Source: an uncultured Gemmatimonadales bacterium (GTDB lineage Bacteria > Gemmatimonadota > Gemmatimonadetes > Gemmatimonadales > GWC2-71-9). Taken from it: a stretch of 64,000 bases of DNA. Position 1 is the stretch's first letter. Each line of letters opens with the position of its first letter. The notes below the pieces were generated by a model. That model saw nothing but the letters and a program-made list of their open reading frames with translations. It did not search any database and was not told the DNA's origin. The position numbers were made by a program, and so were the translations under genes. Positions 1-64,000 of the stretch are shown one piece after another. The stretch covers positions 160,001-224,000 of the forward strand of contig CAWGED010000008.1 in assembly GCA_963821525.1 (NCBI GenBank), given 5' to 3'.

Positions 1-9
1 CTCACGATG

Positions 10-1006
10 TCATCCCCACGTAAGCACCACCTTCCCGAAGGTCTCATCCCGTTCCATGGCACGATGAGCTTCGGCCATGGCGGACATGGGATAGGTGGCA
101 CCGACGACGGGCCGAAGGGGCGGTGGTTCGTCGGTTCGTCGGTTCGGGGATACGGAGAACAGAGGCAGAACCCGCTCGGTGAATTCGCGCACCAGTGGCA
201 CTCGCTCCGCGAGCGGCCTTGTCCGCATGACGGTGCCGATTACTTCGAGGCGTTTCCGGAGTATGGGATCGAGATTCGCCTGCGCCTCGGCTCCCTGCAG
301 GAAGCCAAGCATCACCAGACGACCTCGCGGTGCGAGGACGGCAAGATTGTCGGCGAAAGCCGGACCGCCCAGCACGTCGAGAATCACTTGGACCGGCTCG
401 GTGAGCGCGGTACGGAACGGGCCTGCGCTGGTATCAATGCCGCGATCCAGCCCGTATTCGCGCGCCCGGGTCGAGCTTCGCGGCGTTGCGGGAAGTGCCG
501 ATCGTAACGGCGCCCAGCTGCTTCGCGATCTGGGTTGCCGCCGTGCCCACGCCGCTCGCCACGGCGTGGACCAGCACCCGATCTCCAGGTCCAAGCCGTC
601 CGCGAGTCACCAGCGCATCCCACGCCGTAAGGAACGCCTCGGGAATCGCGGCCGCGTCGGTGAAGGACATTCCTTCGGGAATCGGAAGAGTTTCATCCTG
701 ATGGACCACAACGAACTCGGCATGAGCTCCGCCTCCGACCAGGCCCATCACCCGGTCGCCGATGCGCCAGCGGGTAACACCAACACCCAGCTCCTCGACC
801 TCACCGGCGTACTCCATGCCGGGGATGTCGGCGGGCCACCCTGGAGGAGCGGGATAGCGTCCCCGCCGCTGGTGCATGTCGGCACGGTTGAGACCGGCGG
901 CATGCACCCGCACTCGTATCTGCCCCGGCTCGGGCTCGGGAGTCGGAACCTCCCGGAGCTGGATGACGTCGGGGTCGCCGGCGGCGGTGTAGGTGATGGC
1001 GCGCAT
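10..1006 (-). CDS. NAD(P)H-quinone oxidoreductase, PIG3/zeta-crystallin family (frameshift near 440-470)
   Basis: ORF 434..1006 (AAGLNRAD, PGMEYAG, AAAIPEAFLTAW, HAVASGVG) continues in ORF 10..594 (ILDVLGG, RGRLVMLG, FGKVVL). Confidence 0.88.
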
Positions 1007-1014
1007 GGAATGGG

Positions 1015-1134
1015 AGCCGTCAGCCGTCAGCCGTCAGCCGTTTATTAAGCTTGTGGTCTCATAGATGGTAAGTGTAACCCTGATCGAGACAGTGTCAATG
1101 AGCTTCATACGCTGACGGCTGACGGCTGACGGCT
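1015..1134. repeat. Inverted heptamer tandem-repeat element (AGCCGTC)x3-4 ... (GCTGACG)x3
   Basis: agccgtcagccgtcagccgtcagccgt at 1015-1041; its reverse complement gctgacggctgacggctgacggct at 1111-1134; lies between divergent genes. Confidence 0.9.
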
Positions 1135-1150
1135 CAACAAGGAACCCGAA

Positions 1151-1723
1151 ATGTCCACCTACTGCGATATCGCCCCCACCCACGAATGGCACGGGCCCTA
1201 TCACGCCACCGAGTACGGGTTCCCCCTCACGAGCGACGCCGACCTGTTGGAGCGGCTGGTCCTGGAGATCAACCAGGCGGGACTCTCCTGGCTCACGATC
1301 CTCAAGAAGCGGGAGGCGTTTCGGAAGGCCTATGACGGGTTCGATCCTGAGATTGTAGCCGGTTACAAGGCCAGGGATCGGAAGCGCCTGCTCAACGACC
1401 CGGGGATCATCCGCAACCGGCTCAAGGTGGACGCGGCCATCGCCAACGCGCAGAAGATCCTCGAGCTGCGGAAGTCACACGGCGGCTTTCACGCCTGGCT
1501 CAAGGCCCATCATCCTCTGACGAAAGAGGAATGGGTGAAGCTGTTCAAGCAGAACTTCCGGTTCACCGGCGGTGAGATCGTGGGCGAGTTCCTCATGAGC
1601 ATCGGCTACCTGCCCGGGCGCGCATGCGGAATCCTGTCCGGTCTACGGCAAGATCGTGAAACTCAAGCCGGCTTGGATGGTGCAATCACAGAGGCACGGA
1701 GAACACAGAGCAGGCAGGGATGA
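1151..1723 (+). CDS. tag: DNA-3-methyladenine glycosylase I (C-terminal frameshift near 1620)
   Basis: YHATEYG, LEINQAGLSWLTILKKREAF, GIIRNRLKV, FRFTGGEI; GAHAESCP is restored by a 1-nt shift. Confidence 0.9.
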   Translation: MSTYCDIAPTHEWHGPYHATEYGFPLTSDADLLERLVLEINQAGLSWLTILKKREAFRKAYDGFDPEIVAGYKARDRKRLLNDPGIIRNRLKVDAAIANAQKILELRKSHGGFHAWLKAHHPLTKEEWVKLFKQNFRFTGGEIVGEFLMSIGYLPGRACGILSGLRQDRETQAGLDGAITEARRTQSRQG

Positions 1724-1852
1724 AAAGCAAACGCAGAGACGCAGAGGAAAAACAGAATAGCGGTTCTCGGCGTCCTCTGCGCCTCCGCGTTTGTTCTTTT
1801 GTGCTTGGCTCTCAGCACTTGGCCCGCTCACTGCTTACCGCTCACCGCTTAC
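1687..1852. repeat. ACGCAGAG-type palindrome plus heptamer run
   Basis: caaacgcagagacgcagagga (1728-1748) pairs with tcctctgcgcctccgcgtttg (1773-1793); gctcactgcttaccgctcaccgcttac lies just before dnaE. Confidence 0.75.
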
Positions 1853-1859
1853 GCGAAGC

Positions 1860-4800
1860 ATGTTCACTCATCTGCACGTCCACTCGCACTTCTCATTCGA
1901 AAGCGGCGTCTCGAGCCCCGAGGTGCTGCTGGATGCTGCGGCTCAGCGTGGGTTCACGGCTCTCGCATGCACCGACACGAACGGCGTCTATGGCGCAGTC
2001 GAGTTTCAGCAGGCGGCGATCGCCCGGGGCATCCGGCCCATCCTGGGCGCCCATCTGGTCTTCGGCGACGAGGAAGCGGTAGTACTGGCGACTGATGAGA
2101 AGGGCTGGGGGGCGGTGTGTCGGGCGGCGACGGGGGTGCATTGGGAATGTCAGAATGAAGATGGCGGAATGGGGAATGGAACAGCAGCTTCAATCTCAAT
2201 CTGAAATCTCGCATCTGAAATCTCTGTCCTCTCTCCTCGCCACCGATCGAGCCGGCCTCATCATTCTCTCATCCAACATTCCTTTTCTAGAGCGCATAGT
2301 CTCGCTGAGCGGACCAGCCGGCATCTACGCCGAACTCCGTCCCGGCAAGGAGCGCCACGCCGTCGGCGCTGCCGCTCGGCGACTGGGAATTCCAGCGGTG
2401 GTGACTAACGCCGTGCAGGTTCGCCAACCCGGAGGACTTCCAGCGGCATCGGCTGCGGACTGCGATCGCGCGGAACGCGACGCTGTCGGAATTGCCGATT
2501 GAGGATGTCTCGATTGCCGATTGAAAAGCGAAATGGAGCCTCGGCGAATCGGCAATCGGCAATCAGCAATCGGCAATCCCTCCGCCTGGCTCCGCTCCGG
2601 CCCGACATTTCCCGCTTCTTCCCCGATTGTCCCGAGGCATTGAGCGCGAGCGAGGAAATCGCCGAACGTTGCGAATACCTCCTGCCGCTGGGCCGGCGAG
2701 TAGTGGCACCCCGTTTTGCCGAGGTGGACGATGCCTTCCAGCGGTTGCGCACGCTGGCCTACGAGGGTGCCGAGCGGCGATACGGCACCATTGCGCCGGT
2801 GACGCGCGACCGGCTGGAGCACGAGCTGGCGATCATCGGCCAGATGAAGTTCGCCGACTACTTCCTGGTGGTGAATGACATCGTGCAGAACGGGCCCACC
2901 CATTGCGGCCGCGGCTCCGTCGCCAATTCGATCGTGAGCTACTCCCTCGGCATCACCCACGTGGATCCGCTCGGCGCCGGGCTCCTGTTCGAGCGCTTCC
3001 TCAATCCGGAGCGGAAGGATCCGCCCGACATCGATCTCGACTTCCCCTGGGACGAGCGGGACCACGTTCTCGCGTATGTCTTCCGGAAGTATCCCCATCC
3101 TGCGGTCGGCCATGGTGGCCAATCACAACTGTTTCCGGCTGCGCGGCGCGTTGCGCGAGGTGGCCAAGGTGCACGGCCGGCCCGCCGGGAGAGATCCGCG
3201 AGGTCACCCGCCGGATCCCCTGGTTCAGCGAGGACGATCCGCTGGAAGAGGTGATCGCCACCCACCCCAACTTCCAGGGACTCGACCTGCCGGCCATCTG
3301 GCGGCGATCTGGCGAGGATGGCCCAGCCGCTGGTCGGAACTGCCGCGCCACCTGTCACTGCATCCCGGCGGCGTGGTGATCGTCCCCACGACGCTGACCG
3401 ACTACGTGCCGATGGAGCGCGCGGCCAAGGTGCTCGAGGGATCTCCCGGCCTCACCGTGCCCGTCATCCAGTTCGAGAAGGACGGCACCGAAGACGCCGG
3501 CCTGGTGAAGATCGACCTCCTCGGCAACCGCTCGCTCGCGGTCATTCGCGACGCGATCGCCGCCGTGAAGGACCACACCGGCCGGCAGATCGACTACACC
3601 TCCTCGGACCCGGAGGACGACGAGCCGACCCGGGCGCTCTTCCGCACCGGGCAGACGATGGGCGTCTTCTACACCGAGAGCCCCGCCTCGCGGCAGCTCT
3701 GCGCCAAGTCCCAGGCCGACACCTTCGACCTGCTGGTGCTCAACACCAGCATCATCCGCCCGGCGTCCAACCGGTTCATCCGGATCTACCTGGAGCGGCT
3801 CCACGGCGAGCCCTACGAGCCGCTCGATCCCTGTCTGCGCGACACTCTGGCCGAGACCTTCGGCGTGATGGTGTACCAGGAGGACGTGGTGAACGTCTGC
3901 TGCGATATTCGCCGGAATGCCGCTCGCCACCGGCGACGGACTGCGGAAGGCGCTCTCCAAGAAGCGGCCGGTCAAGCAGCTCGCCTCCTATGCCGAGGAG
4001 TTCTTCGCCGGCGCCGCGGCGCTGGGTCGCGACATCGAAACGGCGAAGAAGGTGTGGGAGATGGTGATGTCCTTCGCCGGCTACAGCTTCTGCAAGGGAC
4101 ACTCGTGCTCCTACATCCAGGTGGCGCAGCAGTCCTGCTATCTCCGGGCCCACTATCCCGCCGAGTTCATGGCCGGGGTGCTGGCCAACGGCGGCGGGTT
4201 CTATCACCCGTTCGCCTACGTCGCGGAGGCGATGCGGATGGGGCTCACCATCCTGCCGCCCGACGTGAACGCGAGCGAATTCCGTACGACCGGGCGCGGG
4301 CGGGAGGTGAGAATCGGGCTGCAGTTTGTAAAGGGACTGTCGGCGAAAGCAGCCGAGACAAGTGTCGATTGCGGCTTGCGGCATGCTGATTGTTCTGCTG
4401 ACTCGTCAATCGGCAATCAGCAATCGGCAATCAGCAATCCCGATATATCGCTGGACAACCTGCGCACCCGGCCTTGGCGACTCCGACGACTGTCGCACCC
4501 TGGTCAAGGTCGGCGCATTGGATTCCATAAAGGGAGATCGCACTCGCCCAATGCTCCTGTGGGAAGTCGATTCGATTCAGGAAACGCCGAGGGATAGCAA
4601 TACGGTCTCACTTGATATCGAGCCACCGAGACGCTCGCCTCGCAGCATCGGGATCCAGCTTCCTGCCGAGCCTCCGCGCCTTCGAGCCGCCGCCTCTTCG
4701 TGAGTACAGCACAGACCGCCGCCGCCGAGCGGAATACGAGCTGCTGGGTTTCACGACCGACAGCCACCCGATGCATCTTCACGCGGCCGATCTCGCCCGG

Positions 4801-5184
4801 TTCCGGGTCACCAAGAGCACCGAGCTGGCAGATCATGTCGGGGAATCGGTGCTCTGCTGCGGCATGCTGACCACCTCGAAGCCCATCAGCACCATCACCG
4901 AGGAGCCGATGGAGTTCGCTACGTTTGACGACGGCTATGGCCTGATCGAAACCGTGCTGTTCCCCCGGGTCTTCCGCGAACGAGGGCACGTCCTGTTCGA
5001 CCAGGGACCCTTCGTTTTCCGGGGCAAGGTGGATGAGGAGTTCGGAGCTATTACGGTGGCAATCACGGGCATCGATCGACTGGAGAGGATGATAGAGAAG
5101 GCGAGGAAGGGCGGGAAGGGCGGACAGGGCGGGATCAAGGCGGAATGGCGGAATGGCGGAATGGCGGAATGGCGGATCGAGTAA
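1860..5184 (+). CDS. dnaE2: DNA polymerase III alpha-type, second/non-replicative DnaE2-like copy (several frameshifts)
   Basis: PHP HLHVHSHFSF and ALACTDTNGVYG; GRGSVANS; ERKDPPDIDLDF; GLVKIDLLGNR; FAGYSFCKGH; C-terminal OB fold MEFATFDDGYG; spread over ORFs 1791, 2095, 2499, 3076, 3917 and 4612. Confidence 0.85.
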
Positions 5185-5290
5185 GCACCTGCGGAAGGGC
5201 TGCAAGAGATTGGGACGACACTCTTTGTGCCCTTCGTGTCTTCGTGTTGAACAGTTGAAGTTCTCTGCGTCCTCTGCGTCTCTGCGTTTG
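5100..5290. repeat. 9-mer/8-mer tandem repeats at the dnaE 3' end (GGCGGAAT x4) and a CTCTGCGT run
   Basis: ggcggaatggcggaatggcggaatggcggaatggcggat 5139-5177; ttctctgcgtcctctgcgtctctgcgttt ~5261-5289. Confidence 0.8.
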
Positions 5291-5336
5291 ATTCAGGGTG
5301 ACTGAAATGGGAAAGTGAACGCGAGGGAGTAGGCCT

Positions 5337-5873
5337 GTGACCAAATGGCTCCTCATCGTCGGCGGAGTCCTGGTCGGCCTGATTCTCCTGCTAGTCCTCG
5401 TGGGCTTCATACTCCCCCGCGAGCATACCGTGGCGAGCCGGGTAACGCTGCATCAACCGCCCGACTCGGTGTTCGCCGTGGTCCGTGACATCGGCGCAAT
5501 CTCCAGTTGGTGGCCGACGGTCAAACAGGTCAGCCGACGAAACGATCCCCAGGGAAAGGAGATCTGGGACGAGACCATGGGAGACGGCATGAAGATGGGT
5601 CTCGAGGTCGCCGCGGTAGAGCCACCCGGAATGATCCAGACCGTGATCGTGGGGGACGCTCCCTTCGGAGGCTCCTGGACCACGCGCATCGAACCTGTGC
5701 CGGGAGGGAGCACGGTCACCGTCACCGAGGATGGATGGGTCTCCAATCCTATTTTCCGGGTCATTTCCCGCCTGATGGGCCACCACCATACGATGGACGA
5801 TTACCTCACGGCACTCGGCTCCCGCTTCGGAGAGCAGGTGTCACCAACAGTCATTCGCCCGGTGAACCGTTGA
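5337..5873 (+). CDS. SRPBCC/polyketide cyclase-dehydrase family protein with N-terminal membrane anchor
   Basis: TM helix, then LPREHTVASRVTL, PFGGSWT, TVTEDGWVSNPIFR. Confidence 0.8.
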   Translation: MTKWLLIVGGVLVGLILLLVLVGFILPREHTVASRVTLHQPPDSVFAVVRDIGAISSWWPTVKQVSRRNDPQGKEIWDETMGDGMKMGLEVAAVEPPGMIQTVIVGDAPFGGSWTTRIEPVPGGSTVTVTEDGWVSNPIFRVISRLMGHHHTMDDYLTALGSRFGEQVSPTVIRPVNR

Positions 5874-5894
5874 AGCCCGAGCGGCATCAGCGGA

Positions 5895-7103
5895 ATGCAC
5901 TCGCTTCTGTCGGCGACAGAATGCACGATACCTGGCTCAATCGCCATCAGCGTATGGCCGGCTTCACCACCGCCGAATCTGCGGCGCAAGCTTCGGAACC
6001 CACGCGACTCCGAGGGACCGCCCTCGGCAAGCGGATTGAAGCTCGAGACCATTTCCACCGCATTCAGCGAACCGCTCTTTCTTACCTTTGCCCCCGGGGA
6101 CGCGACTCGACTCTTCGTAGTCGAAAAGGATGGGCTCATCCGCATCCTGGAAAACGGAGCGATCCTTCCCTGCGCCGTTTCTCGACCTGACCGCATCACC
6201 ACCAAGGACAACGAACAGGGACTCCTGGGTCTCGCGTTCGCCCCGGACTACGAGACCTCCGGCCGCTTCTACGTGAACTATACCACGGACGGGAGTACGC
6301 CGGGAGGCAAATCGGTAATCGCTCGGTACCATGTCTCCTCCGATCCCGAATTGGCCGATGCGGCGAGCGACACCACGATCCTCGAGGTCGATCAACCCTA
6401 TACCAATCACAACGGGGGCATGATCGTCTTCGGCCCCGACGGATTTCTCTACGTGGGATTCGGGGACGGCGGGAACGCCGGCGATCCCCAGGGGCACGGC
6501 CAGAACCGGAATGATCTGCTCGGCTCGCTGCTCCGGATCGACGTGAGCGGCGCCGGATACACCATACCGCCCGATAATCCCTTCGCGGGGACGGCGGCGT
6601 ACGGAGCGAACTGTGGAACTACGGCCTGCGGAATCCCTGGCGATTCAGCTTCGACCGGCAGACCGGCGAGCTGTACATCGCGGATGTGGGACAGGGAGAC
6701 CGGGAAGAGGTGGACGTGCAGCCGGCGATCCGGCGGCGGGGAGAACTACGGATGGAACACGATGGAAGGATCCGAGTGTTATCCCCCCGGCTCCAGTTGC
6801 GACAAGAGCGGCCTGACCCTGCCGGTGCTCGAGTACGACCACGGAGCGGGCTGCTCGATCACCGGAGGATACGTCTATCGGGGAACCGCTCTGCCGGACA
6901 TCGTGGGCACTTACTTCTACTCCGATTACTGCGCCGGATTCCTTCGCAGCTTCAAGTGGCAGGGCGGGATGATCACCGAGCAGCAATCCTGGCCGGGAGC
7001 GCAGCCCCCGGGGAATGTCACCAGCTTCGGAGAGGACTCAGCGGGAGAACTCTACATCCTGACCATACAGGGTGGGGTCTACAAGCTCGTCGCCGAGCCC
7101 TAG
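5895..7103 (+). CDS. PQQ-dependent sugar dehydrogenase (GSDH/aldose sugar dehydrogenase family); start uncertain, internal frameshifts
   Basis: [47 protein letters not shown] in a shifted frame; [21 protein letters not shown]. Confidence 0.85.
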
Positions 7104-7104
7104 C

Positions 7105-8049
7105 GTGGTGGGCGACCTCTTCTCCCCACCCCGGAGGAGCTCCCCGATTTCAAGGGCTTGGCCGACCGGCTTCCGCCTGAGATTCTGTTTGGCACTTCGT
7201 CGTGGAACTATCCCGGATGGAAAGGCCTGGTCTACCACCAGGACTATCCCAAGAACGGGGCCGCGGCAAAGATGCTCAGCGGAGTACGTGAAGTTCCCGC
7301 TCTTTCGCACCATCGGAATAGACTCATCGTTCTACGCTCCGCCGACACCAGAGCAGCTCCAGAAGTACGCCCAGCGGTTGCCGCCAGGATTCCCCTGCGT
7401 GATGAAGGTGTGGGACCGCTTCACGGTGCATACCCTGCCCCGGGCCCGTTACGGGCCACAGGGTGGAGAGCTCAACCCCGATTTTCTCAACGCCGATTTG
7501 TTCCGGTCCGAGGTGCTGGATTTCTACCTGGCGCATTTCCGCGATCACACCGGACCGCTGGTATTCGAGTTCCAGACCATCAGCCGCTCGAGCGGGATCA
7601 GCCCCGAGGACTTCGCCGACCGGTTGGACCGGTTCCTGAGCGTGTTACCACGCGACGCGAGGTACTCGGTGGAAATCAGGAATCGCGAGTTCCTTACGCC
7701 GGCTTACCTGGCCGTGCTCCGGGAGCACAATGTCGCCCACGTGTTCAACTCATGGACCAGGATGCCGTCGATCGGTGACCAGCTCGACGTGCCGGGAGTG
7801 TTCACCGCGCCGTTCATGGTTTCCCGGGTGCTGCTGAGACCAGGCCGGAGTTACAACCAGGCGGTGAACGCGTTCGCGCCGTACGACCGGATTCGCGAGC
7901 CCAATCCCGAGCTGCGGCACGACGTGGCCCGGCTCATCGCCCAAGCCGCGGCGCTCCGGATACCGGCCTACGTGCTGGTGAACAACCGTGCGGAGGGAAG
8001 CGCGCCGCTTACGATTGCGGCGATCGCCGAGATGGTGTCCGGCGCTTGA
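7105..8049 (+). CDS. DUF72 family protein (frameshifted near the 5' end)
   Basis: [48 protein letters not shown]. Confidence 0.85.
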
Positions 8050-8407
8050 GCGGAGGCCGGCGGGTCCGGGGACCATCGTGGTCGGGAGACTGGGCGAGGG
8101 CGTGAGCCGAAGCCGACAGGCGGCACGCCTGAACCGCTCCAACGCGGTCGGCAATGCTCACCTCGACCCACCGCCCGAACGACGCGGTCGGGCCGGTGAG
8201 AAAGGGACGGGCCAGCCGGGCAGCCAGCACTTCCTCACGATCCGAGTCGGGGAGACGAAGGACGATCGCCTCGTCGAACAGAAAGGCGAACATCCGGCTC
8301 CGGGTAAAGAACGCGTCGGCGCCAAACATCCGCTTGGTGCTCACTTCGGGCAACGCGAGGATGGCTGCACGCACCAGGTTGTGCACGTCAGTCTTTCCGC
8401 CAGGCAT
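8009..8407 (-). CDS. TfoX/Sxy N-terminal-domain protein
   Basis: VSTKRMFGADAFF...MFAFL...IVLRLP...GRWVEV. Confidence 0.7.
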   Translation of the reverse strand: MPGGKTDVHNLVRAAILALPEVSTKRMFGADAFFTRSRMFAFLFDEAIVLRLPDSDREEVLAARLARPFLTGPTASFGRWVEVSIADRVGAVQACRLSASAHALAQSPDHDGPRTRRPPLKRRTPSRRSPQS

Positions 8408-8692
8408 TGCTCGATTCCCGGGTGTGGGTGAGTTCAAGGGGCGGAGAAAGTACCGCGTGGCGGTACGCTCCGCTATACCGCCATGCCCGAACAACTCCCG
8501 TAGCACGTAACAAGTTTCGCCGTCCCATACCACGCAGCATCGGGGCCAGTGAGGGCGGGAAGGCACGAAGGCGGACGGCGCGAAACAGATACGTAAAGAC
8601 GGACAACCCGATCTAATTGATTACCGCGAGAAGACCGCGTGATAAGCAGTGACTCCGCGTGCTCCGCGTACGGCTCTTGGGAGGCGGAAGCG

Positions 8693-9893
8693 CTACCGGT
8701 CTAAGTCGGGCTCCACTCCGGCGACAGCGCAAATCCGCAGGATGGTTTCGCCGATCTTGTTGTTCGGAGTGGATGCGCCAGCGGTAACCCCGATGAGCCG
8801 GGCGGTGCCGAGCCAGTCGTCGGCAACCTGCTCCGGCTGCTTCACGTTTGGTTGATAGCGCATCCTGCCGCTCTCAACGTCGATGGCCGAGGCATCCTCG
8901 ATGTGATAGGTCCGTACCCCGCGATTCCGGCTCATCGCCGCGAGATGGGTCGTGTTGCTGGAGTTGTATCCCCCTACCACGATCATCAGGTCGAGCGGCT
9001 CGCTTCAGCAGGGTCACCATCGCGTCCTGCCGCTCCTGGGTGGCGGAGCAGATGGTATCAAACGTCCGGAAATGCTCGGCGAGGTTCGCCTCCCCGTAGC
9101 GCCGCAGCATGCTCTGACGCACTTCGCCGGCGATGGCGAGCGATTCTCCCGACAGCATCGTCGTCTGGTTGGCGAGTCCCACACGCAGCAGATCCCGCTC
9201 GAAATCGAAACCGGGAGACATCGCATGGGAGAAATGACGCGCCAATTCCGCCGCGTCTCCACCGTGCTCGATGAAATCGCAGACCCGCCGGGCCTCGGCC
9301 ATGTCGAATACCACGAGGTAGCGGCCGCCGGGATACTTGGTCACCTGGCTCGCCGTCGCTTTGGTCTCCTCGTGATACGACTTGCCGTGGATGATCGCGG
9401 TGTACCCGTCCCTGGCGTAGGACTCGACCCGCTTCCACACATTGAGGACCGAGCCGCACGTGGTGTCCACCATGACACACCCGATGTCGCGGAGCCGGGC
9501 GAAATCCTCGACCGTGACACCGAAAGCCGGCATGATCACCACGTCGTCGGGCGTTACTACCGAGAAATCGAAGGCGCCGGCCGGACTGCGCTCGAGGAAC
9601 ACCACCCCCATTTCGCGCAGCTTCGCGTTGACGTGGGGGTTGTGGATGATCTCTCCCACCAGAAACAACCGCCGGTCGGGAAACTTCCGGCGCGTCTCGT
9701 ACGCGTACTCGACGGCGCGGTCCACCCCATAGCAGAAGCCGAATTCCCGGGCGAGCAGGAAGGTGAGCGGTCCGGCGGTGAGCCGGAAATCGTTGGCGCG
9801 GAACTGCTCCACCACCGCGCTGTGATAGTCGGCGGTCAGCTGGCCTTCGATAGCCGCCTTGAGACCGAAACCTTTCCTGAAGTAGGTCATCAA
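8693..9893 (-). CDS. ispH: 4-hydroxy-3-methylbut-2-enyl diphosphate reductase (frameshift ~9000)
   Basis: FGFCYGVDRA, EIIHNPHV, DTTCGSV, NQTTM, DTICSATQERQ, VVGGYNSSNT, GVTAGASTP. Confidence 0.95.
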
Positions 9894-10429
9894 TCCTCGG
9901 GTGCGCTGTCAGCCGGCTCAGCGGTCACGCTGTCGCTCCGGCAGCGGGCCGAATCGGCCACCAGCGGGACGCCGCGAAAAGTGGCCATCACCCGGATGGT
10001 CTCCGGCGTCGAGACGGCATGGAGCCTGGCCTCGAGTCCTCCCTCCAGCATCCCATCACGTCTGGTGAGCATGATCCAACCGGAGTCTCCCTGATACCCC
10101 TTGATCTGGGTCTCCGTAAACCATCGCATGCCGACTGCTGACCTCGGCCGGTGCAGGGAATCCGGCCTGGGATCCATAACCGGATATTCCCCATCCGATA
10201 CACTATCGGAAGGATAAATCGCGAGGCCCATTCCCGCGTCCGAGTCCACCCCGATGACCTCGAGTAACCGGCCCGGAGCGCACCAGGTCGCCCGGGCATT
10301 CGCGATGAGCTTTCCGCTGTCCGACCCGGCCCATTTCGCGTGCAGCTGTCCCGCGGAAGGGCCGGCCGCCGAGCCGTGACAGGCGGTCAGGAGCATGGCC
10401 GTGCCGAACACGATCAGCCGGCCGATCAC
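9890..10429 (-). CDS. Hypothetical lipoprotein
   Basis: Lipobox LLTAC; overlaps both neighbours by 4 nt. Confidence 0.65.
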   Translation of the reverse strand: MIGRLIVFGTAMLLTACHGSAAGPSAGQLHAKWAGSDSGKLIANARATWCAPGRLLEVIGVDSDAGMGLAIYPSDSVSDGEYPVMDPRPDSLHRPRSAVGMRWFTETQIKGYQGDSGWIMLTRRDGMLEGGLEARLHAVSTPETIRVMATFRGVPLVADSARCRSDSVTAEPADSAPED

Positions 10430-10884
10430 TTCGCGATCCCGAGCTGGCGGCGCGCGTCTTCGACCGAGAGCGCGAAGGGACGAATCCGCTCTACCAATCC
10501 CTCTGGCAGCGGCCGGGAGACCAGGCTGCGACGGTCGGTGCAGACCAGCACCAGGTGGCCATGCGCGCTGTGCTTGCCGGTCGCGGTATGGATCACCTCG
10601 AAATTCATGGTCAGCGACTTGTTCCCGATTCGGCCGAAATACGCCGCCACCTGGAGATGATCATCCAGGCGAGGAGGATAGTGAAATTCGGTGTGGACCT
10701 GGACTCGCGGCAGGTAGATGTCGTAGGTCTCGAACAGGGTGCCGTAGGGAAGCCCGGCGGCGCGGAACAGCTCCGTTTCCGCCAACTCGAAGAATCGAAC
10801 GTAGGACCCGTAGAAGATGATCCCCGCCAAGTCCACGTCGGACCAGCGGACATACTCTTCGACAGTAAACGGTTGGGCCGGCAT
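10426..10884 (-). CDS. Acyl-CoA thioesterase (4HBT/YbgC family)
   Basis: VRWSDVDLAGIIFYGSYVRFFE. Confidence 0.88.
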   Translation of the reverse strand: MPAQPFTVEEYVRWSDVDLAGIIFYGSYVRFFELAETELFRAAGLPYGTLFETYDIYLPRVQVHTEFHYPPRLDDHLQVAAYFGRIGNKSLTMNFEVIHTATGKHSAHGHLVLVCTDRRSLVSRPLPEGLVERIRPFALSVEDARRQLGIAK

Positions 10885-10915
10885 CGCCGGGGAAGCTAGG
10901 GGGTCGCAGGACCGA

Positions 10916-13113
10916 TCACCAGCCGAAACCGGTCCGGATATCGAACCGCAGCCCGTCGCCGCCATCGGTGATCGGATAGCTGAAATCGAAGCGCAGCAGC
11001 CCACCGGCAATCGAAACTCCGAGTCCCGCGCCCGATAGGACACTCGTCGAAAACAGCTCGTCCGCGGCACCCAGCCTGTCCCACGTCAATGAACGGCACT
11101 GGGCGGATCAGACCCTTGGTCAGCGGCCAGTCGGCCTGTGCGGCCCAGAAGGACTGACCTCTGCGAGTCCCGTAATCGAAGCCCCGGACAGTCGGCACAC
11201 CGCCCAACCTGAACTCCTGCTGCGCCAGCGTCGGCGACGTCGCGATGCCGGCCTTGAGCGTGAACACCGGGCGGCGACGTCCCCCGACCCACCGGCTGCC
11301 TCAAGCTGCCGAAGAGTCGCCCGGTCGCGGTCCCGTCGCCCGCGAGCACGTCGGCACCCAGCCGCCAGCGGCCGTGGAATCGTGAGCCATCGATGCTGAC
11401 ACTCGCACCGGCGAAAGTCCCCTCGTCTATCGGTGGATTGTCCGGGAATTCCCCGGAGCCGCCGAGGAAATCGTTGATGTGGGAGAATGCCTCGGTTCTG
11501 ACACTGCTCTGCACCTCGACTCGCGCACTCATGTTCAGCTCGACTCCCAGGCCGATCGAACTCTCCCGAGTGATCACGCCGCCCTGCGCCAGGTAGTAGT
11601 CGGCGTCGTCGTGGGCGACGAAGATGGCACCCAGTGAATTTCCGAGGCTTCGATAGCGGCCGAATGGATCCCCGCTCGCCATTTCCCGGTAGCCGCGCAG
11701 CCGCCAGCGAGCGCCCGGCGCTTCCCGGGTCACCGTCAGGGCGCCGGTCAGGCGGTGGTCGTTGATGCCGAAGCGGGCCTCTCCGGCGATCGAGGTGAAA
11801 GGATCGCCGGGCCACTGCACCCGGTAGGCAAAGCCGGGATTGAATCCCTGGATCTTGTTGTAGCGGACGATTTCGGAGAACTGGGTCCAATCAACTCCTG
11901 ATGTCTGCCGGCCGGTCAGGTCGGACGGCAGGTCCGCCGCCATTTTCTCGAGGTCGGATGCCAGCTCACGCTGCTGGCGCGCTGCGGCGGAATTCTCTTC
12001 GAACTGGAGCGAGTCCCCCCAGTCGGCGTACTGCTTGAGCGAATCGCCTGGCGCGCGATGGATCTCGAATCGTCCGCCGGGCCACCGGCCGGCATCGTCC
12101 CGCTCCAGCTCATCCTCCTTCAGCGCGCCTCCCTCTTTACGCCGCTCACGACCCACTTCCCGCAGCGAGTCCCGCCGTGCCTTGACCAGTGCTTTGACAC
12201 TGTCCGGATCGGTCACCGAGTCCGGCAACTCCATCGTGAACCGCACCGGTTTCCCGGTGTTGACCTCATAGTCGTCGAAGGTGGTGGAAGCCTGGAACGG
12301 AATCACCAGCTCGCCGAACCAGGGAATCTCCACCCGACCGCTGATCACCTGGCGGTACGGCATCCAGTACTTGGACTCGAGCAGGAAATACTCCAGGTCC
12401 GCATTCAGGCTCAGTACCTGGTTGATGATCTTGTTGGCCTTTTTGGCCTCGGAGGAATCCTTTCGTGTTGTCCCGTCAGGGCCGAACCAGAGATCGGTCC
12501 CCACGTAGCGGAAGGAGAATCGCACCACATCCGAGGTGACCGCGTCGAGCCAGAGTCGCCCCGCGACCAGGGCGCCACCTTTCCGGCGCGGCAGGACCTC
12601 AATCGCCAGCAGGTGCGCTGTCGTTCCGTCCGGAGCGGTGATGGTGACACTGTCGGATAGAGCGTAGTGGTACCAGGCGGGACCGTCTGGGGCGAGCGGG
12701 TGCAGCGCGGCGCGCTCGGGGAAATCGTTGCCGAAGACCCGGACCGAGTCGCCCAGCGAGCGGGGCACGAACCATGGCTGGTCGAAGACCGAGGAGATGT
12801 CGAACTGCTCGGAGCGGGAGCGAGCGCGACGTCCCAGAATCTCCACCCTCAGGTCATTGGGCGCCGACCAGTGGACCCGGCCCTCCTGCTCCTCCACCGC
12901 CGCGTTCGGCACCTCGGCCCAGCGCCGCCGGCCGAAACCAAAGGAGAGGCGGTAGCGGATCCGCGCGAAATAATCCTGGACTTGGGTATCCGCGTTCTGA
13001 TGCCGCTCCATCGCGCGCTCGACCAGAACCTGAGTCGCGCTGGAGGCGTATATCGTCGTGTCTGTTTGTGGAGCGGCCGTGCCTTGAAGCGCGGCCAGAA
13101 GTACCAACAGCAT
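10916..13113 (-). CDS. Outer-membrane beta-barrel protein (DUF5686/Omp85-like; 3' frameshifts)
   Basis: Signal peptide; amphipathic strands; FRLGGVPTVRGFDYG motif; C-terminal LRFDIRTGFGW after frame repair. Confidence 0.6.
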
Positions 13114-13182
13114 GGAGCCGGTCCGCCCGAAGCGAAGGTGAGAACCGTCGCTCCGTCGGACGGGTAGGGGCCCTCGCAGGTT

Positions 13183-14638
13183 TCAGGTTGCGACGGCCCG
13201 CCTCGCTGCCCGGGTCACCGCCGCACCGTGTCGGCTGTAAGAGAAGTAGATCACGAGCCCGATCGCCAGCCAGATAACGAGACGCTCCCAGGTGGCGATC
13301 GGCAGGCTGAACATCTGCACCAGACAGATCAGCGCCCCGGCAATGGGAACCCAGGGAAGACCGGGAGTACGAAAGGGCCGGGGGATTTCAGGCGAGGTAC
13401 GGCGCAGCACCAGGATTCCGATACAGACCAGCACGAACGCGAGCAACGTCCCCATACTCACCAGCTGCCCCAGAACTCCGATTGGGACCAGGCCGGCGGC
13501 CACGGACACGATCGCGCCAACCAGCGCAGTACTGAGATGCGGGAGTCTTGAATCGAGGATGGACCGCGCCGAATGCGCGAGGCAACAGTCCATCCCGGCT
13601 CATCGAGTAGAAGATTCGGGTCTGGCCCAGCAGCTGCACCAGCATGGTGCTGAACAGGCCGAACAAGGCGCTCACCTTGACTAGCGGGCTGAGCCATTTG
13701 AGTCCGGTGCGATCGATGCCGACAGCGAGCGGATCGGCGACGTTGAGCTCGCGATACGGCACGATGCCGATGAGCACGATCGCGACGGCAACGTAGATCA
13801 CGGTGCAGATGAGCAGCGAGGTCAGCATCCCGATCGGCAAGTCTCGCTGGGGACGCTTGGCCTCCTGCGCGGCGGTGGAAACCGCATCGAACCCGACATA
13901 CGCGAAGAACATCACCGCGGCACCCCGCAGCACTCCGCTCCAGCCAAATCTGCCGAACTCTCCGAGGTTGGGCGGTATGAGTGGCGTCAGATTGCTCTTC
14001 TGCACGAACGCCGCTCCAGCCGCTACGAACAGGATCAGCACCCCGGTCTTGATCACGACCAGCACCGTATTGGTGCTGGCGGACTGTTTGATCCCCGCGA
14101 TCAGCAATGCCGCCACCGCGATCACGATCAGCGCCGCGGGAAGATTGAAAACTCCCTGCACCGGAATCCCGTCGGGGCCGCTCATCGTGACGCCGGGAGC
14201 CACCGTGAGAGCCAGCGGCAGGTGAATGCCGAGATCATCCAGCAAGCTCACGCAGTATCCTGACCAGCCCACCGCTACCGTCGAGGCGCTGAGCGCGTAC
14301 TCGAGCACCAGGTCCCAGCCGATGATCCACGCGACCAATTCTCCGCTCGTGGCATAGGCATACGTGTAGGCGCTCCCCGCCACTGGGATCATGGAAGCGA
14401 GCTCGGCATAGCAGAGTCCCGCGAATGCGCAGCCGACACCCGCGATGAGCATCGACAGCACCAGCGCCGGCCCAGCGTTCTGGGATGCGGCGGTGCCGGT
14501 CAAGACGAAGATGCCGGTCCCGATCACCGACCCGATCCCCAGCGCCGTCAGGTGCATGGGACCCAGCGCCCTGCGCAGTCCGCCGCGGTCGCCCTCGGCC
14601 TGCAGGTCCGCGATGGCCTTGCGATGGAACAGGCTCAC
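13183..14638 (-). CDS. Amino acid permease, APC/CAT family (frameshift ~13540)
   Basis: LGIGSVIGTGIF, AGPA, CYAELASMIPVAGSAYTY, FAYVGFD, PRPFRTP. Confidence 0.92.
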
Positions 14639-14716
14639 TATGGCTCTCCGGTGAGGTTCGAGAGCCAAGATGGGAAACGGCTGGAAGAGTGGTGTTCGGG
14701 AAACGTCCGAGGCTGG

Positions 14717-15440
14717 TCAGGACTCCTTGACCTGAGCCGGAAGCGGCGGGCTCCAAGGTGAATCGGTATCCCGCCTTTCGCACCGTCAGGAAATGTCGTG
14801 GACTGGCGGGGTCGTCTTCCAGCTTACGGCGTAACTCGGCGATGTGGGTGTCAACAGTCCGGCTCATCACCTCGTCCTGATAGCCCCAGACCTCGGTGAG
14901 CAGCTCGGTGCGCGACACGACTCGCCCGGCTCGTGAGATCAGGGCCAGCAACAGCTGATACTCCTTGGGCCGGAGCGGGACGATCTCGTCTCCCCGAATC
15001 ACACTGTGGGTCGCGGGATACACGGTCACCGCACCGAAGCGGACCGATTCGGCCACTCCGTGAGTCCCAGTGGTGCGCCCGGCGCGGCGCAGCAGCGCGT
15101 CAATCCGCGCCAACAGCTCCATCAGGCCGAACGGCTTGGTCACGTAGTCGTCGGCGCCGACGCGAAGACCACGCACCTTGTCCGACTCGTCGCCCAATGC
15201 GGTGAGAATCAGTACGGGAGCCTGGTTTCCGCCGTCTCGCAGCTCCCGCAGAACCCGATAACCGCTCTGATCGGGCAACATGAGATCGAGGACGATCAGA
15301 TCGGGAGAGAATGAGGCCGCCTCCCGCAGCCCTTGAGCCGCATCGGGCGCGATATGGACGGTGTGTCCCTCGAGCTCGAGGTTGTTGGCGAGTCCCTGCG
15401 CCAGAGTCGCGTTGTCCTCGATGATGAGAATTCGGCTCAT
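14717..15440 (-). CDS. OmpR/PhoB-family response regulator (3' end uncertain; the ORF runs on)
   Basis: ILIIEDN, LDLMLPD, GADDYVTKPF, RTVDTHIAELRRKLE, TVRKAGYRF. Confidence 0.92.
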
Positions 15441-17095
15441 CGCTGAACGGGCTCGGTGGGTGGTTGGCAGGCCGGCAACGACACGATGAAACAGGCTCCG
15501 GATGGAGACGATTCGAGATCCACATCCCCGCCGTGTCCCTGAACCAGATCTTTCACTACGGCGAGGCCGAGGCCGCTGCCATCGGTGACGTTGCCGCGGC
15601 GCGCCACCCGAACGAAGGGCTCCCAGATGTGAGCCCGTTCCTCCTCGGGAACACCGGCCCCCTGGTCGGCGACCGTGATGCGCGCCATTCCATCTCTGCG
15701 CGCGAGTGAGACCGTAACGGTCTGCCCCGCGGGCCCGTACTTCACCGCGTTGTCGAGCAGGTTGAGCACGATCTGGGTCAGCGCTCCGGAATCGACCGAG
15801 GCGGCCACTGCCTCGTCAAGATCGGTTCGGACCCGCAGGGTTCCGGGCGGTGCGGTGGCGAGGAAGGAAGAGAGGATGCCTCGCAGACGCGGGGCCAGCA
15901 GTGCTGGTTCGGGCGCGAGACCGGCGAGCCCGCGCTCCAGTCGAGCGTATTGCAGGACGTTGTCCACCAGCCGCATCAGCCGCCTTGCCTCCTGGACGAT
16001 CGTCTCCGCCGCCGCGCGGCGCTCATCGTCGTTTCTGGCGCGCTCCAGAGTCAGCGTCTCCCCGTAGAGAAGAATCTGGGCGAGAGGAGTTCGCAGCTCA
16101 TGGGAGACGCTCGACGTAAAGTCCGAGCGGAGCCGGGCCAGCTCATGCTCCCGCCGCAATTGCCGCAAGCCGATCGCCGCCAGGCCACCGGACAGGGCCA
16201 GCAGAGCGAGTAGCAGTGGGAGACGTGAGGAAGGAGTAACCGGAACATCCAACCGGCTGGCCGCGGTCTCGCGCAACCCGACCCGCACCCGCAGAGCGGC
16301 GGGCGGATCCATCGCTACTTCGTGGGAGAACCGGTCGGCGGCGCCGGGAGCGGAGGCATAGATGGACCGGCCTCCCGCATCGTAGACGGTGAGGGTAAGC
16401 AAGGAATCGTTGGGCAGTCCTCGGCTCACCGCCTGTGGTAGCAGAGCTTCGTTGGCGAACACCCGTTGCAGGAGCTGGAGTCCCACGGCACTTCGGCAAG
16501 TGAGGAAGCCATACACCGCTATCGGAGCGCCAGGCTCGGCGAAGGCGCCGTATTGGGCATGCTTGATCCCGTAGACCAGCGCCATCGTCGAATCGTGATC
16601 CGCCCCGCCCACGGTCCCGAACCTCCGACCCGGCTGGAGCGCCTCCCACGTCAGCGTGTCAGTGATCCACCTACGCCGTGTAGGACTGGGCGTCGGTCCC
16701 ATCGTGGTAAGCGAGCCGTCGCGCAGGTCGAGTCTGAAGTGCAGCCGGTCGGGATCGCCCCCGGAGTCGGTGCAGCGGAGCAGAGGGGCCGCAGACGCGA
16801 CGATCACCTGTGGTGAGGGGAGCCGGTCATACGGCGAGGTTGCCCGGGTTCCGGTAGCCGAGCTCAGGGCATCCCGCATCTCGTTCTCGAGCCGGGTGGT
16901 GGCCTTGGCGATGAGCTCCCAGGACGCGAAGGTGGCGTAGTCGCGCAGCGCCCGCTCCGCGGTTACCCGACGGGAACGCGCCGCCTGTACGGCCTCGTAG
17001 GCGACCAATCCCGCGAGTGCCAATACCACGAGAAGGAGCCCGAGTAGCAGGCTGGCGCTGCCAGGCCAGGCGCGCCACGGTGAGGTGCGGCTCAT
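15437..17095 (-). CDS. Membrane sensor histidine kinase
   Basis: Two TM helices; SVSHELRTPL, NLLDNAVKY, DQGAG, GSGLGLA. Confidence 0.93.
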   Translation of the reverse strand: MSRTSPWRAWPGSASLLLGLLLVVLALAGLVAYEAVQAARSRRVTAERALRDYATFASWELIAKATTRLENEMRDALSSATGTRATSPYDRLPSPQVIVASAAPLLRCTDSGGDPDRLHFRLDLRDGSLTTMGPTPSPTRRRWITDTLTWEALQPGRRFGTVGGADHDSTMALVYGIKHAQYGAFAEPGAPIAVYGFLTCRSAVGLQLLQRVFANEALLPQAVSRGLPNDSLLTLTVYDAGGRSIYASAPGAADRFSHEVAMDPPAALRVRVGLRETAASRLDVPVTPSSRLPLLLALLALSGGLAAIGLRQLRREHELARLRSDFTSSVSHELRTPLAQILLYGETLTLERARNDDERRAAAETIVQEARRLMRLVDNVLQYARLERGLAGLAPEPALLAPRLRGILSSFLATAPPGTLRVRTDLDEAVAASVDSGALTQIVLNLLDNAVKYGPAGQTVTVSLARRDGMARITVADQGAGVPEEERAHIWEPFVRVARRGNVTDGSGLGLAVVKDLVQGHGGDVDLESSPSGACFIVSLPACQPPTEPVQR

Positions 17096-17186
17096 ACGCG
17101 AGAGTATGAGGTCGGGTGCGGGAAAAGCGAAAGGCCCCGCTCATCACGGGGCCCGGCACTACGGACGTTGATCGGTATCGCTTCGC

Positions 17187-17648
17187 TCAGCTCGCTGTGC
17201 GGGCCCATTTGGAGCGCCCGTCGCGATGTAGTCCGTAGGCCTTCAGCCTGCGCCACAGGGTGGTGCGGCTGATTCCGAGACTCTTCGCCGTCTCCGCCAG
17301 CTTCCAGCCATGGGTATCGAGCGAGCGCACAATCGCATCGCGCTCCCGATCGGCCAGGGTAGTCGGGCCATCGATCCCGGGGATGAACATCGCCTCTCCC
17401 AGCTCGATCGCTCCCACCCGGAGCGGGCGCAGCCGGCCACCCAGAGAAGCCAGGCGGGGCATCAGGCCCGAGGCATCCTCCCCCGGTCCCAGCATGTCTG
17501 TCAGTGCTTCGCGAGCTGGAGTGTTGGCGTAGAGCATCCGGCCGTCAGGGTCGAAAACCACGACCCCTTCACTGAACCCGTCCAGAAGCGCCTTCGCCAA
17601 CGGAGAGAAAACGGAGGGGAGCTGGGTTGGTGTAGTTGTATCCGGCAT
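17187..17648 (-). CDS. PAS-like + Fis-type HTH protein
   Basis: FSEGVVVFDPDGRMLYAN; TLADRERDAI...AKSLGISRTTLWRRLK. Confidence 0.8.
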   Translation of the reverse strand: MPDTTTPTQLPSVFSPLAKALLDGFSEGVVVFDPDGRMLYANTPAREALTDMLGPGEDASGLMPRLASLGGRLRPLRVGAIELGEAMFIPGIDGPTTLADRERDAIVRSLDTHGWKLAETAKSLGISRTTLWRRLKAYGLHRDGRSKWARTAS

Positions 17649-17821
17649 ATCGCGCTCTACGTCCCGGGGTCGAGGCGGGTTTCAGGCCGCTACCCAGCGA
17701 CCTGCTCCGCGACTTCATTGCAACCTGTTCTGAGCTAATCGGTTCAAACGAATCCAGCCGGCCCACTTCACTGGCCTTTGCCGAGGGGACGAACAAGCCC
17801 GCTGTCGGTTGTACAACTCTG

Positions 17822-18712
17822 TTACTCACCGACCATGGAAGCGACCGGCACCTCGCGACGCTCCCGCCGTTCGCCCCAGATCACCAGTGCCAAGCCCGTA
17901 AAGATGCCGAGGGCGGCAATCGCGGCCCGCGGTGTCACCTTTTCCCCCTCCAGCAGCAGTGGTGCGACGGCCGCAGTGAAAACCGGCTGGAGGTAGGTGA
18001 AGCCGGCGACCAGGTTCGATGACGCCCGCTTGAGCGCCCAGATATTCAGAAAGTAGGCCAGGATCGTGGGAAAGAGCACAATGTACCCGACCAGCAGCCA
18101 GCTCCTGGCGTGAACCGGACCCAGTTGGTGTAGCCCATACAACCCTCCGGGCAGGACGCCTATCGCCCCGAAAAGCATCACGTAGTAACTCACCGTGATC
18201 GCCGAATAGCGATCCAGCATCCGCCGCACCAGCACCAGGTACGCCGCGTACGCCATCATGGCGACGACGATCATCGCATTCCCAAGAGCAAGACCCGGTG
18301 CGAGAGACACCCGATCGGGTCCGATGAGGTACACAGCCGCGGAGCCGGCGAGCAGGATACCGAGAACTTTGGAGGTCGAAGGGGATTCCTTCCGGAACAG
18401 GAGTGAACCGAGGACGGTAAATACCGGCACCAGCGTCACCAGAATCGTGGCGTTGACCGCGGTCGTATGACGGAGCCCGAGGAGGAACAAGGATTGATTG
18501 GCCGCAACACCTAGCAGGCCCATCAGCGCGAGACTGCGGAGATCAGCCCGGTCTCGCACCGGCTGGAGCCTGAGTGCCCGGTGAGCGACGGCAAGCACCG
18601 TGGCCGCTCCGCCGATCCGCGCCAGGATCAGGACGCCCGGCGGGATCTCCTGCATGACCAGTTTCCCCACGATGGCGAGACTCGCCATGAGGGCCTGGAC
18701 CAGGATCAGCAC
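17822..18712 (-). CDS. DMT/EamA family transporter
   Basis: About 10 hydrophobic helices; GLRHTTAVNA, YLQPVF. Confidence 0.88.
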   Translation of the reverse strand: MLILVQALMASLAIVGKLVMQEIPPGVLILARIGGAATVLAVAHRALRLQPVRDRADLRSLALMGLLGVAANQSLFLLGLRHTTAVNATILVTLVPVFTVLGSLLFRKESPSTSKVLGILLAGSAAVYLIGPDRVSLAPGLALGNAMIVVAMMAYAAYLVLVRRMLDRYSAITVSYYVMLFGAIGVLPGGLYGLHQLGPVHARSWLLVGYIVLFPTILAYFLNIWALKRASSNLVAGFTYLQPVFTAAVAPLLLEGEKVTPRAAIAALGIFTGLALVIWGERRERREVPVASMVGE

Positions 18713-18732
18713 CAGATGGACGATGCGGCCTC

Positions 18733-21279
18733 CTAGCGGTGTCTGCGGCGACGAGGCCGCGCGCGGGGTTCGTTGCGGGGAAGGCTCATCAAGGCAACGC
18801 GTAGCTCCGCTAGCGAAGCCGCGCGAACGGCCGGATGCCTGCCGCGCACCACGGTGAACCGGACCGGACGATCGAGCGGCGGGATCTCGCGTTCATGTAA
18901 TCGTCGTGCCTGGCCTTCGCGCAGGCGCAATCGGACCACCCCCGTGCCCGACTCGACCTCGTAATCGAGCGGGACAGCGTCGCCGTGCAATCGGACTATC
19001 GATGGAAGGGACATCAGCCGGTCGCGAACCTCTGGAGCCACCAGCGCTCCGACTTCCAGCGACAACCGCGTGCCCAGAAAGCCCTGCCAGCTGGTGACGT
19101 GCTTCAACTGGTCCAGAAGGTTGGCTCGGACCGCTGACTGCTCAATTGCCGCAAGCGTCCCTCCCGATCTCCGCCACAGCTCACCCAGTTCGTCCAGCAC
19201 GCGACGGAGACGAGGCTGATCGGGATGAATCGTCTCCCCGGCCAGAAGGGCATCGACCAGTCCCTCGGGTAATGCCTCGCGTAGTTCCGGCGGGACCTCC
19301 CCATGGAGGGGCTCGCGAACGTGCTCCAGCTCAAAACCGAAATAGTCCAGCCTCCGGGTCACCACGAGATGCTGATCGCGGCGCGATCCAGCCATCTCGA
19401 TGCGCGGGGAGCCTCGGACCGCGTAACGCCGCACGAGGTCGTACGGAATGGTGGTTCCCTCGATAGCGGCGCGGGAGATTCCGTAGCGATCCGCGAAATA
19501 GCGCAGGCCTCCCGCAACCGCGCCCCAGCTCCCCGCCATCGACCCTCGGCTTACTCGCGCCTCCTGGCCGTCGGCCGTGTGTTCGTCGATTACCAGATCG
19601 AAAGGCATGATCCGGGCGACCAGATCGATGAACTCCTGCTGCAGCTCGCGGCCGAGATCGGGAAGCTTGTTTGGTAACTCGAGTTCCAGCGCGCGAAAAA
19701 CCGATGCAGTTCCCAGGGCCACATCTTCGATTGCCTTGATCAGGACGCCACGCCGTTCCGCCCACTCCTCCATCCCCTCGTCGAAGACGTGCCGGGGAAG
19801 CCCGTAGACTTCTCCGAGATAGCCATGCCGATTCACCGCTTCGGCATAGAGGCGGTAGGCGGTGAGATGATCGCTTCCGTTGACCTTCACGCCTTCCAGG
19901 TTGCGCTCTTCCCGGGTCATCCGGTGGAGCGACTCGATGTTGGAACAGACGGCGACTATCGGCAGCAGACCCGTGCCGGCGTTGACCAGCAGCTCGCCCC
20001 AGGCACGCTCGACCGGCATCGCCTCGACCTCGCGCCCGTAGGGCGTGAGTTTCCCATCGGCCACCAACCCGCGAGAGGTAAGCAGCCCGAGGGCTCGCTT
20101 ATAAGCGATTCGATCGAGGGCAACTGGCAGGTCGAGATCGCTGGCATCGACTCCGATAGCGGCACAGGTAATCGCTACCCGTTCCGCGTCGCCCGCAAGC
20201 TGGAATTCGGGAGGCGTTGGACGCAATTGCTCGAAGACGAGGCGGCGGTCGCTGAGGATGAAGACCTGTCCGTCAGAAACCCGACCGTGCACCCGCCCCG
20301 CCATTTGCAGGATCTCGTTGGCACCGAGGTAGAGCCGGTGCAGAACGTTCCGCCCGCGCTCGACCACGTTGGCGTAGCGGGCGTCGTAAATCACCACCGT
20401 GTCGAGGCCTCGGATATTCAGCGCCGATTGTCCTGCCGCCGTCATGGCCAGGAGAAATGGCGGGCGCGCTTCTCCCTCCAGGAACGGTCGTAGCACCCTG
20501 ATAGGCTCGCCGCCGTGATAGAACGCGGCAGTGAGACGGGGCCACCGTTCTCCCAGACCCTGCGCCAGTTGTTCCACTTCCGCTCGGGTTGGCACGAACA
20601 CCGCGACACCGCGCTTCTCCTTGATCACGTGCCGCAGGAATTTCTCGTCCAGAAATTCTTCCGCCCGCATCGGGATCACCTTGACCCGCGCCTTCAGCGC
20701 AGGATCGAAGGCCGAGCTCTCCAGCACCTCGCTGCTGCCGAGGTAACGGGCGTAGAAGGCGGGATCCACGGTGGCGCTGAGCCAGATGAAGCGGCATCCA
20801 GCTCGCTTCCCCAGAGCGAGGCAGAGCTCGAGCTCGGCGGAAGTCTGATGAATCTCATCCGCGATGAGCGTATCGCGGCCGGTGATGAGGCCGTCCTCGA
20901 ACCAGCGGCGTGCGATACCGGTCGTCACGATCACGACATTCCAGGACGGCGTCTCCGGAGTCGCTTCCCGCTCCCGGTTCACGACTCCGACTTGAAGCGG
21001 CGCGTGCAGGATCGATTCGGCGATGGGCCGGATGGCGAGTGTTTTTCCGACGCCGGTACCAGCCACGATGCCGAAGCCCTTCCCCGCCGCGGCCCATTCT
21101 CTCAGCTCCCTACCGTGCTCCCTCTCGAGCAGAGTATCGATGTGGAGTGCCGTCGCCAGCTCAATGGTCTCACAGGCCGCGCGGGTCGGGGCAATGACGA
21201 CGACTCGGCCTCGCGGATGCGGGGCGCGGCGATATGCCTCGAGATCGAGTGGGAGCTGGTGATTGCGGGCTGGGTGCAC
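18733..21279 (-). CDS. SF2 DExH-box helicase (HrpA/HrpB-like)
   Basis: GTGVGKT, DEIH, SAT, FVPTRAEV, QMAGRVHGR, LTPYGREV. Confidence 0.85.
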   Translation of the reverse strand: MHPARNHQLPLDLEAYRRAPHPRGRVVVIAPTRAACETIELATALHIDTLLEREHGRELREWAAAGKGFGIVAGTGVGKTLAIRPIAESILHAPLQVGVVNREREATPETPSWNVVIVTTGIARRWFEDGLITGRDTLIADEIHQTSAELELCLALGKRAGCRFIWLSATVDPAFYARYLGSSEVLESSAFDPALKARVKVIPMRAEEFLDEKFLRHVIKEKRGVAVFVPTRAEVEQLAQGLGERWPRLTAAFYHGGEPIRVLRPFLEGEARPPFLLAMTAAGQSALNIRGLDTVVIYDARYANVVERGRNVLHRLYLGANEILQMAGRVHGRVSDGQVFILSDRRLVFEQLRPTPPEFQLAGDAERVAITCAAIGVDASDLDLPVALDRIAYKRALGLLTSRGLVADGKLTPYGREVEAMPVERAWGELLVNAGTGLLPIVAVCSNIESLHRMTREERNLEGVKVNGSDHLTAYRLYAEAVNRHGYLGEVYGLPRHVFDEGMEEWAERRGVLIKAIEDVALGTASVFRALELELPNKLPDLGRELQQEFIDLVARIMPFDLVIDEHTADGQEARVSRGSMAGSWGAVAGGLRYFADRYGISRAAIEGTTIPYDLVRRYAVRGSPRIEMAGSRRDQHLVVTRRLDYFGFELEHVREPLHGEVPPELREALPEGLVDALLAGETIHPDQPRLRRVLDELGELWRRSGGTLAAIEQSAVRANLLDQLKHVTSWQGFLGTRLSLEVGALVAPEVRDRLMSLPSIVRLHGDAVPLDYEVESGTGVVRLRLREGQARRLHEREIPPLDRPVRFTVVRGRHPAVRAASLAELRVALMSLPRNEPRARPRRRRHR

Positions 21280-21288
21280 AACTAAAGA

Positions 21289-21633
21289 CTAGTTGCGCAC
21301 GAACGCTATCGTCACCACCGCGTGGGGTTTCCGGACCTTCCGAATGGAGTCTTCCGCGAGCACCACGCTCCGGGTGATCTGAACCAATGAAGCTGGCCCC
21401 GGACGAGCGGCGGGGTCGAAAGCCTCCCTTAAGGCGAGCTGAACGGGCTCAACTGAAACGACCCTGGCCGACACTTGCAGAGCGCCCTGCTTCTGAGCTT
21501 GGGCGGCTGGGATTGGACCCAACAGGGTCAGGGCGGCGACGAGAACTGCTCCCCGTAGGCAGCATGGGGAGGTAGCGGCACGCGGCTCGGGGAGAGCCAC
21601 GTCCCGCGGTCGGGATGGAAGAGATTGGCACAT
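21289..21633 (-). CDS. Small secreted hypothetical protein
   Basis: Hydrophobic signal ending AQA; LQVSARVV; C-terminal VVTIAF. Confidence 0.5.
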   Translation of the reverse strand: MCQSLPSRPRDVALPEPRAATSPCCLRGAVLVAALTLLGPIPAAQAQKQGALQVSARVVSVEPVQLALREAFDPAARPGPASLVQITRSVVLAEDSIRKVRKPHAVVTIAFVRN

Positions 21634-21847
21634 GACGACTTGGCCTTCCTGGCGGAGGTACTAAAACTGCCCAAAATGCGACTGGTTGTGTCTAATAGAT
21701 AGACACCAGAAATTGCATGTTTTGAACGACTTACCACGTGCAGCAGACAGGTTTAAGACAAGCGGCACACTGGTTGCCCTACCCCGGCTGTCCGGAGCTG
21801 ACACTCCGACCGCGGTTCTCTCAACTCCAACAGGTGAGGCTAGGGCA

Positions 21848-22342
21848 ATGCGCACTACAATCCGAGTATCGGCCGTCTTGGCCGCTGTCTTGAGCCTGGG
21901 CGCTTTGCCGGCCATGGCTCAGAGTGCCAACATCAACGCCGTCGCCAACGTCTTTCAGGCGATTACCGTGACCGGGGCCCAGACGTTGGATTTCGGCAAC
22001 GTCTTTCCCGGCGTGGCCAAGACCATTGCTGTCACCGACCCCACCAGCGGCAGGTTCGACCTCGCGGGTCAGGGCAGCGCTCCGGTGCAGTTGACCTTTA
22101 CTCTGCCAGTGAACCTGATCAGCGGCGCCAACAGTCTGCCGATCGCGACCTGGACCGGCTGCACCAATCCGACGAACACGACTGCCAGCTGCACCGGCTT
22201 TACCCCGTCCGGCACGGCCACCGCGAGCGCGTTCAGCGGTGCGGGTGCCTTGTTCGTGTTTGTTGGTGCTACCGTCTCGCCGGCCGCAGCCCAAGCCGCC
22301 GGGGCTTACACCGGCACCGTTACCCTGACGGCGAACTACTAA
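21848..22342 (+). CDS. Pilin-like secreted protein (DUF4402/Csu-type)
   Basis: Signal peptide; ANINAVANV, LDFGNV, Cys pair, FVGATV...AGAYTGTVTLTANY. Confidence 0.75.
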   Translation: MRTTIRVSAVLAAVLSLGALPAMAQSANINAVANVFQAITVTGAQTLDFGNVFPGVAKTIAVTDPTSGRFDLAGQGSAPVQLTFTLPVNLISGANSLPIATWTGCTNPTNTTASCTGFTPSGTATASAFSGAGALFVFVGATVSPAAAQAAGAYTGTVTLTANY

Positions 22343-22439
22343 CATCGACCGAAGGGCTTTCCGGGCGTCTCACGGGTGACATGGACTCGGCTATCTTGCT
22401 CGAGTCCTCCACCCGTGGGGCCCGCCCCGGGATTCCCAC

Positions 22440-22905
22440 ATGCCCAGATGCGCTCGCGTTCTCCCGCTCCTGGTTCTTTTCCTGGTGGCCCGCCCGCTGG
22501 CGGGTCAGTCGTTCGTTACTCCCATACAGGATCTCAACTTTGGCATCGTGATCCGGGGAGTCACTACGTCGGTGACACCCACCGATCCCGTACGGCGCGG
22601 GAGGTTTTACGTAAAGCACATCCTCAATCACAAGGTCGGTCTGCGTTTCACACTGCCGAATCGGCTCGACCGAGTCGGCGGTGGCGCGACGATGCCGATC
22701 AATTTCGGGCGCGAACGATCTGATGATTCAGGGTACCGCGAGCAACTCCGTGCCCGAGTTCTTCAATCCCCACGGCAACCAGAATTACAATCTGGATACC
22801 AGCCCGGACATCTATCTGAATCTGGGAGGCCAGGTCTCCCCGGCTGCCAATCAGCCGACCGGGACCTACATCGGCACCATCACGCTTACCTGCACCTTCT
22901 TCTGA
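22440..22905 (+). CDS. Second DUF4402-type pilin-like protein (frameshift ~22710)
   Basis: QDLNFG; LGGQVSPAANQPTGTYIGTITLT in ORF 22681..22905. Confidence 0.7.
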
Positions 22906-22907
22906 CC

Positions 22908-23735
22908 GTGCGTCAGCTGTTCGCTCTTGTCGCCGTCGTCGCGGGATTCACCCGCGTCGCCGCCGCCCAGGGAGTTCTCGTCGCACCGCACGCTATTTAT
23001 CTCGACCATCGCACCCGCAGCGGGTCCCTGACGCTGTACAACCCCGGCGCCGATCCGGTCGAAATCACGGTCAGTACTTTCTTCGGCTATCCATCGACCG
23101 ATTCCCTCGGTCAGTTCACCATAGTCACGCCCGACTCGGTCGAAGCTGGAATGCCATCGGCGGCGGAATGGATCGATGCCTTTCCCCGCCGGATGACGCT
23201 CGCGCCACTTCAGCGGCAGACGGTTCGCCTGCTGGCTCGACCGCCGCAGGGCCTGGCGGACGGAGAGTACTGGTCCCGCGTTCTCATTTCCGCCAAGGGC
23301 GGGGTGCTCCAGGTCGCACAGGCAGATTCCAGCGGCATTTCGGTCGGATTGAACCTCGAGGTGCGTTCGATCCTGCCGCTCATCTATCGCAAGGGCCAGC
23401 TGCAGACCGGCCTCGCATTGACCGATCTCCGCGCCGGCCGAGAGGGCGATTCGCTGCGGGTCCGGGTCCGCATGGAGCGCCAGGGCGGAGCCGCCTACGT
23501 CGGCACTGCGAAAGGCACTCTGCTGGACGAGAAGGGCAATCAGGTCGACAAGTTCGAGCAGCCGATCGCCATCTACTACACCGCCGAGCCGGCGTTCATG
23601 ATCTCGCTCGCGGGACGAACCTCGGGGCGTTATCGACTGCGTCTCGAGCTCTCCACCGAACGGACGGACATCGCTCCCGAGCTGTTGCTTCGAGCACCAG
23701 TAACCCGCGACTCGATTGACGTGACCTTGCCATGA
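22908..23735 (+). CDS. Periplasmic pilus chaperone-like (PapD-like) protein
   Basis: GVLVAPHAIYL, LTLYNPG, FPRRMTLAPLQRQTVRL, DGEYWSR. Confidence 0.75.
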   Translation: MRQLFALVAVVAGFTRVAAAQGVLVAPHAIYLDHRTRSGSLTLYNPGADPVEITVSTFFGYPSTDSLGQFTIVTPDSVEAGMPSAAEWIDAFPRRMTLAPLQRQTVRLLARPPQGLADGEYWSRVLISAKGGVLQVAQADSSGISVGLNLEVRSILPLIYRKGQLQTGLALTDLRAGREGDSLRVRVRMERQGGAAYVGTAKGTLLDEKGNQVDKFEQPIAIYYTAEPAFMISLAGRTSGRYRLRLELSTERTDIAPELLLRAPVTRDSIDVTLP

Positions 23736-26281
23736 CCCGGACCGTCCGCTTCGTGGCACTGCTCCTTTCGCTGGCCGGGTTCGGCTCGCGACTCGCGGCG
23801 CAACAGGCGGAGCCGGTGCTGATCGAGCTGCAGTTGGGCCGCCTGACCGGACGGACGGTAGAGGCGTTTCGGGCCGGCGACGCGGCGCTGGTCCCGGTCG
23901 GAGCGTTCTTCGACCTCGCAGAGATTCACACGGACCGCCGTTCCGATGGCAGCCTGGAGGCGCTGGTCCAGCCGGGGAATGTGCGGTTCGTCCTCGATCC
24001 CGCAAGCAAGAAGCTCACGCTGGGCAAGGAACGGATCGTCCTGACTGCCGACCAGCTCCAATCCACACCGTCCGATGTCTACCTCGATACGCGAGTCCTG
24101 GGCCGCGCCTTTGGACTCGATTGGGACGTGAGTTGGCAGGACTTGCAGGTCACGGTGCTCGAGCCAGGGGCGTTGCCTGTGGCGCGACGGCTACAGCGGG
24201 AATCCATGATGCGGGCCCGGCTCGCCAGCTCCAGCACCCCCGAATACACCGGCCTGAGGCTGGGTCTTGAGCGTCCCCGGGTGAACGGGATGGTATTCGA
24301 TTACTCCCTGCTGACTCCCACCACCGGATTCGACGCCGGTGCGTACTCCACCATGCTCGGGCTTGATGTCTTTGGCGGTTCGTTCGGGCTGGGACTGCAG
24401 AGTCAGAACGGCACTGGTCGCCCGCCCCGCGCCGATATCGGCTGGAACGGGATCTGGCGGGAGAACCGCTGGTTGACCCAGGCCCAGCTTGGCGACGGGA
24501 TCAGCAGTGGTCCGCGAGCCCGCAGCCTGCGGGGTTTCTCCATTTCGAACAGTCCGTACGTCCGCCCGATGGCCGTCGGCAATCTCCCCTTCACGGGTCA
24601 GCTCGGCACCGGCTGGAGCATCGAGGCATATCGGGGCGGGCGATTGATCGGCTTCGACTCGGTGAACGCGCTGGGCCAATTTTCGTTTGACCTGCCGATC
24701 CAGTACGGCGAGAACCCGGTCGATTTCATCGCCTATGGACCATTCGGCGAGATTCGGGAATTCAACCAGACCTATCGCCTGCGCACCGACGCGCTGCCAG
24801 CCCGCCGATTCGAGTACGGCCTGTCCCTTGGCCAGTGCCGGACCGCCCAGTGCGACGCCACGGGGAATGTCGATCTCCGCTACGGCATCTCTAGTCGCTG
24901 GAGCGCGCGGGCAGGTTTCGACGGATTCTGGCGGACCCGTCCCGGCAATCTCCTGCACCCCTATGCAGGTCTCTTCGGCTCGCTGACCAATTCCGTGAGT
25001 CTCGAAGCCGAGGCGGTGCGAGATGCCGTAGTGCGGGGAGCGCTCCGGTTCGAGCCGTCGACCGATCTTCAGTTCCAGGCTGACGTCTATCGCTTTGCTT
25101 CAGCAGTGCGGGACCCGATCCTGACCCCCGAGGGCAGGACAGACCAGGTAACGCTCTCAGCATTCCTCCGGCCGATCAGCCGGATGGGCTCCAACTACCT
25201 GGAAGCAAGTCTGGACCGGATCAATACCACCTCAGGAAGACTGACGAGCGGCCGACTCGGTGCATCATTCCAGGTGACTGAAGTGCGGATTCTCCCGGCA
25301 GTCCGCTTCCAGCGTCAGGAGACTGGATTCAGCCCCGCAACGAGCGCGACGTTCCTCGGGTTTAACACGTTCATACTCCCTCGCCGGAGCCTCGGGCCGG
25401 TGCTCGGCAGCCTCTCGGCAAGGACGACGTTCGAAATGCAGCCCGGGGTCGGACCGGTCAACGCGTCCGCCTACGTCGGCGCACCGATCCTCAAAGGCCT
25501 CCGGGCGGAGACGGGGATGACCTGGTACCGAGGTAGTCGGAGTCCCGGATTCTCCCTGCTCATCGCAGCCGAACTCCCTACCGTTCGCTCCTACACCACA
25601 GTGACCGCGGGTGGAGGAGCCGAGCCGTTGGGGACCCAGTACATCTCGGGTTCCACCATCTACAATCCGACCCGAAGCAGCATGGATTTCTCGGGTAGCC
25701 CGGCCCTCTCCCGTGGCGGCGTTACCGGTCGAGTGTTTCTGGACCTGAACGCCAACGGGCGAATGGATGAGGGCGAGCAGCCGCTGGCCGGTGTTCGCAT
25801 CGTGGTCGGCCCAATCTGGAGCACGTCGGACTCGAGCGGCCGGTACCGGGCGTGGGACCTCCTGCCCTACGAACCCACGATCGTGGCCGTGGACTCGAGC
25901 ACTCTTGCCTCTCCGCTCTGGGTGCCGGCGTTTGCCGCCGCATCGGTTGAACCGTCGCCCAATCGCTACCGCACCCTTGATATCCCGGTACTCCCGGGCG
26001 GTGTCGTGGAAGGACGGGTGACTGGCCAGGCCATGGGTGGCCTCACCCTTCGGCTCAAGCACAAGGCCTCGGGCGAGCAGCGTATTCTCACGACTTTCAG
26101 TGACGGGACCTTCTACGGAATCGGCATCCGCCCCGGCGACTGGGAACTCACGGTCGACCCCAAGTGTCTCGAGGTCCTCAAGGCGGCAGCCGAGCCACTC
26201 AAGTTCACTATGCTTCCCAACGAAGAAGGCAGCGCGGTAGAAGGCCTCGAGGTTCAGCTCTACTTCGCCACAGACCGGTAA
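23732..26281 (+). CDS. Usher-like outer-membrane protein
   Basis: 849 aa; signal peptide; QLGD...SLRGFSISNSP; IQYGEN; C-terminal GRVFLDLNANG prealbumin-like domains; follows pilins and a chaperone. Confidence 0.7.
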   Translation: MTRTVRFVALLLSLAGFGSRLAAQQAEPVLIELQLGRLTGRTVEAFRAGDAALVPVGAFFDLAEIHTDRRSDGSLEALVQPGNVRFVLDPASKKLTLGKERIVLTADQLQSTPSDVYLDTRVLGRAFGLDWDVSWQDLQVTVLEPGALPVARRLQRESMMRARLASSSTPEYTGLRLGLERPRVNGMVFDYSLLTPTTGFDAGAYSTMLGLDVFGGSFGLGLQSQNGTGRPPRADIGWNGIWRENRWLTQAQLGDGISSGPRARSLRGFSISNSPYVRPMAVGNLPFTGQLGTGWSIEAYRGGRLIGFDSVNALGQFSFDLPIQYGENPVDFIAYGPFGEIREFNQTYRLRTDALPARRFEYGLSLGQCRTAQCDATGNVDLRYGISSRWSARAGFDGFWRTRPGNLLHPYAGLFGSLTNSVSLEAEAVRDAVVRGALRFEPSTDLQFQADVYRFASAVRDPILTPEGRTDQVTLSAFLRPISRMGSNYLEASLDRINTTSGRLTSGRLGASFQVTEVRILPAVRFQRQETGFSPATSATFLGFNTFILPRRSLGPVLGSLSARTTFEMQPGVGPVNASAYVGAPILKGLRAETGMTWYRGSRSPGFSLLIAAELPTVRSYTTVTAGGGAEPLGTQYISGSTIYNPTRSSMDFSGSPALSRGGVTGRVFLDLNANGRMDEGEQPLAGVRIVVGPIWSTSDSSGRYRAWDLLPYEPTIVAVDSSTLASPLWVPAFAAASVEPSPNRYRTLDIPVLPGGVVEGRVTGQAMGGLTLRLKHKASGEQRILTTFSDGTFYGIGIRPGDWELTVDPKCLEVLKAAAEPLKFTMLPNEEGSAVEGLEVQLYFATDR

Positions 26282-26284
26282 GCA

Positions 26285-26311
26285 AACAACCCCGCACCGC
26301 GCGGGGTTGTT
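26285..26311. terminator. Hairpin between convergent genes
   Basis: aacaaccccgc-accgc-gcggggttgtt perfect inverted repeat. Confidence 0.65.
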
Positions 26312-26396
26312 CGAACCCGGGCGGGGAGCCACGGGTCTGTGAAACCGGCCGTTGTTACAGCTGGCCGCAGGTAGGACCGGCCGGCTTCAGTTCGAG

Positions 26397-26738
26397 TTAG
26401 TCGCTCTCCCGGAAGTACCGACCATCACACTCATAGACATACACCTCGCGCAGCCCGGGACGCCGGTCGTCGTAGCGATCGTAGTACCGGTCGCCGCTCG
26501 GGTCATACCAGGCGACAACCCGGTGTCGCGGCTTCTTGTACCAGCCACGATGCCGGCCGTGGTTCCGTTCAACCACGATCACGCGGGCAACATGGTAGCG
26601 AGGGTAGTAGTAGGGATTCACCGCGACCCGAGCAGCGACCGGTCCCTGGTGAATCACGATCTCCGCGCTGACGACTTGAGCTCTGAGCGCCTGAGGAACG
26701 ACCAGCGCGATGACGGCGACAAGCAATTTGGCCTTCAT
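26397..26738 (-). CDS. Small secreted Arg/Tyr-rich hypothetical protein
   Basis: GAGG RBS; MKAKLLVAVIALVV signal peptide. Confidence 0.65.
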   Translation of the reverse strand: MKAKLLVAVIALVVPQALRAQVVSAEIVIHQGPVAARVAVNPYYYPRYHVARVIVVERNHGRHRGWYKKPRHRVVAWYDPSGDRYYDRYDDRRPGLREVYVYECDGRYFRESD

Positions 26739-26920
26739 GCTGACCTCGTTCGATTGGACAGGGGACGCCGGAAGCCAAGGCGAGCCCCATGCCGTGCGGA
26801 AAGTGTCCATCGAACAAGGACTTGCGCCGGATCACCTGGGGAGACGCCGTCCCTTGAGCCGGACGTTGAGCTGGCGAATGTCCCCCAGCGCGGCGGTCCT
26901 CGAATGCGTTGCCTGCCGCC

Positions 26921-26949
26921 TTGACAGCCTCAGAGGTGGCGGACATACT
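26921..26949 (+). promoter_or_regulatory. sigma70-type promoter of the fae operon
   Basis: TTGACA (26921-26926) - 17 nt - CATACT (26944-26949). Confidence 0.75.
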
Positions 26950-27120
26950 AGGTGCCCCTGAGGTTCCGTTTACGAGCCTCGAGCTACCCGCCCTGGCGGG
27001 ACCGCGTGCAGTGGAGTTCATCCGTTCGCACGTCGCTCCTGTGCCCCAGCTCCCGATCTGTCGAGCACACTTATGTGGCAGCAGATCCTTTCTTTCTTTA
27101 AAACGCAGATGGAGGTAGAC

Positions 27121-27633
27121 ATGGCAGCGGATTTCTTCATTGGCGAGTCGCTGGTAGGGGATGGGAACGAGATCGCCCACGTCGACCTCATCATCGGCTC
27201 CAAGAGCGGCGTTGCCGGTGCCGCCTTCGTTAACGCGCTTTCGAACCAAAAGGATGGCTTCAGCACCTTGCTCGCAGTGGTCACCCCAAATCTGCCGTGC
27301 AAGCCCGACACCATTCTGTTCAACAAGGTCACCATCAAGGGCGCCAAGCAGGCGGTCCAGATGTTCGGCCCGGCCCAGACGGCGGTGGCGCGCGCGGTAG
27401 TGGACAGCGTGGCCTCGGGAGTCATTCCCAAGGACAAGGCCAACGACTGGTGCGTCCTGGTCGGAGTGTTCATCCACTGGCAGGCGGAAGACAACAAGAA
27501 GATCTACCAGTTCAACTACGAGGCCACGAAGCAGTCCATCGAGCGGGCGCTCAAGGGCCTGCCGACGGTCGATTCGGTCCTGAGTGGCGCCAAGACCGCC
27601 CGGCACCCGTTCTCGGGGGTCGACGGGGTCTGA
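27121..27633 (+). CDS. fae: Formaldehyde-activating enzyme
   Basis: [49 protein letters not shown]. Confidence 0.97.
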
Positions 27634-27659
27634 TTCACCGGCCGGCCAAGACGGAATCA

Positions 27660-27694
27660 ACGAGGGGGCGGGCCGGGCCCGCCCCTTCGTGTTT
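27660..27694 (+). terminator. GC stem-loop after fae
   Basis: acgagggggcgggc / gcccgccccttcgt followed by gttt. Confidence 0.6.
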
Positions 27695-27729
27695 CCCGCT
27701 CACTGTCCAAGACTTTTCGTGGCGAGAAG

Positions 27730-28599
27730 ATGATGCGGAAGCTTCTGTTGCAGCTCGACAGCTCCAGACTGGCGAGCGTGTTTGATAAAATCGTGGCCTA
27801 CGATGCCGGTGCAGACCAGGTCCTGAGTTACGGCGGAGTCGCCCCGGAGGACGTCCGGGACCTGGTTCATGGCTGCATTTTCACCCGCGGACCAAAGGAC
27901 CTGCACAACACGGCGGTCTGGATCGGCGGGAACAACATGTCTCAGGGCGAACAGCTCCTCGCCATGGCGCAGGATGCCCTGTTCAAACCCTTCACCGTTT
28001 CCATCATGCTCGACTCGAACGGGTCCAACACCACGGCGGCCGCCGCGGTGGTGAAGATCGAGCAGGCCATGGACACCGTGAAAGGCAAACGAGTCGTGGT
28101 CGTCGCCGGAACCGGACCGGTCGGGCAGCGGGTCGCTGGACTGCTGGGCAAGGGTGGCGCCAAGGTCGTCATCACCTCGCGCAAGCCGGAACAGGGCGAA
28201 AAGGCCCGGCGCAGCATTGGCGAGCGGTTCGAGATTCCGGTCGAGATTACCGAGCTGAGCAGCCCGGATCAGGCGAGCAAAGTTCTGGACAAGGCGGACA
28301 TTCTGGTCAACGCCGGGCCGGCTGGGGTGATGATGGTTCCCAAGGCCGCCTGGTTCGACCGTGGAGTAAAGGTGGTAGTGGACTTCAACGCCGTTTCGCC
28401 GGTCGGAGTTGAAGGAGTCGAGCTCAACGACGCGGGAGAAAAGCGCGGCGGTGCCGTGGTCTTCGGCGCTTTCGGGGTGGGGAATTTCAAGACCAAGCTG
28501 CACAAGCGGTGCGTAGCACGACTGTTTGAAAAGAATGACCTCGTACTGGACGCCGAGGGGATCGCCGATATCGCGCGGGAGATGCTGGCGGGCTCCTGA
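27730..28599 (+). CDS. Methylene-H4MPT dehydrogenase (MtdA/MtdC-like)
   Basis: KLLLQLD..SVFD..VAYDAG, IFTRGPKDL, LDSNGSNTTAAAAV, GTGPVG. Confidence 0.92.
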   Translation: MMRKLLLQLDSSRLASVFDKIVAYDAGADQVLSYGGVAPEDVRDLVHGCIFTRGPKDLHNTAVWIGGNNMSQGEQLLAMAQDALFKPFTVSIMLDSNGSNTTAAAAVVKIEQAMDTVKGKRVVVVAGTGPVGQRVAGLLGKGGAKVVITSRKPEQGEKARRSIGERFEIPVEITELSSPDQASKVLDKADILVNAGPAGVMMVPKAAWFDRGVKVVVDFNAVSPVGVEGVELNDAGEKRGGAVVFGAFGVGNFKTKLHKRCVARLFEKNDLVLDAEGIADIAREMLAGS

Positions 28600-28622
28600 T
28601 GAAGTCCGTCTAGAGCTTCACC

Positions 28623-29672
28623 ATGGTCCGAGTCATCGGGATCGACCCCGGCACCGTGAGCCTCGATCTTTGCGGATTGGACGGCGAACAGGTCTGGCTG
28701 GATCAATCGCTGCCTACGGCTTCGGCGCTGGAGTCACCCCAATCATTGATAGAGCTGCTACGCGAAGCGGGTCCGGATCTCATCGCCGGCCCGTCCGGCT
28801 ACGGTCTTCCCATGGTCCCCGCCGACGAGCTGCGCGAAGAGGATCTTCGTCTGGCCTACCTTTCTCGACCCGGCGAACCGGGAGGGATCGGAGGGTTGAG
28901 CCGCTTGGCCCGCGCCCTCGCGGATAGCCGGCTGCCGGTGGTGTTCACCCCGGCGGTGATCCACCTGCCGACCGTGCCCCGACATCGCAAGCTCAACCGG
29001 GTGGACCTGGGTACCGCCGAGAAAGTCGCCGCGGCGGCGCTCGGAGTGTGGGATCAGGGCCAGCGGAGGCAGCTTCCTCCCAAGGACACCTCGTTCATTC
29101 TGGTTGATCTTGGGGGCGCGTTCACGGCACTCATCGCCGTGAGTGATGGGCAAGTGGTGGATGGGATGGGAGGCACCAGCGGACCTATGGGTTGGCATTC
29201 GTCGGGCGCCTGGGACGGTGAAGTCGCTTTCCTCGCCGGCACGGTGGACAAGACCATGCTCTTTGCGGGCGGTGTCGAGTCCATTGCCGCGGCGGAAAGC
29301 GGTGAGCCGAACCCCGGCGCAATTGCGATTCAGGGATACGTCGAAGGCGTGATGAAAGGGGTGCTGTCTCTCACCGCGTCGTTGCCCCAGCCGGCCGAGA
29401 TTCTGCTCGCGGGACGCCGGGCCCGGGATCCTCGAGTACGTGATCCTCTGGTCGCCCGGTTGGAAGACATAGCACCGGTTCGGGAGCTCAGCGGTTTCGC
29501 CAAGGTCACCAAACAGGGAGCGCAGGGGGCGGCGCTCATCGCCGATGGCCTGGCAGGCGGGCGCTGGGCTGAGCTGGTAGACACCATGCGATTGCGAGAG
29601 GCTTCGGGCACGGCGCTCGACCATCTCAGCGTGATCACTCCGGCCCGCGCCCGGGAGCGGCTGGGGCTCTGA
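28623..29672 (+). CDS. DUF1464 family ASKHA-fold (butyrate-kinase-like) protein
   Basis: RVIGIDPGT, LIAGPSGYGLP, VIHLPTVP.HRKLNRVDLGTAEK, GAWDGEVA. Confidence 0.85.
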   Translation: MVRVIGIDPGTVSLDLCGLDGEQVWLDQSLPTASALESPQSLIELLREAGPDLIAGPSGYGLPMVPADELREEDLRLAYLSRPGEPGGIGGLSRLARALADSRLPVVFTPAVIHLPTVPRHRKLNRVDLGTAEKVAAAALGVWDQGQRRQLPPKDTSFILVDLGGAFTALIAVSDGQVVDGMGGTSGPMGWHSSGAWDGEVAFLAGTVDKTMLFAGGVESIAAAESGEPNPGAIAIQGYVEGVMKGVLSLTASLPQPAEILLAGRRARDPRVRDPLVARLEDIAPVRELSGFAKVTKQGAQGAALIADGLAGGRWAELVDTMRLREASGTALDHLSVITPARARERLGL

Positions 29673-30830
29673 TGCGCCCATCTCTCCCTTCAGTTCTTCT
29701 GGCCGGCATGTCGGTGCGGGCCATGGCGGAGTCAGCGGCGAAGGACGGCTACCGGGTCACAGCGGTGGATGGCTTCGGAGACCTGGACACAATCCGAGCA
29801 TCGGATCGCGTTCTCACCCCGCGGCGCGACCTCAATCGCCCGTACAGTATCGAACGCCTGGTCACCCTCTCGAAGTTGGTCACGGCAGATTCATTCGCCT
29901 ACGGTGCCAATCTCGAGAACCACCCTGCGGCACTCGGCAGACTGGCGGAGGGACGGACTCTCCTGGGCAATGGAGCTGCCGAGCTCCGCCTCGCACGCAA
30001 CCCGATCAGGCTGGCGAAGATTCTGCGCAGGTATCGACTCGCCGTTGGCAAACGTTCGCACGACTCCTCCCTCCACTGGAGAATGGCTGCTCAAAGGGCG
30101 GCGTTCGGGTGGCGGGCGTGCAATAGTAACGTGGAGAGAGGGCATGCCTGTCCCGCGCTCGTGTTACTTGCAGGAGCGCATTCGCGGGATACCCGCATCA
30201 ATCGTCTTCAGCGCCGATGGTGAGCGGATTATTCCCCTCGCGATCACCCGCCAACTCATTGGAGTTCGATGGCTGGGAGCAGCAGCGTATTGGTACAGCG
30301 GCAACATTCTGGCGCCCGCGAAGGATTCCCATCTCCCTCAAGGCGAGGCGCTTTTCGAACGAGCAAGGGCCGTAGCTGAGGTTATCGCCGAGAGCTGCGG
30401 TCTCAAGGGCGTGAATGGCGTGGACTTCATCGCCCAGGACGGAGTCCCCATCGCTATCGAGGTGAATCCGCGCTACTCAGCTTCGCTCGAGCTGGTCGAG
30501 CGGGCCTTCGGGGTCTCGGCATTCCAGCTCCACGTGCTCGGTTGTCGAAAGAAGTTGCCAGCCTCCCTCGAAATCCCTCGCCGCTTCCCCGCGACAGGCA
30601 AGGCCATTGTCTACGCCCGCCGTGCCGTGATTGCGGGAGAGACTCGCCGTTGGCTGGATGATCCGAGCATCGCGGACATTCCCTGGCCTGGCGAGCGTAT
30701 CCAACCCGGCCATCCGATCTGTACCGTCTTCGCCTCCGCTCGGTCCGCAGCCGAATGCGAGATCAGGCTTCGTGCTCGGGCCGAGAGGGTGTACTCAGAG
30801 TTGACGATTGCGAAAGGACGGGCAGCGTGA
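29672..30830 (+). CDS. ATP-grasp ligase, OrfY/MyfB-like (frameshift ~30045)
   Basis: SVRAMAESA..D.FGDLD; LQERIRG, GVNGVDF, IEVNPRYSAS, GHPICTV. Confidence 0.82.
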
Positions 30831-32086
30831 CGAAGGACAAGGGCACGCTGCCCTTCCGGACGTGCCTTGGCTGCGGCTGCGCCTGCGACGACATCGAGCT
30901 GGAGGTGGTAGACGGACGCATCGCCAAGGCAGCGAATGCCTGTGATCTCGGTCGGGCCTGGTTCGGTGACGGGGTGGTCCCGACGAAAGTGTTGATCGGG
31001 GGCAAGACCGCGACGCTGGAGCAGGCGCTGGATCAAGCGGGGGCGCTTCTGGCCGAGGCGAAGAATCCGATGGTGTATCTCGCCGGGGATCTCACGATCG
31101 AAGCGGCCCGGCACGGGCTGGCCATCGCGGACCGGCTTCGGGCACGGCTCGACAGTCCAGCTTCCGACACGGTGGCGGCGGGCCTCGTCGCCCAGCAGAC
31201 GCGGGGCAGGGCGACTGCCACGCTGGGCGAGTTGTTCAACCGTGCCGACGTCGTGGTGTTCTGGGGAGTTGATCCGGCCGAACGTTACCCGCGATTCCGG
31301 GAGCGCTACTCAGCAGATCGAAAGGGACTCTCGGCGCCGGAGGGGAGGGCGAGCCGTACTCTGATCGCGGTTGATGTGGGCCCGAATAAGGGGCCGAAGG
31401 ATGCCGATCACCGGGTCTCGCTGGCGCCCGACCGTGAGATCGCGGCGCTGGGTGCCCTCCGCGCCGGGGTCGCAGGGCGGCGACAACCCGAAGAGAGTCC
31501 GCTCGTCGACTTGGTAGATCGGCTGATGAAGGCCAGGTACTCGAGTCTGGTGTATGACGCGGAACCGTCGGGGCTTCCGGCCAGCCAGCTTCGGACCGAA
31601 GCGCTGGTCGCGCTCACGCAGGCGTTGAACGGACCGTCTCGAGCGGCACTGACTCCGCTGCGAGCGGGAGGCAACCGAAGCGGGATCGAAGCGCTCAGCA
31701 CCTGGCAGACCGGTTTCCCCTTCGCAGTGGATTTTTCTCGAGGTTTCCCGCGCTATCTCCCTGATGAGAGCGCCTCACGACTGCTCGCGGGGGGTGGAAT
31801 CGACCTGGTGCTCCTTGCCGGATCACCGGCTACGGTGCCGGAGCCGGTGCGCGCCGCGCTGAGATCAGCGCAGGTTGTCGCGATCGGACCGCGAGTGAGC
31901 GAGGCATCGCCCGGCTATGACGTCGCGGTCGACACCGGAATCGCGGGCATTCATGAGGAGGGCACAGCCTACCGGATGGACGACGTCCCGATTCCGTTGC
32001 GTCTGGCATTCAGCGGTCCTCCCTCGGCCCGAGAGGTCCTTCAGGCGCTGAACGCGCGAGTGCTCGGCAATGGGGGTTCGCGATGA
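30827..32086 (+). CDS. fhcB: Formyltransferase/hydrolase complex subunit B
   Basis: CLGCGCACDDI, TLGELFNRADVVVFWG, WQTGFPFAVDF, GTAYRMDDVP. Confidence 0.92.
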   Translation: MTKDKGTLPFRTCLGCGCACDDIELEVVDGRIAKAANACDLGRAWFGDGVVPTKVLIGGKTATLEQALDQAGALLAEAKNPMVYLAGDLTIEAARHGLAIADRLRARLDSPASDTVAAGLVAQQTRGRATATLGELFNRADVVVFWGVDPAERYPRFRERYSADRKGLSAPEGRASRTLIAVDVGPNKGPKDADHRVSLAPDREIAALGALRAGVAGRRQPEESPLVDLVDRLMKARYSSLVYDAEPSGLPASQLRTEALVALTQALNGPSRAALTPLRAGGNRSGIEALSTWQTGFPFAVDFSRGFPRYLPDESASRLLAGGGIDLVLLAGSPATVPEPVRAALRSAQVVAIGPRVSEASPGYDVAVDTGIAGIHEEGTAYRMDDVPIPLRLAFSGPPSAREVLQALNARVLGNGGSR

Positions 32087-33712
32087 CCCAACTGCGAATC
32101 ACCGGCGGCACGGTCCACGATCCGGCCAATGGAATTGACGGGAAGGTGCAGGACATCTGCATCGAGGACGGCAAGATCGTGAAGAGCGTGCCGCAGGGCG
32201 CCCGGAAGATCGATGCGAGCGGGATGGTCGTGATGCCGGGAGGAGTGGATATCCACTCGCACGTGGCCAGCTCAAGCTGCAATCACGCGAGGCGTCTCCT
32301 GCCCGAGGAGCACCTGAGGGACCCGGCGCCAGCACCGCGGCTCCTGGAAAAGCAGGACGGCCCGCGCTCCGGCACAGGTGGCACCGTTCCGAGCACCTTC
32401 ACGACCGGTTACCGCTACGCGGGGCTGGGCTATACCACAGCCTTTGACGCAGCGGTGGCTCCGCTAAGCGCTCTCCACACCCATCTCGAGCTGGACGACA
32501 CGCCGTGCATTGACGCGGGGTTCTTCGTCCTGCTGGGCAACGATGACTTCCTGTTGCGCCAGATAGCGGCCGGCGAGCCGGCGCGTGCTCGGGACTACAC
32601 TGCGTGGCTGCTGGAACGGACCGGCGGCTACGCGATCAAGATCGTGAACCCAGGCGGCGTCGAGCAGTGGAAGAATGGTGGCCGCAATGTCAACGGACTC
32701 GACGACGCGGTAGGGTCCAGCACCGTCACGCCCCGACGCATTCTCGAGACGTTGGCTGATGTGGGGAACGGGTTAGGTCTTCCCCATCCGGTCCACATTC
32801 ACTGCAACAACCTGGGGCGGCCGGGAAATGCGGCCGTAACGCTGGAGAGCATGAAGGCCGTGGCTGGCCGGCGCGCGCATTTCACCCATCTCCAGTTCCA
32901 TGCTTACGGAGACGGACCCGGTGGTGGAGCGCCCGGGGGCTGGAGCTCCGCCGCGCCAAAACTCATCGAGTACGTCAATCAACACTCGGAAGTCAGCGTG
33001 GACGTGGGGCAGGTGATGTTCGGAGCCGCGACCACAGTCACCGCCGACAGCGCAGTCGAGTACCTGCTGCACGCGAGCAGCGGCCGCAAATGGGTGAATG
33101 TGGACATCGAGCTGGAAAGTGGCTGCGGCATCGTCCCCTACTCGTACCGGGAGAAGGCCGCAGTCGCGGCGCTTCAGTGGGCGGTCGGTCTCGAGCTGTT
33201 CCTGCTTTCGGCCGATCCGTGGCGGGTGGTGCTGTCCACCGATCACCCGAACGGTGGAACCTTTCTCTCCTATCCGGAGTTGATCCGACTGCTGATGGAT
33301 CGAACTTACCGGGACGAGAAGCTCAAGAGCATCAACCTGCGGCTCCTTGCCGGCAGCGCGCTGCTGGATGGACTCGCTCGCGAATACACCCTGAACGAGA
33401 TCGCGATTATTACCCGCGCCGCACCCGCACGGCTGCTTGGCCTGGGCGCCAAGGGTCACCTGGGTCTCGGAGCGGACGCCGATGTGACCGTCTACAGCCG
33501 CAACGACGATATCGCCGCAATGTTCGCCACACCGCGCTACGTGGTGAAGGCCGGCCAGCTGCATCGTTGAGGAAGGCCAGCTCCGGCGTGCACCGGCAGG
33601 AGCCCGATTCTCCATCAGCCCACAATACGACAGATCCATCGAGAGCCATCTGAAGCGGCACTTCGAGCAGTACTCCTCGGTTTCCCTGGCGAACTATGGA
33701 GGGAGAGGATAG
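32083..33712 (+). CDS. fhcA: Formyltransferase/hydrolase complex subunit A (frameshift ~33560)
   Basis: PGGVDIHSH, GYRYAGLGYTT, KIVNPGG, HIHCNNLG, STDHPNGG. Confidence 0.95.
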
Positions 33713-34603
33713 TGCGAATCCGGGGCACCTTCATCGAGGACACCTTCGCCGAAGCGTTCACCATGCGGGCGGCGCGGATCATCATTACCGCGCATAGCCT
33801 GACCTGGGCCCGGCACGCGGCGAGCAAGCTCACCGGATTCGCCACCTCGGTGATTCAATGCAAGTGCGAGGCGGGCGTGGATCGTGAGCTGGACCCGAAG
33901 GAGACGCCGGACGGACGGCCCGGCTTGAGCGTGCTCTTCATGACTATGGGCAAGGATGACATGCCCAAGCGCCTGGTCGAACGGATCGGCCAGACGGTTC
34001 TCACCTGCCCCACCACGGCGTGCTTCGATGGGCTGCCCGAGGTCCCCGACCGGGTGGCTGTAGGCAGTTCGCTCAAGTTCTTCGCCGATGGTTTTCAGGC
34101 GAGCAAGGTGATTAACGGAGAGCGCTTCTGGCGAATTCCCGTGATGGAAGGGGAGTTCCTGGTCCAGGAAAAATTCGGCATGCAGAAGGCGGTGGCTGGC
34201 GGAAATTTTCTGATTCTGGCCGAGACTGCCGAGACGGCGCTGTCCGCCGCGGAAGCGGCGGTCTCGGCGATGACAGGACGCGCCGGGGTCATCATGCCGT
34301 TTCCGGGAGGAATCGTGCGGAGCGGAAGCAAGGTTGGAAGCCGGACCTCCAAGACGATGATTGCCTCAACCAACGATGCCTTTTGCCCTACGCTCAGAGC
34401 GGTGACCGCGAGTCAGATCCCCGAAGGGGTGAACTCGGTGCTGGAAATCGTGTTGAACGGGCTGGACGGGGCGGCCATCGAGGGAGCGATGCGACTGGGC
34501 ATCGATGCGGCGTGCGGAGATGGCGTCCGGAGCATCACGGCGGGTAACTACGGTGGGAAGTTGGGGCCGCATCACTTTCCACCTGAGAAAAATCATGGGG
34601 TAG
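33712..34603 (+). CDS. fhcD: Formylmethanofuran-H4MPT formyltransferase (3' frameshift ~34578)
   Basis: IEDTFAEAF, GFATSVI.C.CEAG, TPDGRPG, RSGSKVGS, AGNYGGKLG. Confidence 0.95.
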
Positions 34604-34680
34604 GGAGGCGGAGACGGGAGACGGAAGGCGGGAGACGGGAGGCGGGAGGCGGAATGGCGGAACGGCGAGACGGAGGCGAA
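34604..34680. repeat. Degenerate GGGAGRC/GGCGGAA tandem repeats between fhcD and fhcC
   Basis: ggagacgggagacggaaggcgggagacgggaggcgggaggcggaatggcggaa. Confidence 0.7.
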
Positions 34681-34698
34681 AGGTGTGATCGGATAGCA

Positions 34699-35470
34699 AT
34701 GGCTGACATAGTCCTGACTCTGAAGACCAGCGCTCTCGCACGCGACCGATCTTTCGTGCGTCGTGCCGGATCGGTTCGCTGAGTTGTCGAACAGCGATCT
34801 GGGGAACCTGCCGGTGTGGAGTGCGGCGGCGCCGCGGACCCGGCTTCGCCTGGGAGACCTGTTCGCGATCGAGGGAGAGCGCTCCAGTTCCGTACACGTG
34901 AAGGGCGATTGCCGCTTGGGAGAAGGGCTGGGAAGAGAAATGCGTGGTGGTCGGCTCGAAGTCGAAGGGAACGTCGGCTCCCACTGCGGCACGGCGATGC
35001 AGGGCGGCACGATCCGCGTCACAGGAGACGCTGGCGATCATCTGGCGGGGGCGTTGCCCGGGGCATCACGAGGCGTAGTGGGCGGAGAGATCGTCGTCTT
35101 CGGCACCGCCGGTACCTGGGTTGCCGAGCGGATGCGCCGGGGACTGGTCTACGTCGGCGGGTCGACTGGAGAGTTTGCAGGACGTGGGATGATCGCGGGA
35201 ACGCTGGTGATCGGCGGCCAGCCCGGCGCGGGAACGGGAGAAGGTATCAAGCGAGGAAGCCTGGTGGCGCTCGGCTCTATCAAGCCCCCCGAGGGGTTCC
35301 GCTTGGCCTGCACCTACCGTCCACCGCATGTCCCCCTCATTCTTACTCGCCTCAAAACGGCGTTTGGCGCACGCCTCACGGACGCGCAGGTCCATGGATT
35401 GTACCGCCGCCATAGCGGCGACCTCGCCGAGTTGGGCAAGGGTGAAATCCTCGAATGGTGCACGGCATGA
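34699..35470 (+). CDS. fhcC: Formyltransferase/hydrolase complex subunit C (5' frameshift)
   Basis: LGDLFAIEG, GXGXG repeats MRGG/MQGG, RMRRG, MIAGT, GDLAELGKGEI. Confidence 0.93.
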
Positions 35471-36423
35471 CCGGACTGGGCATGAATGGGCGCGCTCGCC
35501 AGCTGGCGGAGCGCATGGTGGCGGAGGCCGATCGGCTCCGGGTTGCGGTGCATACCCTCGAGAACGGGACCCGGGTCATCGATGCGGGAGCACAGGTGGA
35601 TGGGGGTTTTGAAGCCGGCCTCCTGCTGAGCGAGATCTGCATGGGCGGCCTCGGCCGAGTGGTCAATGCGACGATTTCGATCGGAGGAGAAAACTGGCCG
35701 GGAGTGCAGGTCACCACAGATCACCCGGCGATCTCCTGCATGGCGTCCCAGTATGCCGGCTGGGCGATCTCGACCGGGAAGTATTTCGCGATGGGGTCGG
35801 GACCGATCCGGTCACATGCGCGGGTTGAAAAGGAGCTCTTCTCCAAGCTGACCTACGCCGAGGAGACCGATCACGGCGTTCTGGTGCTGGAAGGACGGGA
35901 GCTTCCCACGGCAGAGGTGGCCGAATGGATCGCTACCAGGGCGCGACTCAAGCCGGCGCAGCTCACAATCGTCATCGCGCCCACGGCCAGCCTCGCGGGC
36001 GGGAGCCAGATCTCGGCTCGGGTGCTGGAGACGGGCCTGCACAAGATCGAAACCCTGGGCTTCGACGTGCAGCGGATCGTGAGCGGAATCGGCACTGCTC
36101 CGCTCGCCCCGCCGGCCAGGAACGACCTGAGGGCAATCGGCCGCACCAACGATTGCATCCTCTACGGCGGCGAGGCCCACTATCTGGTTCGGGCCGACGA
36201 CGGAGAGCTGGCCGAACTCGCGCCCAAGGTCCCAGCGTCGGCGTCGCGAGACTATGGCAAGCCGTTCTACGAGATCTTCGAGCGGTATAACAAGGACTTC
36301 TACAAGATCGACCCGCTTCTCTTCAGTCCCGCCGAGGTTTGGCTGACCAGTGTGGCGTCGGGGAAGACCTATCACGCGGGCGGCGTGAATCCCGATGTAC
36401 TCAAACAGTCGCTGTATCCCTGA
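35467..36423 (+). CDS. mch: Methenyl-H4MPT cyclohydrolase
   Basis: CMASQYAGW, MGSGP, APTASLAG, GRTNDCILYGG, DFYKIDPLLFSPA. Confidence 0.97.
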   Translation: MTGLGMNGRARQLAERMVAEADRLRVAVHTLENGTRVIDAGAQVDGGFEAGLLLSEICMGGLGRVVNATISIGGENWPGVQVTTDHPAISCMASQYAGWAISTGKYFAMGSGPIRSHARVEKELFSKLTYAEETDHGVLVLEGRELPTAEVAEWIATRARLKPAQLTIVIAPTASLAGGSQISARVLETGLHKIETLGFDVQRIVSGIGTAPLAPPARNDLRAIGRTNDCILYGGEAHYLVRADDGELAELAPKVPASASRDYGKPFYEIFERYNKDFYKIDPLLFSPAEVWLTSVASGKTYHAGGVNPDVLKQSLYP

Positions 36424-36454
36424 CTTCTCCTCAATCGCGGAAAGGAAGTAACGC

Positions 36455-37238
36455 ATGCGTCGTATCTCCCTCGTTAGTGCCTTCGCCATGTTGGCTGCGG
36501 CGGCTTGCAGCAAGCCGGCGGACAAGCCGGCGGCCGACACCACCGCCATGGCCCCGGCCGCGGCCAAGCCGGAGCCGATGGCGTTCGTCACGGTGATCTA
36601 CAACCAGCCGAAGAGCGCCAGCGCCTTCGAGAAGTACTACTGGGAGAAGCACATCCCGCTGGTGGGCTCGAAGCAGGCCGAAATCGGCTTCGTGGGAGCC
36701 GAGCTGACCAAGTTCGACGCCACGCTGGATGGCAAGAAGCCAACCTACTACCGGCAGGCGGTACTCTGGTTCAAGAACATGGCAGATCTGGAGAAGGGCA
36801 TCGCGACTCCAGGCTTCAAGGCCGTCGGAGACGACCTCGCCAACTTCGCGAGCGGCGGGCTCATCGGGATGGTCGGTGAGGAGACCGGCGACCATTCCGA
36901 TCTGCTACAGGGCGACTCGACGGCATTCCTGACGGTGATCTACAACAATCCCAAGGATCCGGCGCGCGTTCGAATCGTACTACTCGGCGACGCACCTTCC
37001 CCTGGTGGTACAGGGAGCCGGGGAAATTGCGTTCACCCGCGCCGAGCTGACCAAGTACAACAAGAACCTCGATGGATCGGCCCCCTCGCTGTACCGCCAG
37101 GCCAAGCTGTACTTCCCGAACGCAGCCGCGCTCAAGAAGGGCACCGGAACCGCGGCGTTCAAGGCGGTGGGAGACGATCTGCCCAAGTTCGCCGATGGGG
37201 GATTGGTGGCGTTGGTGGGGCACCTGACCAGTAAGTAA
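36455..37238 (+). CDS. Lipoprotein with two tandem EthD-like domains (frameshift ~36965)
   Basis: Lipobox LAAAAC; duplicated TVIYN.PK...FE.YY...H.PLV ... FKAVGDDL..FA.GG. Confidence 0.8.
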
Positions 37239-37239
37239 T

Positions 37240-37313
37240 CGAAGATTGAAGATTTCAGATTGAAGATTTGGAAGGTGGAACAATCTTCAATCTGAAATCT
37301 GCAATCTGAAATC
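37240..37313. repeat. Inverted heptamer element (AGATTGA/AGATTTC ... AATCTGA/AATCTTC)
   Basis: gaagattgaagatttcagattgaagatt ... aatcttcaatctgaaatctgcaatctgaaatc. Confidence 0.88.
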
Positions 37314-37319
37314 GTCTCC

Positions 37320-38177
37320 ATGTCCGCAATAATCATCCTTGCTTCCAAGACCGGCTGGCACACCGACCAGTTGGAGCAAGCCGTGCGGAAGCGAGGCATG
37401 GAGCCGGTCATTCTGCCCTGGGAAGCACTCGTCGCACGGCTGGGATCAGCCAGCGGCGTGATTGGAAACGGAATCGCGCTGCGCGACATCCACGGAATCC
37501 TTCCTCGCATCATTCCGAACGGTTCGCTGGAACAGATCATCTTCCGAGTGGACCTGCTGCATCGCCTCGAGGCCGAAGGGACCCGGGTAATGAACTCGGC
37601 TCGTGCCATCGAGCGCTCGGTAGACAAGGCGTGGACTTCGGCACTGCTGGAGCAGGCCGGACTGCCGACTCCGGACACGGTGGTGTGTGAACGCAGCGAG
37701 GATGCATTCGTCGCGCTGCGCGAAATGGGGGACGTAGTCGTGAAGCCGCTGTTCGGATCCATGGGCCTGGGCATGATGCGGGTCAGTGAGGAGGACACTG
37801 CCTTCCGGGTCTTCCGGGCGATCGAAATGACCCGCGGTGTTTTCTACCTGCAGCGATTCATTCCTCACCAGGGAGCAGACATCAGAGCGTTTGTGGTAGG
37901 GGACCAGGTCATCGGAGCCATCTACCGGAGCGCTCCGGGATGGAAGACCAACGTGTCGCGCGGCGGCACGGCGCGCCCCTGCTCGATCGACCCGGTGCTG
38001 GCGAATCTTGCTGTAAAGGCGGCGAAGGCTGTCGGGGCCGAGTACGCCGGCGTGGATCTGCTTCCAGCGAACGACGGGACGGTCTATGTCCTCGAGGTGA
38101 ACGGGATCCCCGGATGGCAGGGGCTGCACGAAGCGACCGGTACCGACGTAGCAGGCGCAATCGTGGATCGGTTGTGA
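37320..38177 (+). CDS. RimK-family ATP-grasp glutamate ligase (Orf5/MyfA-like)
   Basis: GSLEQIIFRVD, VVKPLFGSMG, DIRAFVVG, WKTNVSRGG, EVNGIPGW. Confidence 0.9.
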   Translation: MSAIIILASKTGWHTDQLEQAVRKRGMEPVILPWEALVARLGSASGVIGNGIALRDIHGILPRIIPNGSLEQIIFRVDLLHRLEAEGTRVMNSARAIERSVDKAWTSALLEQAGLPTPDTVVCERSEDAFVALREMGDVVVKPLFGSMGLGMMRVSEEDTAFRVFRAIEMTRGVFYLQRFIPHQGADIRAFVVGDQVIGAIYRSAPGWKTNVSRGGTARPCSIDPVLANLAVKAAKAVGAEYAGVDLLPANDGTVYVLEVNGIPGWQGLHEATGTDVAGAIVDRL

Positions 38178-39026
38178 CGGCTCAAATCGACATCGCCACC
38201 CTCGCGCAGCTCTCCTGCCTCCTCGAGGTAAGCGCGCCCAAGCCAGGCAACGTCTCTCCCGGAATGCGCTTCCGGGACATGAGCTACGAGGACTTTCTGG
38301 TCAGCGCACTCGCCATCGGTCCCGCCATCGGCGAGGCGGGGAAGGTCCCGCTCGGCATCACCATTGAACGGGCATTGGCCGCGACGAGAGAGGTCACCCG
38401 TGCCAACACCAACCTCGGACTGGTTCTTCTGCTGACTCCGCTGGCGGCTGCCTCAATTCTGACGGCGGGTACCCTCAGAGAGCGGGTGCAGCGGGTGCTT
38501 CGGGCTACCACGATCGACGATGCCCGGCTGGTGTACAACGCCATTCGAAGCGCCAACCCCGGCGGGATGGGCAAGGTTTCCGATGAAGACCTCGGAGAGC
38601 AGCCCAAGGTGACGCTGCTGAAGGCGATGGACCTGGCCAAGGAACGGGATTCGGTCGCGCGGGAATACGCGACCGATTTCGAGATCACCTTCGATCACGG
38701 AGTGCCGGCGTTGAGAGCTGCGCGGCAGGCTGGGCTGGGATGGCTCGACGCGGTGACCGAAGCCGGTCTTAATCTGTTGTCCGAAGTGCCCGACACGCTG
38801 ATCGCCCGGAAAGCCGGGAAGGAGGTTGCGCTTCAGGTCTCTGCCGGGGCCCGGGGGGTTCTCGAGACGGGAGGAGTTCGCAGCCAGGCGGGGCGTCAAG
38901 GCACTCGCGGAGTTTGACGCCAGCCTCCGCGACCCCCAGAATTCGCGGAATCCAGGCACGACTGCCGACCTGATCGCCGCGGCTACGTTCGTGACCCTGC
39001 TGGAGGATGGTTGGAACCCCACCTAG
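38174..39026 (+). CDS. CitG-like triphosphoribosyl-dephospho-CoA synthase homologue (Orf7-like; frameshift ~38890)
   Basis: LEVSAPKPGNV, NTNLGLVLL, PDTLIARK, NPGTTADL. Confidence 0.88.
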
Positions 39027-39037
39027 AGGTTGACACC

Positions 39038-39526
39038 GTGCGCAGTGATTTCAAGGTGTCGGTCAGCAAAGACTATCTGGTCTTCTCGTCCGCCCACTTC
39101 ATCACGTTTCGCGGCCACCAGTGCGAGACGCTGCATGGGCACAACTATCGGCTCGGCGTCACCGTCGAGGGGGCGGTAGATGACGAGACCCTTTTCGTCG
39201 TGGATTTCTCCATCCTCAAGAAACTGGTCAGGAAGCTGGTGGATGAAATCGACCACAAGGTTCTGCTCCCGCTTCACAATCCCAAACTGAGCTTCGCCGA
39301 AAACGGCGACAGCCTGACCGTGTCCTATTTCGGCGCGCCAACCTATGTGTTTCCCAAGGTGGACTGTGCGATGATGCCGATTCAGAACACGACCGCCGAG
39401 GCGATCGCGGAATATTTCGCGGGTCGGGTGCGGAAGGATCTGGAAGCGATCGGGATGCGGAACCTGTCGGCGCTGGAGCTCGAGGTTGAGGAGTCGTTTG
39501 GCCAGGCGGCGACGTTCGGTTGGTGA
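39038..39526 (+). CDS. 6-pyruvoyl-tetrahydropterin synthase family protein
   Basis: FSSAHF, CETLHGHNY, DFSILK, IDHKVL, NTTAE. Confidence 0.9.
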   Translation: MRSDFKVSVSKDYLVFSSAHFITFRGHQCETLHGHNYRLGVTVEGAVDDETLFVVDFSILKKLVRKLVDEIDHKVLLPLHNPKLSFAENGDSLTVSYFGAPTYVFPKVDCAMMPIQNTTAEAIAEYFAGRVRKDLEAIGMRNLSALELEVEESFGQAATFGW

Positions 39527-39535
39527 TGGATTAAG

Positions 39536-39624
39536 GAGATTTCAGATTGAAGATTTCAGATTGAAGATTGATCAACAGTACAGCCGGTCAAAATCTTCAA
39601 TCTGAACATCTTAAATCTGAAATC
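39536..39624. repeat. Inverted heptamer element, same family as 37240
   Basis: gagatttcagattgaagatttcagattgaagatt ... aatcttcaatctgaacatcttaaatctgaaatc. Confidence 0.88.
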
Positions 39625-40360
39625 CCCGATGAATCGCGGTCCCTATCAGAACGCCTCTCGCCCCCGCACCCAACAACGCCTGCACGTCCCCCCGATCGCG
39701 TACGCCACCTCCGGCATAGAGTGGCAGCTCGTACTTGGCCTGGAGTTGTTGAATCAGAGGTCCGGTCGAGGGTCCGGCCCCCGAGCCCACGTCGGCCAGG
39801 TCGATCACGATGAGACCGCCGACTCCGATGGATACAACGCGATCGACCAGCTCCTCGGGCGAGATTCGCTCGAGGCGAGGTCCGGTGTCGAGGTGATGGA
39901 CGGGACGACCTTGGTGAAGATCGAGGCTGAACAGGACCCGATCGCTTCCCGCCAAACCGACCATTTTCTCGAGGTCGCTCCAGGCATCGAGGCTCTCCAG
40001 GCCGGCGATGACCTGTCCCATCCCCAAATCGAGGAGATCTTTCACACCGGCAATGCCGGCGGCGCCGGCGTCCACCAGCAGTCCGGGGCCGAATCCCTCC
40101 ACAGGATCTGCGAGTGTGCCGAGCAGCTTCGAGTGCAGGCCTTTCTCCTGAATCGCATCGAGGTCCGCGACATAGCACTGCGTCGCACCCAGCCGCTCTC
40201 GATAGGCACGGGCCAGCGCCACCGCGTTGCCACTCTGCCCCGGAGTCAGTACAGATTCGACCGGCCGGTACTCTTTCCGCCGGCCGCCGATGGCGTGCAC
40301 CGCCTGGCCGTGGGCGAGGTCGAGTACGGGGATGAGGGGGTTGGTGGGGTTGGTAGACAT
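39611..40360 (-). CDS. HisA/HisF-like TIM barrel of H4MPT clusters (Orf17-like)
   Basis: IPVLDLAHGQAVHA.GG.R..Y.P, YVADLDAI, DLADVGSGAG, AGGGVR. Confidence 0.85.
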   Translation of the reverse strand: MSTNPTNPLIPVLDLAHGQAVHAIGGRRKEYRPVESVLTPGQSGNAVALARAYRERLGATQCYVADLDAIQEKGLHSKLLGTLADPVEGFGPGLLVDAGAAGIAGVKDLLDLGMGQVIAGLESLDAWSDLEKMVGLAGSDRVLFSLDLHQGRPVHHLDTGPRLERISPEELVDRVVSIGVGGLIVIDLADVGSGAGPSTGPLIQQLQAKYELPLYAGGGVRDRGDVQALLGAGARGVLIGTAIHRGFQI

Positions 40361-40382
40361 TGCCGAGAAAGAGAAGGAGGTT

Positions 40383-40470
40383 GTAGGGAGTAGGGAATAG
40401 GAAGTAGGGCTGTGGCCTCACGCTTGGAGGCTGCCCCCTACTCCCCACTGCCTACTCCCTACTTCCTACT
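40383..40470. repeat. Inverted heptamer element (GTAGGGA ... TCCCTAC)
   Basis: gtagggagtagggaataggaagtaggg ... ccctactccccactgcctactccctacttcctac. Confidence 0.85.
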
Positions 40471-40479
40471 GACCTGAAT

Positions 40480-42110
40480 ATGCGCCTTACTGACGCTCCG
40501 ACCATCGGCTGGGATATCGGCGGGGTCCACACAAAGGCGGTTCGCCGGACGCCGGATGGCACGCTGACGGTGAGAGCACGCACGTTCGCCATTGAGCACG
40601 AGGTCGCTTCGCTCGCGGTCATGCTGGAACAGATGAAGCAGGAAATTGGCGCAGGAGAGGGTGATCGTCACGGGGTTACTATGACGGCCGAGTTGTCGCA
40701 GGCATTCCGGACCAAGCGGGCAGGGGTCGAGAAGATTCTCGACGCGGTTGGGAGCACGCTCGGAGAAAAAACCGGAATCTTCGCCACCGACGGGCGGTTT
40801 CTCTCGATTGCCGAAGCTCGACAGAACCCGCTGGCGGTCGCCGCGTCGAATTGGGTCGCCACGGCAATGGTGGTCTCACGCATCTGCCCCGATGCCATCC
40901 TCATCGACACAGGATCAACCACTACCGACCTGATCCCCATCGTCTCCGGCCATGTCGCGGCGCTGGGGAAGACGGATCCCGAACGTCTCGCGTCCGGTGA
41001 ACTGGTGTACACCGGTGTCGTTCGGACTCCCGTGGAAGCGATCGCCAGCACTCTGCCGTGGCGCGGTGGCACTGTCGGCGTCTCCGCCGAGGGATTCGCT
41101 CTGAGTGGCGACCTCTATCTCTGGCTGGGACAGATCGCGACCGAGGATTACACCGCGCCGACACCCGATCGCCGCCCAGCAACTCGACCCATTCGCGGGT
41201 GAGCGGCTGGCGCGAGTGATCTGCGCCGACCGGGAGATGCTCGAGGAAGAGGAGATCACCGAGCTGGCTCGAAGCATCGACGAGGCGCAGGTCGAGCGGG
41301 TGGCGGCCTCGCTGCGCTCCGTCCTGGAGCGGCATCCCGCGATTCGTCAGGCCGTAGTGACCGGAATCGGCGATTTTCTTGGAGCCGCCGCAGCCCGTCG
41401 GGTCGGCCTCGAGGTGCGCTCCCTCGCGGAACACCTCGGGCCCGATGCATCCCGGGTGGCGCCGGCGGCGGCGATTGCACTCTTATTGAGTGAGTCAAAC
41501 GGAATCCGTTCCGCCGCTCGCAGGATCTCACGAGAGATCAAACCAGCAGAGGGAGGCCTCACTGTCGTCAAGATCGGCGGTGGGATTCTTGGTATCCCCG
41601 GTGCTCTCGAGCGGGTGACCCGCGCCGTCGCGAAGGCTTCGAAAACGGCTCGCCTCGTAGTGTTCCCCGGAGGAGGTCCGTTTGCAGATACAGTCCGGGA
41701 TGTCGACGGGAAGCTCGGGCTTACTCCATCATCCGCCCACTGGATGGCGATCCTGGGCATGGATCAGTACGCCCACGTCCTCGCAGAGCAGATAGCCGGT
41801 GCGGTGATCGTCGATGGATCGGCCGGAGATCGCCGAGGTTCACGAGCGCGGCGGGGTGCCGGTGCTGGCGCCACATCGATGGCTCAAAAGCGCCGACGAG
41901 TTGCCGCACACCTGGTCGGTAACCAGCGACAGTCTCGCCGCCTATATCGCTGCTCTGCTCGGCGCGCACCGTTTGGTGGTGATCAAACCTCAGGAAGGCG
42001 GGATGGAACTGATGGATGCCCACTTCACGAGGGCCCTGCCCGACGGGATAGAGCTCAGGGTGCTCGGGCCGAAACAGCTCGAGCAGCTGGAGGATGTGCT
42101 CGCCGGCTGA
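40480..42110 (+). CDS. Hydantoinase-like MfnF/Orf9 homologue apparently fused to an amino-acid-kinase MfnE/Orf21 homologue (frameshifts ~41190, ~41820)
   Basis: GWDIGG, TMTAELS, AASNW, DTGSTTTD, GELVYTG.RTP, RLARVICAD; then VVKIGG, PGGGPFAD, AHWMAILGM, WSVTSDS. Confidence 0.85.
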
Positions 42111-42807
42111 GATTGGCTTGACAAGCGTCTCGACCAAGCGAGCCACCGCGGCGGAACTTACCCGTGAAGCGCGGCCGGACTCGCACGCCGCTCCTCGCAC
42201 CCCCATCACGTCCGCATCGGTCTCAATCGCGGCCGCGATGTCCTCGACCTTCAGACTGCCGGCCACCGCGAAGGTAAACGCCGCGGGCAGGTTAGAGTGG
42301 ATGGCCCTCAGGTCTCGCGTCGTGCAGTAGTCGAACAGAGATCCCGACGCCTTCCTCGCCGTGTCAACCAGAAAGCCATCGGCTCCTTCCCGGACCGCCA
42401 ATTCCGCAATCTGGGCCAGAGTCAGGCCGTCGGTTTTCTGAATGTCGGCAAAGCCGACGACCACCAACCCGGGTTCGCCGGGCAGTCGCGACGCACGGGC
42501 AACTCCAGCGGCAATGCTCCGAGCACAACTGGCAGCGTCGAAACCATGGAGTCCGAGCTTGACGAAGGAGAGCGGAACGTCGATCCCATCAAACTGAGCC
42601 GAGTACTTCCTCCGGGAAGCGCACGTCGCCAAGCGCAGCGCTCAGCGGAATCGAGGAAGCAACTGTCTCACGAATGGCTTGCAGCACCGATAGGGAGACA
42701 CGGCCCAAGGCACCAGTCGTGGGATCCTTGGCGTCGATGATGTCGGCGCCACCTTCGACTGCCGCCTGTGCTTCGGCCGCATCTGCAACACTCACCAGCA
42801 GCTTCAC
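42110..42807 (-). CDS. mfnB: (5-formylfuran-3-yl)methyl phosphate synthase, DUF556 (frameshift ~42620; stop not clear, ORF runs to 41721)
   Basis: KLLVSV...EA..A..GGADIIDAKDP..GALG, SAALGD, VDTARK, AGSL, GVRGAAC. Confidence 0.85.
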
Positions 42808-42854
42808 CTGGCCTCCCTTGTTCGGCCCGCAGTGCCCGGTATGTTACGACTCCC

Positions 42855-43643
42855 ATGGCCCCAGACAACCCCCGCACCGGCCCTGACTTGCTGTTGCGCG
42901 ACAAGATCGTCGTCGTGACCGGGGCCTCGAGCGGGATCGGAAGGGCAATCGCGCTGGCCTGTGCCGCGGCTGGCGCCAATATCGCGACGACCTACCGCGC
43001 CAACCGGGATGGAGCCGACAAGGTCGTCGCGGAGATTAAAGCGTTGGGGCGGGAGTGCATCACGCTACAGGTGGACGTCACCGATGATGAAGACCTGGCG
43101 GAACTGGTGGGCGCGGTTCGAGACCGTTTCGGCCGGGTTGATGTCTGGATCAATAACGCCGGTGCCGACATTCTGACCGGCCAGGCAGCGGACCAGGATC
43201 GGTTCGAGAAGCTCGACGCGCTCCTGGAAGTTGACCTGAGAGGAACGATCGCCGCTTCATGGGTCGCGGCGGAGCTGATGCGAGGGCAGCCCGAGGGCGG
43301 CACCATCATCAACATGTCCTGGGATGGGGCGGTTCGCGGCCTAGGTGGAGAGAATCCCGAGCTCTTCTCTGCCGCCAAGGGAGGAGTGCTCAGCTTCAGC
43401 CGCTCGCTGGCAAAGTCACTGGCCCCCAAGATCCGGGTCAACATTCTCGGGCCGGGCTGGATCGAGACGGCGTTCGGCGAGATCGCACCGAGCGGATTCA
43501 AGGAAAAGGTGCGCCAAGCCATTCCGTTGGGACGCTGGGGGCGGCCGGAAGATGTGGCAGGTGCGGCGGTCTACCTCGCCTCAGACCTGGCTAACTACGT
43601 AACCGGGCAGCTGATCATGGTGAATGGAGGGGATGTGATGTGA
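42855..43643 (+). CDS. Short-chain dehydrogenase/reductase, atypical (FxxxK)
   Basis: TGASSGIG, NNAG, INMSWD, ELFSAAKGG, PLGRWGRPEDVA. Confidence 0.9.
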   Translation: MAPDNPRTGPDLLLRDKIVVVTGASSGIGRAIALACAAAGANIATTYRANRDGADKVVAEIKALGRECITLQVDVTDDEDLAELVGAVRDRFGRVDVWINNAGADILTGQAADQDRFEKLDALLEVDLRGTIAASWVAAELMRGQPEGGTIINMSWDGAVRGLGGENPELFSAAKGGVLSFSRSLAKSLAPKIRVNILGPGWIETAFGEIAPSGFKEKVRQAIPLGRWGRPEDVAGAAVYLASDLANYVTGQLIMVNGGDVM

Positions 43644-43787
43644 GACGGACGGGCGGGAGGGCGGGAGGGCGGTAAGGCGGACGGGGCGGACAAGACGGAC
43701 AGGGCGGACAGGGCGGACAGGGCGGGCAGAGAAACGGGAGGACAGGCGACAAGAGCTGACAGCTAACAGCTAACGGCTGATGGCTGA
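43644..43787. repeat. Tandem 8/9-mer (GGCGGACAG) and heptamer (AGCTRAC) repeats
   Basis: gggcggacagggcggacagggcggg; agctgacagctaacagctaacggctga. Confidence 0.8.
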
Positions 43788-43802
43788 ATACAAGGAGACA
43801 CC

Positions 43803-44161
43803 ATGGCGACGAAAGAACGCACTTACAACGACGCGAGATAGCGGAGAAGCTGAAGGATCTTCCCGGCTGGTATCTGGAAGAGGGCTGGATCCGGCGGCAG
43901 TACAAGACCGATGGCTGGCTTACCACGCTGGCGTTGGTCAACACGATTGGGTTTCTCGCCGAGGCGGCGTATCACCATCCGGATCTCACCGTGACGTGGG
44001 CCAAGGTGTGGGTGAAGCTGCAGAACCATGCGGCCGGGGGCATCACCGACAAGGATTTCGAGCTGGCGCGAAAGATCGAAGACGTGGTGTTGTGGAAGCC
44101 GACTGGTGGCGCGCTCGAGGGGACCCCAAACAAGTGGGTACGGGCGGGGGATCCCAAATAG
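43803..44161 (+). CDS. Pterin-4a-carbinolamine dehydratase (5' frameshift ~43833)
   Basis: LPGWYLEEGWIRR, AEAAYHHPDL, HAAGGITDKDFELA; AGGAG RBS. Confidence 0.88.
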
Positions 44162-44243
44162 GCGGACAGGACGGACTCGGCGGAACAGGGCGGTCAACTC
44201 CAACGCCACGTCCGCCCTGACCGCCCCGACCGCCATCCGTCGC

Positions 44244-45660
44244 ATGCCTGGCAACCATCGCAAGATCCTCTTCGTCACCGGCAAGCTCGCCGAACCAGCC
44301 CTCCGGCGAGTGCTGGAGGAGATGCAGCCCGAGTTCGCCTGGCAGGTGGCTGTCCTCCGGATCACCGTCGCCGCACTCATGACCACCGCCTGGATCGCCC
44401 GATTCCTCTCCGTGCCGGAGGGGACAGAGCTGGTGCTGATCCCGGGACTCTGTGAGGGCGACACCGCACTCATCAGCGATAAGGTTGGAGTGGAAGTCGA
44501 GAAGGGACCCAAAGACCTGCGCGAAATTCCCCAGTACTTCGGCCGGGCCGCGCTCGCGGTGGAATACGGCAGTTACGACATCGAAATCCTGGCAGAGATC
44601 AACAACGCTCCGCGCCTGAGCCGTGAGGCTCTATTCAAGGAAGCCGACTACTACCACCGCTCAGGGGCGGACGTCATCGACATCGGCTGTACTCCGGGAC
44701 TTGCATTCCCGTCTCTTGAACAGGTAGTGCGGGATCTCAGATCCGCGGGCCGGCGGGTAAGCATCGATTCCTTCGACGCCGACGAAATTCGGAGGGCAGT
44801 AGGCGCCGGCGCCGAGCTGGTGCTGAGTGTCAACGGGTCCAACCGGGAAGAAGTAGTGAACGACCTGCGCGGAACCGGCGCCAAGGTCGTCGCGATTCCC
44901 GACTTCGGAGCTGGATTGGAGACCCTCGAGCCGACACTCAACGCGCTGGAAAAGGCGGGTGTCTCCTTTCTCATCGATCCGGTCATCGAACCGATCGGGT
45001 TCAGCTTCATGGCCTCGCTCGAACGCTATGCCGAGATTCACCGCCGGTATCCCGAAGTCCCCCAGATGATGGGGATCGGCAATCTGACCGAGCTGACCAG
45101 CGCCGATACGACAGGGGTGAACGCGGTCCTCATCGCGATCTGTCAGGAGGTAGGTGTCAAGGCGATTCTCACCACCGAGGTAATACCGTGGGCCCGGGGA
45201 GTGGTGCGAGAGATCGACGTGGCCCGCCGGCTCATGTACCACGCGGTCACCCGGAAGACTCTTCCTAAAGGCGTGGACGACAGGCTCCTGACGGTGAAGG
45301 ATCCGAAGATCCTCACCTACGATGAAGCCGAGCTGCGCCAGCTGCAGTCGCAGGTGACCGACCCCAACTTCCGCATCTTCGCCGACCGGGAGACCATCAC
45401 CGTCTTCAACGACGAGTTGTTCATCCGCGGCACCGACATCCAGGAGATCTTCGATCAACTCGGCGTCGAGGATGCCAGTCACGCGTTCTACCTCGGCAAG
45501 GAGCTGATGAAGGCGAAGCTCGCCATCACCCTGGGGAAGACATACCGGCAGGAGGGACAGCTCGAGTGGGGTTATCTCACGCCGCCGGATGAGCCGAAGC
45601 GGGAGCATGTGAAGATCGCGAAGAGAGGCGGGAAAGGCGGGAAGGGACGGCGAGGCATGA
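44244..45660 (+). CDS. Dihydropteroate-synthase-like protein of H4MPT clusters (Orf20-like, DUF6513)
   Basis: LFVTGKLAE, VAALMT, GPKDLR, GADVIDIGC, DPVIEPIGF, GNLTELT, HAFYLGKEL..A. Confidence 0.88.
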
Positions 45661-47093
45661 CGCTGCCATTGGTCGAAGAGCTGGTGCCCTGCCCCGATCC
45701 GGTCGCAACCTGCGCCCGGCTGCTGGGTCAGCCCCACCTGCTTTTCCTCGACAGCGCAGCCGACCCGGAACGCCTGGGGCGGCATTCCTACCTCACCGCC
45801 GCACCGGCGATGATGCTGCGAGGCAAGGGTCGCGGGCCGGGCCCGAATGCACTGGAGCAGGCGCGCGCGCTGCTGGCTCAGCATCAGGCGGAACCGGTCC
45901 CCGAGCTTCCGCCCTTTCAGGGTGGGCTGGCGGGCTACATCGGCTACGACTTCGGCGCGGTGCTGGAACGGCTCCCCGCTCCACGGTTCGACGACCTTGC
46001 CCTGCCCGATGCGGCACTTGGTCTCTACGACTGGGTCATCGCGTGGGATCACCGGCAGGGACGGGCGTGGATCGTCTCGACCGGCATGCCCGGAGAAGGT
46101 GCAGCACGCCCGCGACGCGCGGCGGAACGGCTCGCCTGGGTGAAGCGCCAACTCGCGGGACCGGCAGCGGGAGCCGGAGGCAGAGCCCTCCACTCCCACC
46201 GCATCGCTGCTCCCGCGCCCTCCTATCCGGTCGCCGGATTCGAGCATGCCGAACAGATCGGACTCCGCTCCTCCTTCACTCACCGCGGGTATCTCGACGC
46301 GGTGAGCAGAGTTCGGGACTACATCATCGCGGGCGACATCTTCCAGGCGAACCTTTCGCAGCGCCTCGAGGTGCCGCTCGAAGAAGACCCCTGGCACCTC
46401 TACCGACGACTTCGGGAAGTGAACCCCGCTCCCTTCGCCGCGTATCTGGAATTCGACGGTGTCGCGGTGGCCAGCGCGTCACCCGAGAGATTTCTCCGAT
46501 TGGATGAGGCCGGACAAGTGGAGACGCGTCCGATCAAGGGCACTCGGCCGAGGGGTCTCTCGCCGCTGCACGACGCCGCCCTGTCCCAATCGCTCGCCGA
46601 CAGCGAAAAGGACAGGGCGGAAAACCTGATGATCGTGGACCTGCTGCGGAACGACCTCTCGCGAACCTGCCTGCCGGGTTCGGTCCGGGTTCCCGAGCTG
46701 TTCGCGCTGGAGCACTATCCCACGGTGCACCATCTGGTCTCGACCGTTACCGGCCAGATGCGGCCGGGCACCGGTGCCACCGACCTCCTCACAGCGGCAT
46801 TTCCGGGCGGGTCCATCACCGGAGCGCCCAAGGTGCGGGCGATGGAGATCATTGCCGAATTGGAGCCGTCTCGCCGAGGCGTCTACTGCGGCTCTATCGG
46901 ATACATGAGCATCACAGGCGCCATGGATACCAGCATCGTGATCCGGACGCTGGTGGCGCTGGGCGGCCGAGCCTATTTCTCGGTCGGCGGAGGGATCGTG
47001 GCCGATTCCGACCCGGAGCAGGAATACCGGGAAACGCTCGACAAGGGACGTGCCCTGGTGAACGCGCTCGCCGGCGGAGTCACCACCCCATGA
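45657..47093 (+). CDS. pabB: Aminodeoxychorismate synthase component I
   Basis: PPFQGG..GY..YD, GDIFQANLS, SASPERF, RPIKGT, KDRAENLMIVDL, PGGSITGAPK. Confidence 0.92.
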   Translation: MTLPLVEELVPCPDPVATCARLLGQPHLLFLDSAADPERLGRHSYLTAAPAMMLRGKGRGPGPNALEQARALLAQHQAEPVPELPPFQGGLAGYIGYDFGAVLERLPAPRFDDLALPDAALGLYDWVIAWDHRQGRAWIVSTGMPGEGAARPRRAAERLAWVKRQLAGPAAGAGGRALHSHRIAAPAPSYPVAGFEHAEQIGLRSSFTHRGYLDAVSRVRDYIIAGDIFQANLSQRLEVPLEEDPWHLYRRLREVNPAPFAAYLEFDGVAVASASPERFLRLDEAGQVETRPIKGTRPRGLSPLHDAALSQSLADSEKDRAENLMIVDLLRNDLSRTCLPGSVRVPELFALEHYPTVHHLVSTVTGQMRPGTGATDLLTAAFPGGSITGAPKVRAMEIIAELEPSRRGVYCGSIGYMSITGAMDTSIVIRTLVALGGRAYFSVGGGIVADSDPEQEYRETLDKGRALVNALAGGVTTP

Positions 47094-47758
47094 TCCTGCT
47101 GATCGACAACTACGACAGCTTCGTGTACAACCTGGCTCGCTATGTGGCGGAGTTGGGCCAGGAGCCGGTCGTCCGCCGGAACGATTCGATCACCCTCGAT
47201 GAGATTCCCGCCCTGCAGCCGAGCCACATCATCATCAGCCCGGGGCCCTGCTCACCTGTTGAAGCAGGAATCTCCACCGAGCTGATCCAGCGGTTCGGCG
47301 GCTCGATTCCGATCCTCGGCGTGTGCCTCGGCCACCAGTGCATCGGTGCGGCCTACGGCGGAGAGATTGTACGCGCCAAACGGCCAATGCACGGCAAGAC
47401 CTCTCGAATCCATCACCAGGGTGAAGGGATTTTCGCCGGCCTGCCGAGCCCATTCCTCGCGACCCGTTATCACTCCCTGGTGATCGCTCCAGAATCGGTG
47501 CCTCCGGAGCTTCGGGTCATGGCGACAGCGGAAGACGGGGAGATCATGGCCGTCGCCCATGCCACTCACCCTGTTGTCGGTGTACAGTTCCATCCCGAGT
47601 CGGTACTCACCGAACACGGGTACCGCATGCTGGATCAGTTCCTGACCGGGGGCCGGGGAGTGAATGTGCCGGAACGGGCCGACCGGGCGTCCGTGCCCAA
47701 GGCAGCAGTGCCGGCAGATCTGGCCAGCGCACCTCCGCCCGCCGATCTGGTTCGATAG
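47090..47758 (+). CDS. pabA: Aminodeoxychorismate/anthranilate synthase glutaminase component II
   Basis: IDNYDSF, SPGPC, GVCLGHQ, RYHSL, QFHPES. Confidence 0.93.
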   Translation: MILLIDNYDSFVYNLARYVAELGQEPVVRRNDSITLDEIPALQPSHIIISPGPCSPVEAGISTELIQRFGGSIPILGVCLGHQCIGAAYGGEIVRAKRPMHGKTSRIHHQGEGIFAGLPSPFLATRYHSLVIAPESVPPELRVMATAEDGEIMAVAHATHPVVGVQFHPESVLTEHGYRMLDQFLTGGRGVNVPERADRASVPKAAVPADLASAPPPADLVR

Positions 47759-47783
47759 TCCTTCCCTCAAGGAGTTGCAACGC

Positions 47784-49635
47784 ATGTCGAAGTGTTTTGC
47801 CCTGGTCGCGGCGGTCTGCTGCGCCCAACTGCCACTCGCCGCTCAAACCCCCGATACCCTGCGGTACCAGCTCACCTCGGTGATGGTGCCGATGCGGGAC
47901 GGGGTGCGTCTCAATACCCACATCTACGCTCCCCAGGGTCAGAAGGACCCGCTGCCCTTCGTGATGGTGCGAACGCCCTATGGAATCGAAGCCGATTCAA
48001 TGGCGCTCAAGGGCCCGTACAAGACCATGGCGGATCAGGGCTACATCTTCGTGTCTCAGGACATACGAGGCCGCTACGCTTCGGAAGGCCAATTCCTGAT
48101 GAACCGGCCCTTGCACGACCCGGCCGATTCCACGGGAGTGGATGAGAGTACCGATACCTACGACACCGTCGACTGGCTATTGAAGAATGTGCCCGAACAA
48201 CAGCGGAGCCGTAGGAGTACTGGGAATCTCCTACCCCGGTTGGCTGGCCGCGATGGCAGGGATCAATCCCCATCCTGCCGTGAAGGCGGTCTCGCCTCAG
48301 GCACCGATGACCGACACCTGGATGGGAGACGATTTCTTTCACCAGGGCGCGTTCCGCCAGTCGTACGGTTTCGAGTACGCTGCAGATCTGGAGCTTTCGA
48401 AGGATGAGTCGGTTCCACTCCCGATCGACCGCTACGACACCTACGACTTCTATCTCGCTCACAGCCCACTCTCAAAGCTGACCGACCTGCTTGCAGGGAA
48501 AGTCCAGACCTGGACCAACTTCGTCGCCCATCCCAACTACGACGCCTTCTGGAAGGCGCGTTCGCTGCCAACCTATTTGACCCGGCTGAGCGTACCTACA
48601 CTCACGGTCGGCGGGTGGTGGGACCAGGAAGACTTCTACGGCGCGATCAAGACCTACGCCACGCTCGAGCCGCTCGACAGCGCTGGCAGAAACTCCGTCG
48701 TGCTCGGGCCCTGGAATCACGGCAGCTGGAGCCGCGGCAAGGGAGACAAGCTGGGCAACATCTCGTTCGGGAGTAACACGAGCGAGTTCTACCGGGACTC
48801 GGTACAGGCGCCCTGGTTCGCCTACTGGCTCAAGGGCAAAGGCCAAGGCCGTTTCCCCGAGGCGCTGGTGTTCGAGTCGGGATCCAACAAGTGGAGAACC
48901 TTCGATACCTGGCCGCCCAAGTCGCAGACGCTGGAGAAGCGCCTCTACTTCCGGGAGAACGGTCTGCTGTCATTCGCGCCGCCGCCCCTCCCCGACGGCA
49001 AGCAGCCAGCCTCGAGCCTGATGGACAGCTATGTCTCCGACCCGGCTCATCCGGTGCCGTATCGGCGGCGGCCAGTTCAGCAGACCTACGATCAACGGGG
49101 CTCAAATTGGCGGGTGTGGCTCACAGAGGACCAGCGCTTCGTGCAGGGCCGGCCCGACGTGCTCACCTGGCAGACTCCGCCGCTGACCGAGGATGTAGCC
49201 ATCGCCGGAAACATCACCGGGGACCTGTTCGCTTCAACAACGGGGAGTGATGCGGACTGGGTGGTGAAGCTGATCGACGTTTATCCCGACAGCGTGCCCG
49301 ACGATTGGCCCATGGGGGGATATCAGTTCATGGTGGCGAGCGACATCCTCCGTGGCCGCTTCCGGCAGGGATTCGAGAAGCCGGTCGCTATCGCGCCGAA
49401 CAAGGTGGCGGAGTACACGGTGGATCTGCACCAGCAGAGCTATCGCTTCCTCAAGGGGCACCGCATCATGGTCCAGGTCCAGAGCACCTGGTTCCCGCTG
49501 TACGATCGGAATCCGCAGACCTTCGTACCCAACATCTTCCTGGCGAAGCCGGAGGATTTTAAGGCTCAGACGCACCGGATCTATCGGAGTGCGAAGTATT
49601 CGTCGAATGTGACCGTGTCGGTATTGAAGGAATAG
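47784..49635 (+). CDS. Secreted CocE/NonD (S15, alpha-amino acid ester hydrolase-like) hydrolase (frameshift ~48200)
   Basis: Signal peptide; PMRDGVRL, RTPY, QDIRGR..SEG, GISYPG, GPWNHG, QSTWFPLYDRNPQ. Confidence 0.9.
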
Positions 49636-49725
49636 GTGTCAGGTATCAGGTGTCAGGTGTCAGGGAACAGCGGTCAAATCCGACAACCCCGACCTCTGAC
49701 ACCTAACCCCTGACACCTGACCCCT
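49634..49725. repeat. Inverted heptamer element (AGGTGTC ... GACACCT)
   Basis: aggtgtcaggtatcaggtgtcaggtgtcaggg ... ctctgacacctaacccctgacacctgacccct. Confidence 0.88.
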
Positions 49726-50295
49726 ATGATCATCGAATCCATCCTCACAACCATGGACCCCTCGGGCGTCGTCAACTACGCGCCCATGGGTGTCGAGTGG
49801 GGGGAGGAGACGATCGTGATCAAGCCTTTCCTCGAGACCACAACCTTTCGGAACCTGAAGGCGACTGGCGTCGCCGTGGTGAATCTCACCGATGACGTCA
49901 TGCTCTTCGCCCGCGGGGCGACCGAAAACGTGACCTTGCCCTCGGGACCGGCGGCTGTAGTGAAGGGAGTAGTGATCGACGCCGCCTGCTCCTGGCGCGA
50001 GGTCGAGGTCGTCTCCATCGACGACACGCCTCCCCGCTCCCGAATCGTGACCCGGGTCGTCCACCAGGGATTCCGGCGGGAGTTCCTCGGCTTCAACCGG
50101 GCCCGCCATGCGGTGCTGGAGGCGGCCATTCTCGCCACCCGAACCCACCTGATTCCAGCGGAGGAAATTCGGCGCGAATACGAGCGGCTTCAGATCATCG
50201 TGGACAAGACCGCGGGTCCTCGCGAGCAAGAGGCGATGTCGTTCCTCAAGTCTGTCGTTGCCACCCGGCTCGGCGCCGTCGCATCAACCGGATGA
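49726..50295 (+). CDS. DUF447 family protein (H4MPT-cluster associated)
   Basis: IIESILTT, APMG, KPFLETTTFRNL, GFNRARHAVLEAAILATR. Confidence 0.88.
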   Translation: MIIESILTTMDPSGVVNYAPMGVEWGEETIVIKPFLETTTFRNLKATGVAVVNLTDDVMLFARGATENVTLPSGPAAVVKGVVIDAACSWREVEVVSIDDTPPRSRIVTRVVHQGFRREFLGFNRARHAVLEAAILATRTHLIPAEEIRREYERLQIIVDKTAGPREQEAMSFLKSVVATRLGAVASTG

Positions 50296-51281
50296 GTGCG
50301 CTCGAGCAGCTCCCAACCCGGATCACGGTCGAGGCCCCGGCGCGCCTCCACTTCGGAGTTCTGGATCTGCGGGGTCACCTGGGCCGCAGATTCGGGGGGA
50401 TCGGCGCCGCGATTCCGGTCCCTGCGGTGCGGCTCGAGGTAACTCGGAACGAGTCCATTACCGCCGAGGGGCCGGACGCTGGACGGGCGCTGGAGTTCGC
50501 CCGCCGCTTTCTCGCCAGCTACCGGCTCAAGGGCGGCGCGCACCTTTGCGTCGCGCAAACCATTCCGCCTCACGTCGGACTCGGCTCCGGCACTCAGCTC
50601 GCGTTGGCTGTGGGCCGCGCCCTCGCCGAGTTACACGGCATTCAGGTCGAACCACCGGCGCTGGCCCGTGCCGTAGGGAGAGGTGTCCGCTCGGCGATCG
50701 GCACCTGGGTCTTCGCGCTGGGTGGCTTCGTTCTCGAAGGAGGCCGGAGGCCGGGAAGTGACGGCGTCGCCCCACTCATCTCGAGGCTCCCGATGCCGTC
50801 CGCCTGGCAGGCGGTGATCGCGATCCCGCAAGGAACACCCGGTTTGAGCGGAGAGACCGAGGCGGAGGCCTTCGCGAAGTTGCCGCCCCCATCGGAGCAG
50901 GAGGTCGAGCGAGTGGCGCATCTGGTCCTGATGCAGCTGCTGCCGGCGCTCGCGGAAGCCGATCTGGCAGACTTCGGCGCCGCGCTTTCGGAGATCCAGC
51001 GGATCACCGGCGCCTGGTTCTCTGGAGCGCAGGGGGGAGCGTTTGCCGCGGGGGCGAGCGCGCAGCTGGTTCGGCTCCTGGCGGAATTCGGGGCCCAAGG
51101 TGTGGGGCAAAGCTCTTGGGGCCCAACGGTTTACGGACTTACGCCAGACACAGATTCGGCCCGCGATCTGGCCAGCCGGGTGCGGGCAAGACTAGGAGAT
51201 TCCGGGGTGGTTTATCAGACCGGATTCGCCCAGCGCGGTGCGCTGGTGCATACCGATTGGACAGCCGTGGGACGTGATTGA
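50292..51281 (+). CDS. mptG: Beta-ribofuranosylaminobenzene 5'-phosphate synthase (GHMP fold)
   Basis: APARLHFG, FGGIG, HVGLGSGTQL, RSAIG..F..GGF, GQSSWGPT. Confidence 0.93.
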   Translation: MSALEQLPTRITVEAPARLHFGVLDLRGHLGRRFGGIGAAIPVPAVRLEVTRNESITAEGPDAGRALEFARRFLASYRLKGGAHLCVAQTIPPHVGLGSGTQLALAVGRALAELHGIQVEPPALARAVGRGVRSAIGTWVFALGGFVLEGGRRPGSDGVAPLISRLPMPSAWQAVIAIPQGTPGLSGETEAEAFAKLPPPSEQEVERVAHLVLMQLLPALAEADLADFGAALSEIQRITGAWFSGAQGGAFAAGASAQLVRLLAEFGAQGVGQSSWGPTVYGLTPDTDSARDLASRVRARLGDSGVVYQTGFAQRGALVHTDWTAVGRD

Positions 51282-51306
51282 CAGGTTTTAAGACGGCTGA
51301 TAACAT
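51278..51306 (+). promoter_or_regulatory. sigma70-type promoter upstream of the xoxF leader
   Basis: TTGACA (51278-51283, overlapping the mptG stop) - 17 nt - TAACAT (51301-51306). Confidence 0.75.
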
Positions 51307-51839
51307 AGTGCCTCTCTGATCGGGCGGGTTCCTTGGCCGGGAACCTTCCCCGAGGCTGCGGGTATCGAAGTCGTGTACCCCAAGTCTCTACAGGGATCGC
51401 GGTAACCTCCCTGGCCTTGGTTTCACACCGACATTTTCTAGCCTATGTCTCGACTCCTTGGTTCAATGGGAGATCGAAGCCATTCAGCGGCGCTCTGAGG
51501 CACTTCATGGGCGTTGGGTCTGGTATCTGCAATCGCGATTATTCGAATCGCTCGGCCCGTCCACATCGGATGGGAATGAGCGACGCTAACTACGCCGGTC
51601 TCCCCAATAATTGCGGCGGGTATACGGGATGGTGGTGGGGGGCATCGGAGACAGACATCGCAACGGTCGTTCGGCCATAGCAAGACAGGTCGGACGGCCG
51701 TTGGTGTTTGTAGGGAAGTTGTTTCCTGGCACTGAGGACGGACGGAGCGGGTGCGCTCACGCCGGAGCGGACCACCGAAAGTCTTTGGTGCTGAAGTAGC
51801 GCAGCAGTAGGGCAGTCACCCTTCATCATGAGGTCTGTT
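51307..51839 (+). ncRNA. Candidate large structured leader RNA of xoxF (no family recognised)
   Basis: More than 10 hand-found helices, including an 8-bp long-range stem (51307-14/51497-504) and a 16-bp stem with three G-U pairs (51661-76/51688-703); no convincing long CDS. Confidence 0.5.
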
Positions 51840-53683
51840 ATGAACCGTATTACCCGCAGGATGTTGTCTGGCGGGCTAGTCGCGGGGTTGACGATCCTCG
51901 CGGCATCGGCTCACGCCCAGGCACGTTCGGGGAAGTGGACCCTGAATGCGCCGGAGGGCGAGTGGTGGATGACCGGTCGCGATTACAGTCTCCAGCGGTT
52001 CAGCCCGCTGGCGCAGATCAACACCTCCAACGTGGCCAATCTGAAGGCCGCCTGGTCGTTCTCGACCGGCACGCTGCGCGGACATGAGGGCAACCCCCTC
52101 GTCGTCGGCAACGTGATGTACGTTCACACGTCCTTCCCGAACAATGTGTACGCGCTCGACCTGTCCAAGGAAGGCGCGCCGCAGATCTGGAAGTACGCGC
52201 CCAGTCAGTCGCCGGACGCGATTCCAATCGCCTGTTGCGACCTCGTGAACCGCGGCACTGCGTATCACCCGAGCGGCAAGCTCTACATCGAGCTGCTGCA
52301 GGGTGAGCTCGCGGCGATCGATGCCAAGTCCGGCAAGGAGCTGTGGAAGGCCAAGCACCCGGATCACTCCGGCGCGGGCGTCGAGGCGAACGGCTACAAG
52401 CAGGGCGCCACGATGACCAACGCCCCGATCGTGATCGGCGACGTCGTCATCGCCGGCATCTCGGGTGGTGAGTTCGGAGTCCGCGGCCGCGTCTCGGCGT
52501 TCGACGCGAACACGGGCAAGCACATCTGGACCGCGTACAGCACCGGCCCGGACAGCGAAACCATGATCGAGGGCGATGCCAACGCGAACTACGCGTCCCA
52601 CAAGGGGAAGGACCTCGGGGTCTCGACCTGGCAGGGCGACGAGTGGAAGCGGGGCGGCGGCACCACCTGGGGCTGGTACAGCTACGATCCCGAGCTGAAC
52701 CTGTTCTACTACAACAGCGGCAACCCCGGGACCTGGAACCCCGATCAGCGGCCGGGCGACAACAAGTGGTCCATGACCATGTGGGCTCGTAATCCGCAGA
52801 CCGGTAAGGCCAAGTGGGCGTACCAGATGACGCCGCACGACGAGTGGGACTATGACGGCATCAACGAGGACGTGCTGTTCGAGAAGGGCGGCCAGAAGCT
52901 GCTGGCCCACTTCGACCGCAACGGCATCGGCTACACCGTCGACCGGACCAACGGCAAAGTGATCGTCGCCAACGCATTCGGCCCGATCAACTGGGCAAAG
53001 AACGGCGGGCACCGGCACCCCGGTTGAGGGTGTGGTGACCACGGGCGTCCCGGTCAAGGATCCCAAGTTCGGCACCAGCTCCAAGAAGAACGGCGAGGGA
53101 ATCTGCCCCGCCGCCATCGGGTTCAAGGATCAGCAGCCCGTCGGCGTACTCGCCGATCACGGGCCTGTTCTACGTCCCCGCGAACCACATCTGCATGGAC
53201 TATGAGGGCGTGGAAGTGAAGTACACCGCCGGTCAGCCGTACGTCGGCGCGATCGTGCGGATGTTCCCGGGCCCCGGCGGCAATCGCGGCCGGTTCATCG
53301 CCTGGGATCCCATGACCGGTAAGCAGGTGTGGGAGATCAAGGAGAACCTCGCGGCGTACGGCGGCGCGCTCACCACGGCCGGCGGCATCGTGTTCTACGG
53401 CACGATGGAAGGCTGGCTCAAGGCCGTTGATCAGAAGACGGGCAAGGTGCTGTGGAAGTTCAAGACCCCGTCGGGCATCATCGGCAACCCGATGACCTAC
53501 AAGGCCCCGGATGGCAAGCAGTACGTCGCCGTTCTGTCGGGCATTGGTGGCTGGGCCGGTATCGGCGTGGCCGCGGGCATCGGCGCAGAAGATCCCACCG
53601 CCGGTCTCGGCGCGCTGGGCGCGTTTGGTGACGCGGGTCAGTTCTCCACCCAGGGTGGCGTGCTGACTGTCTTCGGGCTGTAA
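51840..53683 (+). CDS. xoxF: Lanthanide-dependent PQQ methanol dehydrogenase (frameshifts ~53000 and ~53138)
   Basis: Signal peptide; FSTGTLRGHEG, ACCDLVNRG, GGEFGVRG, GGGTTWGW, HDEWDYDGINE (D-x-D lanthanide signature), ICPAAIGFKDQQP, GIGGWAG. Confidence 0.93.
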
Positions 53684-53741
53684 TTCGCTGCACACGGCCG
53701 TCCGGGGGCTTGCTCCCGGGCGGCTGTCCCGCTTAGTCGTT

Positions 53742-53803
53742 CAGACGGCGCCGGACACCTCCGCGGGCAAGACACTCCGCCCTGCAGTGTCCGGCGCCGT
53801 TTG
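53742..53803 (+). other. Intercistronic 17-bp stem-loop between xoxF and xoxJ
   Basis: cagacggcgccggacac / gtgtccggcgccgtttg (one G-U pair). Confidence 0.7.
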
Positions 53804-53868
53804 TCCGGTGCGGTGGCGGTTCGCCGCCAGCTCAAATCATGCAAGTGTGTGCCCAGGCGGAATATCCG

Positions 53869-54730
53869 ATGCGTTTATCAGTGCTGCGCCATGCCGCTCT
53901 CGCTGTCGCCCTGGCCGGGGGAATCGCCCTGCCCGCCCAGGCCCAGCGACCCAGCCCCCTTACCGAAGGGGTGCTACGGGTGTGCGCGGATCCCGACAAC
54001 ATGCCGTTCTCCAACCAGGCGGGAGACGGATTCGAGAACAAGATCGCCGAACTGCTGGCTCAGACCTGGAATTCCAAGCTCGAATACATCTGGTGGCCGG
54101 TGCGTCGCGGCTTCTTCAGCCCGGGGCCTGAACGGCCGCTACTGCGACGTGGCCATTACCGCTCCAGCCAAACTCGACATGGCCGGAGTCACCGAACCCT
54201 ACTTCCGGTCGTCCTACGTCATCGTCTATCGCAAGGACAGCGGGCTCGACATCTCGAGCCTGGATGACCCGAAGCTCAAGCAGCTCAAGATCGGCGTGAA
54301 CCTGCTCAATGCGGACGCCGAGAATACTCCGCCCGCGATGGCGCTGAGCTCGCACGGGGTGGTCGGCACTCTGGTCGGATTCGGCACCTTTTACAGCGAA
54401 GGCGGGTTGCGTCCCGAGGACATCATCAATGCGGTGGTCGACAGTACTATCGATGTCGCCATCGTCTGGGGTCCGGTGGCGGGCTACTTCGCCAAGACCG
54501 CGCGGGCTCCGCTGGTGCTGCGCCCGCTCCCCGACGATTCATTGAGCGGGATCCCCTTCTCCTTCAGCCTGGGCCTGGCAACCCGGCGGCGGGAGACGGT
54601 GATGCGGGACAGCCTGCAGAAGTTCATCGACGCCAAGCGTCCCGAGCTTCAGAAGATTCTGGAACAGTTCAACGTGCCGATGTTGCCGCTCACCCCCGAT
54701 TCGGCGAAACCGGGCACAACCGGTCAATGA
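53869..54730 (+). CDS. xoxJ: MxaJ/XoxJ-type periplasmic binding protein (frameshift ~54120)
   Basis: LRVCADPDNMPFSN...GFENKIAE, TEPYFRSSY, SLDDPKL, DVAIVWGPVAGY. Confidence 0.9.
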
Positions 54731-55215
54731 CTTCGACGCCAAGTGGTGGCATTCCCTCGCCTTCGAAAGGATCGCGCACCCGCATGAGCCGTTCGTTCGT
54801 CAACCCTCGCGCGCTGACCGTCGGCGCGGTGCTCGCCCTGCTGCTCGTCCTCACGGCACCTCTCGCTGCTCAGGTGCATGACGAATACCATCCAGCCCCG
54901 CGTGATACCGTCACCAATGATGTTTACCAGGGATGGAAGCAGTTCGAGTTGAACTGTTCCCGGTGTCACGGCGAGTATGGGGTCGGCACCTCGTTTGCTC
55001 CCTCACTCATCGTGTCGATGAAGGATGACGGAACCATCCCCACCCAGGAATTGTTCATTACCACCGTCTGCGCCGGCCGACCGGACAAGGGAATGCCGTC
55101 CTGGTGCGGGCTGGGCCTGGAAATGGACAAGATCCAGCGGATCTACCTTTATCTGAAGGGGCGAGCGGACGGAAAAATCGGCATAGGACGACCGGCCGTG
55201 AAGGAGAACAGCTAG
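54727..55215 (+). CDS. xoxG: Monoheme cytochrome c, XoxG-like electron acceptor (start may be 54784)
   Basis: Signal peptide; CSRCHG; GRPDKGMPSW; YLKGRADG.IG.GRP; directly follows xoxJ. Confidence 0.8.
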   Translation: MTSTPSGGIPSPSKGSRTRMSRSFVNPRALTVGAVLALLLVLTAPLAAQVHDEYHPAPRDTVTNDVYQGWKQFELNCSRCHGEYGVGTSFAPSLIVSMKDDGTIPTQELFITTVCAGRPDKGMPSWCGLGLEMDKIQRIYLYLKGRADGKIGIGRPAVKENS

Positions 55216-55237
55216 CGGGCACCTCCCGCTTCCCACC

Positions 55238-56062
55238 ATGTATCCGCGAATGCGCGGCCTTTCCGCCTGGGCGTTCCTGGCGGTGACTTTCCCCCTCGCC
55301 GCGCAAAACCCGCCGGCAGCGGCTCCGGGAGCGCTAACGCGCGAGGCCGTCCAGGAGCGCCTCTCCAAGACCACCGGATCAATCCCCGATCTCTCCGGCG
55401 TCGACCTGAGACGGCTCGACCTGAGTGGATTGGACTTCCGCCAGGCCAACCTGACGAAGGCCAGGCTGGACAGCGCAAACCTTTCCGGCGCCAAGCTCTT
55501 CGCCGTCGATCTCACCGACGCGACCGCCATCGGCGCCGACCTGAGTAAGGCCAATCTCGACGGCTCCACCCTGCGTCGCGCCAACCTGCAGCACGCCAAC
55601 CTGCGGGGTGCGAGCCTCTTTGCGACGATCGTAGAGGCTGCCGACCTGAGTGAGGCGGATCTCAGGGATACGCGTATTATCGGGTACCTGAAGGCGGCCA
55701 AACTGCGGGGTACCAACCTGCAGAACGCAAACATCGGCGCCGATCCGGGCAATCAGTCCATGGGCGTCATGCGGGCCCAGTTCGGAAGCGCGGATCTCTC
55801 TGGTGCCGACTTCACCGGGGCCAATCTCTTCAAGGCCGACTTCGGCTACGCCAAGCTGATCGGTGCCAAGCTGGTCAACGTGGATCTGCGAAACGCGGAA
55901 TTGATCCAGGCCGATCTGACGGAAGCCGACGTCACTGGAGCCAACGTCGCCTCGGCGGACCTCAACGGAACCATATTCACCAAAGCCAAGGGAGTTTCCA
56001 CGCTCAAGGGACTCGACCAGGCACGCAATAAAGACAAGGCGGTTTTCGATGAACGGAACTGA
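55238..56062 (+). CDS. Secreted pentapeptide-repeat protein
   Basis: Signal peptide; many A(D/N)LxG/A repeats. Confidence 0.92.
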   Translation: MYPRMRGLSAWAFLAVTFPLAAQNPPAAAPGALTREAVQERLSKTTGSIPDLSGVDLRRLDLSGLDFRQANLTKARLDSANLSGAKLFAVDLTDATAIGADLSKANLDGSTLRRANLQHANLRGASLFATIVEAADLSEADLRDTRIIGYLKAAKLRGTNLQNANIGADPGNQSMGVMRAQFGSADLSGADFTGANLFKADFGYAKLIGAKLVNVDLRNAELIQADLTEADVTGANVASADLNGTIFTKAKGVSTLKGLDQARNKDKAVFDERN

Positions 56063-57158
56063 CGGGATGCGGCGGGCTCTCATCCTGGGTGCGGTTGCTC
56101 TCCTGGCGGCTGGGTGCGGCCGGCGTGAGGCAGCACCGCCTCAGGCGGGGGGTGCAGGGGGCGGAACGGAAGCGGCCGGGGAATACGTGTATGTCAGCAA
56201 TGAGGATTCCCGAAACATCACGGTGATAGACGCGGCGACCGATAGTGTCGTCAGCACGATCGAAGTAGGTACTCGCCCCCGCGGCGTGAAGGTGAGCCCC
56301 GATGGCCGTACAGTTTACGTGGCGCTGAGCGGATCACCCAAGTGCCCGCCCACCATGCCGGACGAGGAGTGCGAGAAGCTCAAGACCGATCCCTCGAAGG
56401 ACGGAGTCGCAGTGGTCGACGTGGCAACCAGGAAGACGGTGAAGACTCTCCCCGCTGGCAAGGACCCCGAAACATTCGACGTGAGCCCCGACGGAACCCG
56501 GCTCTACGTCTCCAACGAAGACGCCGACTCCGCATCCATTGTTGACCTCCAGAGCGGCAAAGTCATCGCCAACGTGAAGACCGGCCGGGAGCCCGAAGGC
56601 GTCACGTTGTCACCCGACGGCAAGACTGTGTGGGTCACCGGGGAAACCGATCACAACATCACCGGAATCGGCACCCAGTCCGGGCAAGGTGGTGGGAACC
56701 ATCGAGGTTGGCCAGCGGCCGCGCTCCATCCGATTCGTTCAGAATGGGGCCAAGGCATACGTGACCAATGAAGTCGCCGGCACCGTCACCGTCGTCGACA
56801 TGAACGCCAGGAAGACGGTGAAACCATCACCATGCCGGAAGGGCTCCAAGCCCATGGGGCTGGCGGTCGCCCCCGACGGCCAGAAGGTCTACGTCTCGAA
56901 CGGGAGAGGCGGGACACTGTCGGTTCTCGATGTCGCCACCGACTCGATCCTCTCCACCACAAAAGTGGGCACTCGTCCCTGGGGAGTGGGTGTCACGAAG
57001 GACGGGAAGAAGCTCTATACCGCAAACGGCCCCGGCAACGACGTCTCGGTAATCGACGCCTCGACAATGCAGGTCGTCAAGACGATTCCGGCGGCAGCGT
57101 GCCGTGGGGGATTGCGATTGGACCGGCGGTGAGGGGAGAGCCGTTAGCGATAGACTAG
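56049..57158 (+). CDS. YVTN-type beta-propeller lipoprotein (frameshifts)
   Basis: Lipobox LAAGC; repeats YVSNE, SPDG..VYV, YVTNE, YTANG. Confidence 0.88.
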
Positions 57159-57244
57159 GCGCGAGAGCGGTAAGCTCATAGCGCGTTAGGCCATAAGCAA
57201 GACGTAACTTAGCTAACGGCCTAACGCTTATCGCCTCGCTGCAC

Positions 57245-57758
57245 TCACGCAAAAGGCCTTCGGGTAAACCACGCCCCCGGCCATCTCCACGCCAGCCACC
57301 CGTCCAATCCCCACGCCCGGCCCGAACGCGCCAGGAACAGCACCGGCAACACGCTCAGCAGCATGTAGTGAAAGCCGAATGACGCGGGCGCCATGTGCTG
57401 CGACGCCAAGACCGTAGTTCAGGCTCAGCCAGAATGCACCGAGTGCAGCGAGCCCGGCGAACAGTCCTAACGTGAGTCCGAGTCCCACCAGCGTCTCCGC
57501 CCAAGCGATCATCTTGGCAAACATGACCGAATTGGGCAGAACCGTGTGCTCGAGGAACGCTTTGTACCACAGAATCGGGTTCTCGGCGGCCTGCCGGGTG
57601 ACGATCTGCGGCATGGCCTCGATCCAGCGCGGCTCGACGCCGAGCCAGGGGAAGAACCCGCCGAGGAGCACCAGGTCCAGCTTGGTCCACAGCGCCTTCA
57701 CGAAATAGAGCCCGACCAGGATGCGCAGCACCGCAAGCCAGCGGCTCGGATGGGACAT
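57245..57758 (-). CDS. DoxX family membrane protein (frameshift ~57405)
   Basis: LAVLRILVG, WYKAFL, WAETLVGLGL.LG, GRAWGLDG after frame repair. Confidence 0.78.
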
Positions 57759-57866
57759 GTCGACCGTCGTGGGGGAATTCACTCGTTGTCTCCGTTTAAG
57801 TGCCTTAAGCCTTAAGCCGTAAGCCTGAGTCCATGGTTGCCACGCGTACAGCTTATGGCCTAGGGC

Positions 57867-59911
57867 TCATGGCACCATCACACCCAATTCCTCAAACACG
57901 AAACTCCAGGTATCCACCAGCTCCTCGAGCACCTTGGAAACCGGCTTCCCCGCGCCGTGCCCTGCCTTTTCCTCCAACCGGAGCAGAATGGGTCGCCCTG
58001 AGGAAGACGCAGCCTGCAGCAACGCCGTCATTTTCCGCGCGTGCATCGGATCTACCCGCGTATCGCTCTCGGCCGTGGCAAGCAAGACAGCAGGATACGC
58101 GGTGCCCGGTTCCACTCGGTGGTAGGGCGAGTAGGCCCTCAGCCAGCCGAACTGTTCCGGATCATCGGGGTCGCCATACTCCGGGATCCAGAGCCGCGCA
58201 ATCAGGAACCGGTGATACCGCAACATGTCGAGCAGCGGAACCTGAATGACCACGGCACGGAACAGCTCCGGGCGCTGGGTGAGAGCGGCCCCCATGAGCA
58301 GCCCTCCATTCGACCCGCCGGCAATCGCCAGGCGTTCCGGCTTCGTGTAGCGCTGAGCGATCAGCCATTCGGCAGCGGCGATGAAGTCGTCGAAACTGTT
58401 CTGCTTGCGTGCCAGCATGCCGGCCTGATGCCACGATTCCCCGTATTCCCCGCCCCCTCTCAGGTTTGGCACCGCTACTACCCCGCCGCTTTCTACCCAC
58501 AGCAGCAGTGACCGGGAGAAACCCGGAGTCATGCTGATGTTGAAGCCACCGTAACCGGTCAGATAGGTCGGGTTGTCTCCCGTGAGGCTAAGCCCGTTCC
58601 GGTGCACGAGGAACATGGAGACTCCCGTGCCATCGCGCGAGGGGTAGGTCACCTGGCGTCACCTGGTAGTCCGCCGGATCGAGGTCTGCCTCGACCATTC
58701 GCCAGAGTGAGCGGGCCCCCGAATCCAGGTCCACGCGATAGACACTCGGCGGAACCGTGTATGACGAAAATCCGTAGAACAACTCTTCCCCATCCCACTC
58801 TCCGCCCCAGCCGAACACACTTCCGATTGTGGGCAACTCGAGCGGCCTCGGGTTTTTCCCCTCGAGGTCCGTCACCAGGAGACGAGAGGATGCGCGTTCC
58901 AGATAGCTGAGGGCCAGCGCGTTGCCCAGCACCATCGCGCCGTCCAGCACCGCATCGCTTCTGGTGGGAATCAGCTCTTCCCAGCGGGAGCGGTCCGGCC
59001 GCTCCGGATCGCCGCGGTAGAGCCGGTAGTTGGGAGCATCGAGGTTGGTGCGAACGTAGAGTCGCCCGCGAACGACCTGCCCTTCGAACGATGCGGGCAG
59101 ATTCTCCGCGACGGCGACGAGGGGGCCGCCGCGCTCCAGGTCCTGCAGGAAGAGGTCGGTCTGATCGAAAGTTCGAGCGACGCCGATCAGCAGCCAGCGT
59201 CCCTCGGGCGAGAGGTCAACGCTCGGCCAATGCTCCTTCTGTGACGGCTTGAAGATGAGCCGGTCTCCGGCGGGATCGTCTCCCAGGAGATGCAGGAAGA
59301 CAGCGCGGTGATACTGCTCCTCCCCTTCGGGCACCGAGCCCGGAAACGGGTAACGGGTGTAGTAGAACCCGTTGCCGCCGGGCAGCCATGCGAGGTCCGC
59401 TGCGCGAGTCCCGCTGATCCGATCGGGCTTGACCTCACCGCTATCCACATCGAGGACGTGCAGTACGCTTTCCTCGCTCCCGTTTTCGGAAAGACCATAG
59501 GCCAGGAGCTTTCCGTCCTCGCTCGGGAAATACCAGTCGAGTGCGGTAGTGCCGGCGGCATCCAGCGCATTGGGATCGAGCAGGACGCGGTCGGGGCCCT
59601 CGACTCCGTCCCGAACATACAGGACAGGTTGGTTCTGAGTTCCTTCCCTTCGCTGATAGAAGTAGCGCCCTCGAGCCGGCGTCGGAGCACTCAGCGCACC
59701 GATCTTGAGCAGTTGCTCCAGCCGGGCCCTGATGAAAGGTCTGGCGGGTACGCCGATCGAGGTAGTCGCGGGTGAACCGGTTCTGTTCGCTAGTCCAGGA
59801 CCGGGTCTCGGCGCTCTCGCCGTCCTCCAGCCAGCGATACGGATCGGGAATTCGCTCGCCATGGAGCGTGTCGACGACGCCGTACGTCGGAGAAGGTGGA
59901 GGGGAGGGCAT
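57867..59911 (-). CDS. Prolyl oligopeptidase, S9A (frameshifts)
   Basis: [41 protein letters not shown]. Confidence 0.93.
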
Positions 59912-59922
59912 GGTCTAAACAG

Positions 59923-60030
59923 CGTGAGAAGTGAGAGGTGAGAAGTGAGAGGTAAGAAATAGGGAGTATCAAGGAGTGGTTGAAGCTGTCTGCTATCGCG
60001 CTTTTCCTTCTTACTTCTCACGCTCACTTC
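59923..60030. repeat. Inverted heptamer element (GTGAGAR ... YTCTCAC)
   Basis: gtgagaagtgagaggtgagaagtgagaggtaagaa ... ttcttacttctcacgctcacttc. Confidence 0.82.
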
Positions 60031-60036
60031 TACGAC

Positions 60037-61116
60037 TCAGTCTCCAAGGCAGATCCCCAGCTCCCGGGCGGTCAGTAGCGTATCCGAGTCGAGCGGGACG
60101 TTCTTGGCACGGCCGATGACTTCGCTGAGCGGTAGCCGCGCGATGGAAGGTGGAGCGAGGGCAATCATGGTTCCAAATGCACGGTCTGCAACCGCGCGTA
60201 CTGCGGCCGCGCCGAAGCGCAGACCGAGCAACCGGTCGAAAGTCGTCGGTGATCCGCCGCGCTGAATGTGGCCCAGCACCAGACTTCGGGTCTCCTTGCC
60301 ACTCCGCTCCGCGATGGCGCGGGCCACCAGGGAGCCGATGCCTCCGAGACGGTCGGCGCTTCCGGCAGAGCGCCGCTCCAGCAGCAAGAGCTCGCCGTCC
60401 TTGGGCTTCGCACCCTCCGCTACGACCACGATGCTGAAGCGGCGGCCGGCCTCGTCTCGCTTCCGGATCTTCTCCAGCACCTTGTTCATGTCGAAGGGGA
60501 TTTCGGGGATGAGAATGACATCGGCGGTCGCTGAGACTCCGCTGTTGAGCGCGATGAATCCGGCATGGCGCCCCATCAGCTCGACGACCATGACTCGTTC
60601 ATGGCTCTCGGCCGTCGAGTGCAGCTTGTCGATCGCATCGGTCGCGGTACTCACCGCGGTGTCGAAGCCGAATGTGGCGATGGTGCCCACAACGTCGTTG
60701 TCGATCGTCTTGGGCACCCCGACGACGGGCAGACCCATCTTCCAGAGATCGTGGGCGATAGACAGGCTGCCGTCGCCCCCGATCGCAATCAGCGCATCGA
60801 ACCCGCTCGCGTTGAAGGCGTCGACCAGATCGCTCGATCGGTCCACCTCGGTATCCTTGCCGCTCGCATCCGTGACGACCCAGCAGAAGGGATTGCCGCG
60901 GTTGGTCGTGCCGAGAATGGTGCCGCCCAGGTGGGTAATCCCGCGGACCCGTTCCGGCGTGAGCGTCATGATCCCGTCGTCCCCGAGGAGCCCGCCGTAC
61001 CCCCGGCGGATTCCATAGGTCTGCCAACCCCGTCCGTGCGCCGACAGCACAATGGCTCGGATGACGGCATTGAGGCCGGGGGCGTCCCCGCCCCCGGTGG
61101 AGATGGCGATTCTCAT
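60037..61116 (-). CDS. pfkA: 6-phosphofructokinase, mixed-substrate group (GGDG + PKTIDND)
   Basis: TGGGDAPGLN, GGTILGT, IGGDGS, PKTIDND, ELMGRHAG, LGHIQRGG. Confidence 0.93.
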   Translation of the reverse strand: MRIAISTGGGDAPGLNAVIRAIVLSAHGRGWQTYGIRRGYGGLLGDDGIMTLTPERVRGITHLGGTILGTTNRGNPFCWVVTDASGKDTEVDRSSDLVDAFNASGFDALIAIGGDGSLSIAHDLWKMGLPVVGVPKTIDNDVVGTIATFGFDTAVSTATDAIDKLHSTAESHERVMVVELMGRHAGFIALNSGVSATADVILIPEIPFDMNKVLEKIRKRDEAGRRFSIVVVAEGAKPKDGELLLLERRSAGSADRLGGIGSLVARAIAERSGKETRSLVLGHIQRGGSPTTFDRLLGLRFGAAAVRAVADRAFGTMIALAPPSIARLPLSEVIGRAKNVPLDSDTLLTARELGICLGD

Positions 61117-61471
61117 GGGAGAAAGCCGATCACTGATTGTCGCCCAGGTGTCTCTTCAGCAATCCCGCCACCTCACCCGGCTTGGCATGTCGGCCGATTG
61201 CTTTCTTGGAGAAGATGAGGGCGCCATCGACCGTAACTTCGAACGCGCCCCCCGAAGACTTCTGGAGGCTGAATTGCGCGTACGGAATCGTTTCCTTGAG
61301 CTCGGCTACCAGACCGGTAGCCCGGGGTCCGTAGTTTCAGACCACGCAGTATTCGATGGTGATATGCATGGGGACGAACCTATCCCGAACCCGTCCCTCT
61401 GCCAAGCTGAGTCACAGTGCCACTTCCCGGGGGCGGGGTATATTGGGACGGTGCTTACCACTAGAGACGTC

Positions 61472-62962
61472 ATGCGGTCATTCATCACATCCGCCGTCGC
61501 ACTGATCTTCTTCACCATACCCGCTCATGCCCAGCGGCAATACCGCTTCGAGCTGGGAGCCTCCGCCGGGTACTACGCCTTCGACAGCAAGACCGAACTC
61601 GACAATGCCTTTGGTGGATCGCTTCGGGCAGGTTATTGGATAACCGGCCCCCTGTCGGTCGAAGTCGAAGGCAGTTATGCCAAGCCGAAGACCACGAGCT
61701 CCCTCAACAATGCCGTGGATGTGAAGAGCATCGGAGGTTGGGCTTTGCTCAACCTCCCCATAGGAAAATCGGCCTCCGGATTCCTCAAGGGAGGCTACGC
61801 CTCGGTGACCTACGGGAGCGGATGTCCCTCGGTCTCGGTTCCCGGAGCGGGGCCCTGCGGAACGGCGGGCGCGATCCAGGGAGGCGCCGGCGTACGCATC
61901 GCTCTGACACCGACCGTAATGATGCGCTACGAGGGAATGGTCAATCAGAGCCAGACCTTCCTGAAATTTTCCAATATCGCGGTACATGGCGGCCTGAGCC
62001 TCATGATCGGGAGCAAACCCCTGGTGGACACCGACGGGGATCGGGTCTACGACGGCTCCGACAATTGCGCCGGGACACCCGCAGGGGCATTGGTGGACAA
62101 GCACGGCTGCCCGACCGATACCGATGGGGATGGTGTAGCTGACGGGCTCGACCGGTGTCCGGACACCCCGGAAGGCGCCAAGGTAAACGCCGCCGGCTGC
62201 ACCGCCGACAGCGATGCGGACGGGGTGCTGGACGGGATCGACCAGTGCGCCGATACCCCGGTCGGCGCCACGGTGAGCGACAACGGCTGCCCGCTGGACG
62301 CGGACAAGGACGGTGTATACGACGGCCTGGATCGCTGCATGGCGACCCCCGAGGGCACCCAGGTCGATTCCCTGGGTTGCCCCAGCGATTCCGACAACGA
62401 CGGCGTGTTCGACGGGATCGACAAGTGTCCCAACACACCTTCCGGAACGACGGTGAACGCGATGGGATGCCCGCCGGGTCAGGACACCGACAAGGACGGC
62501 GTGCTCGACGCACTGGACAAGTGCCCCAATACGCCGCCCGCCACCGGGGTAGACCAGGATGGCTGTCCGGTCGCAGCTGCGCCTGTGCGGAAGCCGCCTC
62601 CGGTCGGCGCAAGTCACGCCTGGATGGTGCCGGGTGCCATGTTCCCGATGCGGAGCGCAGCACTCTCGCCCAAGGCCCAGCCGGTGCTCGATTCGGTGGC
62701 CACGGCGATGCTGGTGGACACCACCCTCAAGGCAACCGTCTCCGGGTATGCCCAGGATCGTCTGGTGCCAGGCGACAACACCAGGCTCTCACAGCAGAGG
62801 GCCGACGCAGTCCGCACCTACATCATGGGTAAGGGAGTATCGGCTCGGCGGATCACGGCGGTGGGCCGCGGTTCGCAATCGCTCATTGTAGCCGACACGA
62901 CCGAGGCGGCACGGACCATCAATCGACGGGTCGAGATCAAGCTCCAACCATTGGAGCCATAG
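61472..62962 (+). CDS. OmpA-family protein with beta-barrel and thrombospondin-3 (DxDxDG) repeats
   Basis: Signal peptide; six DxDxDGVxDxxDxCxxTP..GC repeats; LSQQRA, INRRVEI. Confidence 0.9.
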   Translation: MRSFITSAVALIFFTIPAHAQRQYRFELGASAGYYAFDSKTELDNAFGGSLRAGYWITGPLSVEVEGSYAKPKTTSSLNNAVDVKSIGGWALLNLPIGKSASGFLKGGYASVTYGSGCPSVSVPGAGPCGTAGAIQGGAGVRIALTPTVMMRYEGMVNQSQTFLKFSNIAVHGGLSLMIGSKPLVDTDGDRVYDGSDNCAGTPAGALVDKHGCPTDTDGDGVADGLDRCPDTPEGAKVNAAGCTADSDADGVLDGIDQCADTPVGATVSDNGCPLDADKDGVYDGLDRCMATPEGTQVDSLGCPSDSDNDGVFDGIDKCPNTPSGTTVNAMGCPPGQDTDKDGVLDALDKCPNTPPATGVDQDGCPVAAAPVRKPPPVGASHAWMVPGAMFPMRSAALSPKAQPVLDSVATAMLVDTTLKATVSGYAQDRLVPGDNTRLSQQRADAVRTYIMGKGVSARRITAVGRGSQSLIVADTTEAARTINRRVEIKLQPLEP

Positions 62963-63073
62963 CGAGATACACCACCCGCTCTACCGGGAAGGTGAGCACG
63001 GACCTTGCGGAGCCCTAGCCCCAGCTACGCGGCTCCGCTCCGTCGGCTCCTCTTTCCTGCAAGGCGATAGAGC

Positions 63074-64000
63074 ATGATGCGCGTTCGTTTGAGTCCTCTG
63101 ATCCTGGCTCTGGCCTTGGGCGCCCCGGTTGCCGAGGCGCAGGTCAACCGCTCCTGGGGAGATGAGCTCCGCCTGGTGCCGTCCCCCGAGCGCCTGGTTC
63201 CGGTGGCACCCCGCCAGCTGGAGCCGCTCGATTGGCCGGCGCCCCCCAGGACCACCTCCCCATCTGCGGTTCGCGCCATCTACCTCAACGCCTGGGCCTT
63301 CGGCGGGAAGCGCTTCTACGATCTCGTCCGGCTCGCCGACTCGACCGAGATCAACTCTTTCGTCGTGGACGTCAAGGACGACACCGGGTACCTGACCTAC
63401 AAGTCGTCGGTCCCCACGGCCATTCAAATCGGTGCCAACCCTCAACTCCGCGCCCGCGATGCAGCGGCTCGAGTCCGCTAAATGCTGGCGCACGGGATCC
63501 ATCCCATCGCCCGGATCGTGGTGGCGAAGGATCCGCTGCTGGCGTCGCACAAGCCGGCGTGGGCGGTGCAGATCGCCGGCGGCGGAGTCTGGCGTGACCG
63601 GCTCGACTTCGCCTGGGTCGATGCCTTCAACGATTCAGTGTGGGTCTACGCCTCGCAGCTCGCGGCCGAGGCAGTGCAGATGGGATTTGCCGAGGTGCAG
63701 TTCGATTACGTCCGCTTCCCCGATGAGCCCAGAGCCCGGATGGCGAACGCGATGTTTCCGGCTCGCCGCGCCGGAGAGACCACGCGGCATGGAGTGCGCC
63801 GCAACCTCAAGCTGCTGCGGGACCGGATAAAGCCGCTCGGGGTCCCCTTCACCATCGACGTCTTCGGGATGACGACCAACGTCGAAGTGGACATGGGGAT
63901 CGGGCAGGTGTGGGAGGATCTGGTCAGCACCGCGGACGTGGTGCTCCCGATGGTCTATCCCAGCCATTACTACAACTCGATGTACGGCGTGCGACGGCCC
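63074..64000 (+). CDS. Putative glycoside hydrolase (DUF4015-like), frameshift ~63480, truncated by the window end
   Basis: VRAIYLN, VVDVKDDTG, IARIVVAKD, EVQFDYVRFP, PMVYPSHY. Confidence 0.8.

Follow-up and report, generated by a model that had tools for sequence, protein, structure and literature searches.

A putative leader-peptide attenuator upstream of xoxF in uncultured Gemmatimonadales

Known control of xoxF runs through two-component systems. Elsewhere, ribosomes themselves act as switches: in Escherichia coli pyrBI the leader ORF enters the terminator hairpin and a closely following ribosome prevents termination, and TnaC has the spacing W12/P24. TnaC and SpeFL, according to a review, stall at the stop codon upon binding a small molecule (PMC12360218). 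The RAPP/RGPP-type arrest peptides include ApdA, ApdP, ApcA and the S. lividans uORFs; the motif lies near the end of a peptide with a variable N-terminus, and a signal or membrane segment is common, though not obligatory (PMC12992588). In Bordetella pertussis, the CruR uORF gates a metal-related operon after initiation, the stalled ribosome being the ON state (PMC9426467). As regards the locus itself, Butterfield et al. (2016) place methanopterin biosynthesis genes directly upstream of the Gemmatimonadetes xoxF and report that, in the proteome of a grassland soil, no protein was more abundant than a dehydrogenase of this type (PMC5103831).

Our literature searches, conducted in part by title or abstract start, returned no account of an xoxF leader or its regulation in these uncultured bacteria, nor did we find a paper joining an arrest peptide with a Gemmatimonad or a methanol dehydrogenase with a uORF. 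No Gemmatimonadota, PQQ or methanol gene is named in PMC12992588, searched apart from its supplementary file 10 and the labels of its Figure 4. Here we analyse the xoxF leader within a window of 64,000 nt from an uncultured Gemmatimonadales bacterium (contig CAWGED010000008.1). With somewhat more confidence than doubt, we interpret it as an attenuator that controls the xoxF operon through a leader peptide (uORF). Such a switch, if true, would be a different solution for xoxF control from two-component systems, and is testable without culture.

Layout of the locus and the 5′ part of the leader

The features to which the text refers are as follows.

50292..51281, + strand: mptG-like RFA-P synthase gene, last of the methanopterin island (TIGR00144 above cut-off)
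51278..51306, + strand: putative sigma-70-type promoter, TTGACA-17-TAACAT with extended TG (layout common to orthologous leaders)
51307..51496, + strand: leader 5′ region, ~190 nt (conserved in length, but in neither sequence nor fold, across the long-leader clade)
51340..51364, + strand: GGAAC-N16-GGTA, fixed spacing (40/135 leaders)
51497..51500, + strand: predicted Shine-Dalgarno (SD) site of the uORF, also the 3′ closing arm of a helix drawn earlier (GAGG-N6-ATG/GTG aligned across genera)
51507..51680, + strand: leader ORF (uORF), unannotated, 57 codons, Trp/Asn-rich, ending Arg-Pro-TAG (conserved start and open frame)
51661..51712, + strand: terminator-like 16-bp hairpin (51661-51703) with U-rich tail, uORF stop in its loop (covariation; -23.7 kcal/mol)
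51754..51769, + strand: small hairpin with ACGCCG loop (covariation)
51817..51834, + strand: near-invariant element at the xoxF ribosome-binding site (GAGG 51830-51833); a weak 4-bp stem is possible
51840..53683, + strand: xoxF-type PQQ methanol dehydrogenase with D-x-D (domain searches)
53694..53727, + strand: hairpin past the xoxF stop (sequence similar to the leader hairpin in the window's genus)
53801..55215, + strand: genes for an xoxJ-like binding protein and an xoxG-like cytochrome c (sub-threshold TIGR03871 and TIGR03874 matches; Pfam)

The stop of the mptG-like gene overlaps the -35 box of the promoter, which a previous sequence-only reading had placed correctly (one match against 0.3 expected). 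In 104/106 orthologous leaders TTGACA is likewise followed, 17 nt on, by a hexamer beginning with TA, and transcription should begin about 51313. The long gap that this reading described is also real, the xoxF start at 51840 lying 533 nt past the -10 box. D-x-D in the xoxF product is what we take to be the lanthanide signature. Two single-base insertions in xoxF, one near 53004-53007 and one near 53137-53141, stem from misassembly: at both sites the contigs from each of the four RNA runs are one base shorter, and the open frames of four congeners span 628-648 aa. RNA-library contigs span the leader, two of them running across the hairpin into xoxF; being assembled contigs, they give no start, end, strand or level. 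The contig at 51219-51512 extends across the promoter and may derive from DNA or from read-through.

The same reading had proposed a structured leader of about 530 nt resembling a riboswitch. All 13 arm pairs checked lie where it drew them, and the whole region folds better than expected (z = -3.67). However, strong structure throughout was not borne out: only 2/13 sliding 120-nt windows have z < -4, both containing the 16-bp stem, the remaining 11 fall between -1.5 and +0.6, and removal of that stem leaves the whole region at z = -1.87. The long stem does carry its three G-U pairs, and for it their use as a sign of RNA structure is supported. GCGATT/AATCGC, proposed earlier as mutually exclusive with TCGCTC/GAGCGA, is broken in 11/36 cells of six close relatives, and GACAT/ATGTC in 5/30 cells, so both were rejected, whilst TCGCTC/GAGCGA shows no breaks among six close relatives, with 5 one-sided changes and 1 two-sided. 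The 5′ domain has z = -2.64 as first drawn (51307-51504) but -1.08 when begun at 51313, and values from -1.9 to +1.5 in 13 relatives. Across 25 relatives, hardly any consensus fold emerged for the 5′ 200 nt (-1.99 kcal/mol, 8 pairs). These 200 nt are wholly different in other genera (g23, g89, g18) and missing from the ~150-nt leaders of other lineages. We found no DNA match to the leader beyond the genus, and therefore, given also the lack of a consensus fold in the 5′ part, rejected one large conserved RNA.

The view that no known RNA family is present was borne out, the best Rfam match in 50500-52500 having E 5.1 and 20 orthologous loci giving no match at E<=1. Nor is the leader a mobile element or repeat, as a second copy is absent from the genome (best E 0.57). 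What the sequence-only reading overlooked is a conserved ORF, served by a ribosome-binding site of its own, that occupies 174 nt of the supposedly non-coding gap. Both arms of its closing helix exist, but the 3′ arm, GAGGCACT, is the SD site of this uORF. The leader is not one large folded non-coding RNA, and work aimed at a 530-nt riboswitch would miss the mark.

The leader ORF and the hairpin at its stop

An equivalent uORF start was picked in 70/76 long Gemmatimonadales xoxF leaders (57 ATG, 12 GTG, 1 TTG), several by genus-specific patterns or by hand, the other six giving none. It lies 209-242 nt past TTGACA in 53/70, with Gly as second residue in 49. Frames under 40 codons make up 3/70 of uORF frames versus 54% for the two other frames. 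Moreover, Trp (6.0%) and Asn (7.2%) are enriched in the uORF frame against 1.8/3.8% and 0.2/2.2% in the others, although the Trp enrichment is weak in the window's genus alone (5.0% vs 0.5/4.0%). The peptide itself evolves near-neutrally: pN/pS is 0.76 in the genus and 0.47-1.13 over ten sets, variable sites fall 21/22/26 by codon position, and within the genus 60% of columns are invariant in the uORF versus 82% in its flanks. In close pairs, 1-2-nt indels are common 5′ of the uORF and rare inside it; we do not count this as evidence, and the automatic counts of indel lengths were spoiled by unequal ends of the global alignments. No signal or membrane segment was obvious by eye in the xoxF-leader peptides. 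The window's uORF product has no NCBIfam match, and its exact sequence is absent from a 15-billion-protein collection. Arg-Pro-stop, encoded in the hairpin arm, is found in 6/7 genus members; the sister genus stops ~20 nt earlier with different last residues.

The 13-16-bp covarying hairpin with its U-rich tail is present in 24 leaders, from the window's genus and its sister genus. Across 22 leaders, 97.2% of cells are paired and 9/23 pairs have changed on both sides, compared with 0/500 shuffles and 35-41% in slid controls. The stem is predicted at -19 to -30 kcal/mol, the U-tract is interrupted and a strict terminator scan calls nothing. In this clade the Trp/Asn-rich peptide ends on the hairpin or just ahead of it: of 19 uORF stops, 10 lie 5-14 nt before the stem, 7 within it and 2 run through. 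As far as comparison reaches, it shows the promoter, the conserved start, the open frame, the covarying hairpin and the stop-to-hairpin geometry.

When 51664-51693 is blocked in a fold model, the 3′ arm becomes 63% unpaired (1% otherwise). In the same model the xoxF SD is not released when the hairpin is opened (unpaired fraction 0.50 vs 0.35), so there is no sign of a translational switch. The pairs at 51817-51834 hardly vary and hence have no covariation support. Read in the uORF frame, the 3′ arm of the ACGCCG hairpin gives Glu-Arg at roughly the position of ERxPP in relatives, and could be a faint relic of it. A second ORF across this hairpin was rejected, its start or frame not being common to 31 leaders.

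The arrest motif in relatives

E-R-[G/S/A]-P-P occurs in 71/135 distinct xoxF leaders, 66 of them in frame with an SD-led start, compared with 0 antisense and 13/3000 random windows. Forty different codon strings encode it over 60 occurrences, and each of the two Pro sites uses all four Pro codons. The motif is also found in short-leader lineages and in a second family, as 9-11-codon peptides, and therefore looks old. The window's genus and its sister genus have no ER[GSA]PP, and R-[A/G/S]-P-P is absent from 51507-51680. Comparison thus shows the arrest motif in relatives and its mutual exclusion with the hairpin, found in none of the motif-bearing leaders; since the hairpin clade comprises two sister genera, this exclusion amounts to about one event. 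By the patterns used, 40/135 leaders have neither.

The C/G ratio exceeds 1 (1.03-1.79) in g23 and g89, long-leader genera that carry the motif, is 0.48-1.0 in g1 and g13, and is 0.74-0.87 in the window's genus, where the RNA is G-rich. Rho is encoded in the genome. Ahead of proteobacterial-type xoxF genes RxPP is at chance level (13/72 vs a background of 324/1500) and was discarded, and no other SD-led RxPP uORF in the window's genome passed our filters. The series from 9-codon RGPP through long RGPP to motif-less hairpin leaders offers a natural experiment in attenuator rebuilding.

Proposed mechanism, rival explanations and known systems

We hypothesise that transcription begins at the sigma-70 promoter and that a ribosome initiates ~200 nt on, at 51507. 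It would translate the 57 codons, the last six and the stop lying on the 5′ arm and loop of the hairpin. A ribosome at the uORF end would block hairpin closure, allowing RNA polymerase to proceed into xoxF-J-G; were the uORF untranslated or the ribosome gone, the hairpin would close and transcription would stop or pause. The earlier idea of RNA-level control of xoxF, acting after initiation, is supported; the riboswitch-like 530-nt RNA is not. Translation, termination at the hairpin, stalling at the peptide's stop and any ligand are what we infer. The hairpin design may have replaced the order's older one, a uORF ending in the ER(G/S)PP arrest motif, whose long C-rich versions probably shield the RNA from Rho in a CruR-like manner. 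Since Trp, Asn and some Cys abound in the peptides and Asp/Glu do not, our guess for the signal is a small cytoplasmic pathway molecule (PQQ or formaldehyde) and not the lanthanide ion. A bolder and doubtful extension is that a Gemmatimonadales nascent-peptide sensor reads PQQ, formaldehyde or lanthanide status inside the ribosome, the RGPP/Rho device having been swapped here for an Asn/Trp-rich stop-codon arrest peptide and a hairpin terminator; if true, this would be a new arrest-peptide class, and one-carbon metabolism would gain its first ribosome-based switch.

Near-neutral evolution of the peptide would also suit an unregulated relic. In that case the uORF would have lost its arrest function, and the hairpin would be a constitutive leaky terminator or a stem that stabilises the xoxF mRNA by blocking RNases or through processing; control would have passed to promoters (sigma-70 together with GGAAC-N16-GGTA) or to a protein on the 5′ part. 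GGAAC-N16-GGTA, possibly a second promoter of ECF type, is present in 40/135 leaders, yet in just 1/71 motif-bearing ones, and genus g18 has a second sigma-70-like promoter ahead of the uORF. In 76/93 loci a long stem is found behind the xoxF stop as well, resembling the leader hairpin in the window's genus; a stem in such a position relative to a stop codon may therefore be nothing more than a 3′-end structure. However, the leader hairpin keeps its sequence and U-rich tail, whereas the post-xoxF stems vary freely, and motif-less clades retain the SD, start, open frame and frame-specific Asn/Trp enrichment. Moreover, the ECF-like element shows no clear genome-wide enrichment, either in the window's own genome (34 sites at N16 vs 13-36 at other spacings) or in 21 g13 genomes, where counts approximate the reversed control except for tandem repeats in two. 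We regard the relic as rather unlikely.

The 5′ ~190 nt could instead be a ligand- or protein-binding RNA domain that gates the ribosome-binding site of the uORF, the signal then being relayed by uORF and hairpin. Its length is kept and 82% of its columns are invariant inside the window's genus, and the closing helix pairs bases just past the -10 box with the uORF SD. For the 14 nt past the -10 box, pairing with the uORF SD of the same leader is slightly stronger (-9.8 kcal/mol) than pairing with the SDs of other leaders (-9.0 kcal/mol; 0.75% of permutations), but within genera no such signal is seen (p 0.15), and it is lost when the first 6 nt are dropped. Genera g13, g33 and g8 carry a 49-nt module here, with a covarying stem (94.9% paired; 5/11 pairs with double changes) and a near-invariant A-rich internal loop; it is undetected in the window's genome and was rejected as a widespread riboswitch, being found in xoxF leaders only, in 6/151 genomes, all training members. 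Together with the nil Rfam and consensus-fold results and the z values of relatives, this makes a gating domain improbable. Still less credence is due to classical amino-acid attenuation, whereby pausing at Trp (or Asn) codons at low charged tRNA would let the hairpin form and cut xoxF under starvation. Trp is enriched in all clades, and three consecutive Trp codons stand at 51630-51638, 13-15 codons ahead of the last residue; but the downstream genes are xoxF-J-G rather than amino-acid biosynthetic, the oldest peptides, 9-11 codons long, contain at most one Trp, and blocking 51625-51655 in the fold model leaves the hairpin unchanged and reveals no antiterminator. A trans-acting small protein (e.g. 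for XoxF maturation) with its own terminator would suit the gene-like order of SD, start, stop and stem, and Cys-x-x-Cys near the N-terminus in 5/7 genus members. That motif is not retained outside the genus or in the window's genome, lengths range from 9 to 150 codons across genera without a conserved domain, and pN/pS is near 0.7; this explanation is very improbable indeed.

Lastly, we compare the proposed attenuator with described systems. The passages on the Butterfield locus contain no leader, uORF or regulation (PMC5103831). As in RAPP/RGPP systems, a small SD-led uORF precedes a regulated gene and R-[G/S/A]-P-P lies near its end in 71/135 xoxF leaders, whereas the window's peptide lacks the motif and the oldest xoxF peptides have 9-11 codons. 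With CruR the proposed attenuator would share the gating of a metal-related operon after initiation and a stalled ribosome as the ON state; further resemblances are the C-rich RNA of motif-bearing long xoxF leaders and CXXC in 5/7 genus members. The window's leader, however, has no RAPP, is G-rich and carries a hairpin instead of a rut site, and an NCBIfam search gave no DUF2946-like match for the uORF product. A trpL-type attenuator shares the three Trp codons, but neither an antiterminator nor cognate biosynthetic genes were found here. TnaC and SpeFL are likewise short cytoplasmic peptides, a ribosome waiting at the stop codon would here too keep transcription from terminating, and the genus has Pro-stop with Trp upstream; those systems block Rho rather than a hairpin, the sister genus lacks the terminal Pro, and Trp stands 13-15 residues before Pro, not 12 as in TnaC. 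From pyrBI the leader differs in its imperfect U-tract, and shares with it a leader ORF that runs into a hairpin.

The xoxF locus and its orthologous leaders

The leader, a gap of about 530 nt on the + strand, contains an unannotated reading frame (uORF) and a 16-bp hairpin:

50292-51281: RFA-P synthase gene (TIGR00144), 5′ neighbour of the gap
51278-51306 (+): promoter
51497-51500 (+): Shine-Dalgarno sequence (SD) GAGG of the uORF, the same bases as one arm of a helix previously proposed to close a 5′ domain
51507-51680 (+): uORF, ATG at 51507, 57 codons, TAG at 51678-51680
51661-51703 (+): 16-bp hairpin (the long stem)
51840 (+): start of xoxF
3′ of the gap: PQQ dehydrogenase gene, then xoxJ- and xoxG-like genes

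The promoter proposed from sequence alone was recovered as one call against 0.3 expected. Among xoxF leaders gathered across related genomes and metagenomes, 106 have TTGACA behind the RFA-P synthase gene, and in 104 of these a TA-starting hexamer comes 17 nt further. One clade has leaders of 300-750 nt, other clades shorter ones of about 120-180 nt. Their DNA is recognisable within the genus only (4/60 other genomes matched), the remaining matches setting in only at the xoxF ribosome-binding site or a little 5′ of it, and the window's genome holds no second copy. In the related genus g18 the uORF stop overlaps the xoxF start codon; four g18 loci (L061, L063, L064, L065) carry an extra promoter-like site, TTGACA-17-TATCCT, shortly 5′ of the uORF.

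xoxF appears split in the assembly. Contigs from 4/4 RNA runs are one base shorter near 53004-53007 and near 53137-53141, and congeners carry open frames of 628-648 aa; thus the gene is intact. Split genes, seen as overlapping ORFs matching halves of one Pfam family, occur at 47664-49635, 53004-53141 (xoxF), 56049-57132 and 57867-60027, and by analogy with xoxF the other three are probably assembly indels. A 1021-aa ORF (44028-47093) with DUF6513/pterin-binding and anthranilate-synthase/chorismate-binding domains is an apparent fusion, possibly an assembly artefact. As the sequence-only reading had stated, no two-component regulator accompanies the operon (0/27 ORFs with such a domain, 39.6-63.6 kb). 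PQQ synthesis is predicted to be encoded in this genome, with pqqC above cut-off and a weak pqqA match. A pqqA-like peptide and pqq operon lie at L323:1300-1570 (G000:C19 near 954.5 kb), behind a gene end that by eye resembles a sigma-54-type activator; pqqC there has one internal stop in the present assembly.

A reading frame, an arrest motif and a hairpin

Across genera, GAGG, six bases and ATG or GTG align at one shared place. Starts were picked in 70/76 long leaders (57 ATG, 12 GTG, 1 TTG), several by genus-specific patterns or by hand; 53 lie 209-242 nt 3′ of TTGACA, and Gly is the second residue in 49. Frames shorter than 40 codons make up 3/70 uORFs versus 54% of the two alternative frames. 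Three features count against a strong protein function: pN/pS is 0.76 within the genus, the three codon positions hold 21, 22 and 26 variable sites, and only 60% of columns are invariant, versus 82% in the flanks. Exact peptides from the window's genome and two congeners were absent from a 15-billion-protein collection (0/4 queries), and the window's peptide matched no NCBIfam model. Cys-x-x-Cys occurs in 5/7 genus members, the window's genome not among them.

In relatives, the ribosome-arrest motif E-R-[G/S/A]-P-P is found on the sense strand of 71/135 distinct leaders, 66 of them in frame with an SD-led start, and on the antisense strand of none; the background is 13/3000 random 550-nt windows. 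Across 60 occurrences, 40 distinct codon strings encode it. According to Fujiwara et al. (PMC12992588), RGPP and RAPP arrest robustly and RSPP is partly permissive. In short-leader lineages and a second family (L092-L123, L272-L276) the peptide runs 9-11 codons to the motif end; in most of these ER(G/S)PP peptides a Cys precedes Glu by two residues. Such peptides are among the shortest of RGPP type, far from any exit-tunnel pulling force. In a quick XoxF tree (121 rows, midpoint root, deep branches weak), these lineages fall outside a well-supported long-leader clade that also includes motif-bearing genera, and hence the motif appears to be ancestral, with more than one loss. Upstream of proteobacterial-type xoxF (n=72) it occurs at chance frequency.

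The motif is missing from the window's genus and from its sister genus. There, a 13-16-bp hairpin followed by an interrupted U-rich tail was found by pattern in 24 leaders (-19 to -30 kcal/mol), none of which also carries the motif; by the patterns used, 40 leaders have neither. The structure is 97.2% paired over 22 aligned leaders (0/500 shuffles as good; slid controls 35-41%), with two-sided changes in 9/23 pairs (6/13 in the long stem, 3/6 in a small ACGCCG-loop hairpin); having been drawn from the same alignment of related sequences, it gains support from this covariation rather than a probability. Exchanges among G-U, G-C and A-U bear out the earlier argument from G-U pairs for pairing at the RNA level. 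Of 19 uORF stops, 10 lie 5-14 nt before the stem and 7 inside it, and 2 frames run through. Hairpin-clade peptides contain 6.0% Trp versus 1.8/3.8% in the other frames and 7.2% Asn versus 0.2/2.2%; genera with the motif show no such excess of Asn (1.8%). Long frames that carry the motif are rich in C and those of the hairpin clade in G, a composition that would fit Rho in the former and the hairpin in the latter. Rho is encoded in the window's genome; its RNA-binding domain gives two above-cut-off matches (G000:C5:108093-108314 and C8:261938-262150).

Folding of the leader and the riboswitch idea

The leader had been described as highly structured. The whole region does fold better than expected (z = -3.67), the signal being concentrated in the 16-bp stem (z -1.87 without it; of 13 sliding windows only the two containing it fall below -4). 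The proposed 5′ domain scores -2.64 when begun at 51307 and -1.08 when begun at 51313, and, from usual spacing, the 5′ arm of its closing helix, directly 3′ of the -10 box, is probably only partly transcribed from the promoter. The first 190 nt of the leader are constant in length and, within the genus, 82% invariant; z ranges from -1.9 to +1.5 in 13 relatives, and no consensus fold emerged over 25 leaders, so that a single conserved 5′ RNA domain is not upheld. Rfam gave nothing in this leader or in 20 orthologous loci. The closing helix would mask the uORF SD. Own SD-pairing energies are better than permuted over all leaders (0.75% of 2000 permutations); this advantage is not seen when genera are taken singly (15%) or when the first 6 nt are dropped, and the helix may therefore be relevant only to RNA reading through from 5′ of the promoter. 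Overall, we consider it improbable that the leader is a riboswitch.

In this 5′ part, GGAAC-N16-GGTA occurs in 40/135 leaders but in 1/71 motif-bearing ones, and is not enriched genome-wide. Tandem arrays of 7-base units (GGAACTC/GGTACTC etc.), many and dispersed, occur in G421 and G595 (many contigs) and in the window's genome (G000:C1 near 39300, C12 near 10525). In genera g13, g33 and g8 the 5′ part holds a covarying 49-nt module (e.g. L021:759-807) whose stems enclose an A-rich internal loop that hardly varies. The module has no Rfam match, turned up at xoxF leaders alone and was not detected in the window's genome; it is itself a candidate motif for binding a protein or ligand.

Proposed attenuation and known systems

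A ribosome at the uORF stop would cover the 5′ arm of the hairpin, and one at the frame end would thereby mean read-through into xoxF. Holding 51664-51693 open in the fold model left the 3′ arm unpaired at 63% versus 1%, while the xoxF SD was not freer (0.35 versus 0.50), which suggests that the output is likely transcriptional. RNA-library contigs, which carry no start, strand or level, cover 51401-51635 (4 differences), and two more (51642-52198, 51634-51982) span the hairpin into xoxF; the stem is therefore not an absolute stop. Asp and Glu make up about 5% of leader peptides, which would argue against direct lanthanide binding by the peptide. Trp, Asn, Arg and Cys would presumably suit PQQ or formaldehyde as the signal, a guess from general chemistry.

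A serious rival is that the leader hairpin is a plain gene-end stem: comparable stems lie 3′ of xoxF in 76/93 loci, and in the window's genus the stem after xoxF resembles that of the leader. Here the hairpin behind the xoxF stop (53694-53727) has a 5′ arm identical to the leader hairpin's at 10/12 bases, and the arm pattern has only 7 matches in the genome, two of them flanking xoxF; the likeness hardly holds in other genera. Our preferred, and in our view most probable, reading is that the leader functions in the manner of a uORF attenuator.

We found no paper linking arrest peptides with Gemmatimonadota or uORFs with methanol dehydrogenase; the text and 10 of 11 supplementary files of PMC12992588 do not mention PQQ, methanol or Gemmatimonad. 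The xoxF locus type is described, without its leader, in the accessible parts of PMC5103831 and PMC10875860. Because it lacks the motif, the window's leader does not belong to the RAPP/RGPP family. The proposed sign, with a ribosome at the frame end leading to read-through, is that of CruR (PMC9426467) and also that of TnaC/SpeFL (review PMC12360218).
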